DNA of 64,000 nucleotides, taken from assembly GCA_902783835.1 (NCBI GenBank), contig CACZSN010000019.1, positions 25,301-89,300 of the forward strand. The letters run 5' to 3'. Shown here piece after piece: positions 1 to 64,000 of this stretch. The DNA comes from an uncultured bacterium. GTDB taxonomy: Bacteria > Cyanobacteriota > Vampirovibrionia > Gastranaerophilales > Gastranaerophilaceae. The notes below the pieces were generated by a model. That model worked only from the letters and a program-made list of their open reading frames with translations, did no database searches and was not told the DNA's origin. The position numbers were made by a program, and so were the translations under genes. Numbering within the stretch: position 1 is the first letter of the stretch; each line of letters opens with the position of its first letter.

Positions 1-397
1 GCGTATGAACGTGGGTATTTATGTATACGGGTTTTATGCCGGCCGAAAGGATTTTTTCAATTTGTGCGATGAATTCATCTTCAACCGCGGATAAAAATTT
101 CTTATCGTAAGATTTTAAAAGCATATTTATATAAGAATTATTAAAAATGCCGTTTTCGTTTGTCAAAACAGATTTTCCGTTTTGTGTTAAAGATTTACAC
201 TCAATGATATCGAGGTGAACTCCGATTTCCAAATCGGGGTGTGTCTTTATAACATTTTCAACAGCATCGTCAAACGCTTCACCGTCTGCCATAAGACAAC
301 TGCTTGTCAAAATTCCGTTTTCAATACATTCTTTAATTGCATAATTTGTTTCTTTATCAATCCCTAAATCATCGGCAGTAGTGATAATTTTCTTCAT
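1..397 (-). CDS. ChbG/YdjC-family carbohydrate deacetylase (N-terminal part only; ORF runs off the left edge)
   Basis: Absent from the ORF track because it has no in-window stop. Reverse-complement translation from the ATG at 397 gives MKKIITTADDLGIDKETNYAIKECIENGILTSSCLMADGEAFDDAVENVIKTHPDLEIGVHLDI. This fits the YdjC-family N-terminal ADD(F/L)G...G(V/L)HL pattern. Confidence 0.7.
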   Translation of the reverse strand, partial: MKKIITTADDLGIDKETNYAIKECIENGILTSSCLMADGEAFDDAVENVIKTHPDLEIGVHLDIIECKSLTQNGKSVLTNENGIFNNSYINMLLKSYDKKFLSAVEDEFIAQIEKILSAGIKPVYINTHVHT

Positions 398-444
398 TTG
401 TAGTATAATCCTTTTGGAGAGTATTATATTACAAAGGTATAAAA

Positions 445-1401
445 ATGTTAAATCCTAAGATTTCGATTGTGATTCCCGCATATAACGAAGAAGAAATTTT
501 GCAAAAAACTATCGATAAAATGGAAAATCTCTTAAAAAAACTTGTCGAAAAAGGTGTATTATCCGACGAAAGTTATCTTTTGTTCGTAAATGACGGAAGT
601 GCGGATGCGACTTGGGATATAATTAAAGACGCAAACAAAAAAAATTCTGCAATAAAAGGAATTAAGTTTTCAAGAAATTTTGGAAATCAAAGTGCTATCC
701 TTGCCGGATATCTTTCAGCGAAAAAAATCGGTTGCGATGCCGTAATTACAATCGATGCAGACCTTCAGCAAGATGTTAATAAAATAGAAGATTTCGTAAA
801 TGCTTACAAAGAAGGCTATGATGTTGTTTGCGGTGTCAGAAATTCTTATACAAAAAAATTCAGCTTAAAAAGCGTGACATCATCGATGTTTTATAAATGT
901 ATGAACTTTTTAAATGTTCCTTTGAAGCCAAACCACTCGGAATACAGACTTTTGAGCAAAAAAGCTTTGGATATTCTTGATGAATACAAAGAAATAAATA
1001 TTTTTATAAGAGGTTTGGTTTATTCTCTCGGATTAAAAACGAAATATATCAATTACGATATATCAAAAAGAGAATTGGGAAAATCAAAATTTAATTTTTA
1101 TTCTCTGTCAAAAATGGCATTAAACGGAATGGTATCGTTTAGCACAAGACCTTTGGATATAGTGTTTCTCATCGGTGCGGTCATTTCATTTTTAAGTTTG
1201 GTATTTGCAATATTGTTTATAATCGGAAATATTTTTGACGTAAAACTTATCACCAATGACATAGGTCCGTTCAGAATTTGGCAAATATTTGTTGCCGGCT
1301 TGCAAATATTCTGTATCGGTGTAGTCGGAGAATATATCGGACAAATTTTGAGAGAAGTCAAAGGTCGTCCGAGATATATTATTGACGAAGAAATAATTTA
1401 A
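445..1401 (+). CDS. Family-2 glycosyltransferase, polyprenyl-phosphate sugar transferase type (GtrB/ArnC/DPM1-like)
   Basis: 318-aa ORF with GT-A motifs ISIVIPAYNEE, VNDGSAD and ITIDADLQ. Two hydrophobic C-terminal helices, as in GtrB/ArnC-like enzymes. Confidence 0.8.
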   Translation: MLNPKISIVIPAYNEEEILQKTIDKMENLLKKLVEKGVLSDESYLLFVNDGSADATWDIIKDANKKNSAIKGIKFSRNFGNQSAILAGYLSAKKIGCDAVITIDADLQQDVNKIEDFVNAYKEGYDVVCGVRNSYTKKFSLKSVTSSMFYKCMNFLNVPLKPNHSEYRLLSKKALDILDEYKEINIFIRGLVYSLGLKTKYINYDISKRELGKSKFNFYSLSKMALNGMVSFSTRPLDIVFLIGAVISFLSLVFAILFIIGNIFDVKLITNDIGPFRIWQIFVAGLQIFCIGVVGEYIGQILREVKGRPRYIIDEEII

Positions 1402-1548
1402 TTTTATACCAAAACTTACGTCATTACGTTCGTTTAGGACCGTTTATTTCTGTAATTTACGGTCATATTCCGCGGACGTTTGGTTTTCAAAAATAAATCG
1501 TATCGGATGAAGTTTTTTCAATAGTAATGAATGTTTCAAAGATTTTTC

Positions 1549-1576
1549 TTGCCTAATAAAAATCATTGTGTATAAT
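1549..1576 (+). promoter_or_regulatory. Candidate sigma70-type promoter upstream of the SNF2 helicase gene
   Basis: TTGCCT (1549-1554), 16-nt spacer, TATAAT (1571-1576), about 55 nt upstream of the ORF start. Confidence 0.35.
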
Positions 1577-1631
1577 CAAACTATAAGGGACGTGAACCTG
1601 TCCGTGGACTGTAAATTCAGTTTATCGGGAT

Positions 1632-4600
1632 TTGGATAGGAACAAAGAAAATAACCGAATGAGTAATGTGTATTTAAACCATAAATTCCTCAAAGATAAT
1701 GCGAAGCCCGGAAGTTGGCGAAGAGGATATGAAGTTTATCAAAAAAATCTCGTACAAGATGTTAAATTAACGAGAAATGTACTGTCTGCTATTGTTAAAG
1801 GAAGTTACAAAGACCATTATGATGTGACTTTGAAATTCCAAAAAGGACAAATTATTCCGAGTTGTACATGTCCGTTGAAAGAAGAATGGTGTAAACACGT
1901 TGTGGCACTTGGGCTGACGGCAATCGACAATCACATTTATGATGAATATGCCGAAAAAAAATACAAGATGCAAATTGATTATTCAGACGAAATTGCAGAC
2001 CCGCTTGAAAATCCTCAAGGTTCTTACGTTTTCCACTTCAATCCCAAACGTCGTCAAAATTTCTTCTCGATTTTGGTTATGGAACGTGAAACAGGAAAGG
2101 TCGTTCGTGATTTAGAAGGTCTTTTCAAAAAAATCATTGAAAAACAAAGAAACGGCGAAGATTTAGAATTAAATTATTTGCAAAAAGTGAATCTTGAAAT
2201 TTTCAAAATGCTTTTGACTCAATCAAGATTGGATAAACGAGCAGGTTGGTATGACGTACCGATATTGAAGTTTGACCCATTTTTCAAAATGCTCTCAAAG
2301 GCAGAAGAAGTTATTGACGGAAAAACGAAAGCGAAACTCAGATTTACGCATGACGTTTGGACTTTAGGAGTCGGAGTAAACTTCTCAATGGTCGGAAACG
2401 TGCTTGCTTCCTTGTATTGGAAACGTCCTGACCGAGATGATATTTTGCCGTTTGAAGAAGTTCGATATTTCTCGAGACAACTTCAATGGGGTCGTTATAA
2501 AAACCTCATTTTTCCGACAAATATTGCCGTTTCGGCACTTCCGCAAAACTTAACCAAAGCATCATTCACAGACATCAAAGATGCTGAAGGTGCAAAATTT
2601 ATTTATGAAGAATTGCCGAAATTAAAACAGATTACAGACGTCGAAACGACCGAAGCGATTGAAAAACTTGCACTTGAAGAATCTCACCCGCTCAACGTTG
2701 TTTCGCTCGGATTGGACTATGACGGCTCGCTCAAGGCGACTTTGGAATTTGATTATAACGGAACAAGAGTTCCTTACAGCAAACAAGACAAAACGCCTTA
2801 TGTCACGGTCAAAAAGCCTAAAGAGGACTTGCTTTACTACGTCAAACGTAACAAATTGCACGAGGAACAAGCATATCAGATGCTTTTGAGTTGCAAATTT
2901 GCCCCGATGCAAACGAACAATCTCGTAATGGAACGTGAAAACGCTATCGATTTTTACAATTATTACAAACCAAAAGCAGGTGCTGATTGGATTTTCGAAG
3001 AAAAAGACAACATGAGTTTCTTCAAACTTGCCCAAAATCCGTTCGAACTTTGTGCATCACTTGATTTTTGCGAAGAGTCAAAAGATAGTTTCATTATTGA
3101 ATTGTACGGAAAAATCGGAGATGAGATTATTTCGTTTAACGATATTTACGAAATGGTTTTGGACAATAACAAGTATTTCAAGGTCAAAGGTCAAGGTTTT
3201 GTTGAACTTCCCGTACAGGAAATTTTCTCGTTGATGAAATCTTTCAATACGATTGACGTTTATCGAAACGATGAAAATAAATATGTCGTAAAGACTTACC
3301 GTGCGGGCATTGTGTCCGAAATGCAAAACCTTAAAATGACTCTTAAAATGAGCCGTAAATTTTCTAAATTTTGGAAGCAAATTTCGACTTTCTCGGAAAT
3401 GGACGGGGTTGCACTTCCTAAGGGCATTAACGCTGAATTCCGTGAATATCAGACGAAAGGTTTCAGTTGGTTATGGTTCTTGTATCAATATGGCTTAAAC
3501 GGCATATTGGCAGACGATATGGGTCTTGGTAAAACTTTGCAGGCATTGGCATTGATTCAAAAGGCTAAAGAAAAGGATAAACAAGCACCAAACCTCGTAG
3601 TTTGCCCGACTTCAGTCGTTTTCAACTGGGAAAATGAAATCCAAAAGTTTGCACCTAAAATGAAGTGCCTGAAACTTGCTGGTGTTGAAAGAAAAGAATT
3701 TTTCAAAGAAATTGATAAATATGACGTTGTTATAACGAGTTATGCACTTGTCAGACGGGATATTGACGAACTTGTTAAGCACAATTTCAGATATATCATT
3801 CTTGATGAATCACAAAACATCAAAAATGCTGACAGTTTGACTGCACAAAGCGTCAAGAAGTTGCAATCGTCGCATAAATTGGCTCTTTCGGGTACTCCGA
3901 TTGAAAACAGACTTGAAGAACTTTGGTCAGTATTTGACTTCCTCATGCCAGGGTTCTTGTTTGAGGAAAATGAATTCAATTACCGTTATGTAACACCGAT
4001 TACTGAACGTGACGATAAGATTGTCGAAAAACGTTTGAAATCACAAATTTATCCGTTCATTTTGAGACGTATGAAACGTGACGTTGCGAAGGATTTGCCG
4101 GACAAAGTGGAAAACATCGCATACTGCGAACTTACGCCCGAACAAAAAGATTTTTACCTCGAAGTTTTGGACAGCACAAAAGAAGAACTTTTCAAATCTA
4201 TCGAACAAAACGGTTTGGAAAAAAGCAGACTCTCAATCTTCTCGGCATTGTTACGTTTACGTCAAATTTGTTGTCACCCGAAACTTTACGACAAAGAGGG
4301 CAAAAAAGGAAATATTCAATCGGGTAAATTTGAACAACTCAAATCGATGCTCGAACAAATTATCGAAGAAAAACACAGAGTTTTGTTGTTCAGCCAATTT
4401 GTCGATATGCTCGATATCATTAAGGCTTGGCTCGAAAAAGAAGGTATTAAACACGAATATCTTACAGGTAAAACGAAAAACCGTGGCGAAGTCGTCGAAA
4501 GATTTAATTCCGACCCGACAATTCCGATATTCTTAATCAGTTTGAAAGCCGGCGGAACAGGTTTGAACTTGACCGGTGCGGATTATGTAATTCACTATGA

Positions 4601-4832
4601 CCCTTGGTGGAATCCTGCCGTCGAAGATCAAGCAACAGACCGAGCTTACCGTATCGGTCAAACTAAAAAAGTTTTTGTATACAGAATTATCACCAAAGGT
4701 ACTGTTGAAGAAAAAATTCAAAAACTTAAACAACAAAAGAGAAATCTTGTGGATTCAGTAATTTCAGTTGACAGAAACATCGGAAAGAGCCTGAGTTACG
4801 CAGATTTGCAAGATATTTTCTCACTTGATTAA
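1632..4832 (+). CDS. SNF2-family helicase/ATPase with N-terminal SWIM zinc finger
   Basis: 1066-aa ORF. SWIM CxC...CxH motif (SCTCPLKEEWCKHVVAL). SNF2 motifs ILADDMGLGKT, ILDESQNIKN and SGTPIENR. C-terminal helicase motifs LISLKAGGTGLNLTGA and DPWWNPAVEDQATDRAYRIGQ. TTG at 1632 gives the longest ORF; ATG at 1659 is an alternative start. Confidence 0.85.
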   Translation: MDRNKENNRMSNVYLNHKFLKDNAKPGSWRRGYEVYQKNLVQDVKLTRNVLSAIVKGSYKDHYDVTLKFQKGQIIPSCTCPLKEEWCKHVVALGLTAIDNHIYDEYAEKKYKMQIDYSDEIADPLENPQGSYVFHFNPKRRQNFFSILVMERETGKVVRDLEGLFKKIIEKQRNGEDLELNYLQKVNLEIFKMLLTQSRLDKRAGWYDVPILKFDPFFKMLSKAEEVIDGKTKAKLRFTHDVWTLGVGVNFSMVGNVLASLYWKRPDRDDILPFEEVRYFSRQLQWGRYKNLIFPTNIAVSALPQNLTKASFTDIKDAEGAKFIYEELPKLKQITDVETTEAIEKLALEESHPLNVVSLGLDYDGSLKATLEFDYNGTRVPYSKQDKTPYVTVKKPKEDLLYYVKRNKLHEEQAYQMLLSCKFAPMQTNNLVMERENAIDFYNYYKPKAGADWIFEEKDNMSFFKLAQNPFELCASLDFCEESKDSFIIELYGKIGDEIISFNDIYEMVLDNNKYFKVKGQGFVELPVQEIFSLMKSFNTIDVYRNDENKYVVKTYRAGIVSEMQNLKMTLKMSRKFSKFWKQISTFSEMDGVALPKGINAEFREYQTKGFSWLWFLYQYGLNGILADDMGLGKTLQALALIQKAKEKDKQAPNLVVCPTSVVFNWENEIQKFAPKMKCLKLAGVERKEFFKEIDKYDVVITSYALVRRDIDELVKHNFRYIILDESQNIKNADSLTAQSVKKLQSSHKLALSGTPIENRLEELWSVFDFLMPGFLFEENEFNYRYVTPITERDDKIVEKRLKSQIYPFILRRMKRDVAKDLPDKVENIAYCELTPEQKDFYLEVLDSTKEELFKSIEQNGLEKSRLSIFSALLRLRQICCHPKLYDKEGKKGNIQSGKFEQLKSMLEQIIEEKHRVLLFSQFVDMLDIIKAWLEKEGIKHEYLTGKTKNRGEVVERFNSDPTIPIFLISLKAGGTGLNLTGADYVIHYDPWWNPAVEDQATDRAYRIGQTKKVFVYRIITKGTVEEKIQKLKQQKRNLVDSVISVDRNIGKSLSYADLQDIFSLD

Positions 4833-4837
4833 ATTAC

Positions 4838-4865
4838 TTGATAAAAAACTTTGATTTAATATAAT
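4838..4865 (+). promoter_or_regulatory. Candidate promoter for tRNA-Thr
   Basis: TTGATA (4838-4843), 16-nt spacer, TATAAT (4860-4865), 12 nt upstream of the tRNA 5' end. Confidence 0.45.
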
Positions 4866-4877
4866 TGAAGAAGAAAT

Positions 4878-4950
<73 letters not shown>

Positions 4951-4963
4951 TTTCTCAGATAAA

Positions 4964-4990
4964 AACAAGTCTGAAAAGACTTGTTTTTTT
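4964..4990 (+). terminator. Rho-independent terminator after tRNA-Thr
   Basis: 8-bp stem AACAAGTC/GACTTGTT with a 6-nt loop, followed by a run of T. Confidence 0.8.
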
Positions 4991-5032
4991 ATTTCGTTAT
5001 CTATAAATTTTTGAGTTAATATCAAAATTTTT

Positions 5033-5377
5033 CTACATTTCTTCTGCAATATGTAAGCCTTTTTGAGCCAATTTTAAAACTTCTAAATAATATTTGCGTT
5101 CCTTATCAGATTTTGCAGAATTTAGTATTTTTAAAGATTTCGTATAAATTGGGTTTTGGGTCGTGATGTCTGTTTCGTTTTCAAAGAAATTAAGTTTTAA
5201 CCCAAAAACATTTGAAAGTTTTTGCATTGTTTTATAAGAAGGAATATGTATTCCTTTTTCGATTTTAGAAAGGTGTTTGTTATCAATACCAATTTTTTCG
5301 GCTAACTGCTCTTGCGTATAGCCTGACGAAATTCGTAATTCTCGTATCATTTTTCCGATGTTATTTTCTTTGTTCAT
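5033..5377 (-). CDS. XRE-family helix-turn-helix transcriptional regulator
   Basis: 114 aa. The N-terminal segment IGKMIRELRISSGYTQEQLAEKIGIDNKHLSKIEKG is a classic Cro/C1-type HTH. About 50 aa of helical C-terminal tail. Confidence 0.8.
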   Translation of the reverse strand: MNKENNIGKMIRELRISSGYTQEQLAEKIGIDNKHLSKIEKGIHIPSYKTMQKLSNVFGLKLNFFENETDITTQNPIYTKSLKILNSAKSDKERKYYLEVLKLAQKGLHIAEEM

Positions 5378-5545
5378 GACACCCTCAATTACATTTTCGT
5401 AGAAATTTCAAGAAAAACACACAATGTACTTTACGATTTATTGTTGTTAATTTATCGTAATAAACAACGAAATAAAAATAAATCTATGATAAGATGAATC
5501 TGAAAAATAATGGTTATTATGTGTTAAATTGAAAGCGAGATTATA

Positions 5546-6046
5546 ATGTTTTGTTCAAAATGTGGAAAAGAAATAAGTGATAATTCAAAATTTTGTCAAT
5601 TTTGTGGGACAAACTTTAATACAGAAAATAGTATTGAAAATGATAATAGTATGCAAAACAAAAACAATGGTTGTTTAAAACAAATTGGTTCGGTTATTGG
5701 AGGACTTGTTTTGTTAACAATAATATATAATTTTATTTTTTCTGATTTTACAGGGTTGTTTGATGTTAATGATGGAAAAGGTGTTCATTTGGAAGTTACA
5801 GAAAGTCATTCTTGCAACATAGAATACGGAGGAAGAGCTATTTGTGGTACTGTTAAAAACAATTCAAATCATAATTTGGGATATGTACAAGTTGAGATTA
5901 ATTTATACGATAAAGCAGGAAATTTAGTAAGTAGCACATTAGACAACGTAAATAATTTAGAAGCAAATTCAATTTGGAAATTTAAAGCACCAATTATTGA
6001 AGATAATGTTTCCACATACAAAATCAAAAATGTTGTTGGCTATTAG
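5546..6046 (+). CDS. Zinc-ribbon / single-TM / FxLYD-like domain protein
   Basis: 166 aa. N-terminal CSKCG...CQFCG zinc ribbon, one TM (IGSVIGGLVLLTIIYNFIF), and a C-terminal beta-rich domain with VEINLYDKAGN resembling the FxLYD motif. Confidence 0.55.
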   Translation: MFCSKCGKEISDNSKFCQFCGTNFNTENSIENDNSMQNKNNGCLKQIGSVIGGLVLLTIIYNFIFSDFTGLFDVNDGKGVHLEVTESHSCNIEYGGRAICGTVKNNSNHNLGYVQVEINLYDKAGNLVSSTLDNVNNLEANSIWKFKAPIIEDNVSTYKIKNVVGY

Positions 6047-6048
6047 GA

Positions 6049-7476
6049 ATGAAAATTATGAAAAAAATTATTATAACTTTGGTAGTTTTATTTTCCCTAA
6101 GTAATATAGTTTATGCAGATGACAAATTTTTATTTGACGCATATTATCAATTAAATCTTGGAAAAACTTCTTATGCTGAAAAAGCAGCAAGTAGTATGCA
6201 AAATAAAAAATATAAAAAAGCCGAAAAATATATTCAAAAAAGCATTAATCTTGATTTAAAAGATAAACAGTACCTTACATACCTTGTAAAAGGAAGTTTG
6301 GAAATAAATAAAAACAATATCGATGAAGCAGAAAAAGATTTCAAAAAAGCAATAGATTACCTACAATATAATGATATTAATGATACTCCCATAAACTCTT
6401 ATATGATTTATAACGGATTAGCAAAAGTTTATTTAGCAAAAAAGGATTATCAACAAGCATTAGAATATTCTGACAAGGCTTTTGAAAGTCCTTATCTTGA
6501 AAAAGAATTTATTGAAACAAGAATTGATATATTAAAACAAGGAAATTTTGATAAAAAACCCTTTAAATATTCAAATACTATACAATGTCTTAATGTTAAA
6601 CTTGAAGCATTTATTGATGATGCTAAAGAATGGCAAAAAATGTTAGACTGGTTGGCAACGGTTGATAAAACCATTCAAGAAAATGGAAAATTTACATACG
6701 GTGAAGAAATCGATTTTTCTGATAAACAAATTAAATCAGCCGAAATAAAAAAAGAAAAATTATGTTCAGCATATCTGCAAAAATCTACAATTATGTATCT
6801 TATCGCACCAACAAAATACAAAGATATCATTTGGAAATATATGGAAGATGTGTTAAATAATCAAAATTGTCTTTCTAATCAAGTTAAATCTATGGCTAAT
6901 GGGGCAGCTGCAGAAATGCAAGAATGTTTGTTTGATAATAAATCAGAAGCAATTTCATACTATAATACAGCATTATCTTTCGATAAAAACAATCATGACT
7001 TGCATCAAAGAAAAGCAATATTATGCATAGATACAGAACAGTTTTCAGAATGTGAACAAGATATCAACTTTATAATGAATGACAATCCCCAAAAAGAAGA
7101 TTACGTGATTTCTATTTATTATCATCTTGGACTTATTAATGATGATAATTTTAATGACAATGCTGATAAAGTTATTTATTTGTGTAACAAAGGTATCGGA
7201 TACTTTCCAGATGAGCAAAAATTTTTCAAAGATATGAAAAAAACAATTGAAGATGCAAAGAAAAAATACGAAAAAGCAAAAAAAGAATATGAAATAAAAC
7301 TCGCAAAACAACAAAAGCAAGAAGCAATTCAAAGAGAAAAAGAAAGACAAGAAGAAATCAAACGGCAAAAATGGTTGCAAAAAAGACCAAACGAAAGTTG
7401 GTTATATTATTTTAAAAGAACCGGACAAGACCCGTTAGATTATCTTTTAAATTTCCCGTACGAATTATATTATTAA
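6049..7476 (+). CDS. Secreted TPR-repeat protein with Lys/Glu-rich coiled-coil tail
   Basis: 475 aa. Signal peptide MKIMKKIIITLVVLFSLSNIVYA. Several TPR-like segments (AEKDFKKAIDY, YNGLAKVYLAKKDYQQALEYSDKA, AISYYNTALSFDKNN). C-terminal KKKYEKAKKEYEIKLAKQQKQEAIQREKERQEEIKRQK. Starts 2 nt after the previous gene. Confidence 0.6.
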   Translation: MKIMKKIIITLVVLFSLSNIVYADDKFLFDAYYQLNLGKTSYAEKAASSMQNKKYKKAEKYIQKSINLDLKDKQYLTYLVKGSLEINKNNIDEAEKDFKKAIDYLQYNDINDTPINSYMIYNGLAKVYLAKKDYQQALEYSDKAFESPYLEKEFIETRIDILKQGNFDKKPFKYSNTIQCLNVKLEAFIDDAKEWQKMLDWLATVDKTIQENGKFTYGEEIDFSDKQIKSAEIKKEKLCSAYLQKSTIMYLIAPTKYKDIIWKYMEDVLNNQNCLSNQVKSMANGAAAEMQECLFDNKSEAISYYNTALSFDKNNHDLHQRKAILCIDTEQFSECEQDINFIMNDNPQKEDYVISIYYHLGLINDDNFNDNADKVIYLCNKGIGYFPDEQKFFKDMKKTIEDAKKKYEKAKKEYEIKLAKQQKQEAIQREKERQEEIKRQKWLQKRPNESWLYYFKRTGQDPLDYLLNFPYELYY

Positions 7477-7491
7477 GAAAGAGGATAAAAA

Positions 7492-8055
7492 ATGGAATTA
7501 TCAGAAAATCAACAAATTGAAACAACGAACGAAGAACAACAAAAAGAAAACAATCATTCAAAATCATTCTACACAAATAAATGGTTTTACATAAATTTAT
7601 TTATCGCACTACTTGTTATTGTTGGTTTTACATTGTATTTTTTATCACTTCCGTTTAAAAGTGAAGATGTATGTTGCAAATACAAAAGTAAATATAACAA
7701 AATTGAATGTGTCCAAACCGGAGACATCGTTCCGAATTGGTTGAACCTTGATAATGTTGATTTTCTGAATTATTTAGGATTAGGAACGAATTATTCAATG
7801 AAAATAATTTTTGAACATAATAAAAAAGATTATATTATTCTAAATATGTCAAAAAAAGAATTGATTCCGGGATTAAACAGAAAATTTATATATGAATTAA
7901 ATGAACAAACTTTTAATGATTGGATAAATTTTAAAACTTTTACAGCAAAAACAGGAACACGTTATAGTAATTGGGGTTCTGTAATTCTTTATTGCTCTGA
8001 ATCGAATTTAAAAGAAGATGTTTGTAAAAGATTAAAAAAGCAATATAAAAAATAG
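7492..8055 (+). CDS. Hypothetical single-pass membrane protein
   Basis: 187-aa ORF, co-directional and tightly spaced with 6049-7476. One TM (WFYINLFIALLVIVGFTLYFLSL). No motif recognised. Confidence 0.45.
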   Translation: MELSENQQIETTNEEQQKENNHSKSFYTNKWFYINLFIALLVIVGFTLYFLSLPFKSEDVCCKYKSKYNKIECVQTGDIVPNWLNLDNVDFLNYLGLGTNYSMKIIFEHNKKDYIILNMSKKELIPGLNRKFIYELNEQTFNDWINFKTFTAKTGTRYSNWGSVILYCSESNLKEDVCKRLKKQYKK

Positions 8056-8064
8056 ATGCTATAG

Positions 8065-8084
8065 GATTTTAAGAAAATCTTTTT
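8065..8084 (+). terminator. Weak AT-rich hairpin plus T-run after 7492-8055
   Basis: GATTTT-AAG-AAAATC followed by TTTTT. A very AT-rich stem, so only tentative. Confidence 0.3.
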
Positions 8085-8160
8085 CGGTGTACTTTTTGGG
8101 AAAACTTTTCGAAAAATGTACACCTTGCTTTTTATGCAATATTTGAGTTTTTCTCTTATT

Positions 8161-8523
8161 TTATGACTTTTTCAAGCTTTCCACAATTCTCGTAACGATT
8201 TTTTTATCCTCAGAAGATAAATTCATAATCGATATAAACAATGTTTTTAATTCCTGATTACAGCTTATTTCTTCTGCAATTACTCCTGTTTCTTTATCTA
8301 AATAAAATGGTTCGCATCCTCCCTTATTATTCAGCAAATCGTCCAATGTTACATTGAATGCCTGTGCCAGTTTATTTAATGTCGACAATTTCGGATTCTT
8401 TGTCTTCCCCGAAGAAATCCTGTTAATAGTGCCAAGAGGAAGATTCGTCTTTGCGGCAATATCCTCATTCGTCATCTTTAATTCTTTTTTATATTGATAA
8501 AATTTTTTAAATAAATCGTCCAT
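8161..8523 (-). CDS. XRE-family HTH regulator (CI-like position in a divergent pair)
   Basis: The HTH segment is MTNEDIAAKTNLPLGTINRISSGKTKNPKLSTLNKLAQAFNV. I prefer the ATG at 8523 (MDDLFKK...) because AAGAGGAA lies just upstream. The track ORF extends to 8574. Confidence 0.75.
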   Translation of the reverse strand: MDDLFKKFYQYKKELKMTNEDIAAKTNLPLGTINRISSGKTKNPKLSTLNKLAQAFNVTLDDLLNNKGGCEPFYLDKETGVIAEEISCNQELKTLFISIMNLSSEDKKIVTRIVESLKKS

Positions 8524-8704
8524 CGTTCCTCTTACTAATATTCTAATAATAAAAACTTCCATGATAGTTTTCAATATTTAAATATTAATATTTTAGCCTT
8601 TATTAATTGTTTTTTTAAATCTAAGTATCGAAAATTATAATACTTTACAATTTTCTGACGGTGTTTTATTGTTGATTTTGCGAACATATTATAAAAAACT
8701 ATCA

Positions 8705-8722
8705 TGTAAATTTTTGTTTACA
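8705..8722. promoter_or_regulatory. Inverted repeat between the divergent XRE genes (possible operator)
   Basis: TGTAAA-TTTTTG-TTTACA, 29 nt upstream of the ATG at 8751. AT-rich, so chance occurrence is plausible. Confidence 0.2.
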
Positions 8723-8750
8723 GATAAAACGTTATCAAAAAGGAGCATAA

Positions 8751-8993
8751 ATGTTTGAAAACTTAAAGGCGGAATTGACAAGAAAAAATATGAAGTACAA
8801 AGATCTTGCCGAAAAAGCAGACATTAATATTGTGACTCTTAGACAAAAAATTAACGGAAAGTCGGAATTTAATCTTTCTGAAATTTTAAAAATTATTCAA
8901 GTTTTTCATAATAATTTTTCTTTTGAATATCTTTTCGGGGAAAACATTACGACAAAAAAAAGATTTTTGAGCAGAGAATTTGCCAAGCAATAA
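8751..8993 (+). CDS. Small XRE/Cro-like HTH protein
   Basis: 80 aa. MKYKDLAEKADINIVTLRQKINGKSEFNLSEILKI fits a Cro/C1 HTH. AAAGGAG Shine-Dalgarno sequence upstream. Divergent from 8161-8523. Confidence 0.65.
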   Translation: MFENLKAELTRKNMKYKDLAEKADINIVTLRQKINGKSEFNLSEILKIIQVFHNNFSFEYLFGENITTKKRFLSREFAKQ

Positions 8994-9013
8994 GGTTCTG
9001 ATGGCAAGTTAGG

Positions 9014-9922
9014 GTGTTGAATGTCATGATTAAGAGTAAGATTAAAAAAATAACTGTTTTCGTTATATTTTACGCGTTTTTATACATTTTAATGGAATTT
9101 TTATCGTTAACGGTTTTATATTTCAGTTCGCCCGACGGATTAAAAAATGATATCAAAATGTACGGAAGTTCTTTGTTATTTGATGTTCGTGATTTTAAAG
9201 ATGAAAAATATCTTTCTTTTATTCATAAACCTGTAATTGTGCCAAATTCTAAAAAAGCACCAATTGGAATTTTTGGTTGTTCGTTCGGATATGGTGGAGA
9301 AAATAATATTTTCGGACGTGATTTATCAAAATTGACGAACAGAAGTGTGTATAATTATTCCGTTCAGGGTGTCGGACCGCAAATGATGTATTATGCTATT
9401 GACAAAGGAAAGGTCAATGACAGTATTGATACGTATATTTATGTGTTTTTCGGGGACCATAATCTTAGATGTTGCAAGTTCAGATGTAATCCTTTTGTGA
9501 ATTATGTTGTTCCGAGATATAATTTAAAACAAAATGATACTTTGAAAATTCAATATCCGAATACTTTTCAGCGAACATCTTTTATTTACAGAGCATATGA
9601 GCAAATTTTTCCGCTTTATTACCAAAACGGAAATTATGCTGATAAGGTATTTTATAATGTTGTTATGCAGTCTTTTGAGCGGTTGAAAGAAAAAAATAAC
9701 AGTATAAAATTTATTATTTTGATTTATTCTGATATATCTAAGGAAGATTTTTGTTGCGGTGAAAGATTTGAGGAAGCCGGTATTGATTTGGTTTTCGTCA
9801 ATGATTTGACCGGAGAGAATATGATGACGTTAAAATATCAAATTTCTCCTGACGATTCTCATCCTAATCTTGCGGCATGGGATTTGATTTCTAAAAAATT
9901 GGTTCAAAAGTATAATTTTTAA
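9014..9922 (+). CDS. Membrane-anchored SGNH/GDSL-like hydrolase or acyltransferase (tentative)
   Basis: 302 aa with an N-terminal TM. IGIFGCSFGYG resembles SGNH block I (GDS replaced by GCS). C-terminal DDSHPNLAAWDLIS resembles block V (DxxH). GTG at 9014 gives the longest ORF; ATG at 9026 is an alternative start. Confidence 0.4.
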   Translation: MLNVMIKSKIKKITVFVIFYAFLYILMEFLSLTVLYFSSPDGLKNDIKMYGSSLLFDVRDFKDEKYLSFIHKPVIVPNSKKAPIGIFGCSFGYGGENNIFGRDLSKLTNRSVYNYSVQGVGPQMMYYAIDKGKVNDSIDTYIYVFFGDHNLRCCKFRCNPFVNYVVPRYNLKQNDTLKIQYPNTFQRTSFIYRAYEQIFPLYYQNGNYADKVFYNVVMQSFERLKEKNNSIKFIILIYSDISKEDFCCGERFEEAGIDLVFVNDLTGENMMTLKYQISPDDSHPNLAAWDLISKKLVQKYNF

Positions 9923-10014
9923 CGAACTGAATAATAAAAAATTTGAGGTAAATCTTTTCGAATGCTGATTTTCGACTTTATTTCAAATTCTTGTTTTCAT
10001 GATATTCTGTCAAT

Positions 10015-11163
10015 ATGAGCAGGGAAAAATTTATAATACTGATTCTTTTATATATTGCATTTATTGCCCTTGGACTGCCTGACCAAATTTTGGGTGTGGC
10101 ATGGCCGACAATGAGAGTTGATTTTGGCAAAAATCTTGATGCTGCTGGAATTATAACATTTTCCTGCACAATTTTTTCATCGTTGGCAGGTTTTTTAAAC
10201 GGTTATATTGCTCGAAAATTTCCCGTTTCTAAAATCGTTGCGGTCAGTATATTTCTCACTGCTGTCGGAAGTTTAGGGTATGCATTGTCCCCGAATTGGC
10301 TGACTTTTCTTATGTTTGTTATACCATCGGGACTCGGAGCCGGAAGTGTCGACAGCACATTAAACAACTATGTCGCTCTCAATTATTCTTCACGGCATAT
10401 GAGTTGGTTGCACGGTTTTTGGGGAATTGGTTCAACTCTCGGGCCGTTAATTATGACATTTGCGTTTGTCAAAAACCTTACGTGGCGTGGCGGATATGCC
10501 ATTGTCGGTATAATTTTATTTTTAATGTCTGTGATTTTTATGTTTAAGCAATTTGGTTTTTCCCAAAATCAGGAAACCGAGATTGTTAAAGAAGACGTAA
10601 AACCTGTGAATATGTTTACTTTAAATACTTTTTTAAGTGCAACGTTTTTCTTCTTTTATACAGCAACTGAAGGTGGTGTCGGACTCTGGATATATTCGGT
10701 TATGACGGAACAAAGAGGCTTTGACCCCGTATTTGCGGGAACTTTGGCTGCTATATATTGGGGTGCTTTAACTTTCGGAAGATTTTTGGTCGGTTTCGTT
10801 ACCAAAAAGTTTTGCAACAGTGCCATAATTCTTGCAAGTATATTAATTTCATTGATTTCAATGTTATTACTTTGTATTCCGATACATATTACGACGGTAA
10901 TCGGTTTAGTTGCACTTGGCATGGGGCTTTCCGGAATTTATCCCTGTACAATGAATGAGACACATAAGCGTTATGAAATTGAAAAGGCAAAAATCCTTAT
11001 GGGGCATCAAGTCGGTTCGGCTTGTTTAGGTTTTGCAATTATGACACCGCTTTTAGGGATAATCATTCAAAGAATAGGATTGAATTATTTGCCGGTTATA
11101 ACAACAATTTTCGTCTTAATTCTTCTTTCGATTGAGTTAAGACTGAGAAAATTGAGTGTTTAA
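10015..11163 (+). CDS. MFS transporter
   Basis: 382 aa with about 12 hydrophobic segments. N-terminal LGLPDQILGVAWPTM and a central loop are typical of major-facilitator permeases. Confidence 0.8.
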   Translation: MSREKFIILILLYIAFIALGLPDQILGVAWPTMRVDFGKNLDAAGIITFSCTIFSSLAGFLNGYIARKFPVSKIVAVSIFLTAVGSLGYALSPNWLTFLMFVIPSGLGAGSVDSTLNNYVALNYSSRHMSWLHGFWGIGSTLGPLIMTFAFVKNLTWRGGYAIVGIILFLMSVIFMFKQFGFSQNQETEIVKEDVKPVNMFTLNTFLSATFFFFYTATEGGVGLWIYSVMTEQRGFDPVFAGTLAAIYWGALTFGRFLVGFVTKKFCNSAIILASILISLISMLLLCIPIHITTVIGLVALGMGLSGIYPCTMNETHKRYEIEKAKILMGHQVGSACLGFAIMTPLLGIIIQRIGLNYLPVITTIFVLILLSIELRLRKLSV

Positions 11164-11175
11164 TTTTGTTTTAAA

Positions 11176-12273
11176 TTAAAGAGAACCTTTTTGTTTAATG
11201 ATGAGGTTTTTGAAATTTTCTTTTGAGCAATTGTAGATGTAATCCACGTATTGGCTCAAATATTGACGTTTTTGGTTATATTCATCATTAGACATGTTAA
11301 TGCATTTTACGAGTGCATTGTAAAAATCGTCGTTGTTTTCGTAAATTACGGAATTGCCGTCATCAAAACCGTTTATGGGAGCAAAACTTCTTATGATAAC
11401 GCAAGGTTTCAAAAATCCGTAAACTAATTGGAAGCAGCCGCTTGTGCTTGATGTAATATAGCCGAGGTGTTCTTCTTTTGTATCGTCATATGCGGTAAGC
11501 ATAAAATCGGATTTTTCGATTTCATTATACATATCCGTAAATGAAAGACGTCCTTTTATATCGATATATTTTTTGAGTTCATTTGGGACGCAATCCAAGT
11601 CTCCTTTTCCGATTACGGTAATTTTAAAATTTTTATATCCGTTTTTAATCAATTCCAATGCGGAGTTTACAATCAAGTGAGTATCTTTTTTGGAAGCGGA
11701 AAATTTTCCGACAACAACAAAATTTGTAATTTCATTTTTTTGATTTTGTTCAAATTTTCCGAAGTAGTGCGGGTTTACGACTACTGATTGAGCATTTTTG
11801 TAATTGAGTTTTCTTAATGTAATAAGATTTTCATTCCAAGTACCGTTGTCGGTAGCAGGTTTTGCTTCGTGTTCAACGAAGAACAATTTATTTTTATCAG
11901 CTTTTGCAAAAAAGTTGTATGCTTGGTCGAAATTAACGCTGTCGCAAATTTTTCCGACTGTTGTGACCAAAACACCTGCGACATCTTCAAGTGTATTATT
12001 TTTGAAATATTTTTCGATTTGTTTTTTTGTCATAACGTTGTAAGAGATATTTTCTTCGCCAAATCTGCAGAAAAGACCTTCTTTTAATCTGTCCGGTTCT
12101 ACCAAAACGGAAACGTGATATCCCAAGTCCAAAAGATATTTTGCATATCCCGGAACAACTTCGGCATGGCTTTTTGAGCATGGTTCCCAAACGAAGAAAG
12201 TATTTTCTTTTATAATCGGTTTTTTATCTTGAAAAATATTTTTAAAAAAATCTGCAATATTACTCATTATCAA
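11176..12273 (-). CDS. Putative GT-B-fold glycosyltransferase (tentative)
   Basis: 365 aa. The C-terminal half (VVVGKFSASKKD...ITVIGKGDL...IKGRLSFTDMYNEIEKSDFMLTAY...) resembles the GT1/GT4 Rossmann half, but the usual EX7E is not evident. Last gene of the Stealth/PIG-L cluster. Confidence 0.4.
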   Translation of the reverse strand: MIMSNIADFFKNIFQDKKPIIKENTFFVWEPCSKSHAEVVPGYAKYLLDLGYHVSVLVEPDRLKEGLFCRFGEENISYNVMTKKQIEKYFKNNTLEDVAGVLVTTVGKICDSVNFDQAYNFFAKADKNKLFFVEHEAKPATDNGTWNENLITLRKLNYKNAQSVVVNPHYFGKFEQNQKNEITNFVVVGKFSASKKDTHLIVNSALELIKNGYKNFKITVIGKGDLDCVPNELKKYIDIKGRLSFTDMYNEIEKSDFMLTAYDDTKEEHLGYITSSTSGCFQLVYGFLKPCVIIRSFAPINGFDDGNSVIYENNDDFYNALVKCINMSNDEYNQKRQYLSQYVDYIYNCSKENFKNLIIKQKGSL

Positions 12274-13030
12274 TTTGCTCCTTTATGTCCGAAAAAAATT
12301 CATCATACAACTTCAAGACTTCTTTGCAATCCAAAAGCCAAAAAGCTTCACTGTATTCAATATTTTTTGTTAATCCTCTGTATTTATTTAAACCCAAAAT
12401 TGCGTTCAAATAATCTTTTCGTTCCAATTGAGACTTATAGCATTTTATCATTTCCGCTTTTGTTTGAACGACGTCGGTAATTTCGACGAGTACGTTAGGA
12501 CTGCTCAATGCTCCCCAAACTTCGTAAAATAAAATTTTAAGATTTGGTTTATGTTTTTTTTCTCTTAACATTTTTTGCAAGTGTATAAAACAAGCTCTAT
12601 GGTCATAGTGAGTGTCAATTAAATTGGGGATAAAGATGTAATCGTATTTTTTCGTGTCGATTTGTGAAAAAGTTTCATACGAGTTACAAACTTCGCGGTC
12701 TGCAATTCCCAAATTGCGATAATTTTTTATACCCGCAACTTTTTGTGCATTTTCAAATTCAATAATTCTTGTTTGAACAATTGATTGAGTATCTTGATTT
12801 TTGATTCCTTTTGAGCCGTCCGTCAGGCAAATTACATCAAAATTATCTTTATATTTTGCAAGTACTCCGCCCATTCCGATGCTTTCGTCATCAGGATGAG
12901 GTGCAATACAGAGTGCTTTTTCGCCTTCTTTAATCTTGAAGACTTTTGCCGTAAAATTTATCGTCATCAAGTATCTGTTGAAACTGCTTAAAAATCTGTT
13001 ATAAAATTTTTGAAAAATTCTTTTTTTCAT
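12260..13030 (-). CDS. PIG-L/LmbE-family deacetylase
   Basis: Diagnostic CIAPHPDDESIGMGG motif and a downstream HYDH. Start placed at the ATG at 13030 (MKKRIF...), 4 nt after the upstream stop. The track ORF extends to 13102. Confidence 0.8.
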   Translation of the reverse strand: MKKRIFQKFYNRFLSSFNRYLMTINFTAKVFKIKEGEKALCIAPHPDDESIGMGGVLAKYKDNFDVICLTDGSKGIKNQDTQSIVQTRIIEFENAQKVAGIKNYRNLGIADREVCNSYETFSQIDTKKYDYIFIPNLIDTHYDHRACFIHLQKMLREKKHKPNLKILFYEVWGALSSPNVLVEITDVVQTKAEMIKCYKSQLERKDYLNAILGLNKYRGLTKNIEYSEAFWLLDCKEVLKLYDEFFSDIKEQIDNE

Positions 13031-13034
13031 CTTT

Positions 13035-13961
13035 TTATCTTTCAAATTCTGACGGTTTCGGAAATTTTTCTTCCAAAATTTCCACCATCTTTTTTCTGTC
13101 ATAATCTGTTGTTTTTCTGCTGTCGTTTATGCACATCAATTTTGCTTTTGAATTTTTGATGTTTTTTAAATTGGATTTTTTCAATCCGAAATATTCCGAG
13201 TCGGGATATTTTATGCCGAAAATTTTCAATAAAGGATTGACTTTTATTTCTTTCAAAATTGCTTTGTTTTGTACAACGGCAAGGTACAAAACAATTACTC
13301 TCTGAATATCTTCAGGTGTTCTGAATTTATGATTTAATGTTTCGTCAAAATCTTTTTCAAATTCTTTTATGCAATTTAAAAAATCCGATTTTTTATAGGC
13401 ATCAATGTTGTGATGCGGAAAATACGGAACGGATTTTCCGCATTTTTCTTTAACTTTTTGATAAGCTTTATGGACTGAGTGTCCGTATAAATGTTTATAT
13501 TCTTTGTTTTTTATTTTTTTTCCTGCTCTGAATATCGGTTTTTCATCTCGGAAAAAGAAATTTTCATCTACTTTATTCCAAAAAAAAGTATCATCATTTG
13601 CAAGTAAAAAATATTCCGATAATTCATTAATAAACGGTATTCTGTTTTCGATTACGCAAGAGTTGAAAACGGGCATTTTATCTTGCGGAATTATTTCCGA
13701 GTGGTCGACAATTCTGACTTTGGGATTACTTGTATCGAGCCAGACCGGGGTTTGATTGTATGTAACAATAAAAATTTTATTTATCCAAGGGGCATATTTT
13801 TCTGCCGAACGCAAAGAATATTTAAGTTCGTCATTATTTTTAAATCGGCAATCATCGGCTGATTCTTTTCCGACAGAGACATTATTTGTTGATTTGTTCA
13901 ATTTTTCTCGCCAAATCGGGTCAGTATCATCAACCCATAAATATACCAAATCAACTTTCAT
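13035..13961 (-). CDS. Stealth-family protein (hexose-1-phosphate / capsule phosphotransferase type)
   Basis: 308 aa. Stealth conserved regions are recognisable: VDLVYLWVDDTDPIW (CR1), NNDELKYSLRSAEKYAPWINKIFIVTYNQTPVWL (CR2), FNSCVIENRIPFINELSEYFLLANDDTFF (CR3). Confidence 0.8.
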   Translation of the reverse strand: MKVDLVYLWVDDTDPIWREKLNKSTNNVSVGKESADDCRFKNNDELKYSLRSAEKYAPWINKIFIVTYNQTPVWLDTSNPKVRIVDHSEIIPQDKMPVFNSCVIENRIPFINELSEYFLLANDDTFFWNKVDENFFFRDEKPIFRAGKKIKNKEYKHLYGHSVHKAYQKVKEKCGKSVPYFPHHNIDAYKKSDFLNCIKEFEKDFDETLNHKFRTPEDIQRVIVLYLAVVQNKAILKEIKVNPLLKIFGIKYPDSEYFGLKKSNLKNIKNSKAKLMCINDSRKTTDYDRKKMVEILEEKFPKPSEFER

Positions 13962-14047
13962 TTTGCTTTAAATGCCCTAAATTTCCAATAATATTTTATA
14001 TAAAATTTATCATAATAAATATAAAATAACAACAACTGCGTTAAAGT

Positions 14048-14821
14048 TTACACTTCAATAATCACGGTGTTTATTGTTTCTTTGTTTTCTGAATTTGTCA
14101 AAACTTTTCCTGTTTTATCCGTTATCATTGAATTTCCAATTAAAGTAAAACCGTTGCCGTTGCTGCCTGTTTGGTTTGCGGAAATCAAAGGGGTAATATT
14201 TTCGTTTGACCTTGCGACGTTCATTGATTTCCAAACGGTGAGCCAGTCCATATTTTTTTCAAATTCACTGTGAAAACCCCAAGCCGTCGGACATACAAAC
14301 AATTCTGCACCTTGTTGTTTCAGGGCTGCAAAATGTTGCGGATAACGTATGTCGAAACAAATAGCCATGCCGATTTTGCCGATGTCTAAGTCTGCAATCA
14401 CGATGTTTTCGCCTGCGGTAATTCTTTTGTGTTCAGTACCGCCGAAACAGTTGAAAAGATGGATTTTTCGGTATTTACAGACGGTTTCACCTTTTCTGTT
14501 CAAGACGAATGAGGTGTTGTATGATTTGCCCGAAACTCTTTCTATGACGGAACCACAGATGATGTTTGCGTTTAATTTTACGGCTAATTTTTTTAAAAAG
14601 TCAAGCGTTTCGCCCCCGTTTTCGTCTTCGGGGAAGTTTTTGAAGGCTTCATGAGAAATTCCGGTGGAGAAAAATTCAGGAAGAACGATTAGGTCTGTCT
14701 TTACTCCTTCAAGCATTTCGGATACTTTGTTCAGGTTGTGATTTTTGTCGCCGCATTTTGGTTGAAATTGGCAATTTGTAACAGATATTTTTCTCAAAAT
14801 TAACCTCTTTTCAGATAACAA
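14048..14821 (-). CDS. Carbon-nitrogen hydrolase family protein (nitrilase superfamily, omega-amidase-like)
   Basis: 257 aa. Glu-Lys-Cys triad contexts LIVLPEFF, YRKIHLF and MAICFDIRYP. Confidence 0.8.
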   Translation of the reverse strand: MLSEKRLILRKISVTNCQFQPKCGDKNHNLNKVSEMLEGVKTDLIVLPEFFSTGISHEAFKNFPEDENGGETLDFLKKLAVKLNANIICGSVIERVSGKSYNTSFVLNRKGETVCKYRKIHLFNCFGGTEHKRITAGENIVIADLDIGKIGMAICFDIRYPQHFAALKQQGAELFVCPTAWGFHSEFEKNMDWLTVWKSMNVARSNENITPLISANQTGSNGNGFTLIGNSMITDKTGKVLTNSENKETINTVIIEV

Positions 14822-15327
14822 ATTGATTTATCACCGTAAGTTTTTTCTTTTGTGCAAACGAAATTGCCCAAATTGATTTGCAATTCTGTCGGTTTTTCGA
14901 CGATGACAATTCCGTTTTCGCTCAATAAATTTCTGTTTTCGATTTGCTCGAGAGCCTTGTCGTATAAGCCTGATTGGTATGGCGGGTCAAGATAGAAAAC
15001 ATCAAAAACTTTCTCTGTCTTTTGCAAAAATTTTATTCCGTCATAATTAATCAAATTTATCGGAATTTTGTGTTTTTCTGCATTTTTTTTGATAAAAATT
15101 GCCGTTTTTTTGTCAATTTCGACCGAAGTTACCTCGTATCCTCTTGAAATCGCTTCGAAGGTCATTATTCCGGAGCCGGCAAAAAGGTCACAAAAAGTTT
15201 CAAAATCCCCTTGTGTTGCAAGTGAGTTGAAAACAGCCTGCCTGACCTTTGACAGCGTGGGTTTCACGTTGTCAAATTTTGCGGTTTCGATGTTTAATGA
15301 GTTGTATTTTCCGCCTGTTATGTTCAT
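14800..15327 (-). CDS. rsmD: 16S rRNA (guanine966-N2)-methyltransferase
   Basis: 175 aa. ITGGKY...KPTLSKVRQAVFNSL, SAM-binding DLFAGSGIMTFEAISRG, and FYLDPPY. Confidence 0.8.
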   Translation of the reverse strand: MNITGGKYNSLNIETAKFDNVKPTLSKVRQAVFNSLATQGDFETFCDLFAGSGIMTFEAISRGYEVTSVEIDKKTAIFIKKNAEKHKIPINLINYDGIKFLQKTEKVFDVFYLDPPYQSGLYDKALEQIENRNLLSENGIVIVEKPTELQINLGNFVCTKEKTYGDKSICYLKRG

Positions 15328-15899
15328 TTTTCAAGCCTCAAAAGATATTTTCGATGAATATAATTCTTGAATATAAAATTTGGCAAAACCCTTATCCTCA
15401 TTTGCGTTTCGAGAAACGAACCGATGTTGTTTTGGAAATGCCAAAGATTATTGTGTGTATATCTCGTTTCCGTTATTCCGTCAAAACCGAGCGAAAACCT
15501 TGCTATTTCGCATTTTTGAAGTTTTTTGGAACAGTAAATTCCTAAAAATTCATTTGTTTTATCTTCTAAAATATATTTTTCGCAAGTCCCGTCTCCGAGT
15601 AAAGTCCTTGCAAAATAAGTTCTTCCCTCAATTTGCGGTGTTAAGTTTTTGTTCTTTTTGTGCAAAATTATTGTCTGTTTGTCAAAAAAATTGCCAAAAT
15701 TATAATTATTTCTGATTTTTTCAAATTTTGTTTCGTCGGCATTTTTCGTAATTTTATAATTTTCTCTAAAATTATAAAAATTCCAATCGGACAGTAAAAA
15801 CACTTCTGCCACCGCTTTTTGAGGCAATAAAAGCATTATCGCAAATAAAATTTTAATCAAAATCGTACGGTCTTTTTTCATCTGCTTCCAAAATTTCAA
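15324..15899 (-). CDS. Hypothetical secreted protein
   Basis: 191-aa ORF with signal-peptide-like ILIKILFAIMLLLPQKAVA. No motif recognised. Overlaps the 3' end of the Nif3-like gene, so the true start may be the internal Met. Confidence 0.45.
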   Translation of the reverse strand: MKFWKQMKKDRTILIKILFAIMLLLPQKAVAEVFLLSDWNFYNFRENYKITKNADETKFEKIRNNYNFGNFFDKQTIILHKKNKNLTPQIEGRTYFARTLLGDGTCEKYILEDKTNEFLGIYCSKKLQKCEIARFSLGFDGITETRYTHNNLWHFQNNIGSFLETQMRIRVLPNFIFKNYIHRKYLLRLEK

Positions 15900-16596
15900 A
15901 TTTTTTGCCCAAATCGCCTAAAATACGCTTAAAAATTTCGCCGACATATTTTTCACTATCGTAATGACCGACTGCAAAAACGACGGTGTCTTTTCCCTCA
16001 AAAGACTCATGAAATTTGACTTCTCCGGTTATGAACAGATTGAATCCCAATTCATTTACCCTCGAAATTTCGGAACCTCCTGCTCCCGCACAAAATGCAA
16101 CGGACTTGATTTTCTGCGTTCCCGCGTGATTGATTACTTTGATGTAATCCAAGTTTAGTCGCTTTTTGATGTCTTTTTTCAAAAAATCAACGTCAATTTC
16201 TTCATCAAGAGTCTTTCCGTTAATAAAATCTTCAATTACAGAAACTTTCCCGAAACCGCATTTTTCTGCCAATGTATCCGTCGTTCCGCCTTTTGAAACA
16301 TCTAAATTCGTATGTGCGGAATAAATTTGAATTCCGTTTTGAATTGCTTTGATGATTGAAGGGTCATCTATTTTTTTCAGAGGGTCAAAAATTAAAGGAT
16401 GATGAGCAATAATTAAATCGCAACCGTTTTTGCATGCCTGCTCCACAACATCACTTGTGACGGTCAATGCCGTCATTATTTTGTTGAAATTTTTTTTGCC
16501 AAAGTTGATTTGCCAACCTGAATTGTCCCATTTTGCGGCGGTTTCAGGCGGTGCAACCTGTTCTATTAAATCAATAACTTCTTGAACTTCGTACAT
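15853..16596 (-). CDS. Nif3-like dinuclear metal centre protein (YbgI / GTP cyclohydrolase 1 type 2 family)
   Basis: WDNSGWQI and IIAHHPLIF motifs, C-terminal GHYDSE. Start placed at the ATG at 16596 (MYEVQEV...), directly after the gmk stop. Confidence 0.8.
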   Translation of the reverse strand: MYEVQEVIDLIEQVAPPETAAKWDNSGWQINFGKKNFNKIMTALTVTSDVVEQACKNGCDLIIAHHPLIFDPLKKIDDPSIIKAIQNGIQIYSAHTNLDVSKGGTTDTLAEKCGFGKVSVIEDFINGKTLDEEIDVDFLKKDIKKRLNLDYIKVINHAGTQKIKSVAFCAGAGGSEISRVNELGFNLFITGEVKFHESFEGKDTVVFAVGHYDSEKYVGEIFKRILGDLGKKFEILEADEKRPYDFD

Positions 16597-16597
16597 T

Positions 16598-17155
16598 TTA
16601 ACCCTTATGTTTTTCGTAAATTTTTGAAATTTCGTCGGCAGCCCTTTCGACAAGGTCGTTTACGACTTTGTAATCGTAATGTTGTGCCTCTTGTGATTCA
16701 AATTTAATCGCTTTGAGCCTTTTCGCAATCGCTTCTTCGGTTTCTGTTCCACGACCTCTCAAACGCTTTTCGATTTCTTCAATCGAGGGCGGCAAGATAA
16801 ATATCGTAACCGCTTCGGGCATTTTTTCCTTGACCTGTTTTGCCCCTTGAACTTCGATTTCAAGAAGGACGTTTTTTCCTTCTTTTAAAGTTTTTTCGAC
16901 CGCAGAACGGCTTGTTCCGTAACAATTTCCGCCAAATTCAGCCCATTCTAAAAAGTCTCCGTTTTCAACAGCCTTTTTGAAATCATCTTTGTTGACGTAA
17001 AAATAGTTCACTCCGTGAACTTCGCCCTCTCTTGGGTTTCTTGTTGTCGTCGAAACAGAGAGGTAAATGTTGTCTGCATTTTTCAAAAACTCTTTGATAA
17101 CAGTGCCTTTGCCGACTCCTGATGAGCCTGAAATTATAAATAAACGACCAGCCAT
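16598..17155 (-). CDS. gmk: Guanylate kinase
   Basis: 185 aa. P-loop ISGSSGVGKGT, TTRNPREGEVHGVNYFYV, and GNCYGT. Confidence 0.9.
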   Translation of the reverse strand: MAGRLFIISGSSGVGKGTVIKEFLKNADNIYLSVSTTTRNPREGEVHGVNYFYVNKDDFKKAVENGDFLEWAEFGGNCYGTSRSAVEKTLKEGKNVLLEIEVQGAKQVKEKMPEAVTIFILPPSIEEIEKRLRGRGTETEEAIAKRLKAIKFESQEAQHYDYKVVNDLVERAADEISKIYEKHKG

Positions 17156-17331
17156 ATTTGCTCCTTTTTCCTCATTATACCAAAATCATCCGATTTATAC
17201 CGATTTTCTGAAAAATAATTACATAAATAAATCATTGTCATGTCGAAAAAGTTATCCAGAAAAATCTATTTTCCTCGGTAAGCTTTAGCCTGCAAAGCAT
17301 AATTTCCGTCGGCTAAAATCGACCCTGCTCT

Positions 17332-17586
17332 ATGCCCCCGCAATTAAAACGGGATGAAATCCATATGCCCCCGATACAAAAAAATTAATGATGACTCAAT
17401 TAGAACGGGACGAAATCCATATGTCGATACAAAAAAATTAATGATGATACAATTAGAGAAGGACGAAGTCCATATGAAGATACAAAAATAAAAAAATTAA
17501 TGATGTCGCAATTAGAGAGGGACGAAGTCCCTTACATAATAAAAATGCGACTCGAGAGCCGCATAAGTCAAGAAAGGAATGGTTAG
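17332..17586 (+). repeat. Four-unit tandem repeat (unit about 53-59 bp) forming chained homologous mini-ORFs and a covarying small hairpin
   Basis: Units start near 17341, 17397, 17450 and 17509. The shared core is CAATTA(A/G)A..GGGA(C/T)GAA(A/G)TCC(ATATG)...GATACAAAAA..ATTAATGATG. Details are in the findings. Confidence 0.75.
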
Positions 17587-17757
17587 ACTATTAATTTAAT
17601 TTGATTATTACACACGTTTGTTTACTATGCAAATATGTGAATAAATATTAACTCTTTTTTTATTTCAAATTCGCTGATATAATGTATTTGCGGGCTTTTC
17701 CAGAAAATAACATAATTTTTGAAAAACGTAATAAAACTTAATAATCTTGGAGAAAAA

Positions 17758-18558
17758 ATGAAAATCGGAATTATAGGTCTTGGTCTTATCGGTGGTTCAA
17801 TACTCAAGAAATTAGCGGGTTTCGGGCATGAATTATATGCCGTAACAAGAAATTCGGAAACATTGAGGCATGTTAAAACTTTGGTCAAGAGTTGTTCTGA
17901 TAAATATGAAATTCTTTCGGATTGTGAAGTGGTTTTTGTTTGTACACCGATTGGAAAAATTATTGAGACGCTTGATAAATTGGAAGGTATTGTCTCTGAA
18001 AACTGTACCGTTACTGATGTTGCAAGTGTTAAAGAGTTTGTAACAAAGAAAAAATATTCTTTTAAATTTATTCCTTCTCATCCGATGGCAGGAACCGAAA
18101 ACAGTGGTTATAATGCCTCTTTTCCTGAATTATTTGAGGGTGCAAAATGGGTTTTGACACCGTATGATGAAAATGACACAAAAATTTTAACGGATTTGAT
18201 TGAACAAATGGGGGCAATTCCGATTGTTGCAAATCCCAAGGAACATGATGAGGCTGTCGCTCTCATAAGTCATTTGCCGATGTATATTTCACAGTGTCTT
18301 TACAGTGTCGCAAAAGATAATAAATTGGCTATGAAGCTTGCTTCGAGCGGTTTTCGAGACACAACAAGACTTGCTATGACTGATTTAACACTTGCTTGTG
18401 ATATGTTGAATTTTAACGGTAAAAATGTCGAAAAGTCACAAAATGCCTTTATTTCGGAACTTGAAAATTTGAAAAAAGAAAATTATCTTGAAAAAATTAC
18501 GGAAATTAGTCAAAGCCGCAGAAAAATGTATAATTTTGACGGAAAAAACATAATTTAA
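17758..18558 (+). CDS. tyrA: Prephenate/arogenate dehydrogenase (short TyrA type)
   Basis: Start at the ATG at 17758 after GGAG. MKIGIIGLGLIGGS Rossmann motif, VTDVASVK, SHPMAGTE, HDEAVALISHLP, ASSGFRDTTR. Architecture closely parallels the ~280-aa cyanobacterial arogenate dehydrogenase (from memory). Confidence 0.85.
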   Translation: MKIGIIGLGLIGGSILKKLAGFGHELYAVTRNSETLRHVKTLVKSCSDKYEILSDCEVVFVCTPIGKIIETLDKLEGIVSENCTVTDVASVKEFVTKKKYSFKFIPSHPMAGTENSGYNASFPELFEGAKWVLTPYDENDTKILTDLIEQMGAIPIVANPKEHDEAVALISHLPMYISQCLYSVAKDNKLAMKLASSGFRDTTRLAMTDLTLACDMLNFNGKNVEKSQNAFISELENLKKENYLEKITEISQSRRKMYNFDGKNII

Positions 18559-18691
18559 TGAAGTTGTTTTTTTAGCCAAATGACATATAAATTAGCATTG
18601 TAAAGAATTGTAACGGTTTCAAGAAAAATAAACATAAACATGGCAAAATTAAATATTTACGGGCATTTCGACCGAAGTAGAAATCGAGTGT

Positions 18692-20272
18692 GTGTTTGTG
18701 AAAATTTCTAACGTTAACAGTTTAATACCGATGCAGGGTGTTGTTCATAATTCACCGTTGGCGGGTAAGTATCTCAAAAAGCAGATGCCGGATACTTTTG
18801 AGCGAACAACAAATCCTATTGAGTATTGCAAGGGTGGTTTTGTGCCCTCTGCTTCAAAATTTAACACAACAATAGACGCACTCAATTTAATGAATGTTAA
18901 GGCACAGACTGCATTTGACAGACAACTTGCATATGATGGTTGGTCAGGAAAATTGGCGGATAAGATTTCATGTTTATGGAGTTCCAAGAACAGAGCGTCA
19001 TTGGTTTCTGACGATTTACAAGTTCACAAAATGCAGATTGAAAATCTTGAAAATGCTGCAAGAGTCGGCAATTTTAGGTCTGAATTTTTTAAAACATTTG
19101 GTGTGAATTATGATGAAGAAGCCATAAAAGATTATGAAAAAGCTTCTGCAAAATATACATTAATTAAGTCGGCGGATCAAGTTGCGGACTATACAAAAGA
19201 ACATTTAACAGAATATACAAATTTTTTCACAAAACACAAAAACTCTATAAATCCTGAATCTCCGGATTTTGATAAACATGGCAGGCATGTTGATGTAGAA
19301 AAAAAACTTGATGGTTTCAAAGAAGAACTTACAAAAATTGTTGGCGGAAAAGAAAATTTAAAAGTCCTCGAGTTATCAAAAAGACCTGATTTTATTACAC
19401 TTTCGAGGGAAGAACAAATAGATGTATACAAAGATATTGCGGAAGGTTTGATTTACACTTCTGCGGAAACTGCCGAAAAACTCAAACACGGCAAGAAAAT
19501 TGATGAAATTCAAAAAGAGTATGATGAAGCATATAAGAAGGCTTTCGGCGAAACAAACAATATTCAAAAAAGAGTTGATAAGTATATCAAAACACAACAA
19601 ATTCGCTCGACTGCGTTAAAAGATGTTGCGATGTCGGGAATTATCGGGGCAACGATTGCATTGTCAAAAACTTCGCTTCCGACGTTAACCGGGGCGGCTG
19701 TTTCCACGGTCGGTTATATTGGTATGGATTTGGCGGATCTTGCTACAAACAAGATTGACAACAAAGAAGATATGAGCGAAGAAGCGGTGAAAGATGTTGT
19801 AAAATGTGCCGTTTTATCGGGAGTTGAGTACATTGTCGGTTCTAAAATGTATGACATTATTCCGGAAGCTAATTCCAAAAATCAAGTTTTAAACAGTGCT
19901 TTAAATACCGCACGCACACTCGGTATTGAACTTTCCGTGGCATTTGTCAGTGAATATGCACAAACGGGTGAGTGGGCAACTTACCAAATGAATCCTAAAG
20001 ATTTTGTAAAATTGACTCTTGCTAGATTTGCAATAGAAGAACTTACGAGAATGGGACTTTCCGCTCCGGCAGGAAGAAAAAGCAATTACAGTCCGATGAA
20101 ACTCAGTGAAGATGCAACTTCGACGGTCGTTGACAGAGCAACCAAAGAATTACAAAAACAATATGCAAAAAATCCCGCTCAATTTATGAACTTGAAACTT
20201 TTGAGTATGGAAAAACCGGAATTGTTTAATGAATTGATGACGTCGACCTTAAACGGATTGTTAAACGCGTAG
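18692..20272 (+). CDS. Large hypothetical protein (no recognisable domain)
   Basis: 526-aa ORF (GTG start; ATG at 18731 is an alternative). Hydrophilic and helical, with one Gly/Ala-rich hydrophobic stretch (VAMSGIIGATIALSKTSLPTLTGAAVSTVGYIG). No signal peptide and no obvious Shine-Dalgarno sequence. Confidence 0.45.
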   Translation: MFVKISNVNSLIPMQGVVHNSPLAGKYLKKQMPDTFERTTNPIEYCKGGFVPSASKFNTTIDALNLMNVKAQTAFDRQLAYDGWSGKLADKISCLWSSKNRASLVSDDLQVHKMQIENLENAARVGNFRSEFFKTFGVNYDEEAIKDYEKASAKYTLIKSADQVADYTKEHLTEYTNFFTKHKNSINPESPDFDKHGRHVDVEKKLDGFKEELTKIVGGKENLKVLELSKRPDFITLSREEQIDVYKDIAEGLIYTSAETAEKLKHGKKIDEIQKEYDEAYKKAFGETNNIQKRVDKYIKTQQIRSTALKDVAMSGIIGATIALSKTSLPTLTGAAVSTVGYIGMDLADLATNKIDNKEDMSEEAVKDVVKCAVLSGVEYIVGSKMYDIIPEANSKNQVLNSALNTARTLGIELSVAFVSEYAQTGEWATYQMNPKDFVKLTLARFAIEELTRMGLSAPAGRKSNYSPMKLSEDATSTVVDRATKELQKQYAKNPAQFMNLKLLSMEKPELFNELMTSTLNGLLNA

Positions 20273-20275
20273 ATT

Positions 20276-20722
20276 TTATTGTCCTAAAAGTTCGGCGGCA
20301 ATTTCTGCTGCGGTTGCTATACAGTTTTCGCAGGGTCTGTTTTTGTAATATTCTTCGGTTCTTTTTGCGGGAATATATCCGTCTGCATCGAGTCCTAAAA
20401 TTTCACGACAAATTATCGTCCCGTGTTTTTGTTTGAATTTTTCCGCTAAATCCTGAATGAGTTTATAATGATTGGCTTTTGCCGAGTCGTCATTTTTTGT
20501 TGTATATCCGTGTTTTAAACCCGCAATCATAAACAATGCACTTACGGCTCCGCAAACTTCGCGAAGTCTTCCCATCCCTCCGCCAAATGAAGAAGATAGT
20601 TTTAATCCTGTTTCAAAATCAATTCCGAAATCTTCACAAAATGTGCAAAAAACGGATTGCGAACAATTATAACCTTGCTTAAATAAATCCCTTGCTTGTG
20701 CAACTTTTTCTTCAATTTTCAT
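20276..20722 (-). CDS. C_GCAxxG_C_C-family putative redox-active protein
   Basis: 148 aa. GYNCSQSVFCTF, CGAVSALFMIAGL, and C-terminal CxxC-like PCENC. Confidence 0.75.
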   Translation of the reverse strand: MKIEEKVAQARDLFKQGYNCSQSVFCTFCEDFGIDFETGLKLSSSFGGGMGRLREVCGAVSALFMIAGLKHGYTTKNDDSAKANHYKLIQDLAEKFKQKHGTIICREILGLDADGYIPAKRTEEYYKNRPCENCIATAAEIAAELLGQ

Positions 20723-20769
20723 AACAAAATCATGTTATCATAAAAAATTTATTAAAGTTTTTTTAAATT

Positions 20770-22572
20770 TTGCCGATAATTAACATGAAAGGTTTTCAAA
20801 TAAACACGATGAACATAGGTAACAATATCTCGAAAATCAATAATATCGGGATAAATAACGGTATTAAACAAAAAAATGTTTCGGCTCAAAATAATCAAAG
20901 CATGCCGACTCAAACTTATGCTGCCTATCCGTCGGGTCAACTTTTAAAGGCGATGTTTGTTTCGGAAAAACCGATTGATGAACAAAAACAAAATCTTGAA
21001 AAACTTAAAAACACGTCTTTTGGGGAAAATTTGGATGATTATGAACTTGATGCCATTTCAAATATGATGAAATCGGATAATAAGAATTCAAAAGCCGCAA
21101 ATGCTTTGGTGGGTTTGATTGAAGACGGTTCGGTTAATAAACGTTGTATTTATTATTCAAGTAAACATTCCGATATTCAACCAAATATCGCAAATGATAT
21201 GAAACTTATGCAACAGGCAAAAGCAACGGGTACACCTATTGCGGATTTGATTGTGCCTAAGTTTGATACCCCCGAAGATGCTGTCAAAAATGCAAAAATC
21301 GGTGATGTCTATAACATTGGCGATGAAAAAAATGTTTATATTAAAACAGATGATGAAAATGCAAAACAATTGAAGTTTGATAAAGAAACATATTTGAAAC
21401 TTTTTCCGCCTGTAGAAAGATTTTCGGTAGGTCAAAGCCAAATCGGGGACTGTTATTTGGTTTCGACATTTGATACTTTGTACCAAAATCCGGAAACAAG
21501 AGTAAAAATTTTAGATTGTTTTGAACAAGACGGAAATGACGTCAAAGCTAAACTTCCGAACAGGGATGAGGTTGTTGTTGCAAAAGATTGCAAACTCTTG
21601 GAACAAACAAAAGATAACCTTCAGGAAAAAATATATATTAAGGGCTCGGAAGGTTTAAGAATACTTGAATACCTCTATGCCGGCACCCGTCTCGATAAAA
21701 CAATTAATCAAGCTAAAGAACAAACTTACAACAAGCTTGATGATACTGTTTTTAATCAACTTGACTATGAAGATGAACAACAATTCTATACGGATGCAAA
21801 ACAAGGTTCAAAAGACAGAATTGCCCGCTCCAAGGCTGAACTTGCCTATTTGAAAAACGGCGGAAATATTCCCGAAACGGCAGGTTTTACAAGAGAAGAA
21901 AGAATTGCAATTCTCAAAAAAAATATTGAGGAAGATAAAAAAGATATCAGAACTTGTAACAAAACTCTAAAAACGCAAGAGCCCAATACCGACGAAATAA
22001 TGGGCAGACAACTCGAAAGAAAAGAACAGCTGTATGAAGCAATTAAGAATCCGGAAAATTTCTGGGTCGAAAATAACGAAAACAGGTTCTGGGCGGAGAT
22101 TAATGATGACGATTCGTATGCAAATTCCGGTTTCGAAATCGTTGAAGATGAAGACGGTGTCGTTCTTGACGGAGTAAAGGAAAAACTTCAGGCAGCAAAT
22201 GAAAAATTCCAAAATGTCAGAGCTGCGTATCGTGAAGCAGGACTTGCCAATGAAATTTTCCAAGCCTTTGGCATGCCGTCTTACAACATCGATACCGAAA
22301 ATGAAGATTTTGACTCTGCAGTAAAAGAACAAATTTCAAAAGGTGCGGTATTCTCTGCAACTTCAAAATTCGAAATTGAAGATGAAGAAAATCTCCTGCA
22401 CGACTATAACGTTACAACAGGACACGCTTACGGTGCAAAACCGTATATAAATAAAAACGGCGATTTAAGAATCGTTATCGTAAATCCTTGGAATACAACA
22501 TTCAATACTGATTTGTCCGCTGAAGACTTCAAGAAAAATTACGCTTGTCTTATATTCGCCGATAATAAGTAA
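20770..22572 (+). CDS. Calpain-like (peptidase C2-type) cysteine protease with a very large insertion
   Basis: 600 aa. GQSQIGDCYLVSTFDTL (Cys228, codon 21451-21453), TTGHAYGAK (His552) and IVNPWN (Asn572) match the calpain GDCW...GHAY...NPWG triad contexts. TTG at 20770 gives the longest ORF; ATG at 20785 is an alternative start. Confidence 0.6.
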   Translation: MPIINMKGFQINTMNIGNNISKINNIGINNGIKQKNVSAQNNQSMPTQTYAAYPSGQLLKAMFVSEKPIDEQKQNLEKLKNTSFGENLDDYELDAISNMMKSDNKNSKAANALVGLIEDGSVNKRCIYYSSKHSDIQPNIANDMKLMQQAKATGTPIADLIVPKFDTPEDAVKNAKIGDVYNIGDEKNVYIKTDDENAKQLKFDKETYLKLFPPVERFSVGQSQIGDCYLVSTFDTLYQNPETRVKILDCFEQDGNDVKAKLPNRDEVVVAKDCKLLEQTKDNLQEKIYIKGSEGLRILEYLYAGTRLDKTINQAKEQTYNKLDDTVFNQLDYEDEQQFYTDAKQGSKDRIARSKAELAYLKNGGNIPETAGFTREERIAILKKNIEEDKKDIRTCNKTLKTQEPNTDEIMGRQLERKEQLYEAIKNPENFWVENNENRFWAEINDDDSYANSGFEIVEDEDGVVLDGVKEKLQAANEKFQNVRAAYREAGLANEIFQAFGMPSYNIDTENEDFDSAVKEQISKGAVFSATSKFEIEDEENLLHDYNVTTGHAYGAKPYINKNGDLRIVIVNPWNTTFNTDLSAEDFKKNYACLIFADNK

Positions 22573-22593
22573 TGTTAATGGAAATAGTTAAGG

Positions 22594-22857
22594 TTATTTT
22601 TTGTTTGAGAAGTGTTTGTATTTGATATGCAAGCCGATATCAATCAACAAGAAAAATACGTTTAGAAAATATAACCATATAACCGCATCATGGCTGTATA
22701 AAAATTTGTGGGTTATACCAAAAATGTAACCAAGCAAAATTAAGAACGAAAATCTCAAACTTTTTCCGTTAACACTTTTTGCTTTGAATGTTTTATATGC
22801 CGCAATCGGCCAACTGATGCCGAAGCAAACCATCATTCCGGCTTCAAATATACTCAT
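22594..22857 (-). CDS. Small 3-TM membrane protein, PQ-loop/SemiSWEET-like (tentative)
   Basis: 87 aa with three hydrophobic helices. GISWPIAAYKTFKAKSVNGKSL resembles the PQ-loop motif followed by K..K.KS..G.S, with WP in place of PQ. Confidence 0.4.
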   Translation of the reverse strand: MSIFEAGMMVCFGISWPIAAYKTFKAKSVNGKSLRFSFLILLGYIFGITHKFLYSHDAVIWLYFLNVFFLLIDIGLHIKYKHFSNKK

Positions 22858-22977
22858 AATTTACCTTCTTTCGATATTAGAATAGAACAAAATGTGTATA
22901 ATTAAAAATAGTTAAATTCGATTAAAATCATAAGTTTTTCTTATTAAAATTTTGAGGAATTATGCTATAATAATTAA

Positions 22978-23844
22978 ATGAATTTCAATCAATTAAAATA
23001 TATCGTAACTGTTGCGAAAGAAAAAAATATTACGGCTGCCGCGAAAAAGTTGTTTGTGTCGCAGTCATCTTTGAGTCAAACAATTAAAAATGTTGAAAAA
23101 GAATATAAAACGAAATTGTTTGAGACCGATACGACACCGATTAAAGTGACATTTGCGGGGGAAATTTTTGTTAATTGGGCGATAAAAATTCTTAAATCCG
23201 AAGAAGAAATTAAAGAAGAAATCGAAAGAATTACAACCGATAACGAAATAAAAATTGTTGTCGGAATGGCTACTCACAGATGTATCTATGTTCTTCCGGC
23301 TGTTATAAAACAATTTAAGAAAGAATTTCCCCGTTCGTTGATTGTGGTGAAAGAATATCCGACTCCGACATTGGAAAAAATGCTTCTTAACGGCGAACTT
23401 GATTTGTTGGTGGATATTGAAAATCCGGATACGTATTCTTATAAAAATATATTATTAAAAAAAGAAAAAATTTTACTCGATATTCCTGATAAATATCTTA
23501 CGGTCGGCGATGAGTTGTATGCCTTTAAAGGTGTGCCTTTTATAATGCTTTCAAAAGAACAAATGCTCGGAAGAACCGCAAGGGAATTGTGCAAAAAATA
23601 TAAATTTGAACCTAAAATATCCGTGGAATGCAAAAATATCGAAACAGCTCATTCTCTTGTACAACAAGGACTTGGTGTTACGTTTGTTCCTGAATTGTTC
23701 GCAAAATACAATAACGGACATTTTATAGAATTGAAATCTTTGGACGTAACAAGACATATTTGTGCGATTTATGAAAATAAAAACTCATCGGTCGCATTGG
23801 ACAGGTTCGTTCAAATTTTGAAAAAATCATTGGGTAACGTTTGA
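22978..23844 (+). CDS. LysR-family transcriptional regulator
   Basis: 288 aa. N-terminal MNFNQLKYIVTVAKEKNITAAAKKLFVSQSSLSQTIKNVEKEY HTH and a LysR substrate-binding-like C-terminus. Confidence 0.85.
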   Translation: MNFNQLKYIVTVAKEKNITAAAKKLFVSQSSLSQTIKNVEKEYKTKLFETDTTPIKVTFAGEIFVNWAIKILKSEEEIKEEIERITTDNEIKIVVGMATHRCIYVLPAVIKQFKKEFPRSLIVVKEYPTPTLEKMLLNGELDLLVDIENPDTYSYKNILLKKEKILLDIPDKYLTVGDELYAFKGVPFIMLSKEQMLGRTARELCKKYKFEPKISVECKNIETAHSLVQQGLGVTFVPELFAKYNNGHFIELKSLDVTRHICAIYENKNSSVALDRFVQILKKSLGNV

Positions 23845-23900
23845 TAAAAAGTAATTTTAACGGTGATAGAAAAAAATAATTTAATTCATCGTTAAATATG

Positions 23901-23927
23901 ATAAAAAAACTTGCACAAATTTTTTAT
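23901..23927. promoter_or_regulatory. AT-rich inverted repeat upstream of pckA (possible LysR-type box)
   Basis: ATAAAAAA-N11-TTTTTTAT overlapping a TTGCAC -35-like hexamer. Low sequence complexity, so only tentative. Confidence 0.2.
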
Positions 23928-24000
23928 GTTTGTAGTATGATTAAGTGTGAAACATACACATAAAAATTTTTTAAATGGAATTACATAAAAGGAGAAGTTT

Positions 24001-25593
24001 ATGGAAACTTACGGAATTGAAAAATTAGGTGTTATCGGACCGAAAGCGGTATATCGCAACTTGACCCCGGCACAATTGACAGAAGCTGCTTTGCGTCGCG
24101 GAGAAGGTTCTTTGAGTGAAACAGGTGCATTGGTTGTTACAACAGGCAAATACACAGGTCGTTCACCTAAAGATAAATTTATCGTTGATACGGACGGAGT
24201 TCACAACGAAATCGCTTGGGGTAAGGTAAACAGACCTATCACAAGAGAACAATTTAACTCTATTAAGGGAAAAATCGCTGCATATTTAGAAGGCAGAGAA
24301 GTATTTATCTTTGACGGTTATGCAGGTGCAGACAAAAAATACACACAAAAATTCAGAGTTGTAAATGAATTGGCAAGCCAAAACATGTTCATTCATCAAT
24401 TGTTAATTCGTCCGACTGCAGAAGAATTAAAAGAATACGGTGAACCTGATTATACAATTCTTTGTGCTCCCGGATTTAAATGTGATCCCGAAGTTGACGG
24501 TGTAAATTCAGAAGCTTGCATCGCAATCGACTACGAAGCACATATGATTATCATTTGCGGTTCAAAATACTCAGGCGAAATCAAAAAGTCAGTATTCGCA
24601 ACAATGAACTACATTATGACAAAGAAAAACGTACTTCCGATGCACTGTTCGGCAAACATGGATCCTCAAACAGGTGAAACAGCTGTATTCTTCGGACTTT
24701 CAGGTACAGGTAAAACAACACTTTCAGCAGATCCGAACCGTAAGTTAATCGGTGATGATGAACACGGTTGGTCACCTGACGGTGTATTCAACTTCGAAGG
24801 CGGCTGCTATGCAAAATGTATTCACCTTTCTGCAGAAAATGAACCTGATATTTACAATGCAATTAAATTTGGTTCATTGGTAGAAAACGTAATTATGAAT
24901 CCCGAAACAAGAGAATTTGATTTTGAAGACGGTTCATTGACAGAAAACACACGTGTAGGTTACCCGATTAATTACATCAACAATGCACAAGTTCCTTCAA
25001 AAGGCGGAATTCCGAAAGTTGTTATTTTCTTGACAGCGGATGCATTTGGTGTATTGCCTCCTATCAGCAGATTGAACAAAAACGCAGCTATGTACCACTT
25101 TGTAACAGGTTTCACATCGAAACTTGCAGGTACGGAAAGAGGTGTTACGGAACCGCAACCGACATTCTCAACATTGTTCGGCGAACCGTTTATGCCGATG
25201 GATGCATCAGTTTATGCTCAAATGTTGGGTGAAAAACTTGACAAATACGGCACTAAAGTTTACCTCGTAAACACAGGCTGGGCAGGCGGATGTGCATCTT
25301 CAGGTGCAAAACGTATGAAATTGGCATACACTCGTGCTATGGTAACAGCTGCATTGAACGGTGACTTCGATAATATCGAATTCAAACACCACGATGTATT
25401 CAACGTTGATTACCCTGTTCACTGTCCTAATGTTCCGGATGAAAAATTGGATGCAAGAGGAATGTGGGAAGATAAAGCTGCATATGATGAACAAGCTAAC
25501 AAATTGGCTCAAATGTTTGCAGATAACTTTGCTGCAAAATACCCCAATATGCCGGCTGAAATCGTTAATGCAGGTCCGAAAGCAAAAAATTAG
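24001..25593 (+). CDS. pckA: Phosphoenolpyruvate carboxykinase (ATP)
   Basis: 530 aa. TGKYTGRSPKDKF, kinase-1a FFGLSGTGKTTLS, GDDEHGW. Strong AAAAGGAG Shine-Dalgarno sequence. Confidence 0.95.
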   Translation: METYGIEKLGVIGPKAVYRNLTPAQLTEAALRRGEGSLSETGALVVTTGKYTGRSPKDKFIVDTDGVHNEIAWGKVNRPITREQFNSIKGKIAAYLEGREVFIFDGYAGADKKYTQKFRVVNELASQNMFIHQLLIRPTAEELKEYGEPDYTILCAPGFKCDPEVDGVNSEACIAIDYEAHMIIICGSKYSGEIKKSVFATMNYIMTKKNVLPMHCSANMDPQTGETAVFFGLSGTGKTTLSADPNRKLIGDDEHGWSPDGVFNFEGGCYAKCIHLSAENEPDIYNAIKFGSLVENVIMNPETREFDFEDGSLTENTRVGYPINYINNAQVPSKGGIPKVVIFLTADAFGVLPPISRLNKNAAMYHFVTGFTSKLAGTERGVTEPQPTFSTLFGEPFMPMDASVYAQMLGEKLDKYGTKVYLVNTGWAGGCASSGAKRMKLAYTRAMVTAALNGDFDNIEFKHHDVFNVDYPVHCPNVPDEKLDARGMWEDKAAYDEQANKLAQMFADNFAAKYPNMPAEIVNAGPKAKN

Positions 25594-25633
25594 TTTTGTC
25601 TGACAGACAATTATAAAACTGATTAAAATTTGA

Positions 25634-25664
25634 AAGACTCCTTGATTTTCAAGGGGTCTTTTTG
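25634..25664 (+). terminator. Rho-independent terminator after pckA
   Basis: AAGACTCCTTG-ATTTT-CAAGGGGTCTT (one G-U pair) followed by TTTT. Confidence 0.7.
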
Positions 25665-25737
25665 TTGCAGGGCTTGATAAAATATGTTAAAATATACATG
25701 GAAATCCATTGGTTAGAAGAGAGTAAGGAGATAAATC

Positions 25738-26523
25738 TTGAGTAATGCTTGCTGTTGCGAACGTTTGGATGTTTTTGTGTTGGAAAATTGGATTAAATGC
25801 AGTTCGGTTTTGATTAACATTAAAAATTTAGACGGGCAGTATATTGCTCTGTCTGACGCTTATGCAAAATTTCTCGGATACAATAAAGCGGAGGATATTA
25901 TCGGAAAGTATCCCGCGGATATTTTTCCTTTGAAAAATGCTTTGGCATATCAGAAACAGGAAAAATTAGTCCTGAATACCGCTCGCAAACTGACTTTCCA
26001 AAATAAATTCATTCACCCCGACAAAGGTCTTTTGTATATTGAGGGTGTCAAAACTCCTGTTTTGAATGAAAAAAAAGCAATAGTTGCAATTGAAACCGTA
26101 ATCACGGATGTTACTGAAAAATATTTGTTGATAAATAAATTGCAAAGAGAACAAATGAAGTTTAAAAAATTTTTCAACGATATTCCTGTTGCCGTGTGGA
26201 TTAAGGATGCAAGAAACAGATTTATTAATGTAAATAAGGAATTTTGTGAAATTTTCAATGTTAATAAGGATGAAATCGTCGGTCAAAAATATATTAACCC
26301 CGAAAATTTGGCGGAAATAATGGGCGAAGAAGAGTTGGCGATGTTGCAGGCACAAGATGAGTTTGTGCTGAAAGAAAACAAACGACACGTTTTTGAATTT
26401 TGCACTCTTAATGAGGGCAAAAAAGGATGTTTTAAGATGATAAAAATTCCGATTTTCGGAAACGGCAAAGTCATAGGCTTGGTCGGATGTTGCCATACCA
26501 CGGTTGACAAAAAGCCCATGTAA
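25738..26523 (+). CDS. Stand-alone tandem PAS-domain protein
   Basis: 261 aa. TTG start 7 nt after AAGGAG. Two PAS-like modules (NLDGQYIALSDAYAKFLGYNKAEDIIGK... and DARNRFINVNKEFCEIFNVNKDEIVGQ...). No output domain. Confidence 0.7.
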   Translation: MSNACCCERLDVFVLENWIKCSSVLINIKNLDGQYIALSDAYAKFLGYNKAEDIIGKYPADIFPLKNALAYQKQEKLVLNTARKLTFQNKFIHPDKGLLYIEGVKTPVLNEKKAIVAIETVITDVTEKYLLINKLQREQMKFKKFFNDIPVAVWIKDARNRFINVNKEFCEIFNVNKDEIVGQKYINPENLAEIMGEEELAMLQAQDEFVLKENKRHVFEFCTLNEGKKGCFKMIKIPIFGNGKVIGLVGCCHTTVDKKPM

Positions 26524-26632
26524 CATTTGTATATGTCCAAAAAGCTTGTGATTTAGGCATTTTTTGTATCAAGTCTTATCGACTTGATAATTATTGACTT
26601 TGATTGTATAATTACAATTAGTAGAGAAAACT

Positions 26633-27991
26633 ATGGACATTGAACTGACAATTTTAAAATTAATGGGTATTGCCTTATTGCTTCTGACAAACGGTTTTTT
26701 CGTTGCATCGGAATTTGCATTGGTAAACGTAAGGCAAACAAAAATGGCACAACTTGCCAAGGACGGAAACAAGGTTGCCGACTTGGTTTGTAAGGAAATT
26801 GAACACCTTGATAAATATATTGCGGCTGTTCAATTGGGTATTACTATTGCAAGTATCGGCTTAGGTTGGGTCGGAGAATCGACATTGGCGGCTATTATAG
26901 AACCTTTGTTCGCTTGGCTTTCAGGTGTTGAAAAAACGATAGCGGTTCATTCTCTTGCAACAGGTATTGCATTTGCACTTATTACATTCTTACACGTTGT
27001 TGTCGGGGAATTAATGCCTAAATCAATTGCGTTGCAATATCCGGAAAGAACGGCATTGTTTATTGCAAAACCGATGCTTCATATTGCAAAAGTTTTTAAA
27101 CCGTTTATATTTTTGCTCAACGGATTTGGAAATTATATGTTGAAGTTAATCCATATTAACCCTGCAACATCAGCACATTCTGTTCATACTCCCGAAGAAA
27201 TCGGTATGATTGTTGAAGCAAGTTATAATGAAGGTATTTTGAACGAAACCGAAAAAAATATGCTTCAAAATATTTTTGAATTTTCGGATAAAGATGCAAA
27301 ACAGGTAATGAGTCCGCGTCCGGATATGGTTGCGTTGCCTGTGGATATTGAGTTTGAAGAACTTGAAAAAACAATTTTGGATAATCAATATACGAGATAC
27401 CCGGTTTATGAGGAAGATTTGGATCACATAATCGGCTTGTTGCACGTCAAAGATTTGTATGCGATGACGATTAATAAGAAGGAATTTAACTTGAGAGCGA
27501 TGCTTCGTGAAGCTAAATTTTTCCCTGAAACTGTTCCTTTGGATAAACTCGTTCGCGATTTTAAAACTAATAAAGTTCAAATGGCGATTATCGTTGATGA
27601 ATTTGGCGGAACAAGCGGTTTGATTACACTTGAAGACATTTTGGAAGAAATTGTCGGTGAAGTGCAAGACGAGTTTGATACGGATGAAGAAGCCGATATC
27701 GTTAAGATTAACGACGATGAATATATTGCAAACGGCATTATGCGTATTGATGAATTTGCCGATTACTTTAAGAAGGAAATCCCTGAAGAAGAAGATGTTG
27801 AAACAATTGCGGGTGTAATATTAAAACACTTGGACAGAATGGCGGAAGTCAATGATACCGTAGAATGGGACGATTTTGTTTTGACTGTTATCGAACTCGA
27901 CGGTACAAGAATTGTTAAAATTAAAGTTCAACATAAACCTAAGGAAGAAAGCCCCGAAGAAAATCGAGAAGAACAAAGTGCTGAAATTTAG
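26633..27991 (+). CDS. CNNM/HlyC-CorC family transporter-associated protein (DUF21 + CBS pair + CorC_HlyC)
   Basis: 452 aa. Four N-terminal TMs with FFVASEFALV, a CBS pair (KDAKQVMSPRPDMV..., IGLLHVKDL), and C-terminal VDEFGGTSGLITLEDILEEIVGE. Confidence 0.85.
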   Translation: MDIELTILKLMGIALLLLTNGFFVASEFALVNVRQTKMAQLAKDGNKVADLVCKEIEHLDKYIAAVQLGITIASIGLGWVGESTLAAIIEPLFAWLSGVEKTIAVHSLATGIAFALITFLHVVVGELMPKSIALQYPERTALFIAKPMLHIAKVFKPFIFLLNGFGNYMLKLIHINPATSAHSVHTPEEIGMIVEASYNEGILNETEKNMLQNIFEFSDKDAKQVMSPRPDMVALPVDIEFEELEKTILDNQYTRYPVYEEDLDHIIGLLHVKDLYAMTINKKEFNLRAMLREAKFFPETVPLDKLVRDFKTNKVQMAIIVDEFGGTSGLITLEDILEEIVGEVQDEFDTDEEADIVKINDDEYIANGIMRIDEFADYFKKEIPEEEDVETIAGVILKHLDRMAEVNDTVEWDDFVLTVIELDGTRIVKIKVQHKPKEESPEENREEQSAEI

Positions 27992-28011
27992 TAAGCATCA
28001 AGGATTTGTGA

Positions 28012-28662
28012 ATGGATTTTATTGCTCGTGATAAAATTTCAAAAATTCTTCGTGATGACGAAACGGTGTTTTTTGAGTCGGAAATAGCCGACAAAGACTT
28101 ATTTATGTTCAATTCAAGCGGTTTTGCCGCTGTTTTGTGTTTGGTTTTTCCTGTTTTTTTATATTCAAAAAGTGAAACCTTTTTTCAATATATAGGTGCA
28201 ACATGTTTGGCGATAGTTTGTATTTACCTTGCGGTAAGTTTTTTTATCAAAACCGCACAAAAAATGTTTCTGACAAATCAGAGAATTTTGATATACAATT
28301 TTTTGCTCAAAAAGATTGAAAGCATTATGAAAAATATTTATTTGGATATTGAAGATATTGTAATGTCAATGGAACTGCCACCTGATGAGAAAATCCAAAT
28401 TTCATTTTGGCTTTATTGTGATGGAACTGTTTTAGGCGAGAAATATGCTCCGATTTCAAATTTCAATAATGGGCTTTTCAGAAAAATTATTGCATTAGCA
28501 CCGTTCGGGCAGGCACCTGAAGTTGCTCAAAAATTGAAACCTTATAAGGTTAAAATAGAAATTGAAACAGTCAATGGTGAAAGTATTTTATCTTTAAAAA
28601 CAATATATCAAGAGCGACATTCAGACAATGCTTTAATAATATCAAACACATTGAGCAAATAG
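28012..28662 (+). CDS. Hypothetical membrane protein
   Basis: 216-aa ORF with two adjacent TMs (FAAVLCLVFPVFLY; IGATCLAIVCIYLAVSFFI). No motif recognised. Confidence 0.4.
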   Translation: MDFIARDKISKILRDDETVFFESEIADKDLFMFNSSGFAAVLCLVFPVFLYSKSETFFQYIGATCLAIVCIYLAVSFFIKTAQKMFLTNQRILIYNFLLKKIESIMKNIYLDIEDIVMSMELPPDEKIQISFWLYCDGTVLGEKYAPISNFNNGLFRKIIALAPFGQAPEVAQKLKPYKVKIEIETVNGESILSLKTIYQERHSDNALIISNTLSK

Positions 28663-28712
28663 ATAGATTTTCAATAAAAGTTATTATTTTTGTCAAAATT
28701 TAAAAAAAGTTG

Positions 28713-28741
28713 TTGACTGAAAATTTTGTTCTTGTTATTAT
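28713..28741 (+). promoter_or_regulatory. Near-consensus promoter for tRNA-Lys
   Basis: TTGACT (28713-28718), 17-nt spacer, TATTAT (28736-28741), 17 nt upstream of the tRNA. Confidence 0.5.
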
Positions 28742-28758
28742 AAACGAGCAAGGGATTT

Positions 28759-28834
28759 GCGTCTGTAGCTCAGCAGGTAGAGCACTCCCCTTTTAAGGGA
28801 TAGGTCGCGCGTTCGAATCGCGCCAGACGCACCA
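28759..28834 (+). tRNA. tRNA-Lys (anticodon UUU), CCA encoded
   Basis: Acceptor GCGTCTG/CAGACGC, D arm GCTC-AGCAGGTA-GAGC, anticodon loop CTTTTAA (TTT), T arm GCGCG-TTCGAAT-CGCGC, 3' ACCA. Confidence 0.9.
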
Positions 28835-28837
28835 TTT

Positions 28838-28861
28838 AAGAGGTCGAAAGACCTCTTTTTT
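28838..28861 (+). terminator. Rho-independent terminator after tRNA-Lys
   Basis: AAGAGGTC-GAAA-GACCTCTT followed by TTTT. Confidence 0.85.
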
Positions 28862-28944
28862 ATTGCTTATTTTTCTTTCAATTTTTGTTAAAAGTTAGGT
28901 ATTAAAGATTTTTCTCTTGTATAATATTTTTAACAGGAGAAATT

Positions 28945-30114
28945 ATGAAAAAATTTTTTAATCTTTTATTTTTGATTACGGTAATGTTATTATCTTCACC
29001 GGCATTTTCCGAAACATCGGAGTATTCATTTGTTCATATCAAGGATGAAAAGACGGGATTTGAGATTGCCAGAGCGATTGTTCCTGAAAATTTTGAAGTG
29101 ATTTCTAACGTTGAGTGGACAAGAGACTTTGAAAATCCCGCAAGATTTTCTTATGTTGCAAAATCAAATTCTGACGATGTTTCTTTTTCATATTTATCAG
29201 AAAAAGCTTACGTTGATGTTTTGCAAGGCAAAGAGTTGAAAAACGGTGAGTTTGATTCAGATTTCAGAACTGTTAATAAAAAGAAAATTTTGGCTTCCGA
29301 TTATATAAAAGAAGTTATTTTATCTGATTATCCGCAAGCAAGTGATATAGCTTTGGTTGCCGAAAAAAACATGCCTGATGGTATGGATGAGTATTTGATA
29401 AGTTTGATGTATAAAAAAATTGATGAATTGAATATTACGGCGAAAGCAGATACGAGATATGCGAAAATAGACATTACAAATCCTGATATTTTGCCATATG
29501 TTGCAACTTTTTCATACGATTTTAACGGAAAAAAATATTATCAAACCTTTGTGACACTGTTTACTTCGGTTGAATATCAATATACGGCCAAAAACAAAAA
29601 GAACGATGTTAAGGATAAAAAGTTTTGGAAAATGAAAGGACTTTATTCTTATCGTGTTGAACAAAAAAATTATGATAAATATTATAATGATTTTTTGATT
29701 TTTGCGGCAAATTCAATGCCTAATAACAAAGCGGTTATGGCTCTTGAGCATGTTAAACAGGAAATGGTTATTGAGTTAAATCCGGCTTTTGTGGATGTAA
29801 ATAAAAATTCCGCATTGAAAAATAAACCGTCGGATTTGTTCAGACGATATTTTGAAGTAGGCTTGCCCGATTATTCATACATTGAATCTATGATAAAACC
29901 CTCATTAACACAGGTTCGTTGGTTGACCAATATTATGGAGCCGCAAAATGAATTTTCTTATCGAAATTTGAGACAAGTTTGGCGGCAAAGTTTTTATGTT
30001 CCTAAAAAATATGAGTATGTATATTTGAACAAAGGTCAAAATAAATGGGTCATTTCGACTGAACCGCAAACTTTTGATATCCGTTGGAAAAAGTTGAAAA
30101 AAACAAAATTTTAG
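28945..30114 (+). CDS. Hypothetical secreted protein
   Basis: 389-aa ORF. Signal peptide MKKFFNLLFLITVMLLSSPAFS. GGAG Shine-Dalgarno sequence upstream. No motif recognised. Confidence 0.5.
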   Translation: MKKFFNLLFLITVMLLSSPAFSETSEYSFVHIKDEKTGFEIARAIVPENFEVISNVEWTRDFENPARFSYVAKSNSDDVSFSYLSEKAYVDVLQGKELKNGEFDSDFRTVNKKKILASDYIKEVILSDYPQASDIALVAEKNMPDGMDEYLISLMYKKIDELNITAKADTRYAKIDITNPDILPYVATFSYDFNGKKYYQTFVTLFTSVEYQYTAKNKKNDVKDKKFWKMKGLYSYRVEQKNYDKYYNDFLIFAANSMPNNKAVMALEHVKQEMVIELNPAFVDVNKNSALKNKPSDLFRRYFEVGLPDYSYIESMIKPSLTQVRWLTNIMEPQNEFSYRNLRQVWRQSFYVPKKYEYVYLNKGQNKWVISTEPQTFDIRWKKLKKTKF

Positions 30115-30115
30115 T

Positions 30116-30156
30116 CAAAAAAAAACAGACAGCTTTTCGATAAACTGTCTGTTTTC
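30116..30156. terminator. Bidirectional terminator between convergent genes
   Basis: 9-bp stem AACAGACAG/CTGTCTGTT with a 12-nt loop, flanked by an A-run upstream and a T-run downstream. Confidence 0.75.
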
Positions 30157-30159
30157 TTA

Positions 30160-30984
30160 TTATTTTCTCAATAAATTGAAAATTTCGTTGCAAGTTCCGA
30201 TTAAGTTTTTTGCCATTTCAAAATTGATTTGATTAGGACCGTCGCAAAGTGCTTCATCGGGATTGGGGTGAACTTCAAAGAATAAACCGTCGGCACCTGC
30301 CGCAGTTGCGGATTTTGCAAGTGTTGAAACGAATTTTCTTTCGCCTGAAGTATACGTTCCGCCTCCACCCGGGAGTTGTACACTGTGTGTTGCATCAAAG
30401 ATTATCGGGTAGCCTAACTCATGAATAATCGGTACGGTTCTCATATCCGAAACCAAGTTATTGTAACCGAAAGAGACCCCTCTGTCAGTAATTACAATAT
30501 CGGAATTTCCGCTGTCTGAAACTTTTTTTGCAATCGATTTCATTTGGTATGGCGAAAGGAATTGACCTTTTTTAATATTGACGATTTTTCCGGTCTTTGC
30601 TGCTGCAACAAGCAAATCTGTCTGTCTGCATAAAAATGCCGGAATTTGAATTATATCGGCAACTTCCGCAGCCAAAGGAGCTTGTTCTACTGAATGTATA
30701 TCCGTTACAATCGGAATGTCAAATGCTTTTTTTGCAGCTGATAAAAGTTCCAAACCTTTTTCAATTCCGAGTCCTCTGTATGAGGTTAATGACGTACGGT
30801 TTGCCTTGTCATAAGAACATTTGAATACAAAATTTACACCGAGGTCATCGGTAATTTTTTTCAATGCTTCTGCTGCCGAAAACAAAATATCTTTGCTTTC
30901 CATCGCACAAGGTCCTGCCAAAACAGTCAGTTTGTCTCCGCCTATTTCAAAATCTCTTAATTTTACGGTATTAATCGTGTTCAT
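30160..30984 (-). CDS. kdsA: 3-deoxy-8-phosphooctulonate (KDO-8-P) synthase
   Basis: 274 aa. LAGPCAMES, SYDKANRTS, FLCRQTDL, DATHSVQLPGGGG. Confidence 0.9.
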   Translation of the reverse strand: MNTINTVKLRDFEIGGDKLTVLAGPCAMESKDILFSAAEALKKITDDLGVNFVFKCSYDKANRTSLTSYRGLGIEKGLELLSAAKKAFDIPIVTDIHSVEQAPLAAEVADIIQIPAFLCRQTDLLVAAAKTGKIVNIKKGQFLSPYQMKSIAKKVSDSGNSDIVITDRGVSFGYNNLVSDMRTVPIIHELGYPIIFDATHSVQLPGGGGTYTSGERKFVSTLAKSATAAGADGLFFEVHPNPDEALCDGPNQINFEMAKNLIGTCNEIFNLLRK

Positions 30985-31106
30985 GTTTTTCTCCTTGATT
31001 TTCTGATTATAACCTTAATATATTTTTTTTAAAAGATATTAAGTTTTTTTTACCGAAATGATGAAAAAATTGTAAATAACAAAGAAAATGAGATAAAATT
31101 ATATAG

Positions 31107-31934
31107 ATGAAGAAAATTTTGAGTGCATTATTAATATTTGCTCTTTCGTCGGGAATAGTTTTTGCCGAAGAAGAAATTATGCTGCCTGTTGTGCAAAAAC
31201 AAAAACTTAATTTGCATCCTGTTGAAAATAAACAAACCAAACAAATGGTAATTAACAAAAAAGAACAGTTTAATGAACTCGTTTCAATGCAACAGGAAAG
31301 CGAAATTCAGGATATTGAAATGCTATGGCAAGCAACGGTTGATGCGAATAAATTAATCAAATTTACAATGCAAAAACTTAATACACCTGAAGGTCAAAGA
31401 AGATTGCACTCTTCCCTTGCCGCAAAATCTCTTTCCGCAATAGTTTATGGGGCATCTTTTTTGCCTGCACTTGCGGGTACTGATGCAAGCGTTCAAACAG
31501 CTTCTTTTGCTACCGGCAGACTTCTTAACAATTTTTTGAATAAAAATTCTACTCCCCAAAAAGAAATGCTCTCCGATACAGAACTTATTGAACTTGCCGG
31601 AACAATTGAAGGTTTACAAGATACAATAATTTCCGCTTATTACGGATATAAAGGAGCATTGAATAAACTTAAAGATACCCGCTCAAGAATTATTCTTTAT
31701 AATAAAAATTATTCTGAGGCAATTAAAAGCGGTGATAGCCTTGAATTGGTTATTTCTTCGGCTCTTTATGAAGATATGCTTCTCAATGAATATTATGAAG
31801 AACAAGAAGCTAAAAAATATTATCTCGAACTTGAACGTCTTGCGGGTGCAAAAACAGTAGAAAAGCTTAATTTAACTCAATTTGCTTTTAAAAATACCAT
31901 TATAAATCCGGAGTCAATGAAGAATGAAAAATAG
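31107..31934 (+). CDS. Hypothetical secreted coiled-coil protein (paralogue A)
   Basis: 275 aa. Signal peptide MKKILSALLIFALSSGIVFA. Same domain order as the next gene. Confidence 0.5.
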   Translation: MKKILSALLIFALSSGIVFAEEEIMLPVVQKQKLNLHPVENKQTKQMVINKKEQFNELVSMQQESEIQDIEMLWQATVDANKLIKFTMQKLNTPEGQRRLHSSLAAKSLSAIVYGASFLPALAGTDASVQTASFATGRLLNNFLNKNSTPQKEMLSDTELIELAGTIEGLQDTIISAYYGYKGALNKLKDTRSRIILYNKNYSEAIKSGDSLELVISSALYEDMLLNEYYEEQEAKKYYLELERLAGAKTVEKLNLTQFAFKNTIINPESMKNEK

Positions 31935-32814
31935 GATTTTAAATATTTTATTTTTAATGTTTTTCCTTTCAACTCCGACGTTTGCGGTTGAAACGTTAGA
32001 GGATTTGACCATTCCTAAAAATCCTTCTTATCGACTCGGAACAAGTGCAAGTCCTGAATTGGAATATAAAATTAAAAAAATTGAAACTTACGATTCTCAA
32101 AAGGCCAAATATGCAAGAGAAATTACAAAAAGTAAGTCTTATGCCGATTCAACATTGAAAGAACTTTCTAAAGAATTGTGCAAAATGATTGATGTTGACA
32201 GAGATGTAATGGTTGCGGATGTTGCTGTTCTTTGGGCAGGTGCCGCTTCAAAATCCGAAACGGTAAAATTTACAATCTATAAACTTTCAAATCCGGATGC
32301 GGATAAGCCTGATGAAACAATAATTAAGAAGGTTATCAGACCTCTTGCGGGTTTTTCTTCAATGGCAGGAGCCGGTTTCCTTAATCCTGTTGCCGCAACT
32401 TCCGCAATTATGAGCGGTGCTTTGATTAATTCTCTTTCTACTGATGACAAGGAATTGAATTATAAATATACAAAAGTTACCGATGCGGACATGATTATGC
32501 TTTTGAAACGGGTTGATGACCTGCAAAAACGTTTGATTAATTATTATATTGACTATATGACGGCATATAATGCTACCGAACGTGCCAAAGTTAATGTCGT
32601 TAACCGATATCAATATTTGGAAGCTGTTAAAAATCAAGGTCGGGAACTTGAGATGATTGCCGATGCATATTACAGAACCGCTCTTGAAAGAAAACAGGCT
32701 ATTGAACTCGATTTCCTCTCTAAACGTGCGGCTCTTGAACAAATTGTTGGAATTGAGTCATTGGCTGAGTTTGAGAATATGTTAAAACAACGAAAAAATA
32801 ATACAACAAATTAA
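31924..32814 (+). CDS. Hypothetical secreted coiled-coil protein (paralogue B)
   Basis: 296 aa. Signal peptide MKNRILNILFLMFFLSTPTFA. Overlaps paralogue A by 11 nt. Collinear similarity to A (LW..A....K..KFT..KL..P, a Gly/Ala-rich segment, then helical repeats). Confidence 0.5.
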   Translation: MKNRILNILFLMFFLSTPTFAVETLEDLTIPKNPSYRLGTSASPELEYKIKKIETYDSQKAKYAREITKSKSYADSTLKELSKELCKMIDVDRDVMVADVAVLWAGAASKSETVKFTIYKLSNPDADKPDETIIKKVIRPLAGFSSMAGAGFLNPVAATSAIMSGALINSLSTDDKELNYKYTKVTDADMIMLLKRVDDLQKRLINYYIDYMTAYNATERAKVNVVNRYQYLEAVKNQGRELEMIADAYYRTALERKQAIELDFLSKRAALEQIVGIESLAEFENMLKQRKNNTTN

Positions 32815-33650
32815 TTATCTTGCTCTTTATTTTTTCTTTTTAGAGCTTCAATATTTTGTTGAATGCGTTGTTGTTTAAGCATGTTATGTGTATTTTGAGA
32901 AATTTGAATGTTTTGGAGAGCCAAAATTTGGTATTTTTTGATTTCTCCCAATTTCGATTGTTCTTCCATAAGATTTTTTTGCGGTTGAGTCGGAATGGAA
33001 TTTTTTACCCGTTCAAATTCTGATGTTGCACTGCCGTGAATGATTTTCCAAAGTGCAACGTCAATATCTTTTTCGTTGAGATTATATTTTGTATTAATTT
33101 CATTGACGGATGTTCCGAGCGGGAGATTATACAACCATCTGATAGAATTTACGTCTCTGGGAGAAAGAGCTACCGTTCCGTATTGGTGCGGAGTATACAT
33201 AATATCTGTTTGATATGGTGAGTGTCCCAAGCCGAGAGCGTGACCGATTTCGTGCAAAATCGTGTGATAGACTTCGTTTTCGTCCATATATTGTGAGTGA
33301 AGAATGCCGTCAGAAAGACCTATTTGAACTTCTGCAGAATAGAGTCTTGATTGTGCATCAAAGTTGAAAAGACAATAGCCGAGCGATTTTCGGTCAACTC
33401 TTTTCCATTCTAAGTTAACTTGTGAGTCATTCAAATTTGAAACAATTTGGAAACGGCATTTATTATTGGAAACCTGTTCCCAAGTTCTTAAAGCTCTTTG
33501 AACGAGACCGAGATATTTTGCGGCTTCGTTTTGACCCCTGTACCAGCGAAAAGGTGCAATATAAAAAGTCAAAGGAAAACAATAGTCAGGCCATCGTATA
33601 AGCCTGCCGTCCTTCAAATTATATTCAAGGTATGTTTCCTTTTCCGCCAA
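32811..33650 (-). CDS. Matrixin-like (M10-type) zinc metalloprotease
   Basis: 279 aa. HTILHEIGHALGLGHSPYQTDIMY matches HExxHxxGxxH plus a Met-turn. No N-terminal signal peptide. Gln/Lys-rich C-terminal tail. Confidence 0.75.
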   Translation of the reverse strand: MAEKETYLEYNLKDGRLIRWPDYCFPLTFYIAPFRWYRGQNEAAKYLGLVQRALRTWEQVSNNKCRFQIVSNLNDSQVNLEWKRVDRKSLGYCLFNFDAQSRLYSAEVQIGLSDGILHSQYMDENEVYHTILHEIGHALGLGHSPYQTDIMYTPHQYGTVALSPRDVNSIRWLYNLPLGTSVNEINTKYNLNEKDIDVALWKIIHGSATSEFERVKNSIPTQPQKNLMEEQSKLGEIKKYQILALQNIQISQNTHNMLKQQRIQQNIEALKRKNKEQDN

Positions 33651-33965
33651 CTAATTTTTTTCCTTTAGTTCTTCTTGTTTCAAAAACTCGCACATGCCTT
33701 CGAGTCGATTGTCTTCATTTGCATCAATAAGTTCTTTTATATCTTTAATTTTTCCCAATTTAAAAGCAATTTCCGCAAGCAATACACAATCGTTACATAA
33801 TCTGTATTGTCCGTATCCGACAGAGCCTGCCAACATTTTGTATTGACCGCAGCAATCGCAATCAAAGCCGTCGCTTTCACTGTCTGGGTTTTCTTCTATA
33901 TCGTCAATAACCATTTGTTTGGTTATCTCTTGCATTTCTTTAATGATTTCTTCGTGTGTTTGCAT
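33651..33965 (-). CDS. Small acidic Cys-rich protein (putative zinc ribbon)
   Basis: 104 aa from the ATG at 33965 (MQTHEEI...). DCDCCGQYK...CNDC motif. The longer track ORF (to 34202) overlaps the alr start region and looks like non-coding read-through. Confidence 0.4.
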   Translation of the reverse strand: MQTHEEIIKEMQEITKQMVIDDIEENPDSESDGFDCDCCGQYKMLAGSVGYGQYRLCNDCVLLAEIAFKLGKIKDIKELIDANEDNRLEGMCEFLKQEELKEKN

Positions 33966-34046
33966 AATTTTATTCCGTTTCTTTACTATTTTAACACATT
34001 TAATAACATTTTTGCTTTTTTTTTCAACAAGGTATATCATTTTTGT

Positions 34047-35183
34047 ATGAAACTTAACAGACAATCTTATTTGAATACGAAACGTGATGCGTGGGTTGAA
34101 ATTAACCTTGACGCTATTGAACATAATATTTTGGAATTGAAAAAATATGCTCACGAAGGTGCAAAAATTCTTGCCGTGGTTAAAGCGGACGCGTACGGGC
34201 ATGGAAGCGTTATGATTACACCAACCTTGCTTGCTTCGGGCGTTTATATGTTAGGGGTTGCTTCAATTGATGAGGCTATGCAACTCCGCGAAAACAAAAT
34301 TACCGCACCGATATTGGTTTTAGGGGCGGCTCCCGTTTGGGCTTTTGATTGGGCGGCAGAAAATGATATTTGTCTCTCTCTGTTCCTTCAGGAACATATT
34401 GATGCTTGCAAAATCACTTACGAAAAAACAGGTATTAAGCCGAAAGTTCACATCAAATTGGATACGGGCATGAATAGAATCGGTGTTTCAAAAGAAGATG
34501 CCGTTCCTTTGATTAAAAAAGTTCAACAGTGCGATTTTATTGAATTAAAAGGTATTTTTACGCACTTTGCTTGTGCTGAAAATTTGGAAAAAACAAAAGA
34601 ACAACTCAAAATTTGGGATTATGTTCTTGCAAATGTTGATACGACGGGATTGCTTTTGCATTGTGCAAATACCGCCGCTTTGATTACTTTTCCGCAAATT
34701 AATTACAACATGGCTCGTGCAGGCATTGGAATTTATGGTTTGCAACCCGATTTAATCCCTAATTTTGACAATCCGCCGAAACTTATTCCCGCGATGTCTT
34801 TGCGAGGTCGTATTGTCAATATTCACAATGCTCATGCAAATTCCGGAGTTAGTTATTCTCACAAATATGTTACGACAAAGGAAACAAAAATTGCGACAGT
34901 TCCTTTGGGTTATGCCGACGGAATTTCAAGAGGTTTGTCGGGAAAAATTTACGGTATTTTGCACGGCAAAAAAGTTCCTCAAATCGGCAATATCACAATG
35001 GATCAGATGATGTTTGATATTACGGGTGTTGAAGCTGATGAGGGTGATGTAATTACTTTGCTCGGTCAAGACGGAGATGAATCTGTTTCCGTAAATGAAT
35101 GGGCGGATATTTTAAACACAATTAATTATGAACTCATTTGCCGCTTGAGAGTAAGACTTGCAAGAGTTTACACAAGAGAATAA
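34047..35183 (+). CDS. alr: Alanine racemase
   Basis: Start at the ATG at 34047 (MKLNRQSYLNTKRDAWVEINLDAI...). PLP-lysine motif AVVKADAYGHG. C-terminal YELICRL. Confidence 0.9.
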   Translation: MKLNRQSYLNTKRDAWVEINLDAIEHNILELKKYAHEGAKILAVVKADAYGHGSVMITPTLLASGVYMLGVASIDEAMQLRENKITAPILVLGAAPVWAFDWAAENDICLSLFLQEHIDACKITYEKTGIKPKVHIKLDTGMNRIGVSKEDAVPLIKKVQQCDFIELKGIFTHFACAENLEKTKEQLKIWDYVLANVDTTGLLLHCANTAALITFPQINYNMARAGIGIYGLQPDLIPNFDNPPKLIPAMSLRGRIVNIHNAHANSGVSYSHKYVTTKETKIATVPLGYADGISRGLSGKIYGILHGKKVPQIGNITMDQMMFDITGVEADEGDVITLLGQDGDESVSVNEWADILNTINYELICRLRVRLARVYTRE

Positions 35184-36035
35184 TTAACGGTTATTCGGCA
35201 TACCCCAATAAAGTTTTTGTTTTAAAACAGAGTAAAAACTTTGGTCATTCAAAAGTAATAATCGTGCTTTGTTTTTGTGTCTTTTTATTGTAATTTTGCA
35301 ATTTTCAGGCACGGTATATGTTGTTTGACCGTCTGCAGACATTTTGAGTTTCTTTGTATTATCCACGGATGTGATTTCAATTTTTTCATTTGACGGAATT
35401 ACGAGTGGTCTTGCGTTCAATGAATGCGGGCAAATAGGCACGATGATGAAGGCATTCAGTCTCGGAACTAAAATCGGTCCTCCCGCCGAAATGTTGTATG
35501 CGGTTGAACCGGTCGGGGTTGAAACGATTAATCCGTCTGCCATGTAGTTGCAAATCGTATCGCCGTTTACGGAGACGAAAAGTCTTGCGGTTCTTGAAAA
35601 ATTTTCGCTTTTTATAACAATATCATTGAGGGCTGAAAGCCTTCCAGGGGTTGCGGAAAGCATAAGTCTTTCTTCGCATTTAGTGTCGCCGTTGATGATT
35701 TTTTCGATAGAATTTTTTATGTCGTTTGGTGAAGATTGTGCCAAAAACCCCAATCTGCCTAAGTTTATTCCGAAAACAGGAATGTAATATTTTGCGTAAA
35801 ATCTTGCTGCACGAAGAAGTGTTCCGTCTCCACCTGCCACAATCGCAAATGTTACGGTGCTATCGAGGGAGTCAATGTTCGTCACGACATAATCAAGCCC
35901 GTGGCGTTCGAGTTCAAATTTAATTTCTTCTACAGTTTTTTCGTAACCGTTTGAGTTAGAATTATAAACAATCCCAATTTTTTCGAGTGAAAATTCGTCT
36001 TTGTCACAAAAATTTTTCATAGTTGAATTATACAT
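35184..36035 (-). CDS. nadK: NAD kinase
   Basis: 283 aa. GGDGTLLRAAR, NLGRLGFL, STPTGSTAYNISAGGPI. Confidence 0.9.
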   Translation of the reverse strand: MYNSTMKNFCDKDEFSLEKIGIVYNSNSNGYEKTVEEIKFELERHGLDYVVTNIDSLDSTVTFAIVAGGDGTLLRAARFYAKYYIPVFGINLGRLGFLAQSSPNDIKNSIEKIINGDTKCEERLMLSATPGRLSALNDIVIKSENFSRTARLFVSVNGDTICNYMADGLIVSTPTGSTAYNISAGGPILVPRLNAFIIVPICPHSLNARPLVIPSNEKIEITSVDNTKKLKMSADGQTTYTVPENCKITIKRHKNKARLLLLNDQSFYSVLKQKLYWGMPNNR

Positions 36036-36052
36036 TAAAGTTTAAATTTTGA

Positions 36053-37000
36053 CTATTCTTTGAACGAAATTTCCGCCCAAATGGGCAAATGGTCGCTGCC
36101 GATGTTTTTTCCGAGAGAAAAGTCTCTTACTGCAAATGCTTTGGTTACAAAAATATGGTCAAGAGTAATTCTTAACGGCAAAATCATTGACGCAGACCAT
36201 GTCGGATGAAAAATATTGTTTATATCTTTCATTTTTGAAATTTTTATGAAATTTTTATAGTTGTATGAATAAGCAGTTGTGTTGAAATCGCCTACAATGA
36301 TTACATTATGACCGTTTTCAGCAACGTAATTTGCAAGGTCATTCATTGTCTTTTTTGTGCTTTTAAAACGTTTTTGTGAAGTTGGCGGAGTTGTGTGAAT
36401 GCATATTATTTCAAAAACTTTGCCTTCGTAATCACAAAATGCCGAAATGGCAGGAACCGCAAGTGTTCCAAGGTTTAATTTTCTAATTTGAGTAATGTGT
36501 ATTTTTGAATAAAGAGCAATTCCGAAGTTGTCGTCTCTGCTGATTTCGTAGATAAAAGGATAATTTTCTTTTATAGTCTGTAATTCTTCGCTCCATTTGT
36601 CATCAAGTTCTTCTATGATAATGATATCGGGAGTATTTTCCGTCAATTCTTTTCTGACTGCATCATATTTTTTGTTTGATGTCAAAAGATTTACGGATTC
36701 AATTGTAAATCCTTGCTTTTTCGTTCTGTCATTGAATTTGACACTTCCTAAAACTGAGCAAAGATTTAATACCACGATAAAAATTATCAACAAACTTGTA
36801 ATCGTTTTTCGCTTTTTGATGATGCAATATGCGAGTAAAATCAGTCCGAAAATCAAATATTGCATACGAAATTGCGAACAAATATCAAATAAAAAATTGA
36901 ATTTCGAAAAATAACCTAAAATCGTAAGTAATAAGGTAAAATAAATCAAAAAAGAGCCGTCAATTTTTTTTAATCTTTCAACGATTGCTTTGAAATTCAT
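36053..37000 (-). CDS. Endonuclease/exonuclease/phosphatase (EEP) family membrane protein
   Basis: 315 aa. Three N-terminal TMs followed by an EEP domain with IIIEELD and terminal GSDHLPIWAEI. Confidence 0.75.
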   Translation of the reverse strand: MNFKAIVERLKKIDGSFLIYFTLLLTILGYFSKFNFLFDICSQFRMQYLIFGLILLAYCIIKKRKTITSLLIIFIVVLNLCSVLGSVKFNDRTKKQGFTIESVNLLTSNKKYDAVRKELTENTPDIIIIEELDDKWSEELQTIKENYPFIYEISRDDNFGIALYSKIHITQIRKLNLGTLAVPAISAFCDYEGKVFEIICIHTTPPTSQKRFKSTKKTMNDLANYVAENGHNVIIVGDFNTTAYSYNYKNFIKISKMKDINNIFHPTWSASMILPLRITLDHIFVTKAFAVRDFSLGKNIGSDHLPIWAEISFKE

Positions 37001-37551
37001 TTATTTTTCCTTGCGATAAGGACTCCATCCGGAAGATTTAGAATTTGTGCAGAATAATCATCTCGGTGTGTAATTTCCTCAACAAAAGGTTTTACTGGGT
37101 CTGCATGAGATATAATATCGTCCGCAACTATTATTCCGCCAACTTTTAAAAGAGGATGAATAAGTTCAAAATCTTTGATATATTGAGCTTTATTGGCATC
37201 GATGAATACGAAATCAAAAGTTTCATTTTGTAATTCATTTTCTATTACTGTTAAGGCAGGGCCTAATTTTGCGGTAATAATGTCATCAACACCACACTTT
37301 TTGAAGTTTTCGATTGCAACCGAACGACGTTTGTCCCAATATTCAATCGTAGTAAGCTTTCCGCCTGTTTCTTTTAATGCAAGTGCAATTCTCAATCCCG
37401 AATAACCGTTTGACGTTCCGATTTCCAAGACATTTTGAGCATTTGATACTTTTATCAAAAACTCAATAAAATCGCCGGTTTCTCTTGAAATGTTCCAAAA
37501 ATCGTTTTTTGTTGCTTCTAATTCTCTTAATGTATCTTCAACTATGCTCAT
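36997..37551 (-). CDS. Class I SAM-dependent O-methyltransferase (family 3, caffeoyl-CoA OMT-like)
   Basis: 184 aa. VLEIGTSNGYSGLRIA and FDFVFIDANKAQY. ATGA overlap with the downstream EEP gene. Confidence 0.8.
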   Translation of the reverse strand: MSIVEDTLRELEATKNDFWNISRETGDFIEFLIKVSNAQNVLEIGTSNGYSGLRIALALKETGGKLTTIEYWDKRRSVAIENFKKCGVDDIITAKLGPALTVIENELQNETFDFVFIDANKAQYIKDFELIHPLLKVGGIIVADDIISHADPVKPFVEEITHRDDYSAQILNLPDGVLIARKNK

Positions 37552-37553
37552 TG

Positions 37554-39212
37554 TTATAATGTTTGTTCCAAAATATTGATGTTATTAATTTTATTAATGA
37601 TTGTAAGTGAGTTAATCGGCATATCAAGCGGATAAACACCTACAATTTTTGAGGTATCAAGATTGATAATTGTATATTTTTTGCCGTTTGCATCTGTTAC
37701 TATGGCAAGGTTTGAGTTGTCGATTCTTGTGATTTTTCTCGGGAATGATTCTTCAAGTTTTATTGTTGTCATATATTTCAAAGAATCTGTGTCTAAAACA
37801 TTGATTTCTTTGTCTGCCGAGCAAAGAATAAACAATTTATTTCCGTATAAGAACATATCTGTCGGTTTGTTACCTGTTCTTAATGTTCTTTCTTCCACAG
37901 TTGCCGTGACGGGATCTATACTTTCGTCGACTTTCGTGAAATCCTGAACATTTGTCGGAATGCCCAAAAATTTTCTTGTTCCGTCTGACAATTTCTTCTG
38001 CAAAATTGCACCTTTATCGTCATTTTCTTCACCGTCATTATGGATTTTATTCAAATCAAAATCGTTAATCAAAAGCTTATTTTGGGTTCTTGAGATGGCA
38101 TAAAGTCGGTTTGCATCATCAATAAGCAATTTTGAGATGTTTCCCATTTTTGTTACGGGGATATTTTTATAATCGTCGTCAATTTTGATTATATAAATAT
38201 TGTCTGTATTTTTGTCTGCATAAGCAAGCTGTGAACCGTTATCGGACAAAGTCATCCTGTATGGTGCGGCATCAAGAGAAATTTTTTCCGTAACGCTCAT
38301 ATCGGAAAGATCGATTGCGAAAATAGAACGTCCGTCTGCACTCATAACATAGGCTTTGTTTGTCGCCGCATTTATTTCAACTTCTGAAGGTTGAGCATTG
38401 ATTTCTATACTTTTTGCGATTTGTTCATTTCCGATGTCGGCTACATCAACTTGATTTTTGCCGAAAACAGCCGCAATTAAATATCTTTTGTCAGGTGTAA
38501 CTTTTACGTCTTTCAAAATACCTTTAAGTTTCAAACCGTAAATCGGTTCGGGACGTCCGGGAGAAAAGACTTTCAAGTATTGAGAATCGAAATTTGTTGC
38601 AAGATACATTTTGCCGTCAAGTTCTTTTGGCATTTTGGTTTTCAAAGTTCTTACGTGAGTTTTGACAATTTTTTTACCGTTTTTCTTTGCAACAACTGTT
38701 TTTGTTTGTGCGGGAGTTTTTGCCGCAACTTTTTTATCAGCCTTAATTGAGCGGTCAATTACAGGAATTTCAAGATTTCCGAGCAATCCTTTTAAATTTT
38801 CCGAAACGTAAAGTCCGTTCGGAACAAGCATATCTTGCGGCAAAATACCTGATTGAATAACATCAGGCAAATCCTGATATGACGTTAAAGTTTTTCTGTT
38901 ACCGTCTTTCAAAACTTTTAAAAGAGAAAATCCGTTGTTGAAAACTATAATTTCCGGTTCATCTTTTAATGTTTTTTCGCTCGGATAAGTCCAAACGATT
39001 TCGAGTCTTTGAACTTCTTTTATTTCTTCGGGCAAAACGGGAATGTAAGTTGTGCCGTTTTTAAAGTTTATTAAGCCGTCAAATCTTACCGTGCAATCTC
39101 TTGCATTGTCGAACAAATAGATATTCATCTGATGCGGTAGCATTATTGCTTCTGCCGGTGTTCCGCAAGAAAGCATAAGTGATACGAGTATTGCAGGTAA
39201 AATCTTTTTCAT
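37554..39212 (-). CDS. Probable lipoprotein with YncE/YVTN-like beta-propeller repeats
   Basis: 552 aa. Signal sequence with a lipobox-like SLMLSCG. Repeated segments of the type VTPDKRYLIAAVFGKNQVDVADI, NKAYVMSADGRSIFAIDLS and GSQLAYADKNTDNIYIIKI. Confidence 0.55.
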   Translation of the reverse strand: MKKILPAILVSLMLSCGTPAEAIMLPHQMNIYLFDNARDCTVRFDGLINFKNGTTYIPVLPEEIKEVQRLEIVWTYPSEKTLKDEPEIIVFNNGFSLLKVLKDGNRKTLTSYQDLPDVIQSGILPQDMLVPNGLYVSENLKGLLGNLEIPVIDRSIKADKKVAAKTPAQTKTVVAKKNGKKIVKTHVRTLKTKMPKELDGKMYLATNFDSQYLKVFSPGRPEPIYGLKLKGILKDVKVTPDKRYLIAAVFGKNQVDVADIGNEQIAKSIEINAQPSEVEINAATNKAYVMSADGRSIFAIDLSDMSVTEKISLDAAPYRMTLSDNGSQLAYADKNTDNIYIIKIDDDYKNIPVTKMGNISKLLIDDANRLYAISRTQNKLLINDFDLNKIHNDGEENDDKGAILQKKLSDGTRKFLGIPTNVQDFTKVDESIDPVTATVEERTLRTGNKPTDMFLYGNKLFILCSADKEINVLDTDSLKYMTTIKLEESFPRKITRIDNSNLAIVTDANGKKYTIINLDTSKIVGVYPLDMPINSLTIINKINNINILEQTL

Positions 39213-39224
39213 TTTTTATTCCTA

Positions 39225-40340
39225 TTATTTATTAAAGGCATTTTTTACTTTATCGAGAATTTTCTCTTGAGGTTTTTTGCCTTTTGAAAGTTCAAAAAGT
39301 TTTGTATAAAGTATCTTTTCTTCCTCTGACATAGATTTTGGCGGAGCAAGTTTTACGACAACGTGATGGTCACCTCTGCGGTTTGTTCCGATGAAAGGAA
39401 CACCTTCACCCTTTATGGTAATTATTTTATCATGTTCTGTTCCTTGTGGCACGGTTATTAATTTTTCTCCGTCCAAAGTTTTGACTGTAACCTTGTCTCC
39501 GAGGGCAGATTGAGGGAATGAGATATTTAAAATTGTGTAAATATCGTTACCTTTTCTGATAAAATGGTCATCTTCTTTTACTAAAATTACGACATACAAA
39601 TCGCCTGCCGGGCCGCCATTTTTGCCTGCATCGCCTTCTCCCGAAACTCTGATTTTTGTTCCGTTATCAACACCTGCAGGAATTTTAACTTTGATTTTCT
39701 TTTTAACTTCTTGCGTACCGTTTCCGTGACAATCAGGACAAGATTCCGCATAAATTTTGCCTTTGCCGTGACATTTAGGGCAGGTTGAAATTTGGCTGAA
39801 GTTGCCGAGAAGTGTTTGTTGAACCTGTTGAACTTTTCCCGTTCCTCCGCAAGTTTGGCAGGTTGTCGGTTGAGTACCTGCTTTTCCGCCTGTTCCGTTG
39901 CAGGTTTTACAAGTTTCTTCGTGAGAAATGTGGAGTTCTTTTTCAACACCAAAAATTGCTTCTTTGAAATCCAACTGAATGTTAATTCTTAAATCGTCGC
40001 CACGTCTTGGGGCATCAGGGTTTTCGTATCTTCTTGAAAATCCGCCGCCAAAGAACGCTTCAAAGATGTCGTTCAGTCCGCCGAAACCGCCTTCAAACGG
40101 GCCTGCATTGCTATATCCGGCATTTGATAATCCTTCTTCACCGTATCGGTCATATAATGCACGTTTGTCGTCATCTGAAAGGGTTTCGTATGCTTTTCCC
40201 AATTCTTTGAATTTTTCTTCCGCATCGGGTGCTTTGTTCACGTCGGGGTGGAGTTCTCTTGCTTTCTTTCTGAATGCGGATTTGATTTCGTCTTTGCCCG
40301 CATCTCGACTCACCCCTAATATTTCATAGTAATCAGCCAT
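39225..40340 (-). CDS. dnaJ: Molecular chaperone DnaJ
   Basis: 371 aa. J domain DYYEILGV...HPD, a G/F-rich region, and four CxxCxGxG repeats. Confidence 0.95.
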
Positions 40341-40344
40341 TGTT

Positions 40345-41004
40345 TCACTTACCTACTGCTACACTCACCATTGAGGCTCTCAAGACTTTGTCTCCGAATT
40401 TGTATCCTTTTTGCATTTCTTGCATAACTGTTTCTTCGGGGTGTTCGTCCGTCGGAACTTGCATTACGGCTTCGTGGAGATTCGGGTCAAATTTTTCGCC
40501 CTCTGTTTTAATTTGTTCCAAGCCTAATTTTGTGAGTGCATCTCTAAACTGTTTGTTCAAAATGTTGAAGGATTCTTTTGCTTTTTCGCAATCGTCAATT
40601 TTTTCCATTGCTTTTTCCGCACGGTCGAAATTGTCCGCAAGTTCAATCATTTTCTTCAAGGCTTGTTCTGTGCCAAACTTGATGAGATTTTCCCGTTCAG
40701 ATTCTTGTCTTTTTCTGTAATTATCAAAATCAGCAGCAAGTCTCAAATATTGGTTATTGAGCGTCTCATACGCTTCTTTTGTCTTTTTTAATTCTTCTTC
40801 TGATTTGTTTCCGAAAAGTCCGCCCAAAATGCCTTTCTTTTCTTGTGTTTCTTCTGTTTTTTCTTCGTTAGCAGTTTCTTCTGCTGTTTCTTTTTCTTCT
40901 GTTTCTACCGCATCATCAACACTTACGGTGTTTTCCGTTTCTTCTGTTGCAAACGGATTAGATGATTTTTTTTGTTCTTCATGATTTTTATGATGTTTTG
41001 ACAT
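40345..41004 (-). CDS. grpE: Nucleotide exchange factor GrpE
   Basis: 219 aa. Acidic N-terminus, [12 protein letters not shown], and C-terminal [14 protein letters not shown]. Confidence 0.9.
40918..40932. repeat. AACAC-N5-GTGTT palindrome copy inside grpE
   Basis: The + strand reads AACAC-TTACG-GTGTT. In the grpE frame (minus strand) it reads AAC ACC GTA AGT GTT = N25-T-V-S-V29. Confidence 0.8.
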
Positions 41005-41128
41005 AAATTTACCCTTTTTTAATTATTATAGTTAAAAACAAACTATTCTCAAACCTTTTTAATAATTTTTTAACTTTTGAGATACAAATTTTTAGAAAAA
41101 TGTTATTATAGACATATAGAGGTTAAAA

Positions 41129-42148
41129 ATGGCTAAAATCAGACGGTTTAACATTTCACATTTTAAAAAAGTTCAAAAGATGGTTTCATCGATTTCGCCC
41201 GATGAAAAAATTTCTTATAGTGGTACGATTTTAGGTGGATTGTTGGATATTTTTCAAGATTTTATGCCGCTTGCTCTTCGAAAATCTCCTGAATCTTACA
41301 TTGTTATTAATGAAAATAATGATGTTAAGGCATTCATCACGATTGAGGTTACGAAAGGGAATAAGCACAAATGGTTTGTTAAGCAGTTATTTCTTGATAA
41401 AAATTCTTTTGATGAAGGAAAACAGTTGATTGGCTATGTTGTGGCGAAATATGGGGCATTGGGGGCTGATACGTTTTGCGTTTTGATTGACGAAAATGAC
41501 GAGACGTCGGCGGAACTTTTCTCGAAACGGTGCGGTTTCAGACTTTGTTCTCGGGAAGTAGTTTGGCATGCTTCGGATATTGATTTGAATTCGACGTATA
41601 AATGGGCTGATTTTTGCAAGTTGAGTAATTTTGAGGCGAAAAAGGTTGCAGATTTTTATAATGATGCAATTTTGCCCCATTTCAGATTTTCATTAGAACA
41701 GGATATTGATGAATTTAAGTCTCCGATTTTGAAAAATCCATTCAAAAAATATTCTCAAAAATTTGTCCTCAAAAACAATGATAAAAGTATTCTTGCCTAT
41801 CTTGAGTACCATTTTGTTAACCCGACGGATTTTTTGATTGATTTGGTAGTGACAAAACCTTTTGAAAACGAGTATTTGCCGATTTTGAAAGCGGTAATTT
41901 CTCATTTGAAGGAAATTGTCCCGAATGGAAACATTTTTGTGCTAAACAGAAATTATATGACAAGTGCAAAATCCTTTGAGGACGTGCTTTATGGTTGTGG
42001 ATTTGAAAAAACACAAATTAAAATGCTCCTCGTAAAAGATTTTTATAAACCTTTGAAAACAGAAGAACCGATTGTAAATCCGGCAGTTATTTTTAATGAA
42101 ATTACCCCTGCTTTTATGCTCGGTAACAGATTGCAAAAATCTGATTAA
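41129..42148 (+). CDS. Hypothetical protein with two GNAT-like halves (tentative)
   Basis: 339 aa. The segments GKQLIGYVVAKYGALGADTFCVLIDENDETSAELFSKRCGFR and LPILKAVISHLKEIVPNGNIFVLNRNYMTSAKSFEDVLYGCGFE resemble GNAT beta4-alpha3 and C-terminal regions. Confidence 0.4.
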   Translation: MAKIRRFNISHFKKVQKMVSSISPDEKISYSGTILGGLLDIFQDFMPLALRKSPESYIVINENNDVKAFITIEVTKGNKHKWFVKQLFLDKNSFDEGKQLIGYVVAKYGALGADTFCVLIDENDETSAELFSKRCGFRLCSREVVWHASDIDLNSTYKWADFCKLSNFEAKKVADFYNDAILPHFRFSLEQDIDEFKSPILKNPFKKYSQKFVLKNNDKSILAYLEYHFVNPTDFLIDLVVTKPFENEYLPILKAVISHLKEIVPNGNIFVLNRNYMTSAKSFEDVLYGCGFEKTQIKMLLVKDFYKPLKTEEPIVNPAVIFNEITPAFMLGNRLQKSD

Positions 42149-42164
42149 ATACTATAATTTTCTT

Positions 42165-43298
42165 ATGATTGATATTAAAAAAGCAAAAAGAATAGTTTTT
42201 AAGTTCGGGACGAACGTCTTAAGAGGCGATGACGGCTCGATTTCGCTCTCTCGTATTTACTCGTTTATTGAAGATATTTCAAAACTTCATAAACAAGGAA
42301 AAGAAATTATTATCGTAACTTCAGGTGCTGTAGGACTTGGGGCGAATAAAGTTAATGTTGATACAACCGGCGATGTTATTTTGAAACAGGCTTGTGCTGC
42401 AATCGGGCAAACGACTTTGATGTCGATTTATGAACACGGTTTCGACAAGTATAAAATCACCTGTGCTCAAATCCTTTTGACGGAAGAAGATTTTACTCAA
42501 CGTGTTAAATATTTGAGTCTTAGCAACGTTTTGAACAGACTTTTGGAACTCAAAATTATTCCGATTATCAACCAAAATGACACGGTTTCGACGACTGAAC
42601 TTGAAGAAGCTCGTGGCGTTCTTGAAGTTTGTTTTTCGGATAATGATAAGTTGTCAGCCCTTGTGGCAAGTAAACTTGAGGCGGATTTGCTTGTTATAAT
42701 GTCTGATATTGACGGACTTTTTGACGACAATCCGAAGGAAAATCCGAACGCAAAAAGAATTCCTCTTGTTGAAGAAGTCACTCCCGAAATCGAAAGTATG
42801 GGGCAAGAAGCGTCAAAAGGCGGTCGCGGCGGTATGAAAACAAAACTTGAAGCCGCTAAGGTTGTCACTCGTTCGGGCGGTCACGTTATTATCGCAAACG
42901 GCAAAACCCCGAACATTGTTACAAAAATCTTCAAAGAGGACGACATTGGAACGATTTTCTTGCCGACAGAAAAATTGTCAGGTAAAAAACGCTGGGTTGG
43001 CTATGCTACAAGCATTTCTGGCAAAGTTAAAGTTAATGCCGGTGCGAAAAAAGCACTTATTGAAAAGGATGCAAGCCTTTTATCTATCGGTGTTTTGGAC
43101 ATTGAAGGTGAATTCCAAAAGGGTGATGTTGTTACTATTCTTGATGAAAACGGTAATGAATTTGCAAAAGGAATGGTAAATTACGGAAGTTTTGATTGCC
43201 GAAAAATTATTGGTGTTCACTCTGATGAAATCGCTAAAATTTTGGGCCATAAAAATTATGACGCAATTATTACCCGTGATAATATTGTAATTTTATAG
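42165..43298 (+). CDS. proB: Glutamate 5-kinase with C-terminal PUA domain
   Basis: Start at the ATG at 42165 (MIDIKKAKRIVFKFGTN...). IIVTSGAVGLG and NDTVST motifs. PUA-like tail VKVNAGAKKAL...GDVV. Confidence 0.9.
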   Translation: MIDIKKAKRIVFKFGTNVLRGDDGSISLSRIYSFIEDISKLHKQGKEIIIVTSGAVGLGANKVNVDTTGDVILKQACAAIGQTTLMSIYEHGFDKYKITCAQILLTEEDFTQRVKYLSLSNVLNRLLELKIIPIINQNDTVSTTELEEARGVLEVCFSDNDKLSALVASKLEADLLVIMSDIDGLFDDNPKENPNAKRIPLVEEVTPEIESMGQEASKGGRGGMKTKLEAAKVVTRSGGHVIIANGKTPNIVTKIFKEDDIGTIFLPTEKLSGKKRWVGYATSISGKVKVNAGAKKALIEKDASLLSIGVLDIEGEFQKGDVVTILDENGNEFAKGMVNYGSFDCRKIIGVHSDEIAKILGHKNYDAIITRDNIVIL

Positions 43299-43306
43299 GA
43301 AATTTT

Positions 43307-44599
43307 ATGTCAGATATAAAAACAGTTGCAAAAAATGCAAAAAATGCTTCAATCATACTCTCATCATTGTCCTGCGAAATCAAAAATGCGGCTCTGAAAA
43401 ATATTGCCGATGCTTTGAAAAAAAACACTAATAGTGTTATTGAGGCAAACGAAAAGGATTTGACGGCTGCTAAAGTTGCTGTCGATGAAGGAAAATTGTC
43501 AAAATCAGTTTTTAATCGTTTGAAGGCTGATGAAAATAAGATAAATTCAATGATTGACGGGATTTATGACGTTATGAAACTTGACGACCCTGTCAACAAA
43601 GTTGAGTTCACAAGAGAACTTGCTGACGGTTTGATTTTGAAAAAAGTTACCTGTCCGATTGGAGTTATCGGTGTTATTTTTGAAGCAAGACCTGATGTTT
43701 TGGCTCAAATTTCAGCACTTGCAATAAAATCAGGTAATGCGGTGCTTTTAAAAGGCGGAAAAGAAACAGTTAACACAAATAGTGTTATTTATAAAATTAT
43801 TGTTGATGCTCTCGATAAAACGGAAGGTTTCCCGAAAAACGTTATCAATTTGTTGTTTTCTCACGAAGATGTTGCTCAAATGCTTTCGGAAGATAAATCA
43901 ATAGATTTGATTATTCCGAGAGGCTCAAACAAACTTGTTAAATACATTCAAGAAAATACAAAAATTCCTGTTTTGGGTCATGCAAGCGGAATTTGTCATA
44001 TTTACGCAGATGAGACTGCTGATTTTGATAAAGCGTTGACGGTTATTGAAGATTCAAAATGCCAGTATCCTGCGGCTTGTAACTCTGTTGAGACAGTTTT
44101 GGTGAACAAAAATATCGCCGAAAAATTCTTGCCGTTATTTGTGTCAAAGATGACCGAAGTCGGTGTTATTGTTAACGGTGACGAGGAAGCAAGAAATATC
44201 GTTGACGGTCTTGGTGAAGTTCAAGAGTGGGCACACGAGTATGGAGAAAAAGAATTGTCCGTGAAAATTGTTTCTTCTGTGGAAGAAGCAGTTGACCACA
44301 TCAATGAATTTGGATCAGGTCATACCGATTGTATTGTAAGCGAAAACACTAATAGTGTTAATTATTTTATGGCTCGTGTTGACTCGGCAGGTGTTTATCA
44401 CAATGCTTCGACGAGATTTGCTGACGGTTACAGATACGGTTTCGGTGCAGAGGTCGGAATTTCAACAAACAAAACTCACGCAAGAGGCCCTGTCGGACTT
44501 GAAGGTTTGACAATTTACAAGTATCAACTTGAAGGTCATGGCGATATCGTTTCTGATTTTTGCTCAGGAAAAAGAAAATTCACGCATAAAAACATTTAA
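43307..44599 (+). CDS. proA: Glutamate-5-semialdehyde dehydrogenase
   Basis: 430 aa. PIGVIGVIFEARPDV, GNAVLLKGGKE, IPRGS, CNSVETVLV, HNASTRFADGYRYGFGAEVGIST. Confidence 0.9.
   Translation: MSDIKTVAKNAKNASIILSSLSCEIKNAALKNIADALKKNTNSVIEANEKDLTAAKVAVDEGKLSKSVFNRLKADENKINSMIDGIYDVMKLDDPVNKVEFTRELADGLILKKVTCPIGVIGVIFEARPDVLAQISALAIKSGNAVLLKGGKETVNTNSVIYKIIVDALDKTEGFPKNVINLLFSHEDVAQMLSEDKSIDLIIPRGSNKLVKYIQENTKIPVLGHASGICHIYADETADFDKALTVIEDSKCQYPAACNSVETVLVNKNIAEKFLPLFVSKMTEVGVIVNGDEEARNIVDGLGEVQEWAHEYGEKELSVKIVSSVEEAVDHINEFGSGHTDCIVSENTNSVNYFMARVDSAGVYHNASTRFADGYRYGFGAEVGISTNKTHARGPVGLEGLTIYKYQLEGHGDIVSDFCSGKRKFTHKNI
43424..43438. repeat. Palindrome AACAC-TAATA-GTGTT, intragenic copy 1 (proA codons 40-44, NTNSV)
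   Basis: Read directly from the sequence. In frame with proA ((43424-43307) is divisible by 3). Confidence 0.9.
43771..43787. repeat. Palindrome TAACAC-AAATA-GTGTTA, intragenic copy 2 (proA NTNSV)
   Basis: Read directly from the sequence. The AAC at 43772 is in frame with proA. Confidence 0.9.
44345..44359. repeat. Palindrome AACAC-TAATA-GTGTT, intragenic copy 3 (proA NTNSV)
   Basis: Read directly from the sequence. The AAC at 44345 is in frame with proA. The 15-mer is identical to copy 1. Confidence 0.9.
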
Positions 44600-44619
44600 C
44601 ACAAATAGTGTTAAATGTT
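44591..44619 (+). terminator. Extended copy of the same palindrome spanning the proA stop codon (terminator-like hairpin)
   Basis: 12-bp stem AACATTTAACAC/GTGTTAAATGTT with loop AAATA, followed by TTT. The stem is AT-rich and the T-run is short. Confidence 0.45.
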
Positions 44620-44642
44620 TTGAAAGTATTTATTAATGCCTG

Positions 44643-44661
44643 ATAACACGAATAGTGTTAT
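44643..44661. repeat. Palindrome ATAACAC-GAATA-GTGTTAT spanning the queA stop codon
   Basis: 7-bp stem. No T-run on the queA (minus) side, so it is not a clear intrinsic terminator. Confidence 0.8.
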
Positions 44662-45695
44662 TTGATAAACATGCAATCTCCGTAGCTATAAAATCTGTAT
44701 TGGTTTTCGATTGCGTGTTTGTAAGCATCAAAGATGAATTCACGACCTGCAAATGCTGAAACGAGCATCAAGAGTGTTGATTTCGGCAAGTGGAAATTCG
44801 TTATAATTTTGTTGACGATTTTGAACTCAAAACCGGGGTAGATAAATAATTCAGAATGGTCTTTTACGGGAATAATTTTGCCGTATTTTTGCATTGTTGT
44901 TTCGAGGGTACGAACGCTTGTTGTGCCGACCGCAACGATGTTTTTGCCTTGAGCAATCGCCTCATTGATAGCGTTTGCACTATCTTCTGGGATTTCGAAG
45001 GTTTCTGAATCCATTTTATGATTTTCGATGTCGTCAACTTTTACGGGTTTAAACGTTCCTAAACCCACATTGAGGTGAACAAATGCTTTTCCTACACCTT
45101 TTTGTTCTAATTTATCGAGGATTTCTTTTGTAAAATGAAGTCCTGCCGTCGGTGCAGCAACGGAGCCTTCGTATTTTGCATAAACGGTTTGATAGCGTTC
45201 AAAGTCAAGGTTTTTATACTGCTCGTCGGTCATATTTCTTTCGATATATGGCGGAAGCGGAATATTTCCGTACTCGCCCAAAATTTCGTAGATATTTCCT
45301 GTGTAATTCAGTTTGATTTTCCATTTGTCGTCAATTTTTTCCAAGATTTCGACTGAAAGTTTTTCACCTACCGTTAACACCATTTGTGGTTTTACGCGTT
45401 TTGAGGGCTTTATGAGGGCTATCCAAATCGATTTTTCGATTTCTCTCACAAGGAAAATTTCAATTTTTGCACCTGTATCCTTTATTGAAAACAATCTTGC
45501 CGGAATGACTTTTGTATTATTCAAAACGAGAAAATCATTTTCATCGAGGCAGTCTACAATATCGTAAAAGTGTTTGTCTTCATAACAAAGAGCCTGTCTG
45601 TTTAAGACAAGCATCTTTGAATTTTCTCTTTTTTGAGAAGGTAATTGTGCAATTAATTCTTTTGGAAGTTCATAATCAAATTCATCAAGTTTCAT
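44658..45695 (-). CDS. queA: S-adenosylmethionine:tRNA ribosyltransferase-isomerase
   Basis: 345 aa. MKLDEFDYELPKELIAQ, VAAPTAGLHFT, and C-terminal RFYSYGDCMFI. Confidence 0.9.
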   Translation of the reverse strand: MKLDEFDYELPKELIAQLPSQKRENSKMLVLNRQALCYEDKHFYDIVDCLDENDFLVLNNTKVIPARLFSIKDTGAKIEIFLVREIEKSIWIALIKPSKRVKPQMVLTVGEKLSVEILEKIDDKWKIKLNYTGNIYEILGEYGNIPLPPYIERNMTDEQYKNLDFERYQTVYAKYEGSVAAPTAGLHFTKEILDKLEQKGVGKAFVHLNVGLGTFKPVKVDDIENHKMDSETFEIPEDSANAINEAIAQGKNIVAVGTTSVRTLETTMQKYGKIIPVKDHSELFIYPGFEFKIVNKIITNFHLPKSTLLMLVSAFAGREFIFDAYKHAIENQYRFYSYGDCMFIK

Positions 45696-45696
45696 A

Positions 45697-46761
45697 TTAC
45701 TTTTCCGGTTTTACGTCAATTACTTCTGATTTTTCTTCTGCCGCATCAAGTTGTTTATTGATGATGAAAGTTTGTCCGATTTGGAACAGGTTACTTACTA
45801 CCAAATAAAGCAAAACACCTGCGGGGATGGGGACGAAGAAGAAAGTTGCCGTTAAGAATATCGGCATTGTTCTTCCCATTGTTTTTTGCATAGCTTCCTG
45901 TTGAGGGTCAAGTTGCTGCTTTGAATTTTTGTTTGTAAGCGTCATAACTTTTGTTGCAAAGAACATTGATAAGCCGAAGAAAAGAACCAATGCAAGAACG
46001 TCTAAGTTCATTTTTTCGTTTGCTTGAATTGTTTTAATATCTGCTGTTAAGATATCTCCGCTTCTTTTAAACTCAACGTTTTCGGATTCTCTTGCGTTAA
46101 CATTTGTAATTTCAACTTCTGCACCCGTGATGGTTTTATTTTCAAAAGTATCAACTTGGAAAGCATTGAGAGCAAGTTTAAATTCGACATTTTCTCCGGG
46201 GATAATTTGATTCATATAACGAAGATTGTCTTTTGAAGCTTTAACTTTTACGTCTTTTTCTACGGAGCCGTCACTAAAGTATACCGTTGCTTTTTTGCCT
46301 AAGTTGAAATTTGCTGTTTTTCCGACGGTAAAGGTGTTGTCGAAAGAACGTGCCGAAGTTCCTCTGATAGTTGCATCGAGTCTGTTGATAAATAAGAATT
46401 TCGCATTTCCTGCAAGGTCAATGAATTGCGGACTGATTAATGCTGTATACAACAAAATGAAAATAGGCATTTGAATTAAAACAGGGAAGCAACCGCCCAT
46501 AGGGTTGAAATTGTTTTCCTTGTAAAATTCCATCATTTTGCGTTGCATAACTTGCGGATCGTCTTTATAACGTTCCTGAATCATTTTCATTTTAGGCTGC
46601 ATTTTTTGCATAACCTTCATAGAACGTTGTTGTGATACGCTTAACGGCCACATCAAAACTCTTACTATAATTGTCAAAAATATAATTCCCAATCCGTAAC
46701 TGCCGCAAATATTGCTTAATGCTTTAAGCAGTTGGATTGTTGCATCTGTAAAAAATTCCAC
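45697..46761 (-). CDS. yidC: Membrane protein insertase YidC
   Basis: 354 aa. NPMGGCFPVLIQMPIFILLY core motif, multiple TMs, and a central soluble insert. Confidence 0.85.
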   Translation of the reverse strand: MEFFTDATIQLLKALSNICGSYGLGIIFLTIIVRVLMWPLSVSQQRSMKVMQKMQPKMKMIQERYKDDPQVMQRKMMEFYKENNFNPMGGCFPVLIQMPIFILLYTALISPQFIDLAGNAKFLFINRLDATIRGTSARSFDNTFTVGKTANFNLGKKATVYFSDGSVEKDVKVKASKDNLRYMNQIIPGENVEFKLALNAFQVDTFENKTITGAEVEITNVNARESENVEFKRSGDILTADIKTIQANEKMNLDVLALVLFFGLSMFFATKVMTLTNKNSKQQLDPQQEAMQKTMGRTMPIFLTATFFFVPIPAGVLLYLVVSNLFQIGQTFIINKQLDAAEEKSEVIDVKPEK

Positions 46762-46834
46762 TTCTTTATTCCTTTCGGGCTGGTCTAATTAATAAATATA
46801 TATTAATTATATTTGCTAAATCTTATTTAACAAG

Positions 46835-48148
46835 TTATTTAACGAGAGCCGGTTCTTCGGATTTTGCAGTGCCGTGTTGAGTTTTTCCCCAATCCATGGT
46901 TTTCTTTGTGAAAATTATTTTAAAGATGATGAATGTTACGACAGGGAACCATAAAACCAATAAATATGCACAAGTTTCAAACGATTGTCTGATATTTTCC
47001 ATCGGTTTAAGGTGATTATATTTTCTTAAGCTGTAAATAAGAGCACTGTAAAAGAAAAAGAAAATTAATACAGCAAGTGTTAATGACGACAATATTTGGT
47101 TTTCGTCATATCTTATGTATCTGAAAATTTGAAATCCTATTTCGGAGAAAAACCAGAACGGAAGCAAAAATTCACAGATATATGCAGTCATATCAAGGCT
47201 TACACGAAGCGAAATGTCTTTTGAACAAAGAACTGCCCAAAAATTTTCCAAATATCTTCTTATGCTGCCTTCAACCCAACGTCTGCGTTGACGAAGCAAC
47301 GGGAATATTTTTATTACCCCTTCTTCATACACAGAAACTTCGGGGCAAAAACGGATATCCCATCCTTTAATCTGCAATCTCGTTGACATATCGAGGTCAT
47401 CCGTGATTGTGAAGTTGTTCCATCCGCCAATATCTTCCAAGGCTTTTCTTTTAATAAGTTCGCCGTTTCCTCTGAGTTCAACCGCACCTTTTACCGCATC
47501 ACGACCGATTTGAAAATGCGTATCCAAAGCCATTTCGTTATCTTGGCAACGGGTTAAGAAATTATCGTTGCGATTGCTGATGACTTTTCTTGCCTGAACT
47601 GCTCCGACATCTTCCGGTTCAAGTTTCGGAACAAGATTTTTAATAAAATCGGGATTGATTCTTGCATCTGCATCAAAAACCAAAATCGCTTCACCATGAG
47701 CCATTTGCAAGGCATCGTTCAAAACTGCGGATTTTCCCGGAAATGCACTTTTTTCTCTTATTAAATATTTTATATTATGGTTTTCATCGGCAATTTGTTT
47801 AATGACTTCCGCCGTATTATCGTCGCTTCTGTCATCAATCAAAATAAGTTCGTAGTTATCATAGTCTACTGCCGTAATGTTTTCGACGGTCTTTCGGATT
47901 ACAACTCCCTCATTGTGACAGGGAATCATTATTGTAATAAAAGGTTTATAGTTGCTGTTTATTTCAACGGGATGTTTCTTCAAAACTCTTACGCGGTGCT
48001 TGTTTGCGACACAAATGTATCCGCTGTACGTTCCCATTATCGCGATTAAGGCAACCAATGCCCAGAACGTATTAAAATAGTTCTGAAAGATGAACAAGAA
48101 TACCCATAACCCTACAATTATTGATAAAAGAACTAATCTGCCTCTCAT
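46835..48148 (-). CDS. Membrane-embedded processive family-2 glycosyltransferase (NodC/PgaC/cellulose-synthase-like)
   Basis: 437 aa. ITIMIPCHNE, LIDDRSDD, VFDADA, ITDDLD and the Q(R/Q)xRW motif LRQRRRWVEG, flanked by N- and C-terminal TMs. Confidence 0.8.
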   Translation of the reverse strand: MRGRLVLLSIIVGLWVFLFIFQNYFNTFWALVALIAIMGTYSGYICVANKHRVRVLKKHPVEINSNYKPFITIMIPCHNEGVVIRKTVENITAVDYDNYELILIDDRSDDNTAEVIKQIADENHNIKYLIREKSAFPGKSAVLNDALQMAHGEAILVFDADARINPDFIKNLVPKLEPEDVGAVQARKVISNRNDNFLTRCQDNEMALDTHFQIGRDAVKGAVELRGNGELIKRKALEDIGGWNNFTITDDLDMSTRLQIKGWDIRFCPEVSVYEEGVIKIFPLLRQRRRWVEGSIRRYLENFWAVLCSKDISLRVSLDMTAYICEFLLPFWFFSEIGFQIFRYIRYDENQILSSLTLAVLIFFFFYSALIYSLRKYNHLKPMENIRQSFETCAYLLVLWFPVVTFIIFKIIFTKKTMDWGKTQHGTAKSEEPALVK

Positions 48149-48218
48149 TGTTTTCCATCCGTAAACTTACTTATGCCATTTTATCAAAAACATTTTCAAA
48201 GACAAATTTTTTACAATT

Positions 48219-49109
48219 TTAAACGAATTTTGATATTGTTTCAAACGCTTTTCCTTTTACATTTTCAGTGTCAATATACAGAGGAATTATACCGTTTTCT
48301 CCCTTAAACCAGGAAATTTGTCTTTTTATATAATGTCTTGTGTTTTTCTTTATTTCCTCAAGTGCAAAATCTATATTTTCCATGCCTTTAATCACGGGGT
48401 AAAGTTCTTTTAAACCGATTGTGTTTAGCAAAATATTGTTTTCTCCGTATTTGGAAAAAAGATATTTTGCTTCGTCCAAAAGTCCGTTTTTGTACATCAA
48501 GTCGACTCTTTGATTTGCTCTGTCATACAAAAATTGTCTGTCTTGAACGTCTAAGCCGAGCCATAAAATATCATACGGACAATCTTTCGATTTCATTTCC
48601 TCTCCCGAGCGTGCAATTTCCAATGCACGAACGATTTTTCGCTTGTTATTGGGATGAATTTTTTCGGCAGCAGCGGGATTTTTTTGTTTTAATTCTTCGT
48701 ATAGAATATCATTGGAAATATTTTCTGCCTGTTCTCTAAAGTCTTTATCTGCAGGAACTTCCGGAATATCAAAAGTTCCGCTCAAAGAACGAAAATAAAG
48801 TCCTGTTCCGCCTGTAACAATAGGAACTTTGCCTCGATTTGTAATATCTTTAATTAAATCGTCCGCATCTTTAATAAAAAGTCCGACGGTGTATTCCTCT
48901 GTCACATCGCAAATATCAATGAGATAATGCGGAATGCCGTCTGTTTCTTCCGGAGTGGGTTTTGCGGTTGCGATATTCATTTCTCGGTAAACATACCTTG
49001 AATCCGCCGAAATAATTTCGCCGTTAAAATTTTTTGCAATTTCTACCGCAAGTTTAGACTTGCCTGTCGAGCTGGGACCCGATAATGCTATTATTTTGGG
49101 CTTGTTCAT
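48219..49109 (-). CDS. miaA: tRNA dimethylallyltransferase
   Basis: 296 aa. P-loop LSGPSSTGKS, SADSRYVYREMNIATAKP, GIPHYLID, GGTGLYF. Confidence 0.9.
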   Translation of the reverse strand: MNKPKIIALSGPSSTGKSKLAVEIAKNFNGEIISADSRYVYREMNIATAKPTPEETDGIPHYLIDICDVTEEYTVGLFIKDADDLIKDITNRGKVPIVTGGTGLYFRSLSGTFDIPEVPADKDFREQAENISNDILYEELKQKNPAAAEKIHPNNKRKIVRALEIARSGEEMKSKDCPYDILWLGLDVQDRQFLYDRANQRVDLMYKNGLLDEAKYLFSKYGENNILLNTIGLKELYPVIKGMENIDFALEEIKKNTRHYIKRQISWFKGENGIIPLYIDTENVKGKAFETISKFV

Positions 49110-49908
49110 AATATAAAAATACCGTTAAAACGTAATAAACAATATACATAAACGAAAGTAACATCGGGATTATGGCAAGGAAATTGTTTCCCAAAAGAAC
49201 ATTCGTAAAGGAAATCAACATATTAATTAAACACATTACAACAACAATCGTAATTGATGCGAACAAGTTTTTGAAAGTGAACATAATCGCCTTAAATAAT
49301 GCCATAATTGGATTTTTCGTCGTATAGAAAAGGGTCGGGGCAAACCATAAAATTAAAATTTCAAACAAGAAATAAACAACAAATCCGCCAATCATAATAC
49401 CCGATAAAGTGCCTAATTGTTCGGGGGAGAGCGTTTGGACAAATTTAGTAACTTGTTCTTGAGTTCCCATTAATTTTATGAGTTCATTCGGAATTTTTGC
49501 ACCAATAAAAGTTTGAATGGCAAGATATTTGTATAACACGAAAATTCCGTAAGAAATTCCGCCGTACAAAATAGCTGCAAGACCCGTGGGCAAAATGTAT
49601 TCACCGACTCCGGGGAAAAAGTTTTTTAAGATTTCTATTTGAGCCTTATTTTTCTCTTCAGGTGTTTCATAAACCTTGGATTTATTTGCAACGGTTGCTT
49701 TTATGCAGTTGTACCAACCTGATAAAAAAGCGATAAAACAAAGAATGACAATGCTTAATGAAAAAATAAATCCGATATCCATTCCCCTTTTTGCTGAAAG
49801 AGGCATCGCTACGAGCATTGTGACTAATGCCCATATAAATAACGGTTGCATAACCATTAAGTTGTCTTTTAATAAAACTGCCGATTGTTTAAAAATATTC
49901 ATATTCAT
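49054..49908 (-). CDS. Hypothetical polytopic membrane protein
   Basis: 284-aa ORF with about 6 hydrophobic segments. Its 3' end overlaps the miaA start by 56 nt. Confidence 0.5.
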   Translation of the reverse strand: MNMNIFKQSAVLLKDNLMVMQPLFIWALVTMLVAMPLSAKRGMDIGFIFSLSIVILCFIAFLSGWYNCIKATVANKSKVYETPEEKNKAQIEILKNFFPGVGEYILPTGLAAILYGGISYGIFVLYKYLAIQTFIGAKIPNELIKLMGTQEQVTKFVQTLSPEQLGTLSGIMIGGFVVYFLFEILILWFAPTLFYTTKNPIMALFKAIMFTFKNLFASITIVVVMCLINMLISFTNVLLGNNFLAIIPMLLSFMYIVYYVLTVFLYYEQAQNNSIIGSQLDRQV

Positions 49909-49973
49909 AGTGACCTTATTATATCATGGAAAAATTCTGATTAAATTGCCCGACTAAAGAAAATCGGATAACA

Positions 49974-50000
49974 AAGAAAAAAGAGCCATAAACGGCTCTT
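49974..50000 (-). terminator. Rho-independent terminator after rpmB
   Basis: On the minus strand: AAGAGCC-GTTTAT-GGCTCTT followed by TTTT. Confidence 0.7.
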
Positions 50001-50028
50001 TTATTGTTTTTCAGTTAATTTTTAAAAA

Positions 50029-50220
50029 TTACAAAGCTCTTTCAACTTTTCCTGCTCTGAGGCATGAAGTACAAACTTTAATTTTTTTAACAGTTCCGTT
50101 TTGGTTAACCTTTACAGTTTGAAGGTTAGGGAATTGTCTGTGAACGTTTTGTTTGTGTGAAAATGAAATCTTTGCTGCTTTTAATGATTTTTTTCCGCAG
50201 ATTTCGCATTCGATTGACAT
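50029..50220 (-). CDS. rpmB: 50S ribosomal protein L28
   Basis: 63 aa. CEICGKK...SFSHKQNVHRQFPNLQ matches the L28 pattern. Confidence 0.9.
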   Translation of the reverse strand: MSIECEICGKKSLKAAKISFSHKQNVHRQFPNLQTVKVNQNGTVKKIKVCTSCLRAGKVERAL

Positions 50221-50396
50221 GATATATTTCCTTTCGATGATAATATTTGCTTTCGTAACTACGATATTAATTTAAACAAAACAAATAATCAAGACCCGAT
50301 TTTTTTTGAGATTAAAAAATTTACAACTTTTCAAATATAATTTAAAAAAACATTACTTTTAAGTATAATGTAGAAGGAATTAATCGAAAGGTTTTT

Positions 50397-51446
50397 ATGA
50401 GTGTAGGAACAAAAACAATACGGGAAATTTTTGAGGACGAAGAAATAGCCAACTTGAGTGAATTTGCTGCAAAGAGCAGATTTTCAAGAGGAAGAAAATT
50501 GTCCGAAAATCCCTGTCCTTTAAGAACGGATTTTCAGAGGGACAGAGACAGAATTTTATATTCAAGTGCGTTCCGTCGGTTGAAGCATAAAACTCAAATG
50601 TTCTTTTCTCCCGATGATGACAGTTACAGAACGAGAATGACGCATACCCTCGAGGTTGCACAGGTTGCAAGAACAATCGCAAAAGCCTTGAAATTAAATG
50701 AAGAATTGACCGAAGCAATCGCTTTGGGGCATGACATCGGACATACTCCGTTCGGGCACAGCGGTGAAGCGGTTTTGAACGAAATTATGGACGGCGGATA
50801 TCGTCATAATGAGCAAAGCGTTCGTGTTGCGGAAGTCATTGAAAATATGAATTTGACAGAGGAAACTCTGAACGGTATCTTGTGCCACTCTTATGCACTT
50901 GAGCCTGCTTTCACTCTCGAAGGTCAGATTGTTCAACTTGCGGACAAAATAGCATATCTTAATCACGATATCGAAGATGCAATCAGGGCAAGGATTATCC
51001 ACGCAGAGGACCTGCCTCAGGATTCTATTGAATATTTTACGTCCGACAAAAATGTCCGATTTACGACGATGATTTACGATATCGTTCAAACAAGCATGGG
51101 CAAAAACAAAATCAGAATGTCTGAAGAATGTTTTTCTCATATGAAAATTTTAAGAACTTGGATGTTTGACAACGTTTATCTCGGTTCCGAAGCAAAAAAA
51201 GAAGAACCAAAAGCTAAAAATATTGTAAAAACTTTATTTAATTACTACTTTGACGAACTTCAAAAACGCTATCCTCATTCCACGGAAGAAGCTTTGAAAC
51301 GTACGGTTTGCGACTATGTTTCGGGTATGACGGACAGATATGCGATGGCAAAATTTAAGGAATTATTCCTTGTTACCCCGCTTGAATATGTTAAAAATGA
51401 TAATTTCCTGAACAGAATGGTTCTCGTAAACGGTTTGGCGGTGTAG
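50397..51446 (+). CDS. dgt: dGTP triphosphohydrolase-like HD-domain protein
   Basis: 349 aa. FQRDRDRILYSSAFRRLKHKTQ, RMTHTLEVAQVAR, HDIGHTPFGHSGE. Confidence 0.85.
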   Translation: MSVGTKTIREIFEDEEIANLSEFAAKSRFSRGRKLSENPCPLRTDFQRDRDRILYSSAFRRLKHKTQMFFSPDDDSYRTRMTHTLEVAQVARTIAKALKLNEELTEAIALGHDIGHTPFGHSGEAVLNEIMDGGYRHNEQSVRVAEVIENMNLTEETLNGILCHSYALEPAFTLEGQIVQLADKIAYLNHDIEDAIRARIIHAEDLPQDSIEYFTSDKNVRFTTMIYDIVQTSMGKNKIRMSEECFSHMKILRTWMFDNVYLGSEAKKEEPKAKNIVKTLFNYYFDELQKRYPHSTEEALKRTVCDYVSGMTDRYAMAKFKELFLVTPLEYVKNDNFLNRMVLVNGLAV

Positions 51447-51450
51447 TTTT

Positions 51451-53325
51451 ATGGCGATGACGTATCAGGAAGCAGTTGAAGAAATTAAAAGAAGATTGGA
51501 TGTTGTGGATGTCGTCCAAAGATACGTTGTGCTTAAAAAATCAGGTGCAAACTATATGGGCTGCTGCCCTTTTCACAAGGAAAAAACTCCATCGTTTTCC
51601 GTAAATCGCCAAAAAGGTATTTTCAAATGTTTCGGTTGTGGCGAAGGTGGCGATGCCATTTCGTTTTTGATGAAAATTCAAGGACGAAGTTTCAAAGAAG
51701 TAATTGAAGATGAAGCGAAAAATATGGGGATTGAACTCCCTGTAACCCACGGTGGGGGCGACTTTGGCAAGAAAAAACAAGCCGCTCTTGATGTGATGAA
51801 AAAAGCTGCGGAATTCTTTCAATATAACCTCCTAAATTCTCCCGAAGCTGAATTTGCAAGGGAATATTTAAAAAAACGCTCAATTACCGATGAAGTCATA
51901 AAAACGTACGGACTCGGCTACTCGCTCAAGTCTTTTGACGGTTTGCAACAACATTTGATGACTGACAATCAAATTTTGGAAAATGCCGGCCTTGCAATAA
52001 AAAGAGAAAACCAAAAAGGTTATATTGACCGTTTCAGAGGTCGTTTGATGATTCCTGTAAAGGACGAGAACGGGCATGTCGTGGCATTTGGGGCAAGAGC
52101 GTTGGAAGACGGGCAAAACCCGAAATATTTGAACTCTCCGGATACGATTTTGTATAATAAAAGCCATATTTTGTATGGGTTTGACACCGCAAAAGATGCT
52201 ATTCGGGAACTTGATAGCGTTTTGATTTGCGAAGGGTATTTTGATACAATTTCTTTGCAGGTCGGCGGGGTAAAAAATGCCGTGGCTTCTTGCGGAACGG
52301 CACTTACGCAAGACCATATCAGATTGATTGCAAAATATTGTGAGTCGAGAAAAATTTATCTTGCTTTTGATACTGATAATGCAGGGCAAATGGCTACTGA
52401 GAGAAGTGCTTCGCTTATTAAAGAAGCTTTTGGCGGATTGGGCGATATCAAACAATTCGATTCTTGCTATGCAACGACGGGTGACCAGTATGCCTGCGAA
52501 ATCCGTGTTGTTTCACCGCCGCAAGGAAAAGATCCGGATGAATTTATTCGCGAAAACGGCGGAAATGCATACATTGAACACATGCTCAATGCCCCGCTAT
52601 TGTTGGATTACAGACTCGACAGATTGATGGGGCAAATGAAAAACGACATTTCCCCCCTCGAAAAAAATAATCTCGTGGCAAAAATCATCCCGTTGCTTGA
52701 GGAAATCGGAAATAATATAGTCCAAAATGAATATGTAAAGAGGGTTGCAACTCGTTTACAAATCGACGAGGGGCTACTGCTCAGAGAAATCAAGGCTTTT
52801 AGACAAAAGAATGAACAAATTGAAGAGCCAGTTTTCGAGGAAAAAAGTCAAATTGTAACAAAATCTTCAAATTTCATCGAAAAAATGCAAAAAAATTTGT
52901 TAAGTCTTTTTTTTATTAGCGTAAGTGATAGCAATCGCTTGCAACTGATAAGTATAATTCAATCCCAAAAAATCGAAAATAAAAACCTTAATTTGTTGGC
53001 TCAAACGATTGACAAATTGGCATTTATGAGTAATAATACCGAAGAATTAATCCAAGCGTTATTCAATGAGTTTGAGAACAATAGCGAAATTAAGCATATA
53101 ATAACAGATTTAATATACTTATCCAAATGCTACGAGAATCTCACGGAAAGTGAACTTCAAATGGCAATGGCGGAAACGACGGAAAAAGTTGAACTTTTCA
53201 GGCGAAAAGAAGAATTGAAGCAACTGAGAATACAGTCGAGAAGTAGCGTAAAAAACGACTCTGACGAAGTTCAATATCAAATAACTGTCAATGAAAAACT
53301 AAAAAGTGAAAACTGGAGAAATTAA
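51451..53325 (+). CDS. dnaG: DNA primase
   Basis: 624 aa. Zinc finger CCPFHKEKTPSFSV...FKCFGCGEGGD, TOPRIM EGYFD...DTDNAGQ. Confidence 0.9.
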   Translation: MAMTYQEAVEEIKRRLDVVDVVQRYVVLKKSGANYMGCCPFHKEKTPSFSVNRQKGIFKCFGCGEGGDAISFLMKIQGRSFKEVIEDEAKNMGIELPVTHGGGDFGKKKQAALDVMKKAAEFFQYNLLNSPEAEFAREYLKKRSITDEVIKTYGLGYSLKSFDGLQQHLMTDNQILENAGLAIKRENQKGYIDRFRGRLMIPVKDENGHVVAFGARALEDGQNPKYLNSPDTILYNKSHILYGFDTAKDAIRELDSVLICEGYFDTISLQVGGVKNAVASCGTALTQDHIRLIAKYCESRKIYLAFDTDNAGQMATERSASLIKEAFGGLGDIKQFDSCYATTGDQYACEIRVVSPPQGKDPDEFIRENGGNAYIEHMLNAPLLLDYRLDRLMGQMKNDISPLEKNNLVAKIIPLLEEIGNNIVQNEYVKRVATRLQIDEGLLLREIKAFRQKNEQIEEPVFEEKSQIVTKSSNFIEKMQKNLLSLFFISVSDSNRLQLISIIQSQKIENKNLNLLAQTIDKLAFMSNNTEELIQALFNEFENNSEIKHIITDLIYLSKCYENLTESELQMAMAETTEKVELFRRKEELKQLRIQSRSSVKNDSDEVQYQITVNEKLKSENWRN

Positions 53326-53328
53326 TCA

Positions 53329-54402
53329 ATGACAAGAAAAAGAATATCGGAAGTTTCATCATCAGACGAAAGATTTGAAGATGAATTAACCGAAACATCT
53401 ACTGATATGGGCAATCCCGTATTCGGTGCAACAGATATTGCAGACGTTATGATGAGCGGTAATAGTTCTAAAATGATAGATTTGAGCGAACCTAACGGTT
53501 TTGATGAAGAATCACTTGACGAAGCAGAAGAAACCAATGTTGATGCTCTTTCTAAAGGTTTTTCAACTGATGATCCCGTAAGAACATATCTTCGAGAAAT
53601 CGGTCGTATTAAACTTTTGACGGCTGATCAAGAAATCGATTTAGCAAGAAAAATTATTGAAGGCGGCAATGCAGGTGCTATCGCAAAAAGAAAACTTGTC
53701 CAAGCAAACTTGAGATTGGTTGTTAGTATTGCGAAAAAATATGTTGGACGTGGCATGCTCTTTTTGGATTTGATTCAAGAAGGTAATTTGGGCTTAATCA
53801 GAGCGGCTGAAAAGTTTGACCACGAAAGAGGATACAAGTTCTCAACTTATGCAACTTGGTGGATTAGACAGGCTATAACAAGAGCGATTGCAGACCAAGC
53901 AAGAACTATCAGAATTCCTGTTCACATGGTTGAAACGATTAACAAACTTAAAAAAGTTACTCGTAAATTGGCTCAAGAACTTTCGAGAAAGCCGACGGAA
54001 GACGAACTTGCACAAGAAATGAACATTTCAATCGGCAAACTTCGTGAAATCATTAAGGTTGCTCAAGAACCTATTTCTTTTGAAGCACCTATTGGTAAAG
54101 AAGAAGACTCAAGATTGGGTGATTTTATCGAAGATAAAGATGCTGATGCTCCTGCAAAAACAGTTGCTCAAGAACTTTTGAGAGAAGATTTGAGCGAAGT
54201 ATTGTCCGGCTTGTCAGCAAGAGAACGTGACGTATTGAGATTGCGTTTCGGCTTGGACGACGGACGTCAAAGAACTTTGGAAGAAGTTGGTCAGTTGTTC
54301 GGTGTTACTCGTGAACGTATCAGACAAATCGAAGCAAAAGCACTTCGTAAATTGAGACATCCGAACAGAAGCAAACGTCTTAAAGAATACGTTGAAGTTT
54401 AG
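53329..54402 (+). CDS. rpoD: RNA polymerase sigma factor RpoD (primary sigma-70)
   Basis: 357 aa. Region 2 [18 protein letters not shown]...[15 protein letters not shown]. Region 4 [28 protein letters not shown]. Confidence 0.95.
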
Positions 54403-54410
54403 TTTTAAGA

Positions 54411-54437
54411 AAAGCGGTTTTTATAGCCGCTTTTTTA
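54411..54437 (+). terminator. Rho-independent terminator after rpoD
   Basis: AAGCGGTT-TTTAT-AGCCGCTT (one G-U pair) followed by TTTT. Confidence 0.8.
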
Positions 54438-54525
54438 TTGTGTAAAATTCGATTAAAAGTTGTAAAGATAGTTTGAAAAGAATAAAGTTTCCTGTATAAT
54501 GAATTTATATTAAGGAGATTTTACC

Positions 54526-55254
54526 GTGAGCGAATTAAAATATAAACGAATTTTGTTAAAGATAAGCGGTGAAGCACTAATGGGAAATCAGCAGTTTGGT
54601 ATTGCACCGGAACCTGTTGCTATGATTGCGAAAGAAATCAAAATTGCCCATGATGCAGGTGCTGAAATCGGTATCGTTGTTGGAGGCGGAAACATTTTTC
54701 GAGGCGGACAAAAGAGTGAGCAGTTGGGCATGGACAGAGCCTCTGGCGATTCAGTCGGAATGCTTGCTACAGTTATGAATGCGATAGCTTTGCAGTCTGC
54801 ACTTCGTAAGTTAGATGTTTCTTGTAGAGTGCAAACAGCGATTGATATCAATAAGGTTGCAGAACCTTATGTTAGATTTAAGGCAATTCGTCACCTTGAA
54901 AAAGGCAGAGTTGTAATATTTGCGGCCGGTACGGGCAATCCGTTTTTCACAACGGATACGGCGGCTGCACTTCGAGCGTCGGAAATCGGTGCAGATGTAA
55001 TGCTTATGGCTAAAAACGGTGTAGACGGTGTTTATACCGCTGACCCAAAAACAAATCCCGATGCTAAAAAATATGATTTTATTTCTTATGATGATGTAAT
55101 CATAAGAGGCTTAAAGGTAATGGATACAGCATCTTGTGCTTTGTGCAAAGAGAACAAAGTTCCGATTATCGTGTTCGATTTTGCGGAAGAAGGTGCGGTA
55201 ATGAAGATATTAAACGGTGAAAAGATAGGTACTTATGTAGGAGGTAATAACTAA
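54526..55254 (+). CDS. pyrH: UMP kinase
   Basis: 242 aa. GTG start after AAGGAG. RILLKISGEAL, VVGGGNIFRG, GNPFFTTDTAAALRA. Confidence 0.9.
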   Translation: MSELKYKRILLKISGEALMGNQQFGIAPEPVAMIAKEIKIAHDAGAEIGIVVGGGNIFRGGQKSEQLGMDRASGDSVGMLATVMNAIALQSALRKLDVSCRVQTAIDINKVAEPYVRFKAIRHLEKGRVVIFAAGTGNPFFTTDTAAALRASEIGADVMLMAKNGVDGVYTADPKTNPDAKKYDFISYDDVIIRGLKVMDTASCALCKENKVPIIVFDFAEEGAVMKILNGEKIGTYVGGNN

Positions 55255-55814
55255 TGCCGGTTGAAGAAATTATGAATTCAGGTAAAGAGAAAATGGAAAA
55301 AGCGATAGGAACTTTGAAAAAGTCATTCGCTTCAGTTAGAACAGGCAGAGCAAATCCGCTTATTCTTGAAAAAGTTACGGTAGATTATTATGGAGCACCC
55401 ACTCCGCTTCGCCAAATGGCACAAGTTACGGTTCAAGAAGGTACTACACTTGTTATTGCACCGTTTGATAAATCAATCTTGAAAGAAATCGAAAAAGCAA
55501 TTATTAAGGCTGATTTAGGAATTACTCCTAACAGTGACGGTATCGTTGTAAGACTTCCGTTCCCGCCTTTGACAACCGATAAGAGAAAAGAAATTGCAAA
55601 AGATGTTAAAAAATTAGGCGAAGAAGCAAAAGTTGCGGTAAGAAACATTCGTCGTGATATGGCTGATGACGTTAAAAAGGCTGAAAAAGCGGAAAATCTT
55701 CCTGAAGATGCAGTTAAAGACGCTCAAGACAGCATTCAAAAATTGACTGACAAATACACAAAAACTATTGAAGATTTGTGTGCAGAAAAGGAAAAAGAGG
55801 TTTTAACAATATAG
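55254..55814 (+). CDS. frr: Ribosome recycling factor
   Basis: 186 aa. VRTGRANPLILEKVTVDYYG and IRRD motifs. TAATG stop/start overlap with pyrH. Confidence 0.9.
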   Translation: MPVEEIMNSGKEKMEKAIGTLKKSFASVRTGRANPLILEKVTVDYYGAPTPLRQMAQVTVQEGTTLVIAPFDKSILKEIEKAIIKADLGITPNSDGIVVRLPFPPLTTDKRKEIAKDVKKLGEEAKVAVRNIRRDMADDVKKAEKAENLPEDAVKDAQDSIQKLTDKYTKTIEDLCAEKEKEVLTI

Positions 55815-56725
55815 TGACACCAACGGAAGAAGCAACAGCAAAAAAGAACAGTGATACAAGAGCGTTAACCGGACTTATTACCGGATTAATAATTTTTGCA
55901 TCAATTTACATAGGCGGATTTGTTTTCGCCGCAGTCGTAGGTATTTTTGTATTTTTCGCATTGAAAGAATATGTAAAAATCCTCCAGTGCAAAGGTTTTC
56001 AACCATCATTCAGAATATCTTTGTTTGTGGCTTTTTTGCTGTTCTTGAGTTCCGTGGCACATAGAAATGATTTGTTCCCGCTCGTTATAATTTTTGGTGT
56101 GATTTTGTCATTCTGTGCGGTATTGTTTAAACTTAGACAACCATATATTGCAAATGTTGCAACAACTGTTTTCGGATTTATTTTGTGTTGGTTACCGACT
56201 CATGTATATTTGGTCAGAGGTCTCGGTGCTCCCGGAAAAGGTTTTTTGACATTATGTAATCATAATGCGGGACTTGGCTATTTAATCATGATGTTTTTCA
56301 CGGTTTTGGCAACAGATATTTGTGCATTTTTTGTGGGAAGAAAATTCGGTAAACATCAATTATCCCCCGAAGTAAGTCCGAAAAAATCAATAGAAGGTGC
56401 TATTGGCGGAAGTGTTGCCGCTATTATTATTGCTGTATTTTTCGGATATGTTTTGGAAATTCCGCTTTGGAAATCTTTTTTGGGCGGAGTGTTGATAACT
56501 TTCTTTGCTCAAATTGGCGATTTGTCGGAATCTTTGCTCAAACGTGATGCAGGAGTAAAGGATTCCGGAAACAGTCTGCCCGGTCATGGCGGTTTTCTTG
56601 ATCGTGCCGACAGCTATATTCTTTCCGCTCCCGTTGCATATTATTTCTTTAAGTGTATCGTGATGGGCGATTGGACTTTCTTTGACAGTATTCAAAGGGC
56701 TCTTGCTAATGTCGGACTCATGTAA
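55814..56725 (+). CDS. cdsA: Phosphatidate cytidylyltransferase
   Basis: Signature SLLKRDAGVKDSGNSLPGHGGFLDRADS. Start uncertain: GTG at 55814 (TAGTG overlap with the frr stop) is preferred over the track start at 55778. Confidence 0.8.
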   Translation: MTPTEEATAKKNSDTRALTGLITGLIIFASIYIGGFVFAAVVGIFVFFALKEYVKILQCKGFQPSFRISLFVAFLLFLSSVAHRNDLFPLVIIFGVILSFCAVLFKLRQPYIANVATTVFGFILCWLPTHVYLVRGLGAPGKGFLTLCNHNAGLGYLIMMFFTVLATDICAFFVGRKFGKHQLSPEVSPKKSIEGAIGGSVAAIIIAVFFGYVLEIPLWKSFLGGVLITFFAQIGDLSESLLKRDAGVKDSGNSLPGHGGFLDRADSYILSAPVAYYFFKCIVMGDWTFFDSIQRALANVGLM

Positions 56726-57431
56726 AGATATTTCTTCTTTGCTAAAAAAAACAGGTTTTGAAAATTTGGATAAGAAATTTTTTGAGCCAGCGTTGACTCA
56801 TCCTTCTTATACAATTGAACATAAATTACCACCAAATGATTGTTACGAAAGGCTTGAGTTTCTTGGGGATGCTGTTTTGAAACTTGTTGTAAGCGATATG
56901 TTATACAAAAAATTTCCGAACAGTAATGAAGGAAAACTTTCTAATATCAGAGCGATTTTGGTTAGTGATGATTTTTTGTTTAATCTTGCTCAAGATTTGA
57001 ATTTAAAAAATTATTTGAGACTTTCCAAAGCATTTGAAAAAGAAGGCGGCAGAACTGTTGTATCCGTTTCTGCATGTGCTTTTGAGGCATTTTTAGGTGT
57101 GCTTTTTGAACAAAATGTTGAAATGTCTAAAATTTCTGAATTTTTGAATAATTTGTATTCAAAATATGAGGAAGAATTGAAAATAATTTTGCCGAAATTT
57201 AATTCCAAAGCGATTTTGCAGGAATATACCCAAAAAATTCATCAAGATTTGCCGATTTATGATTTGGTTTCGAAAATCGGAGAAGATAATGATGCAACTT
57301 TCACGATAAAAGTGTCTTATCATGGTGAAGAATTGGGTGTCGGTATCGGAAAATCAAAAAAACAAGCGGAACGGGAAGCCGCTTATAAAGCGTGTTTGAA
57401 GTTAAAAATTACAGGAGAAAACGATGAATAA
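56709..57431 (+). CDS. rnc: Ribonuclease III
   Basis: ERLEFLGDAVLKLVVS catalytic signature and a C-terminal dsRBD (GKSKKQAEREAAYKA). ATG at 56709 is preferred over the TTG at 56682. Confidence 0.85.
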   Translation: MSDSCKDISSLLKKTGFENLDKKFFEPALTHPSYTIEHKLPPNDCYERLEFLGDAVLKLVVSDMLYKKFPNSNEGKLSNIRAILVSDDFLFNLAQDLNLKNYLRLSKAFEKEGGRTVVSVSACAFEAFLGVLFEQNVEMSKISEFLNNLYSKYEEELKIILPKFNSKAILQEYTQKIHQDLPIYDLVSKIGEDNDATFTIKVSYHGEELGVGIGKSKKQAEREAAYKACLKLKITGENDE

Positions 57432-58068
57432 TGTTGTGATTGCACCGTCAATTTTATCAGCTGATTTTGCAAATTTAGAACGTGATATCAAAAAAATTAA
57501 AGACGGTGGTGCGGAATGGGCACACGTTGATGTTATGGACGGTCATTTTGTCCCGAATATTACAATCGGTGCACCTGTTGTTAAGGCGATAAGAAAAGTT
57601 ACGGATATGTTTTTGGATGTTCATTTAATGATTGAAAATCCCGAAAAATACGTTCCTGATTTTGCTAAGGCGGGTTCTGATTTAATAACCTTCCACTATG
57701 AAGCCACAAGGGAAAACACGGATAGTGTTATTGATTTGATAAAGTCTTTCGGAATTAAAGTCGGACTTTCAATCAAGCCGAAAACGAAACCTGAAGAAAT
57801 CAAAGAGTATCTTGACAAAGTTGATATGATTTTGGTTATGACGGTAGAACCGGGATTTGGCGGTCAATCGTTTATGTCTGATTGTGCTGAAAAAATCAAA
57901 TATATTCGTGAAAATTCCACAAACAAGGATTTGCGAGTCGAAGTTGATGGCGGAATAAACGCTGAAACTGGCAAAATTTGTAAGGATTATGGTGCAGATA
58001 CGCTCGTTGCGGGCAGTTATGTGTACGGAAATTCGGATATAACAGCAGCAATTCAATCATTGAGGTAG
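57424..58068 (+). CDS. rpe: Ribulose-phosphate 3-epimerase
   Basis: 214 aa. IAPSILSADF, HVDVMDGHFVPN, MTVEPGFGGQ, VDGGI. Confidence 0.9.
   Translation: MNNVVIAPSILSADFANLERDIKKIKDGGAEWAHVDVMDGHFVPNITIGAPVVKAIRKVTDMFLDVHLMIENPEKYVPDFAKAGSDLITFHYEATRENTDSVIDLIKSFGIKVGLSIKPKTKPEEIKEYLDKVDMILVMTVEPGFGGQSFMSDCAEKIKYIRENSTNKDLRVEVDGGINAETGKICKDYGADTLVAGSYVYGNSDITAAIQSLR
57715..57729. repeat. AACAC-N5-GTGTT palindrome copy inside rpe
   Basis: AACAC-GGATA-GTGTT, in frame with rpe as AAC ACG GAT AGT GTT = N-T-D-S-V. Confidence 0.8.
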
Positions 58069-58072
58069 AAAA

Positions 58073-59002
58073 ATGTATAAAACGGAAGGTTTGATAGAAA
58101 CACATTTTCACGGTGCATTTGGCATTGATTTTATGGATTGCAACGAAGACGAAGTTGTCCAAGTTGCCGAAGGTGTTGCAAAACTCGGTATAACAAGAAT
58201 TTATCCGACATTAATGACGGGCGATTTTGCTCAAATTAAAAAGCAAATTTCCGTTATAAAAAATGCTGCGGAAAAACAACCCGAAAATACCGCAAAAATT
58301 TCAGGAATTCACCTTGAAGGTCCGTTTATTAATCCTCTGAAAAAAGGTATTCATCAGGCGGAATATGTGTTGAAGCCGACGGTTGAAAATTACAAAAAAT
58401 TGGAAGACGATTTTATAAAAATTGTGACAATTGCCCCTGAACTCGATGACAATCGTGAACTTTGTCAATATCTTCATTCCAAAAACGTTCTTGTTCAGGC
58501 AGGACATACAATGGCTGATGATTTGGCGGGATGCGATTCCGTTACTCACTTTTTCAATGCAATGCCTCCGCTTTCGCACAAATACAAAAATATTATCGCC
58601 GAAGCAATTGACAACGACGATTTGTTCCTCGAAATGATTGCGGACGGAAACCACGTTGTGGATGATGTTTTGAAGCTTGTTTTCCGTGCAAAAGACAGAA
58701 GCAAAATTGTTTTGATTTCTGATGCCTTGCCGATTGCTCATTGTGAGTTCAAAAAAGGCATTTTTGCCGGTCAAAAAGTTATGCTCAATAATGGCAGTTT
58801 CTACAATGAAAACGGAACTTTAGCCGGTAGCGGAATGTTGCAGTCGGATATCTTAAAACGACTCGTCAAAGATGAAATTCTCTCTTTTGATGATGCAGTT
58901 TATATGATGAATATAACTCCGCAAAAATATCTCAACGTCTTAAATAATGCATATGTTACTTTCGACGATGATATAAATGTTCAAAAAGTCGATTTCATTT
59001 AA
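58073..59002 (+). CDS. nagA: N-acetylglucosamine-6-phosphate deacetylase-like amidohydrolase, short form
   Basis: 309 aa. ETHFHGAFGIDFMD (HxH), GIHLEGPFINP, QAGHTMA, THFFNAMPPLSHK, EMIADGNHV, ISDAL. Lacks the ~50-aa N-terminal beta-sandwich strands of typical NagA. Confidence 0.7.
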   Translation: MYKTEGLIETHFHGAFGIDFMDCNEDEVVQVAEGVAKLGITRIYPTLMTGDFAQIKKQISVIKNAAEKQPENTAKISGIHLEGPFINPLKKGIHQAEYVLKPTVENYKKLEDDFIKIVTIAPELDDNRELCQYLHSKNVLVQAGHTMADDLAGCDSVTHFFNAMPPLSHKYKNIIAEAIDNDDLFLEMIADGNHVVDDVLKLVFRAKDRSKIVLISDALPIAHCEFKKGIFAGQKVMLNNGSFYNENGTLAGSGMLQSDILKRLVKDEILSFDDAVYMMNITPQKYLNVLNNAYVTFDDDINVQKVDFI

Positions 59003-59599
59003 TTAAAAATCAAAAAGTTTTTCCGCTTGTTTTTTAATGTAAATATTTCCTGCAAACTTTTTATAACAAGAAAGTTCGTTTTTGAGTGCGTAAATTTCTT
59101 TGTCATTTTGTGCAAGTTTTTTTCTCATATCTTCAGCTTCCGTCTTGCAACGAACTAAATCCATAATGACAGCGTCAATTCCGCCTAATTTTTCTTCAAG
59201 TTTGCTTTCTAATTTTTCATCAAGCAAGTTAGCAAATTTATCGTAAACACCTGTTTCGATGTTCTTTACAGCTCCCGTAATTTGTTTTAAAAGAGCAAGT
59301 GTTTCGTCGGCTCTTTTTTGTTCTGCCGGCAATTGCGGTGCTGCTTCTTGATGCTTTGAGGGTGTCTTTTTTAAGCCGTTTTTGAGTTGAACGGATTTTT
59401 CTTCTTGCATTGTTGCTTGATTTTGCAAGTCTTGCAAGCGTTTAAGGGTTTTTACGTCATCTGTCGTAAAATAAGTCAAACCTTTTTCATTCTTTTTAAG
59501 CGGAACATTACCGCTTTTGCAAAGACGTAAAATTTCATCATTGTTGACTTTTAAAATATCTCGAACCGTTTTCGGCAAAATTTCGAGTCCGTTACCCAT
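59003..59599 (-). CDS. Hypothetical protein: N-terminal excisionase/MerR-like HTH (tentative) plus coiled coil
   Basis: 198 aa. ILPKTVRDILKVNNDEILRLCKSGNVPLKKNEKGLTYFTTDDV resembles HTH_17-type domains. The C-terminal half is helical and charged. Confidence 0.35.
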   Translation of the reverse strand: MGNGLEILPKTVRDILKVNNDEILRLCKSGNVPLKKNEKGLTYFTTDDVKTLKRLQDLQNQATMQEEKSVQLKNGLKKTPSKHQEAAPQLPAEQKRADETLALLKQITGAVKNIETGVYDKFANLLDEKLESKLEEKLGGIDAVIMDLVRCKTEAEDMRKKLAQNDKEIYALKNELSCYKKFAGNIYIKKQAEKLFDF

Positions 59600-59737
59600 C
59601 TTAAATCCCCTTTTCTTTACTACATTATATTAAAGATAAAAAAAGCATGTTAAATTTTTACGGGTATTTTTGAAGTTTTGTAACATAACTTTTTCAAAAG
59701 ACAAAAATAATACTCTTTTTTCTCATATTATATTATT

Positions 59738-61303
59738 ATGCAAAATTTGTTTAAAAAATTAATTAAATCATTGATTTTTGGAGCGGTTTTTTTAATCCCC
59801 GTCATTCTAATTTATTATACAAATAGTGTTTTGCCTATGAGCGGTCACGAATTTAGAATTCCTTTCGGAAGAGAGTTTCTTAATCCCGAACACGGAAGAT
59901 ATATTGCAACCGCTTTTGGAAATACGTTTTTTGAACAATTGCCGAGAATTTTGAACATTCATGTTCTTGATTTTAGATCTTCCGGAATTTTGTTTTCGGT
60001 TATTATTTTAAGTATAAGCATTTTTTCGATTATTGGATACGGATTTTTGTTATTTTTCGAAAAAACGGATAATCATAAACATTGGCTTTGGTTGCTTTGT
60101 TATATTGTGACTTTTTTGATTTTTTTCAATCACAATTTCAGATATCTATATCATGCCGATTTGGTTATATTTTTTGAATATACATCAAGTCTGATTCCGT
60201 ATTTGACTTCGTTGTCAATTGTATTTTGGATTTTTTCAAAACAAAAAATTCCGTCAAATCTTATTTTTGGTCTGTTTTTATGCTCATCGTTTTTTACGGG
60301 AATTTCGATTGAAGCCTTGAATATTCCTTATTTTCTTTTCTTGTGTGCGATAACACTATTTGTGGCAATTGATTACCGAAAAGATATTAACAACGAAACG
60401 AAGAAACAAATCCTGAAAATATTTATATTTGCACTAATCATTAATACAATATCTTGTGCTTTTTATTATTTGAAACCTGTTGATCACGATATGAATGACA
60501 AAGACTTTTTGTTATCCGCGTGGAAAAGTTTCTTCCCTGTGATTTTTGACAAGTTTATAAACAAATATATTATTTTCCATTTAATTTCCTTAATAGGATT
60601 GGGTGCGATTGCTTTTCGCCGAAAAAATTTTCAAAACCAAAATGTCAGATTTTTTGCGGTCATTGTTTTTAATACCGTTTCTTTGCTTACATTTTGTTTT
60701 TTAGGCAATTATTATATTTTTTGCATGTACGATATAGGTTGTCTGTTAGGGGAAGAAAAATATTTTTTGACTTATGTTGCCACATTATTTTTCCAAAATT
60801 TCGTTATTTGGGGATATTATTTTGCAACATCTTCCGATAAAAAATCCGTCAAAATCCTTTATGCGGAAATTGGTGTGATTTTGCTCATTTTGGCTGCAAA
60901 TTATCAATATTTTCAAGGGTATTTGACCGAAATGACGAGGTGGAGAAATGAAGCTTCTCATTGGAGAAAACGACAATATTGTGTTGAAAAATTAATGGTT
61001 GCTCAGGCAGGAAAAGAAACAATTACTTTTCCTAATATCTATTGGGATTATGACAGTTTGGGCGATAAAGCCTTTTTATTCTGTTTAATGATTGTTCATT
61101 ATCCTGATTTTAAAAATTTGAAAACAATTGTCGTTGATAACAGTCTTCCTTTTGATGATTTTATGGAAAAAGAAGCTGATGATTATAAATTTTCCAATCT
61201 TTTGCAACACAAAATTGAGCAATACGAAGGTGATTATTCACTCGTTTTTGAAGAAATTAAAGAAGAAAATGATAAAGTCATTTTTGAATTACAACATTAT
61301 TAA
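59738..61303 (+). CDS. Polytopic membrane protein, paralogue 1 (possible GT-C-like glycosyltransferase)
   Basis: 521 aa with about 11-12 TMs. First-loop motif SGHEFRIPFGREFLNPEHGRY. About 110-aa soluble C-terminal domain. Confidence 0.55.
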   Translation: MQNLFKKLIKSLIFGAVFLIPVILIYYTNSVLPMSGHEFRIPFGREFLNPEHGRYIATAFGNTFFEQLPRILNIHVLDFRSSGILFSVIILSISIFSIIGYGFLLFFEKTDNHKHWLWLLCYIVTFLIFFNHNFRYLYHADLVIFFEYTSSLIPYLTSLSIVFWIFSKQKIPSNLIFGLFLCSSFFTGISIEALNIPYFLFLCAITLFVAIDYRKDINNETKKQILKIFIFALIINTISCAFYYLKPVDHDMNDKDFLLSAWKSFFPVIFDKFINKYIIFHLISLIGLGAIAFRRKNFQNQNVRFFAVIVFNTVSLLTFCFLGNYYIFCMYDIGCLLGEEKYFLTYVATLFFQNFVIWGYYFATSSDKKSVKILYAEIGVILLILAANYQYFQGYLTEMTRWRNEASHWRKRQYCVEKLMVAQAGKETITFPNIYWDYDSLGDKAFLFCLMIVHYPDFKNLKTIVVDNSLPFDDFMEKEADDYKFSNLLQHKIEQYEGDYSLVFEEIKEENDKVIFELQHY

Positions 61304-61354
61304 AATATTGTTTCTCATTTTGTAAAATAATACTTATCGTGCTAAAATTTCTGT

Positions 61355-62926
61355 ATGAAGAAAATTCCAACTCTTTTTTCAAAGGAAACACTTAAATATT
61401 TTATTTTTATCTTATTATTATTGATTCCTGTCGGTATAATGTTTTATACGAGCAGCGTTTTGTCGTTGAACGGGCATGAATTATGGCTTCCGTATGGCAG
61501 AAATTTCTTTAATCCCGAACACGGAAGATATATCGGTACGGCTTTTGAAAGATTTTGTTTGGAACAATTGCCGTTGATGTTGAATGTTCATACTCAGGAT
61601 TTTCGCCCGACTTTTATTGCTTCTGTCGTAAATTTGATTACGGTTATTCTGTTTTCGATTATTGCTTACGGCTTTTTATTGTTTAAAAAACACAAAAATA
61701 AAAATGATTTGATAATTTGGGCACTTTGCTATCTTACGGCCTTTTTCGTTTTCTTTAATGACCATTTTGGCTTTCTTTTTCAATCGGATATTATCATATT
61801 TTTTGAATATACTTCAAGTTTAATCCCGTATTTTATCTCACTTACGGTCGCAATATATTTGTTTACAAAACAAGAAGCACCTTCTAAATCGATTTTTTGG
61901 CTATTCTTAATTATGTCATTTTTTACCGGATTGTCGATAGAATTTATAAATGTGCCGTATACCTTGTTTTTGGGAATGATAACACTATTTGTTGCAATAG
62001 ATTATTTTAAGTTTGGAAAAAATGAAGTAAAAAAATCACTTTTGAAACTTTTTATTTATGGCGGTTTGCTTGATATTTTAGCGTGCATTTTCTATTATAT
62101 TCAGCCGACAGACCATGCATATTCCGAAAAATATATGTTTTTTACGATATGGAAGGATTTTTTCCCGGTTATATTCAAAATCACCTTTACTAATGTAATA
62201 TCTCTGTATGTTTCCTTGGTATTGGGGATTGCGGCGGTTTGCCTTTTGGGTAAAAATGAAAGAAATCAAAAAACAAGATTTGTTTCGGCAATTGTTTTTA
62301 ACACTGTTTCTTTACTCGCCTTTTACGTTTTCGGATTTTACATAATTCTTTGTTTTTACGATATGGGTCTTTTGTTGAAAGAACCAAGATATATCTTTTT
62401 ATACATTTTTACATTGTTTTTCCAAGGCTTTATGGTTTGGGGATATGCGGCAAGTATTTTTAAACAATCAAAGAGAGTTTTTGCTTGTGAAATTTCTTTG
62501 ATATTGTTTATTTTGCTCGCTAATAGTGTTTATTTAAAAGATTATGTGTTTTATTTGAATAAATACAGACAAGAATCTCTCTATGAAAGACAAAGACAGT
62601 ATTATATCGAAGGTATTATGATGGAGCAGGTCGGCAACGAAACTCTTGTTTTCCCTAAAATATTTTTCGATGATGATAACGCTTCCGACAGAACATTGGT
62701 GTATTTTTTGAAATTATTGCACTATCCTGATTTCGATAATGCTTATAAAATTATTATCTATAAAAAATCCAATATTAGTGATTTTATGGATGAAGATAGT
62801 AATGATTTAAAATTTTCAAAATATTTGAAACATCGAATTATAAAATATGGCGGTGTTTATTTTACAAATTATGAAAAAACACACGAAGAAGAAGACAGAG
62901 CCTTCTTCGATTTAACAAAATGGTAA
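61355..62926 (+). CDS. Polytopic membrane protein, paralogue 2
   Basis: 523 aa, collinear with 59738-61303 (NGHELWLPYGRNFFNPEHGRY; FFEYTSSLIPY; ITLFVAIDY; HYPDF). Confidence 0.55.
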   Translation: MKKIPTLFSKETLKYFIFILLLLIPVGIMFYTSSVLSLNGHELWLPYGRNFFNPEHGRYIGTAFERFCLEQLPLMLNVHTQDFRPTFIASVVNLITVILFSIIAYGFLLFKKHKNKNDLIIWALCYLTAFFVFFNDHFGFLFQSDIIIFFEYTSSLIPYFISLTVAIYLFTKQEAPSKSIFWLFLIMSFFTGLSIEFINVPYTLFLGMITLFVAIDYFKFGKNEVKKSLLKLFIYGGLLDILACIFYYIQPTDHAYSEKYMFFTIWKDFFPVIFKITFTNVISLYVSLVLGIAAVCLLGKNERNQKTRFVSAIVFNTVSLLAFYVFGFYIILCFYDMGLLLKEPRYIFLYIFTLFFQGFMVWGYAASIFKQSKRVFACEISLILFILLANSVYLKDYVFYLNKYRQESLYERQRQYYIEGIMMEQVGNETLVFPKIFFDDDNASDRTLVYFLKLLHYPDFDNAYKIIIYKKSNISDFMDEDSNDLKFSKYLKHRIIKYGGVYFTNYEKTHEEEDRAFFDLTKW

Positions 62927-62930
62927 ATAA

Positions 62931-62950
62931 AAAGCCGACATTGTCGGCTC
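62931..62950 (-). terminator. Terminator hairpin downstream of the flagellar rod gene
   Basis: GCCGAC-ATT-GTCGGC. The T-run (TTTTTATTT) is on the minus-strand side. Confidence 0.6.
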
Positions 62951-62989
62951 GTAAGAATGGAATTTGATTGGATTTAAGGAATTTATTTA

Positions 62990-63826
62990 TTAACTGCTCA
63001 TAAGTTCCATAGCTTGTTGTAGCAGTTGTTTGTTTGATTGAAGTAATTTTTGGGTTATGTTCCATTGGGTTTGAGCCATTTTATAAGTGTTAATGTTTTT
63101 GCCCAAACCGGAGTTTGAAAGTTCAATCAAACCGCCTCTGACTTCCCCTGTACTGCATACGGGTTTTCCGGATTCTTCAGTTTCAATAAATTGCAAGGGT
63201 TTAATTTCAAACAATTCAGCAGGGTTGTGGAAATTCATGATTGCAATTTTGTACAAAGGTGTTTTGACTTTACCGTTTTCGGCTTTACCGTATACGATAC
63301 CGTCTCCTTCGATTTTGAATTCATCATATTTTCCGAGGTATTTGCCGTTGCCCGGGTCAATCCAAAGTTTGATGTCTGTTGTAGGAATTTGAACGCTGCC
63401 GCCATTTATGGTTGCTTCGGTAAAAATGTCTGCATCCATCGGCTTCGTACCTTGCATAATTTCGCCTTTATCGTTTAAGATATAGCCTTGAACTCTTTTT
63501 CCGTCCGATGTTTTGTATACACCTTCACCGTCAAACTTAAATTCACCCAATCTTGTATAGGCAATCTTTCCTGCAGAATCTCTGATTACGAAAAAGCCTT
63601 TACCTTCGAGATATACGTTTTCATCAGATGTTCCGGGGGTTGATTTTCCTTGGCTTGTACTTTTGTAAACCGAATCAGGAGCTACACCGCCCATATAAGT
63701 CTTGAAATTGACCTTGTTTTCACGATAGCCGGGAGTGTAACAGTTCATCATGTTTTCACCGATACCGTCCATCCAGTGAGAGGTCATTGTTTGTGTGTTT
63801 AGAGCATTAATAAACGAATCGTTCAT
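62990..63826 (-). CDS. Flagellar basal-body rod family protein (FlgF/FlgG-like)
   Basis: 278 aa. N-terminal NMMNCYTPGYRENK resembles the NxxNxxTxGYK rod signature. C-terminal LIELSNSG...YKMAQTQWNITQKLLQSNKQLLQQAMEL resembles the conserved rod/hook C-terminus. Confidence 0.65.
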   Translation of the reverse strand: MNDSFINALNTQTMTSHWMDGIGENMMNCYTPGYRENKVNFKTYMGGVAPDSVYKSTSQGKSTPGTSDENVYLEGKGFFVIRDSAGKIAYTRLGEFKFDGEGVYKTSDGKRVQGYILNDKGEIMQGTKPMDADIFTEATINGGSVQIPTTDIKLWIDPGNGKYLGKYDEFKIEGDGIVYGKAENGKVKTPLYKIAIMNFHNPAELFEIKPLQFIETEESGKPVCSTGEVRGGLIELSNSGLGKNINTYKMAQTQWNITQKLLQSNKQLLQQAMELMSS

Positions 63827-64000
63827 TAGTATTCTCCTTCATCATTTTCTTGTTGATATTGTTGTCTGTATCCGTTTTGATTTTGTTGATTTTGCTGTTT
63901 TTGTTGTCTCGATTTGTAAGATAAGTCATTGTAAGGAATTTCCTGCTCCTCAAAAGCTTGTTCAAGATAGGCGATGTTGCTTCTTAAAAAATCTTCTGCC
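63826..64000 (-). CDS. Hypothetical protein, C-terminal fragment (ORF enters from beyond the right edge)
   Basis: Reverse-complement translation gives ...AEDFLRSNIAYLEQAFEEQEIPYNDLSYKSRQQKQQNQQNQNGYRQQYQQENDEGEY*. TAATG stop/start overlap with the rod gene suggests the same operon. Confidence 0.4.
   Translation of the reverse strand, partial: AEDFLRSNIAYLEQAFEEQEIPYNDLSYKSRQQKQQNQQNQNGYRQQYQQENDEGEY

Follow-up and report, generated by a model that had tools for sequence, protein, structure and literature searches.

The proA–queA region of the 64 kb window (as we call the whole stretch of DNA analysed, which comes from an uncultured gut bacterium of the Gastranaerophilales, Melainabacteria) contains five palindromes which are genuine and far beyond chance. 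They form one local cluster of a 15–21 bp palindrome that gut Gastranaerophilales carry in a wide variety of genes and at gene ends and that is kept at the level of the DNA; the palindrome is not a proline-specific control element. AACAC-N5-GTGTT has seven matches in the window against 0.06 expected from 100 dinucleotide shuffles, none of which reached seven, in keeping with the seven arm pairs against ~0.1 expected that a first-pass annotation had reported. Five of the seven fall within 43424–44661 (1.24 kb), each with an nAATA centre and each where that annotation had placed it (Table 1), the remaining two are at 40918 (grpE, centre TTACG) and 57715 (rpe, centre GGATA). The three NTNSV peptides of the 430 aa ProA, which start at residues 40, 156 and 347, are read in one codon phase, as had been noticed, and the rpe copy lies in this same phase-0 frame; two-mismatch relatives at 59816 and 60352 might conceivably be decayed or nascent copies. 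Both palindromes at the gene ends span stop codons as claimed, that of proA (TAA, 44597–44599) lying inside the stem of site 4 and that of queA (44658–44660, minus strand) inside site 5, whilst the stem of site 4 is 14 bp long (44589–44621) rather than the 12 bp originally assigned to it. Sites 4 and 5 are 47 bp apart, within the common 45–49 bp spacing class described below.

Table 1 Palindrome copies in the window and the genes of the proA–queA cluster.
Feature	Position	Strand	Description
Site 1	43424..43438	+	AACACTAATAGTGTT, perfect 7-1-7 palindrome in proA; NTNSV, residues 40–44
Site 2	43771..43787	+	17-mer TAACAC-AAATA-GTGTTA in proA; NTNSV, residues 156–160
Site 2 core	43772–43786	+	AACACAAATAGTGTT
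Site 3	44345..44359	+	AACACTAATAGTGTT in proA; NTNSV, residues 347–351
Site 4	44589..44621	no strand	14-bp stem AAAACATTTAACAC-AAATA-GTGTTAAATGTTTT
Site 4 core	44598–44612		AACACAAATAGTGTT
Site 5	44643..44661	no strand	ATAACAC-GAATA-GTGTTAT, over the queA stop codon
Site 5 core	44645–44659		AACACGAATAGTGTT
proA	43307..44599	+	Glutamate-5-semialdehyde dehydrogenase, 430 aa; NCBIfam NF001221, E = 5e-153; hosts sites 1–3
queA	44658..45695	-	NCBIfam NF001140, E = 1e-138; convergent neighbour of proA, stop codon from site 5
rpe copy	57715..57729	+	One-mismatch family member AACACGGATAGTGTT, in frame, reads NTDSV
Weak copy in ORF 59738–61303	59816..59830	+	Two-mismatch TATACAAATAGTGTT, YTNSV, phase 0
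Second weak relative	60352–60366	opposite strand	Phase 2, reads TLFVA

Sites 1–5 are retained at orthologous positions in relatives with 80–95% ProA identity, the synonymous positions being fixed, and site 5 is kept in relatives although the linker between sites has diverged; a scan of genome contigs for ProA gave ten loci. At the three proA sites the codons for N, N, S and V are identical in 12/12 cases in each of three relatives (L141, L132 and L143) whose background synonymous identity in ProA is 0.58–0.67 (P ~0.002–0.008 per relative), whilst the free third position of the Thr codon varies among the relatives; in the outgroup L151 the palindrome codons match in just 3/9 cases, and codon usage alone yields the palindrome with P = 0.02 per site. 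Fixed codons in the motif amid variation at other synonymous sites argue for nucleotide-level selection or spread behind the NTNSV triplication, which bears out the first-pass annotation on this point. Every perfect copy has been lost in one relative (L133), in which proBA is still present. The centre bases look locally uniform in two relatives, position 6 being T in all copies of L141 and A in all copies of L132.

At site 1, the codons AAC ACN AAT AGT GTT are fixed in relatives with 82–95% ProA identity and the palindrome is lengthened to the 21-mer AATAACACTAATAGTGTTATT in several relatives; in the P0051 lineage site 1 reads AACACTATTTGTATC. The position of site 3 is ENxxNAE in more distant homologues and ENTDSV or ENTNSV in closer relatives. 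The peptide of site 2 is largely ancestral: N-T(-N) is conserved widely in ProA, L151 encodes NTNSV here as AAT ACA AAC AGT GTA, and the palindrome codons are fixed only inside the clade. A protein-level explanation of NTNSV was rejected for sites 1 and 3 and is partly true for site 2. NTNSV kept with varied codons, the pattern that would speak for such an explanation, is seen in the outgroup at site 2; in-clade codons are fixed at all three sites. The claim that the in-gene copies occupy same-length, variable segments is largely correct: there are no indels at the proA sites relative to yeast ProA, plant ProA or 120 homologues, the exception being site 2 with its widespread N-T(-N).

Beyond this locus the palindrome is dispersed across gut Gastranaerophilales. 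Metagenomes were scanned with a 19-mer, since chance matches swamp a 15/16-mer, and matches were obtained in 114 metagenome stretches that fall into 56 locus groups; 16 groups have 2–6 copies, of which only one is the proA locus, leaving at least 15 other multi-copy loci that bear the palindrome; the two groups whose lineage was checked both belong with the lineage of the window. The NnrD protein of one locus (L171) is 98% identical to another protein, and its named homologues are from Candidatus Gastranaerophilales/Gastranaerophilaceae. As the metagenome loci were ascertained via the palindrome itself, the only unbiased sample is 83 kb of this genome, which has zero perfect copies outside the proA cluster and one one-mismatch copy, a density of ~1–2 copies per 80 kb outside the cluster. 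After the five copies in 1.24 kb, >13 kb follow without any copy, and lengthening the window scaffold by 19.4 kb added no further copies.

Tabulating genic versus intergenic location, as had been suggested, placed 57/116 copies inside ORFs, in frame in unrelated genes, with others at gene ends. Coding copies are in phase 0 (31) or phase 2 (26) and never in phase 1, so that both orientations relative to the mRNA are about equally frequent. In NnrD, NTNSV/NTISV was gained in the clade only and without indels, likewise ITLFVL (twice) and LTLIVL in a GT39 membrane protein (a glycosyltransferase); the segments occupied in ProA, NnrD and GT39 are variable ones, and graded intermediates (NTDSV, NTNSI) occur among copies inside genes. 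Intergenic copies lie between convergent genes in 27 cases (55%), between tandem genes in 16 (10 of them nearer the upstream 3′ end) and between divergent genes in six; many copies are at a stop codon or ≤150 nt from one, and at least nine different genes end exactly in the TAA of the palindrome. A TonB-like locus bears it too, besides FolD, NnrD and GT39. Next to clusters lie housekeeping genes of unrelated kinds (FolD, Fmt, a GH57 branching enzyme, a Na+/H+ antiporter, ABC-2 and TPR proteins), which argues against a regulon. Those neighbours which do recur are paralogous envelope genes, namely an SGNH-like family (related to the window ORF at 9014–9922) and GT39, and their recurrence reflects repeated sampling of the same loci in several strains.

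The core consensus is AACAC-(T/a)AWTA-GTGTT, often lengthened to AATAACAC-TAWTA-GTGTTATT, with complementary flanks (AAT...ATT); in many copies AAA...TTT or locus-specific complementary flanks lengthen the stem. In a set of 61 copies that had played no part in ascertainment, the centre is A-A/T-T-A in 52–60, the centre base is A in 26 and T in 34, and half-site statistics fit exchangeable halves (chi-square p = 0.10). An asymmetric loop was therefore rejected as a feature of the family, given half-sites that fit symmetry and A or T equally frequent at the centre: the same loop orientation in all five copies, to which the first-pass annotation had drawn attention, is true of the window but not family-wide, a relative having TATTT at site 4. 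Across 389 kb of motif-bearing loci we counted 98 exact copies and 24 single-mismatch copies, against 0.25 one-mismatch variants expected, and zero compensatory double changes; with none of the latter, selection for a generic hairpin was rejected for the core, and the arms are sequence-specific rather than generic structure.

Distances between neighbouring copies cluster at 35–36, 45–49, 54–56 and 66 bp. A Rayleigh test for a 10.5-bp period gave R = 0.53 and p ~4e-4, from ~20 partly non-independent distances and with the period picked after trying several, and helical phasing of neighbouring copies is thus suggestive. The centre base is uniform within arrays (~15/17 neighbouring pairs) and array linkers are not conserved. 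A link between GC skew and motif orientation (odds ratio 4.6, p = 5e-4 raw) was rejected as pseudo-replication, with ~5–6 consistent versus three inconsistent cases once orthologous loci are counted once.

Site 4 is in addition a bidirectional intrinsic terminator with a covarying outer stem. Its folding energies for the plus and minus strands are −15.2 and −15.1 kcal/mol (z about −5; −5.2); it lies between the convergent proA and queA and is bracketed by an A-tract and a T-tract. Across eight relatives, compensatory changes affect two pairs of its outer stem and G-U changes another two, whilst the inner AACAC/GTGTT core stays essentially fixed, and its loop is inverted in L147/L148, with the exact reverse-complement centre TATTT in a relative whose ProA is 95% identical. 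Site 4 thus resembles a Rho-independent bidirectional terminator in its 14-bp stem, upstream A-tract, downstream T-tract, convergent genes and outer-stem covariation, but this description fits only site 4 and similar extended copies elsewhere, and leaves unexplained the fixed core and the weak in-frame copies 1–3, which fold at −4 to −5 kcal/mol (z = −0.9 to −2.0), sites 1 and 3 not significantly better than shuffled sequence. Other terminators of the window have stems unrelated to the palindrome. An Rfam scan of 40–47 kb returned sub-threshold chance matches only, with no T-box or other leader.

We tentatively favour, at somewhat less than an even chance, the reading that the palindrome is the recognition site of a symmetric dimeric DNA-binding protein, itself putative. 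Copies would arise by base substitution where little is at stake, that is in variable protein segments, transmembrane helices, the TAA stop codon or the DNA just past it, and purifying selection on the DNA sequence itself would then keep them. A putative homodimeric, sequence-specific protein would recognise the duplex site and occupy clusters or arrays, its role would be genome-wide and not gene-specific, e.g. nucleoid organisation or the insulation of gene ends, and intergenic copies, because each is self-complementary, may have been co-opted as the tips of terminator hairpins, as at site 4. What one would look for in a dimer-bound palindrome is present here: symmetry including the centre, sequence-specific half-sites and, suggestively only, phasing. 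Against a dimer, the 3′-end preference of intergenic copies is equally expected from a terminator or hairpin function, site 4 behaves as an RNA terminator, the uniform centre base in arrays is a polarity invisible to a purely symmetric dimer, and classical transcription factors do not usually have their sites within genes or at 3′ ends. We consider rather unlikely a more far-reaching version, in which gut Gastranaerophilales would have an undescribed genome-wide recognition system made up of a ~21-bp palindrome, a putative dimer, and helically phased arrays in genes and on stop codons, these serving against convergent transcription, as protein roadblocks or insulators, or else as centromere-like/nucleoid-organising sites, with selection rewriting NTNSV and ITLFVL convergently in many unrelated genes.

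The 3′-end preference, the strong hairpin of site 4 with its A/T tracts and its compensatory and G-U outer-stem changes, and the flanks that lengthen many stems would all suit a palindrome whose working form is an RNA or single-stranded DNA hairpin, as terminator or 3′-end-stabilising stem-loops that are perhaps protein-bound, with in-gene copies modulating elongation or mRNA decay; the loop inversion in L147 also shows that the DNA at site 4 forms or uses a hairpin. We nevertheless think this unlikely as a general account, as the core arms show no compensatory change beside their 24 single mismatches, the supposed loop is itself palindromic and conserved, the three proA hairpins are weak, the stems of other window terminators are unrelated, and both mRNA orientations are equally frequent amongst in-gene copies, so that no single loop sequence is presented in RNA. 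Molecular drive without any per-site function, with copies accumulating by substitution at weakly constrained positions through a competence uptake signal or through biased repair/gene conversion, would account for a palindrome common to the species of the clade and for centre bases that look locally homogenised (as in L141 and L132). Uptake sequences are gained by substitution in preferred frames and at poorly conserved residues, and occur as intergenic terminator hairpins (PMC2817400), and the palindrome is like the USS of Pasteurellaceae and the DUS of Neisseria in all of this, including the peptides raised (here NTNSV and ITLFVL). Such signals are, however, asymmetric 9–12-mers that occur rather evenly at ~1 per kb, whereas the palindrome is symmetric, 15–21 bp long, strongly clustered and orders of magnitude rarer genome-wide, drive does not predict phased arrays, and a literature search gave no account of competence in this lineage; we judge drive to be decidedly improbable.

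Hairpin targets of an HUH/RAYT-type enzyme, another role put forward initially, gained no support. REP/BIME elements and the REPINs of RAYT (HUH Y1) transposases are palindromic units of 20–40 nt that likewise stand in arrays at the 3′ ends of operons and between convergent genes, and that can influence mRNA 3′ ends and be bound by gyrase and IHF; stems conserved in sequence without covariation would also suit copies of a master element spread by such a transposase, or by a similar hairpin-specific enzyme, encoded elsewhere. REPs, however, are extragenic inserted units, whilst in-frame positions within genes account for around half of the copies here, and the same-length segments and graded intermediates of the proA, nnrD and GT39 copies indicate that in-gene copies came from substitution and not insertion; array linkers are not conserved, copies within an array are co-oriented and do not alternate, and the 19-mer is at background in viral contigs (five single matches). 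A scan of 18 proteins, either flanking or motif-bearing, turned up no RAYT or other Y1 transposase, and neither a transposase family nor a regulator recurs next to clusters in 288 clustered ORFs. We regard this origin as very unlikely. Least credible, and in our view close to being dismissed, is an array specific to proBA, whether operators of a proline-responsive repressor or hairpins for termination or processing of the proBA mRNA that might be bound by the PUA domain present in ProB. The five copies are concentrated on proA and its 3′ end and the cluster is kept there in relatives, but the stretches upstream of proB and of the ORF preceding it are free of copies, clusters also occur in and after unrelated genes, L133 has proBA without perfect copies, and the region holds no Rfam element; the corresponding proposal of the first-pass annotation is not upheld, the palindrome not being tied to proline genes.

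HIP1 (Highly Iterated Palindrome 1) of Cyanobacteria, GCGATCGC, is an over-represented, lineage-specific palindrome in and between ORFs that is conserved at orthologous positions, which points to DNA-level selection, and for which a role in nucleoid or chromosome structure has been proposed (PMC5861425, PMC4390886). The palindrome here is likewise lineage-specific and over-represented, occurs within and between ORFs, is kept at orthologous positions and has no evident gene-level role, and its host lineage is the non-photosynthetic sister group of Cyanobacteria. It differs in sequence (HIP1 has zero occurrences in the window), in length (15–21 versus 8 bp), in its strong clustering with a short-range spacing of ~10n+5 bp, and in abundance, with clusters plus ~1–2 copies per 80 kb as opposed to up to >1 HIP1 per gene. 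A neutral origin of HIP1 by biased repair or gene conversion was once suggested, and HIP1 has cognate orphan methyltransferases. Of the four roles listed by the first-pass annotation, that of a lineage-specific iterated palindrome analogous to HIP1 or uptake sequences comes nearest, in view of the multi-copy loci other than proA, although its density is far below that of either analogue. We found no published accounts of palindromic repeats in Melainabacteria or Gastranaerophilales.

The sites parS (bound by ParB), NBS (Noc), SBS (SlmA), matS (MatP) and ram (RacA) are dimer-bound palindromes of 12–16 bp which number tens per genome, lie often in coding sequences and are sometimes clustered, and whose upkeep at the DNA level serves a chromosome-wide function. 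The palindrome is like them a chromosomal site that ignores gene boundaries, its binding protein being putative, but it matches none of them in sequence, and neither arrays with 35–66 bp spacing at gene ends nor sites that coincide exactly with stop codons are known from them. Canonical parS was rejected, as its sequence differs from the palindrome and it is not in the window beyond chance: the consensus TGTTNCACGTGAAACA gives only two 2-mismatch matches there (0.32 expected), neither near the cluster.

Annotators should be aware that a nucleotide motif can give rise to repeated peptides such as NTNSV and ITLFVL, and the palindrome marks its clade in metagenomes. In an uncultured human/animal gut lineage, a DNA-level signal takes precedence over the codon choice of housekeeping enzymes and even over their amino-acid sequence, and this lineage is sister to the Cyanobacteria, whose HIP1 still lacks a settled function. 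As the palindrome is long, mappably rare, clustered and symmetric, it offers a tractable handle on the factor that reads such motifs, and a model for the origin and upkeep of genome-wide sequence signals.

The palindrome AACAC-N5-GTGTT (the motif), whose centre is usually nAATA and which is often extended to 15–21 bp, occurs seven times in the window, as the first-pass annotation had counted, against 0.06 expected from dinucleotide shuffles, and none of 100 shuffles attained seven matches. Five of the seven (sites 1–5) fall within 43424–44661, at exactly the positions first assigned to them and all with nAATA at the plus-strand centre. Sites 1–3 share one codon phase and place NTNSV at ProA residues 40, 156 and 347, whilst sites 4 and 5, which are 47 bp apart, span the stop codons of proA and queA respectively; these placements match the original description, aside from the site 4 stem, which is 14 bp rather than 12. 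Overlooked at that stage was the perfect 7-1-7 palindrome that AACACTAATAGTGTT forms in duplex DNA: positions 7 and 9 are complementary in all five copies, so the supposed loop itself belongs to the symmetry.

Features and motif matches in the window
Feature	Position	Strand	Remarks
ORF	9014–9922		300 aa, membrane-anchored, without Pfam match
grpE	40345–41004	-	
match in grpE	40918–40932		AACACTTACGGTGTT; arms match, centre unrelated
conserved ORF	41129–42148	+	339 aa; GNAT acetyltransferase match sub-threshold only
proB	about 42165–43298	+	PUA domain present
proA	43307–44599	+	
site 1	43424–43438		in proA
site 2	43771–43787		in proA
site 3	44345–44359		in proA
site 4	44589–44621		over proA stop
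queA	44658–45695	-	
site 5	44643–44661		over queA stop
yidC	45697–46761	-	
copy in rpe	57715–57729		one mismatch; NTDSV, phase 0
ORF	59738–61303		
weak relative in this ORF	59816–59830		YTNSV, phase 0
weak relative in this ORF	60352–60366		TLFVA, phase 2

Outside the proA cluster, the window holds no copies beyond those listed in rpe, grpE and ORF 59738–61303, a 19.4 kb extension of the same scaffold added none, and relatives, in the flanks anchored on their ProA, likewise carry it at proA-queA alone. The grpE match, conserved in two fetched stretches (L001 and L131; L-numbers denote DNA of relatives or metagenomes, P-numbers homologous proteins), may be a chance match, since the AATA centre is otherwise conserved in the family, and the weaker members in rpe and ORF 59738–61303 may be decaying or nascent copies. 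Though scattered, the motif is thus not hyper-abundant: roughly extrapolated, a genome would have some tens of copies, gathered mainly in clusters, with proA a hotspot. The 339-aa ORF lies directly before proB in the window, 16 bp upstream of it. Every fetched relative with at least 74% ProA identity has the ORF in that place too, but L152 (67%) does not; the ORF is perhaps a member of the proBA operon that awaits characterisation.

The exact sequence of the window's ProA occurs in pig and human gut metagenomes, and its named homologues are from Candidatus Gastranaerophilales (Melainabacteria/Vampirovibrionia), in the non-photosynthetic sister group of Cyanobacteria. Among 120 homologues, those at least 85% identical carry all three NTNSV copies, which become patchy at 75–82% identity (with NTDSV, NTNSI, NTICI and NLNSV); below 70%, the site 1 and 3 positions read N(I/K)xxI and ENxxNAE, whilst site 2 still reads xTNSVIF. 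As sites 1 and 3 differ in distant ProA but site 2 persists, the former two converged on a site-2-like peptide inside one clade. The three segments had been described as same-length and poorly conserved: the first holds, with no indels against yeast and plant ProA, the second only in part, as those enzymes share N-T at site 2, though nothing else of the three peptides. On whether NTNSV is lineage-specific with fixed codons, the alignment answers yes for the codons within the clade and for the peptide at sites 1 and 3, and no for the peptide at site 2.

In DNA fetched for 13 ProA relatives, every site within the clade reads AAC ACN AAT AGT GTT, and the Thr third position, free in the palindrome, does vary. 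In each of L141, L132 and L143 all 12 codons for N, N, S and V across the three sites match those of the window, against a background synonymous identity of 0.58–0.67 (P about 0.002–0.008 each), and by the window's codon usage the palindrome spelling has a chance of 0.02 per site. The outgroup L151 spells NTNSV at site 2 as AAT ACA AAC AGT GTA. These comparisons place the constraint at sites 1–3 on the DNA, in line with the nucleotide-level selection or spread originally proposed. A fourth, one-mismatch copy lies inside proA in L141/L142 (90% identical ProA; position 10825, codon ~275) and is missing from the window, which suggests ongoing site gain or loss within the gene. Several relatives (among L143/L144, L132/L133 and L150) carry a YjbR-family gene directly downstream of proA, in L143/L144 between proA and queA, and in the others proA is followed by sequence that is unrelated in some other way; none of these relatives has sites 4 and 5, and the in-proA sites are kept in L132 and L143 and decayed in L133.

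One pass over public metagenome contigs with the 19-mer ATAACACNAATAGTGTTAT yielded 114 stretches, few of them the proA locus, which sequence grouping reduced to 56 loci, 16 with 2–6 AACAC-N5-GTGTT copies; viral contigs scanned with the same 19-mer gave background level only. Two multi-copy groups are tied to the window's lineage: L171, whose NnrD is 98% identical to P0129, and L187, whose GT39 protein has homologues named Candidatus Gastranaerophilaceae. The ProA P0016 is 90% identical to the window's. Counting these metagenome loci plus the window, 31 coding copies lie in phase 0 (NTNSV 22, NTDSV 4, NTISV 2 and others, NTISV being the same palindrome with a flipped centre base) and 26 in phase 2 (ITLFVL, LTLIVL, VTLLVL), mostly in membrane proteins, with none in phase 1, which gives TAA/TAG in one orientation of the frame. 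A further 59 are intergenic; for the 49 that have a gene to either side, the arrangement is convergent in 27, tandem in 16 and divergent in 6. Ten of the 16 tandem copies are closer to the 3′ end of the upstream gene, and the TAA of TAACAC is the exact end of at least nine different genes, proA and queA included. The associated genes are unrelated housekeeping genes (FolD, Fmt, GH57 branching enzyme, NnrD, GltD-like oxidoreductase, TonB-like proteins, Na+/H+ antiporter, ABC-2 permease, TPR proteins and GT39 glycosyltransferases), and NnrD and GT39 parallel proA, their motif peptides occupying variable, same-length segments, fixed in the clade and missing from more distant homologues. proA is one host of the motif among many.

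Not every copy sits at a 3′ end, as some lie exactly 90 bp upstream of a predicted ATG (L162 2470 and 3416; L156 5440/L245 2283). The genes downstream of these are tandem, SGNH-like paralogues homologous to window ORF 9014–9922, whose homologues (25–30% identity) adjoin motif copies in L162, L167, L172, L196, L206, L218, L227, L253 and L258, often beside GT39-like and 460–510-aa membrane ORFs; this appears to be a multi-paralogue envelope family, not a mobile-element gene.

In 61 copies outside search-pattern selection, positions 7–10 are A-A-T-A in 52–60, position 6 is T or A, and complementary AAT...ATT flanks give the consensus AATAACAC-TAWTA-GTGTTATT. The bases used at position 6 are compatible with interchangeable halves (chi-square p = 0.10), and the centre base is A in 26 copies and T in 34; the family is symmetric, so the uniform loop orientation first reported is true of the five window copies but not of the family. 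Across 389 kb the arms were exact in 98 copies, a further 24 had a single arm mismatch (0.25 expected) and none had compensatory double changes, which indicates that the arm sequence itself matters, beyond its ability to pair. Neighbours in arrays are spaced by 35–36, 45–49, 54–56 or 66 bp (Rayleigh test for a 10.5-bp period, R = 0.53, p ~4e-4, uncorrected for periods scanned and with loci partly related), and the linkers, though not conserved, hold extra isolated AACAC or GTGTT half-sites. Within arrays, neighbouring copies share one centre base in about 15 of 17 pairs, the window's five copies included. Three to four co-oriented copies lie between convergent genes in L230 (4505–4655), L258 (3139–3245), L172 (9675–9836) and L220 (3858–3953).

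Site 4 doubles as a terminator, folding at -15 kcal/mol on each strand, its stem preceded by an A-tract and followed by a T-tract; in eight relatives two outer pairs changed on both sides and two turned G-U, and the inner AACAC/GTGTT core is essentially fixed. The hairpins of sites 1–3 are weak (-4 to -5 kcal/mol, z = -0.9 to -2.0), and the window's other terminators have stems unrelated to the motif. In L147/L148 (ProA 95% identical; 11292–11306, orthologous to window 44598–44612) the site 4 centre is exactly reverse-complemented (TATTT vs AAATA), best explained by one hairpin-mediated inversion rather than three point mutations. Site 1 in L134/L145/L146 (ProA residues 40–44) reads AACACTATTTGTATC, encoding NTICI, a peptide common to P0051 and P0061, and in the P0051 lineage looks like a similar centre flip in coding sequence followed by decay through two substitutions.

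We tentatively favour, at a little under even probability, a reading in which the duplex site is recognised by a putative DNA-binding protein, symmetric and dimeric, that would serve the whole genome and not particular genes. The two-fold symmetry including the centre, the strict arm sequence without covariation, the clustering with roughly 10-bp quantised spacing, and the placement regardless of what a gene does, which strand is read and where genes end all point to such a protein, and self-complementarity would then explain the recruitment of intergenic copies as terminator tips. The 3′-end bias, stop-codon overlap and site 4 itself could instead mean that the motif works as a hairpin in RNA or single-stranded DNA, which is unlikely given the lack of compensatory changes, the palindromic centre and the equal frequency of the two orientations in mRNAs. 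A drive without function, of the kind seen in uptake signals or repair, is somewhat less likely still: substitutions do fall at weakly constrained positions, a pattern described for uptake sequences (PMC2817400), but copy number is low and clustering strong. Coding copies are in frame and free of indels, with no transposase among the 18 flanking or motif-bearing proteins scanned, so that REP/RAYT-like spread is improbable, and regulation specific to proBA would be a very remote prospect.

The closest analogue in kind to the motif is HIP1, a conserved, selected cyanobacterial palindrome with no gene-level function, for which a nucleoid role has been proposed (PMC5861425, PMC4390886); the motif nevertheless departs from HIP1 in its sequence and length as well as in abundance and clustering, and the window contains no HIP1. 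The motif behaves like uptake signals in coding frames and like REP/BIME elements in intergenic placement, but lacks the defining features of either, and parS does not match it. For Melainabacteria, the literature searches turned up nothing on a repeat of this kind. We class the motif with lineage-specific over-represented palindromes.
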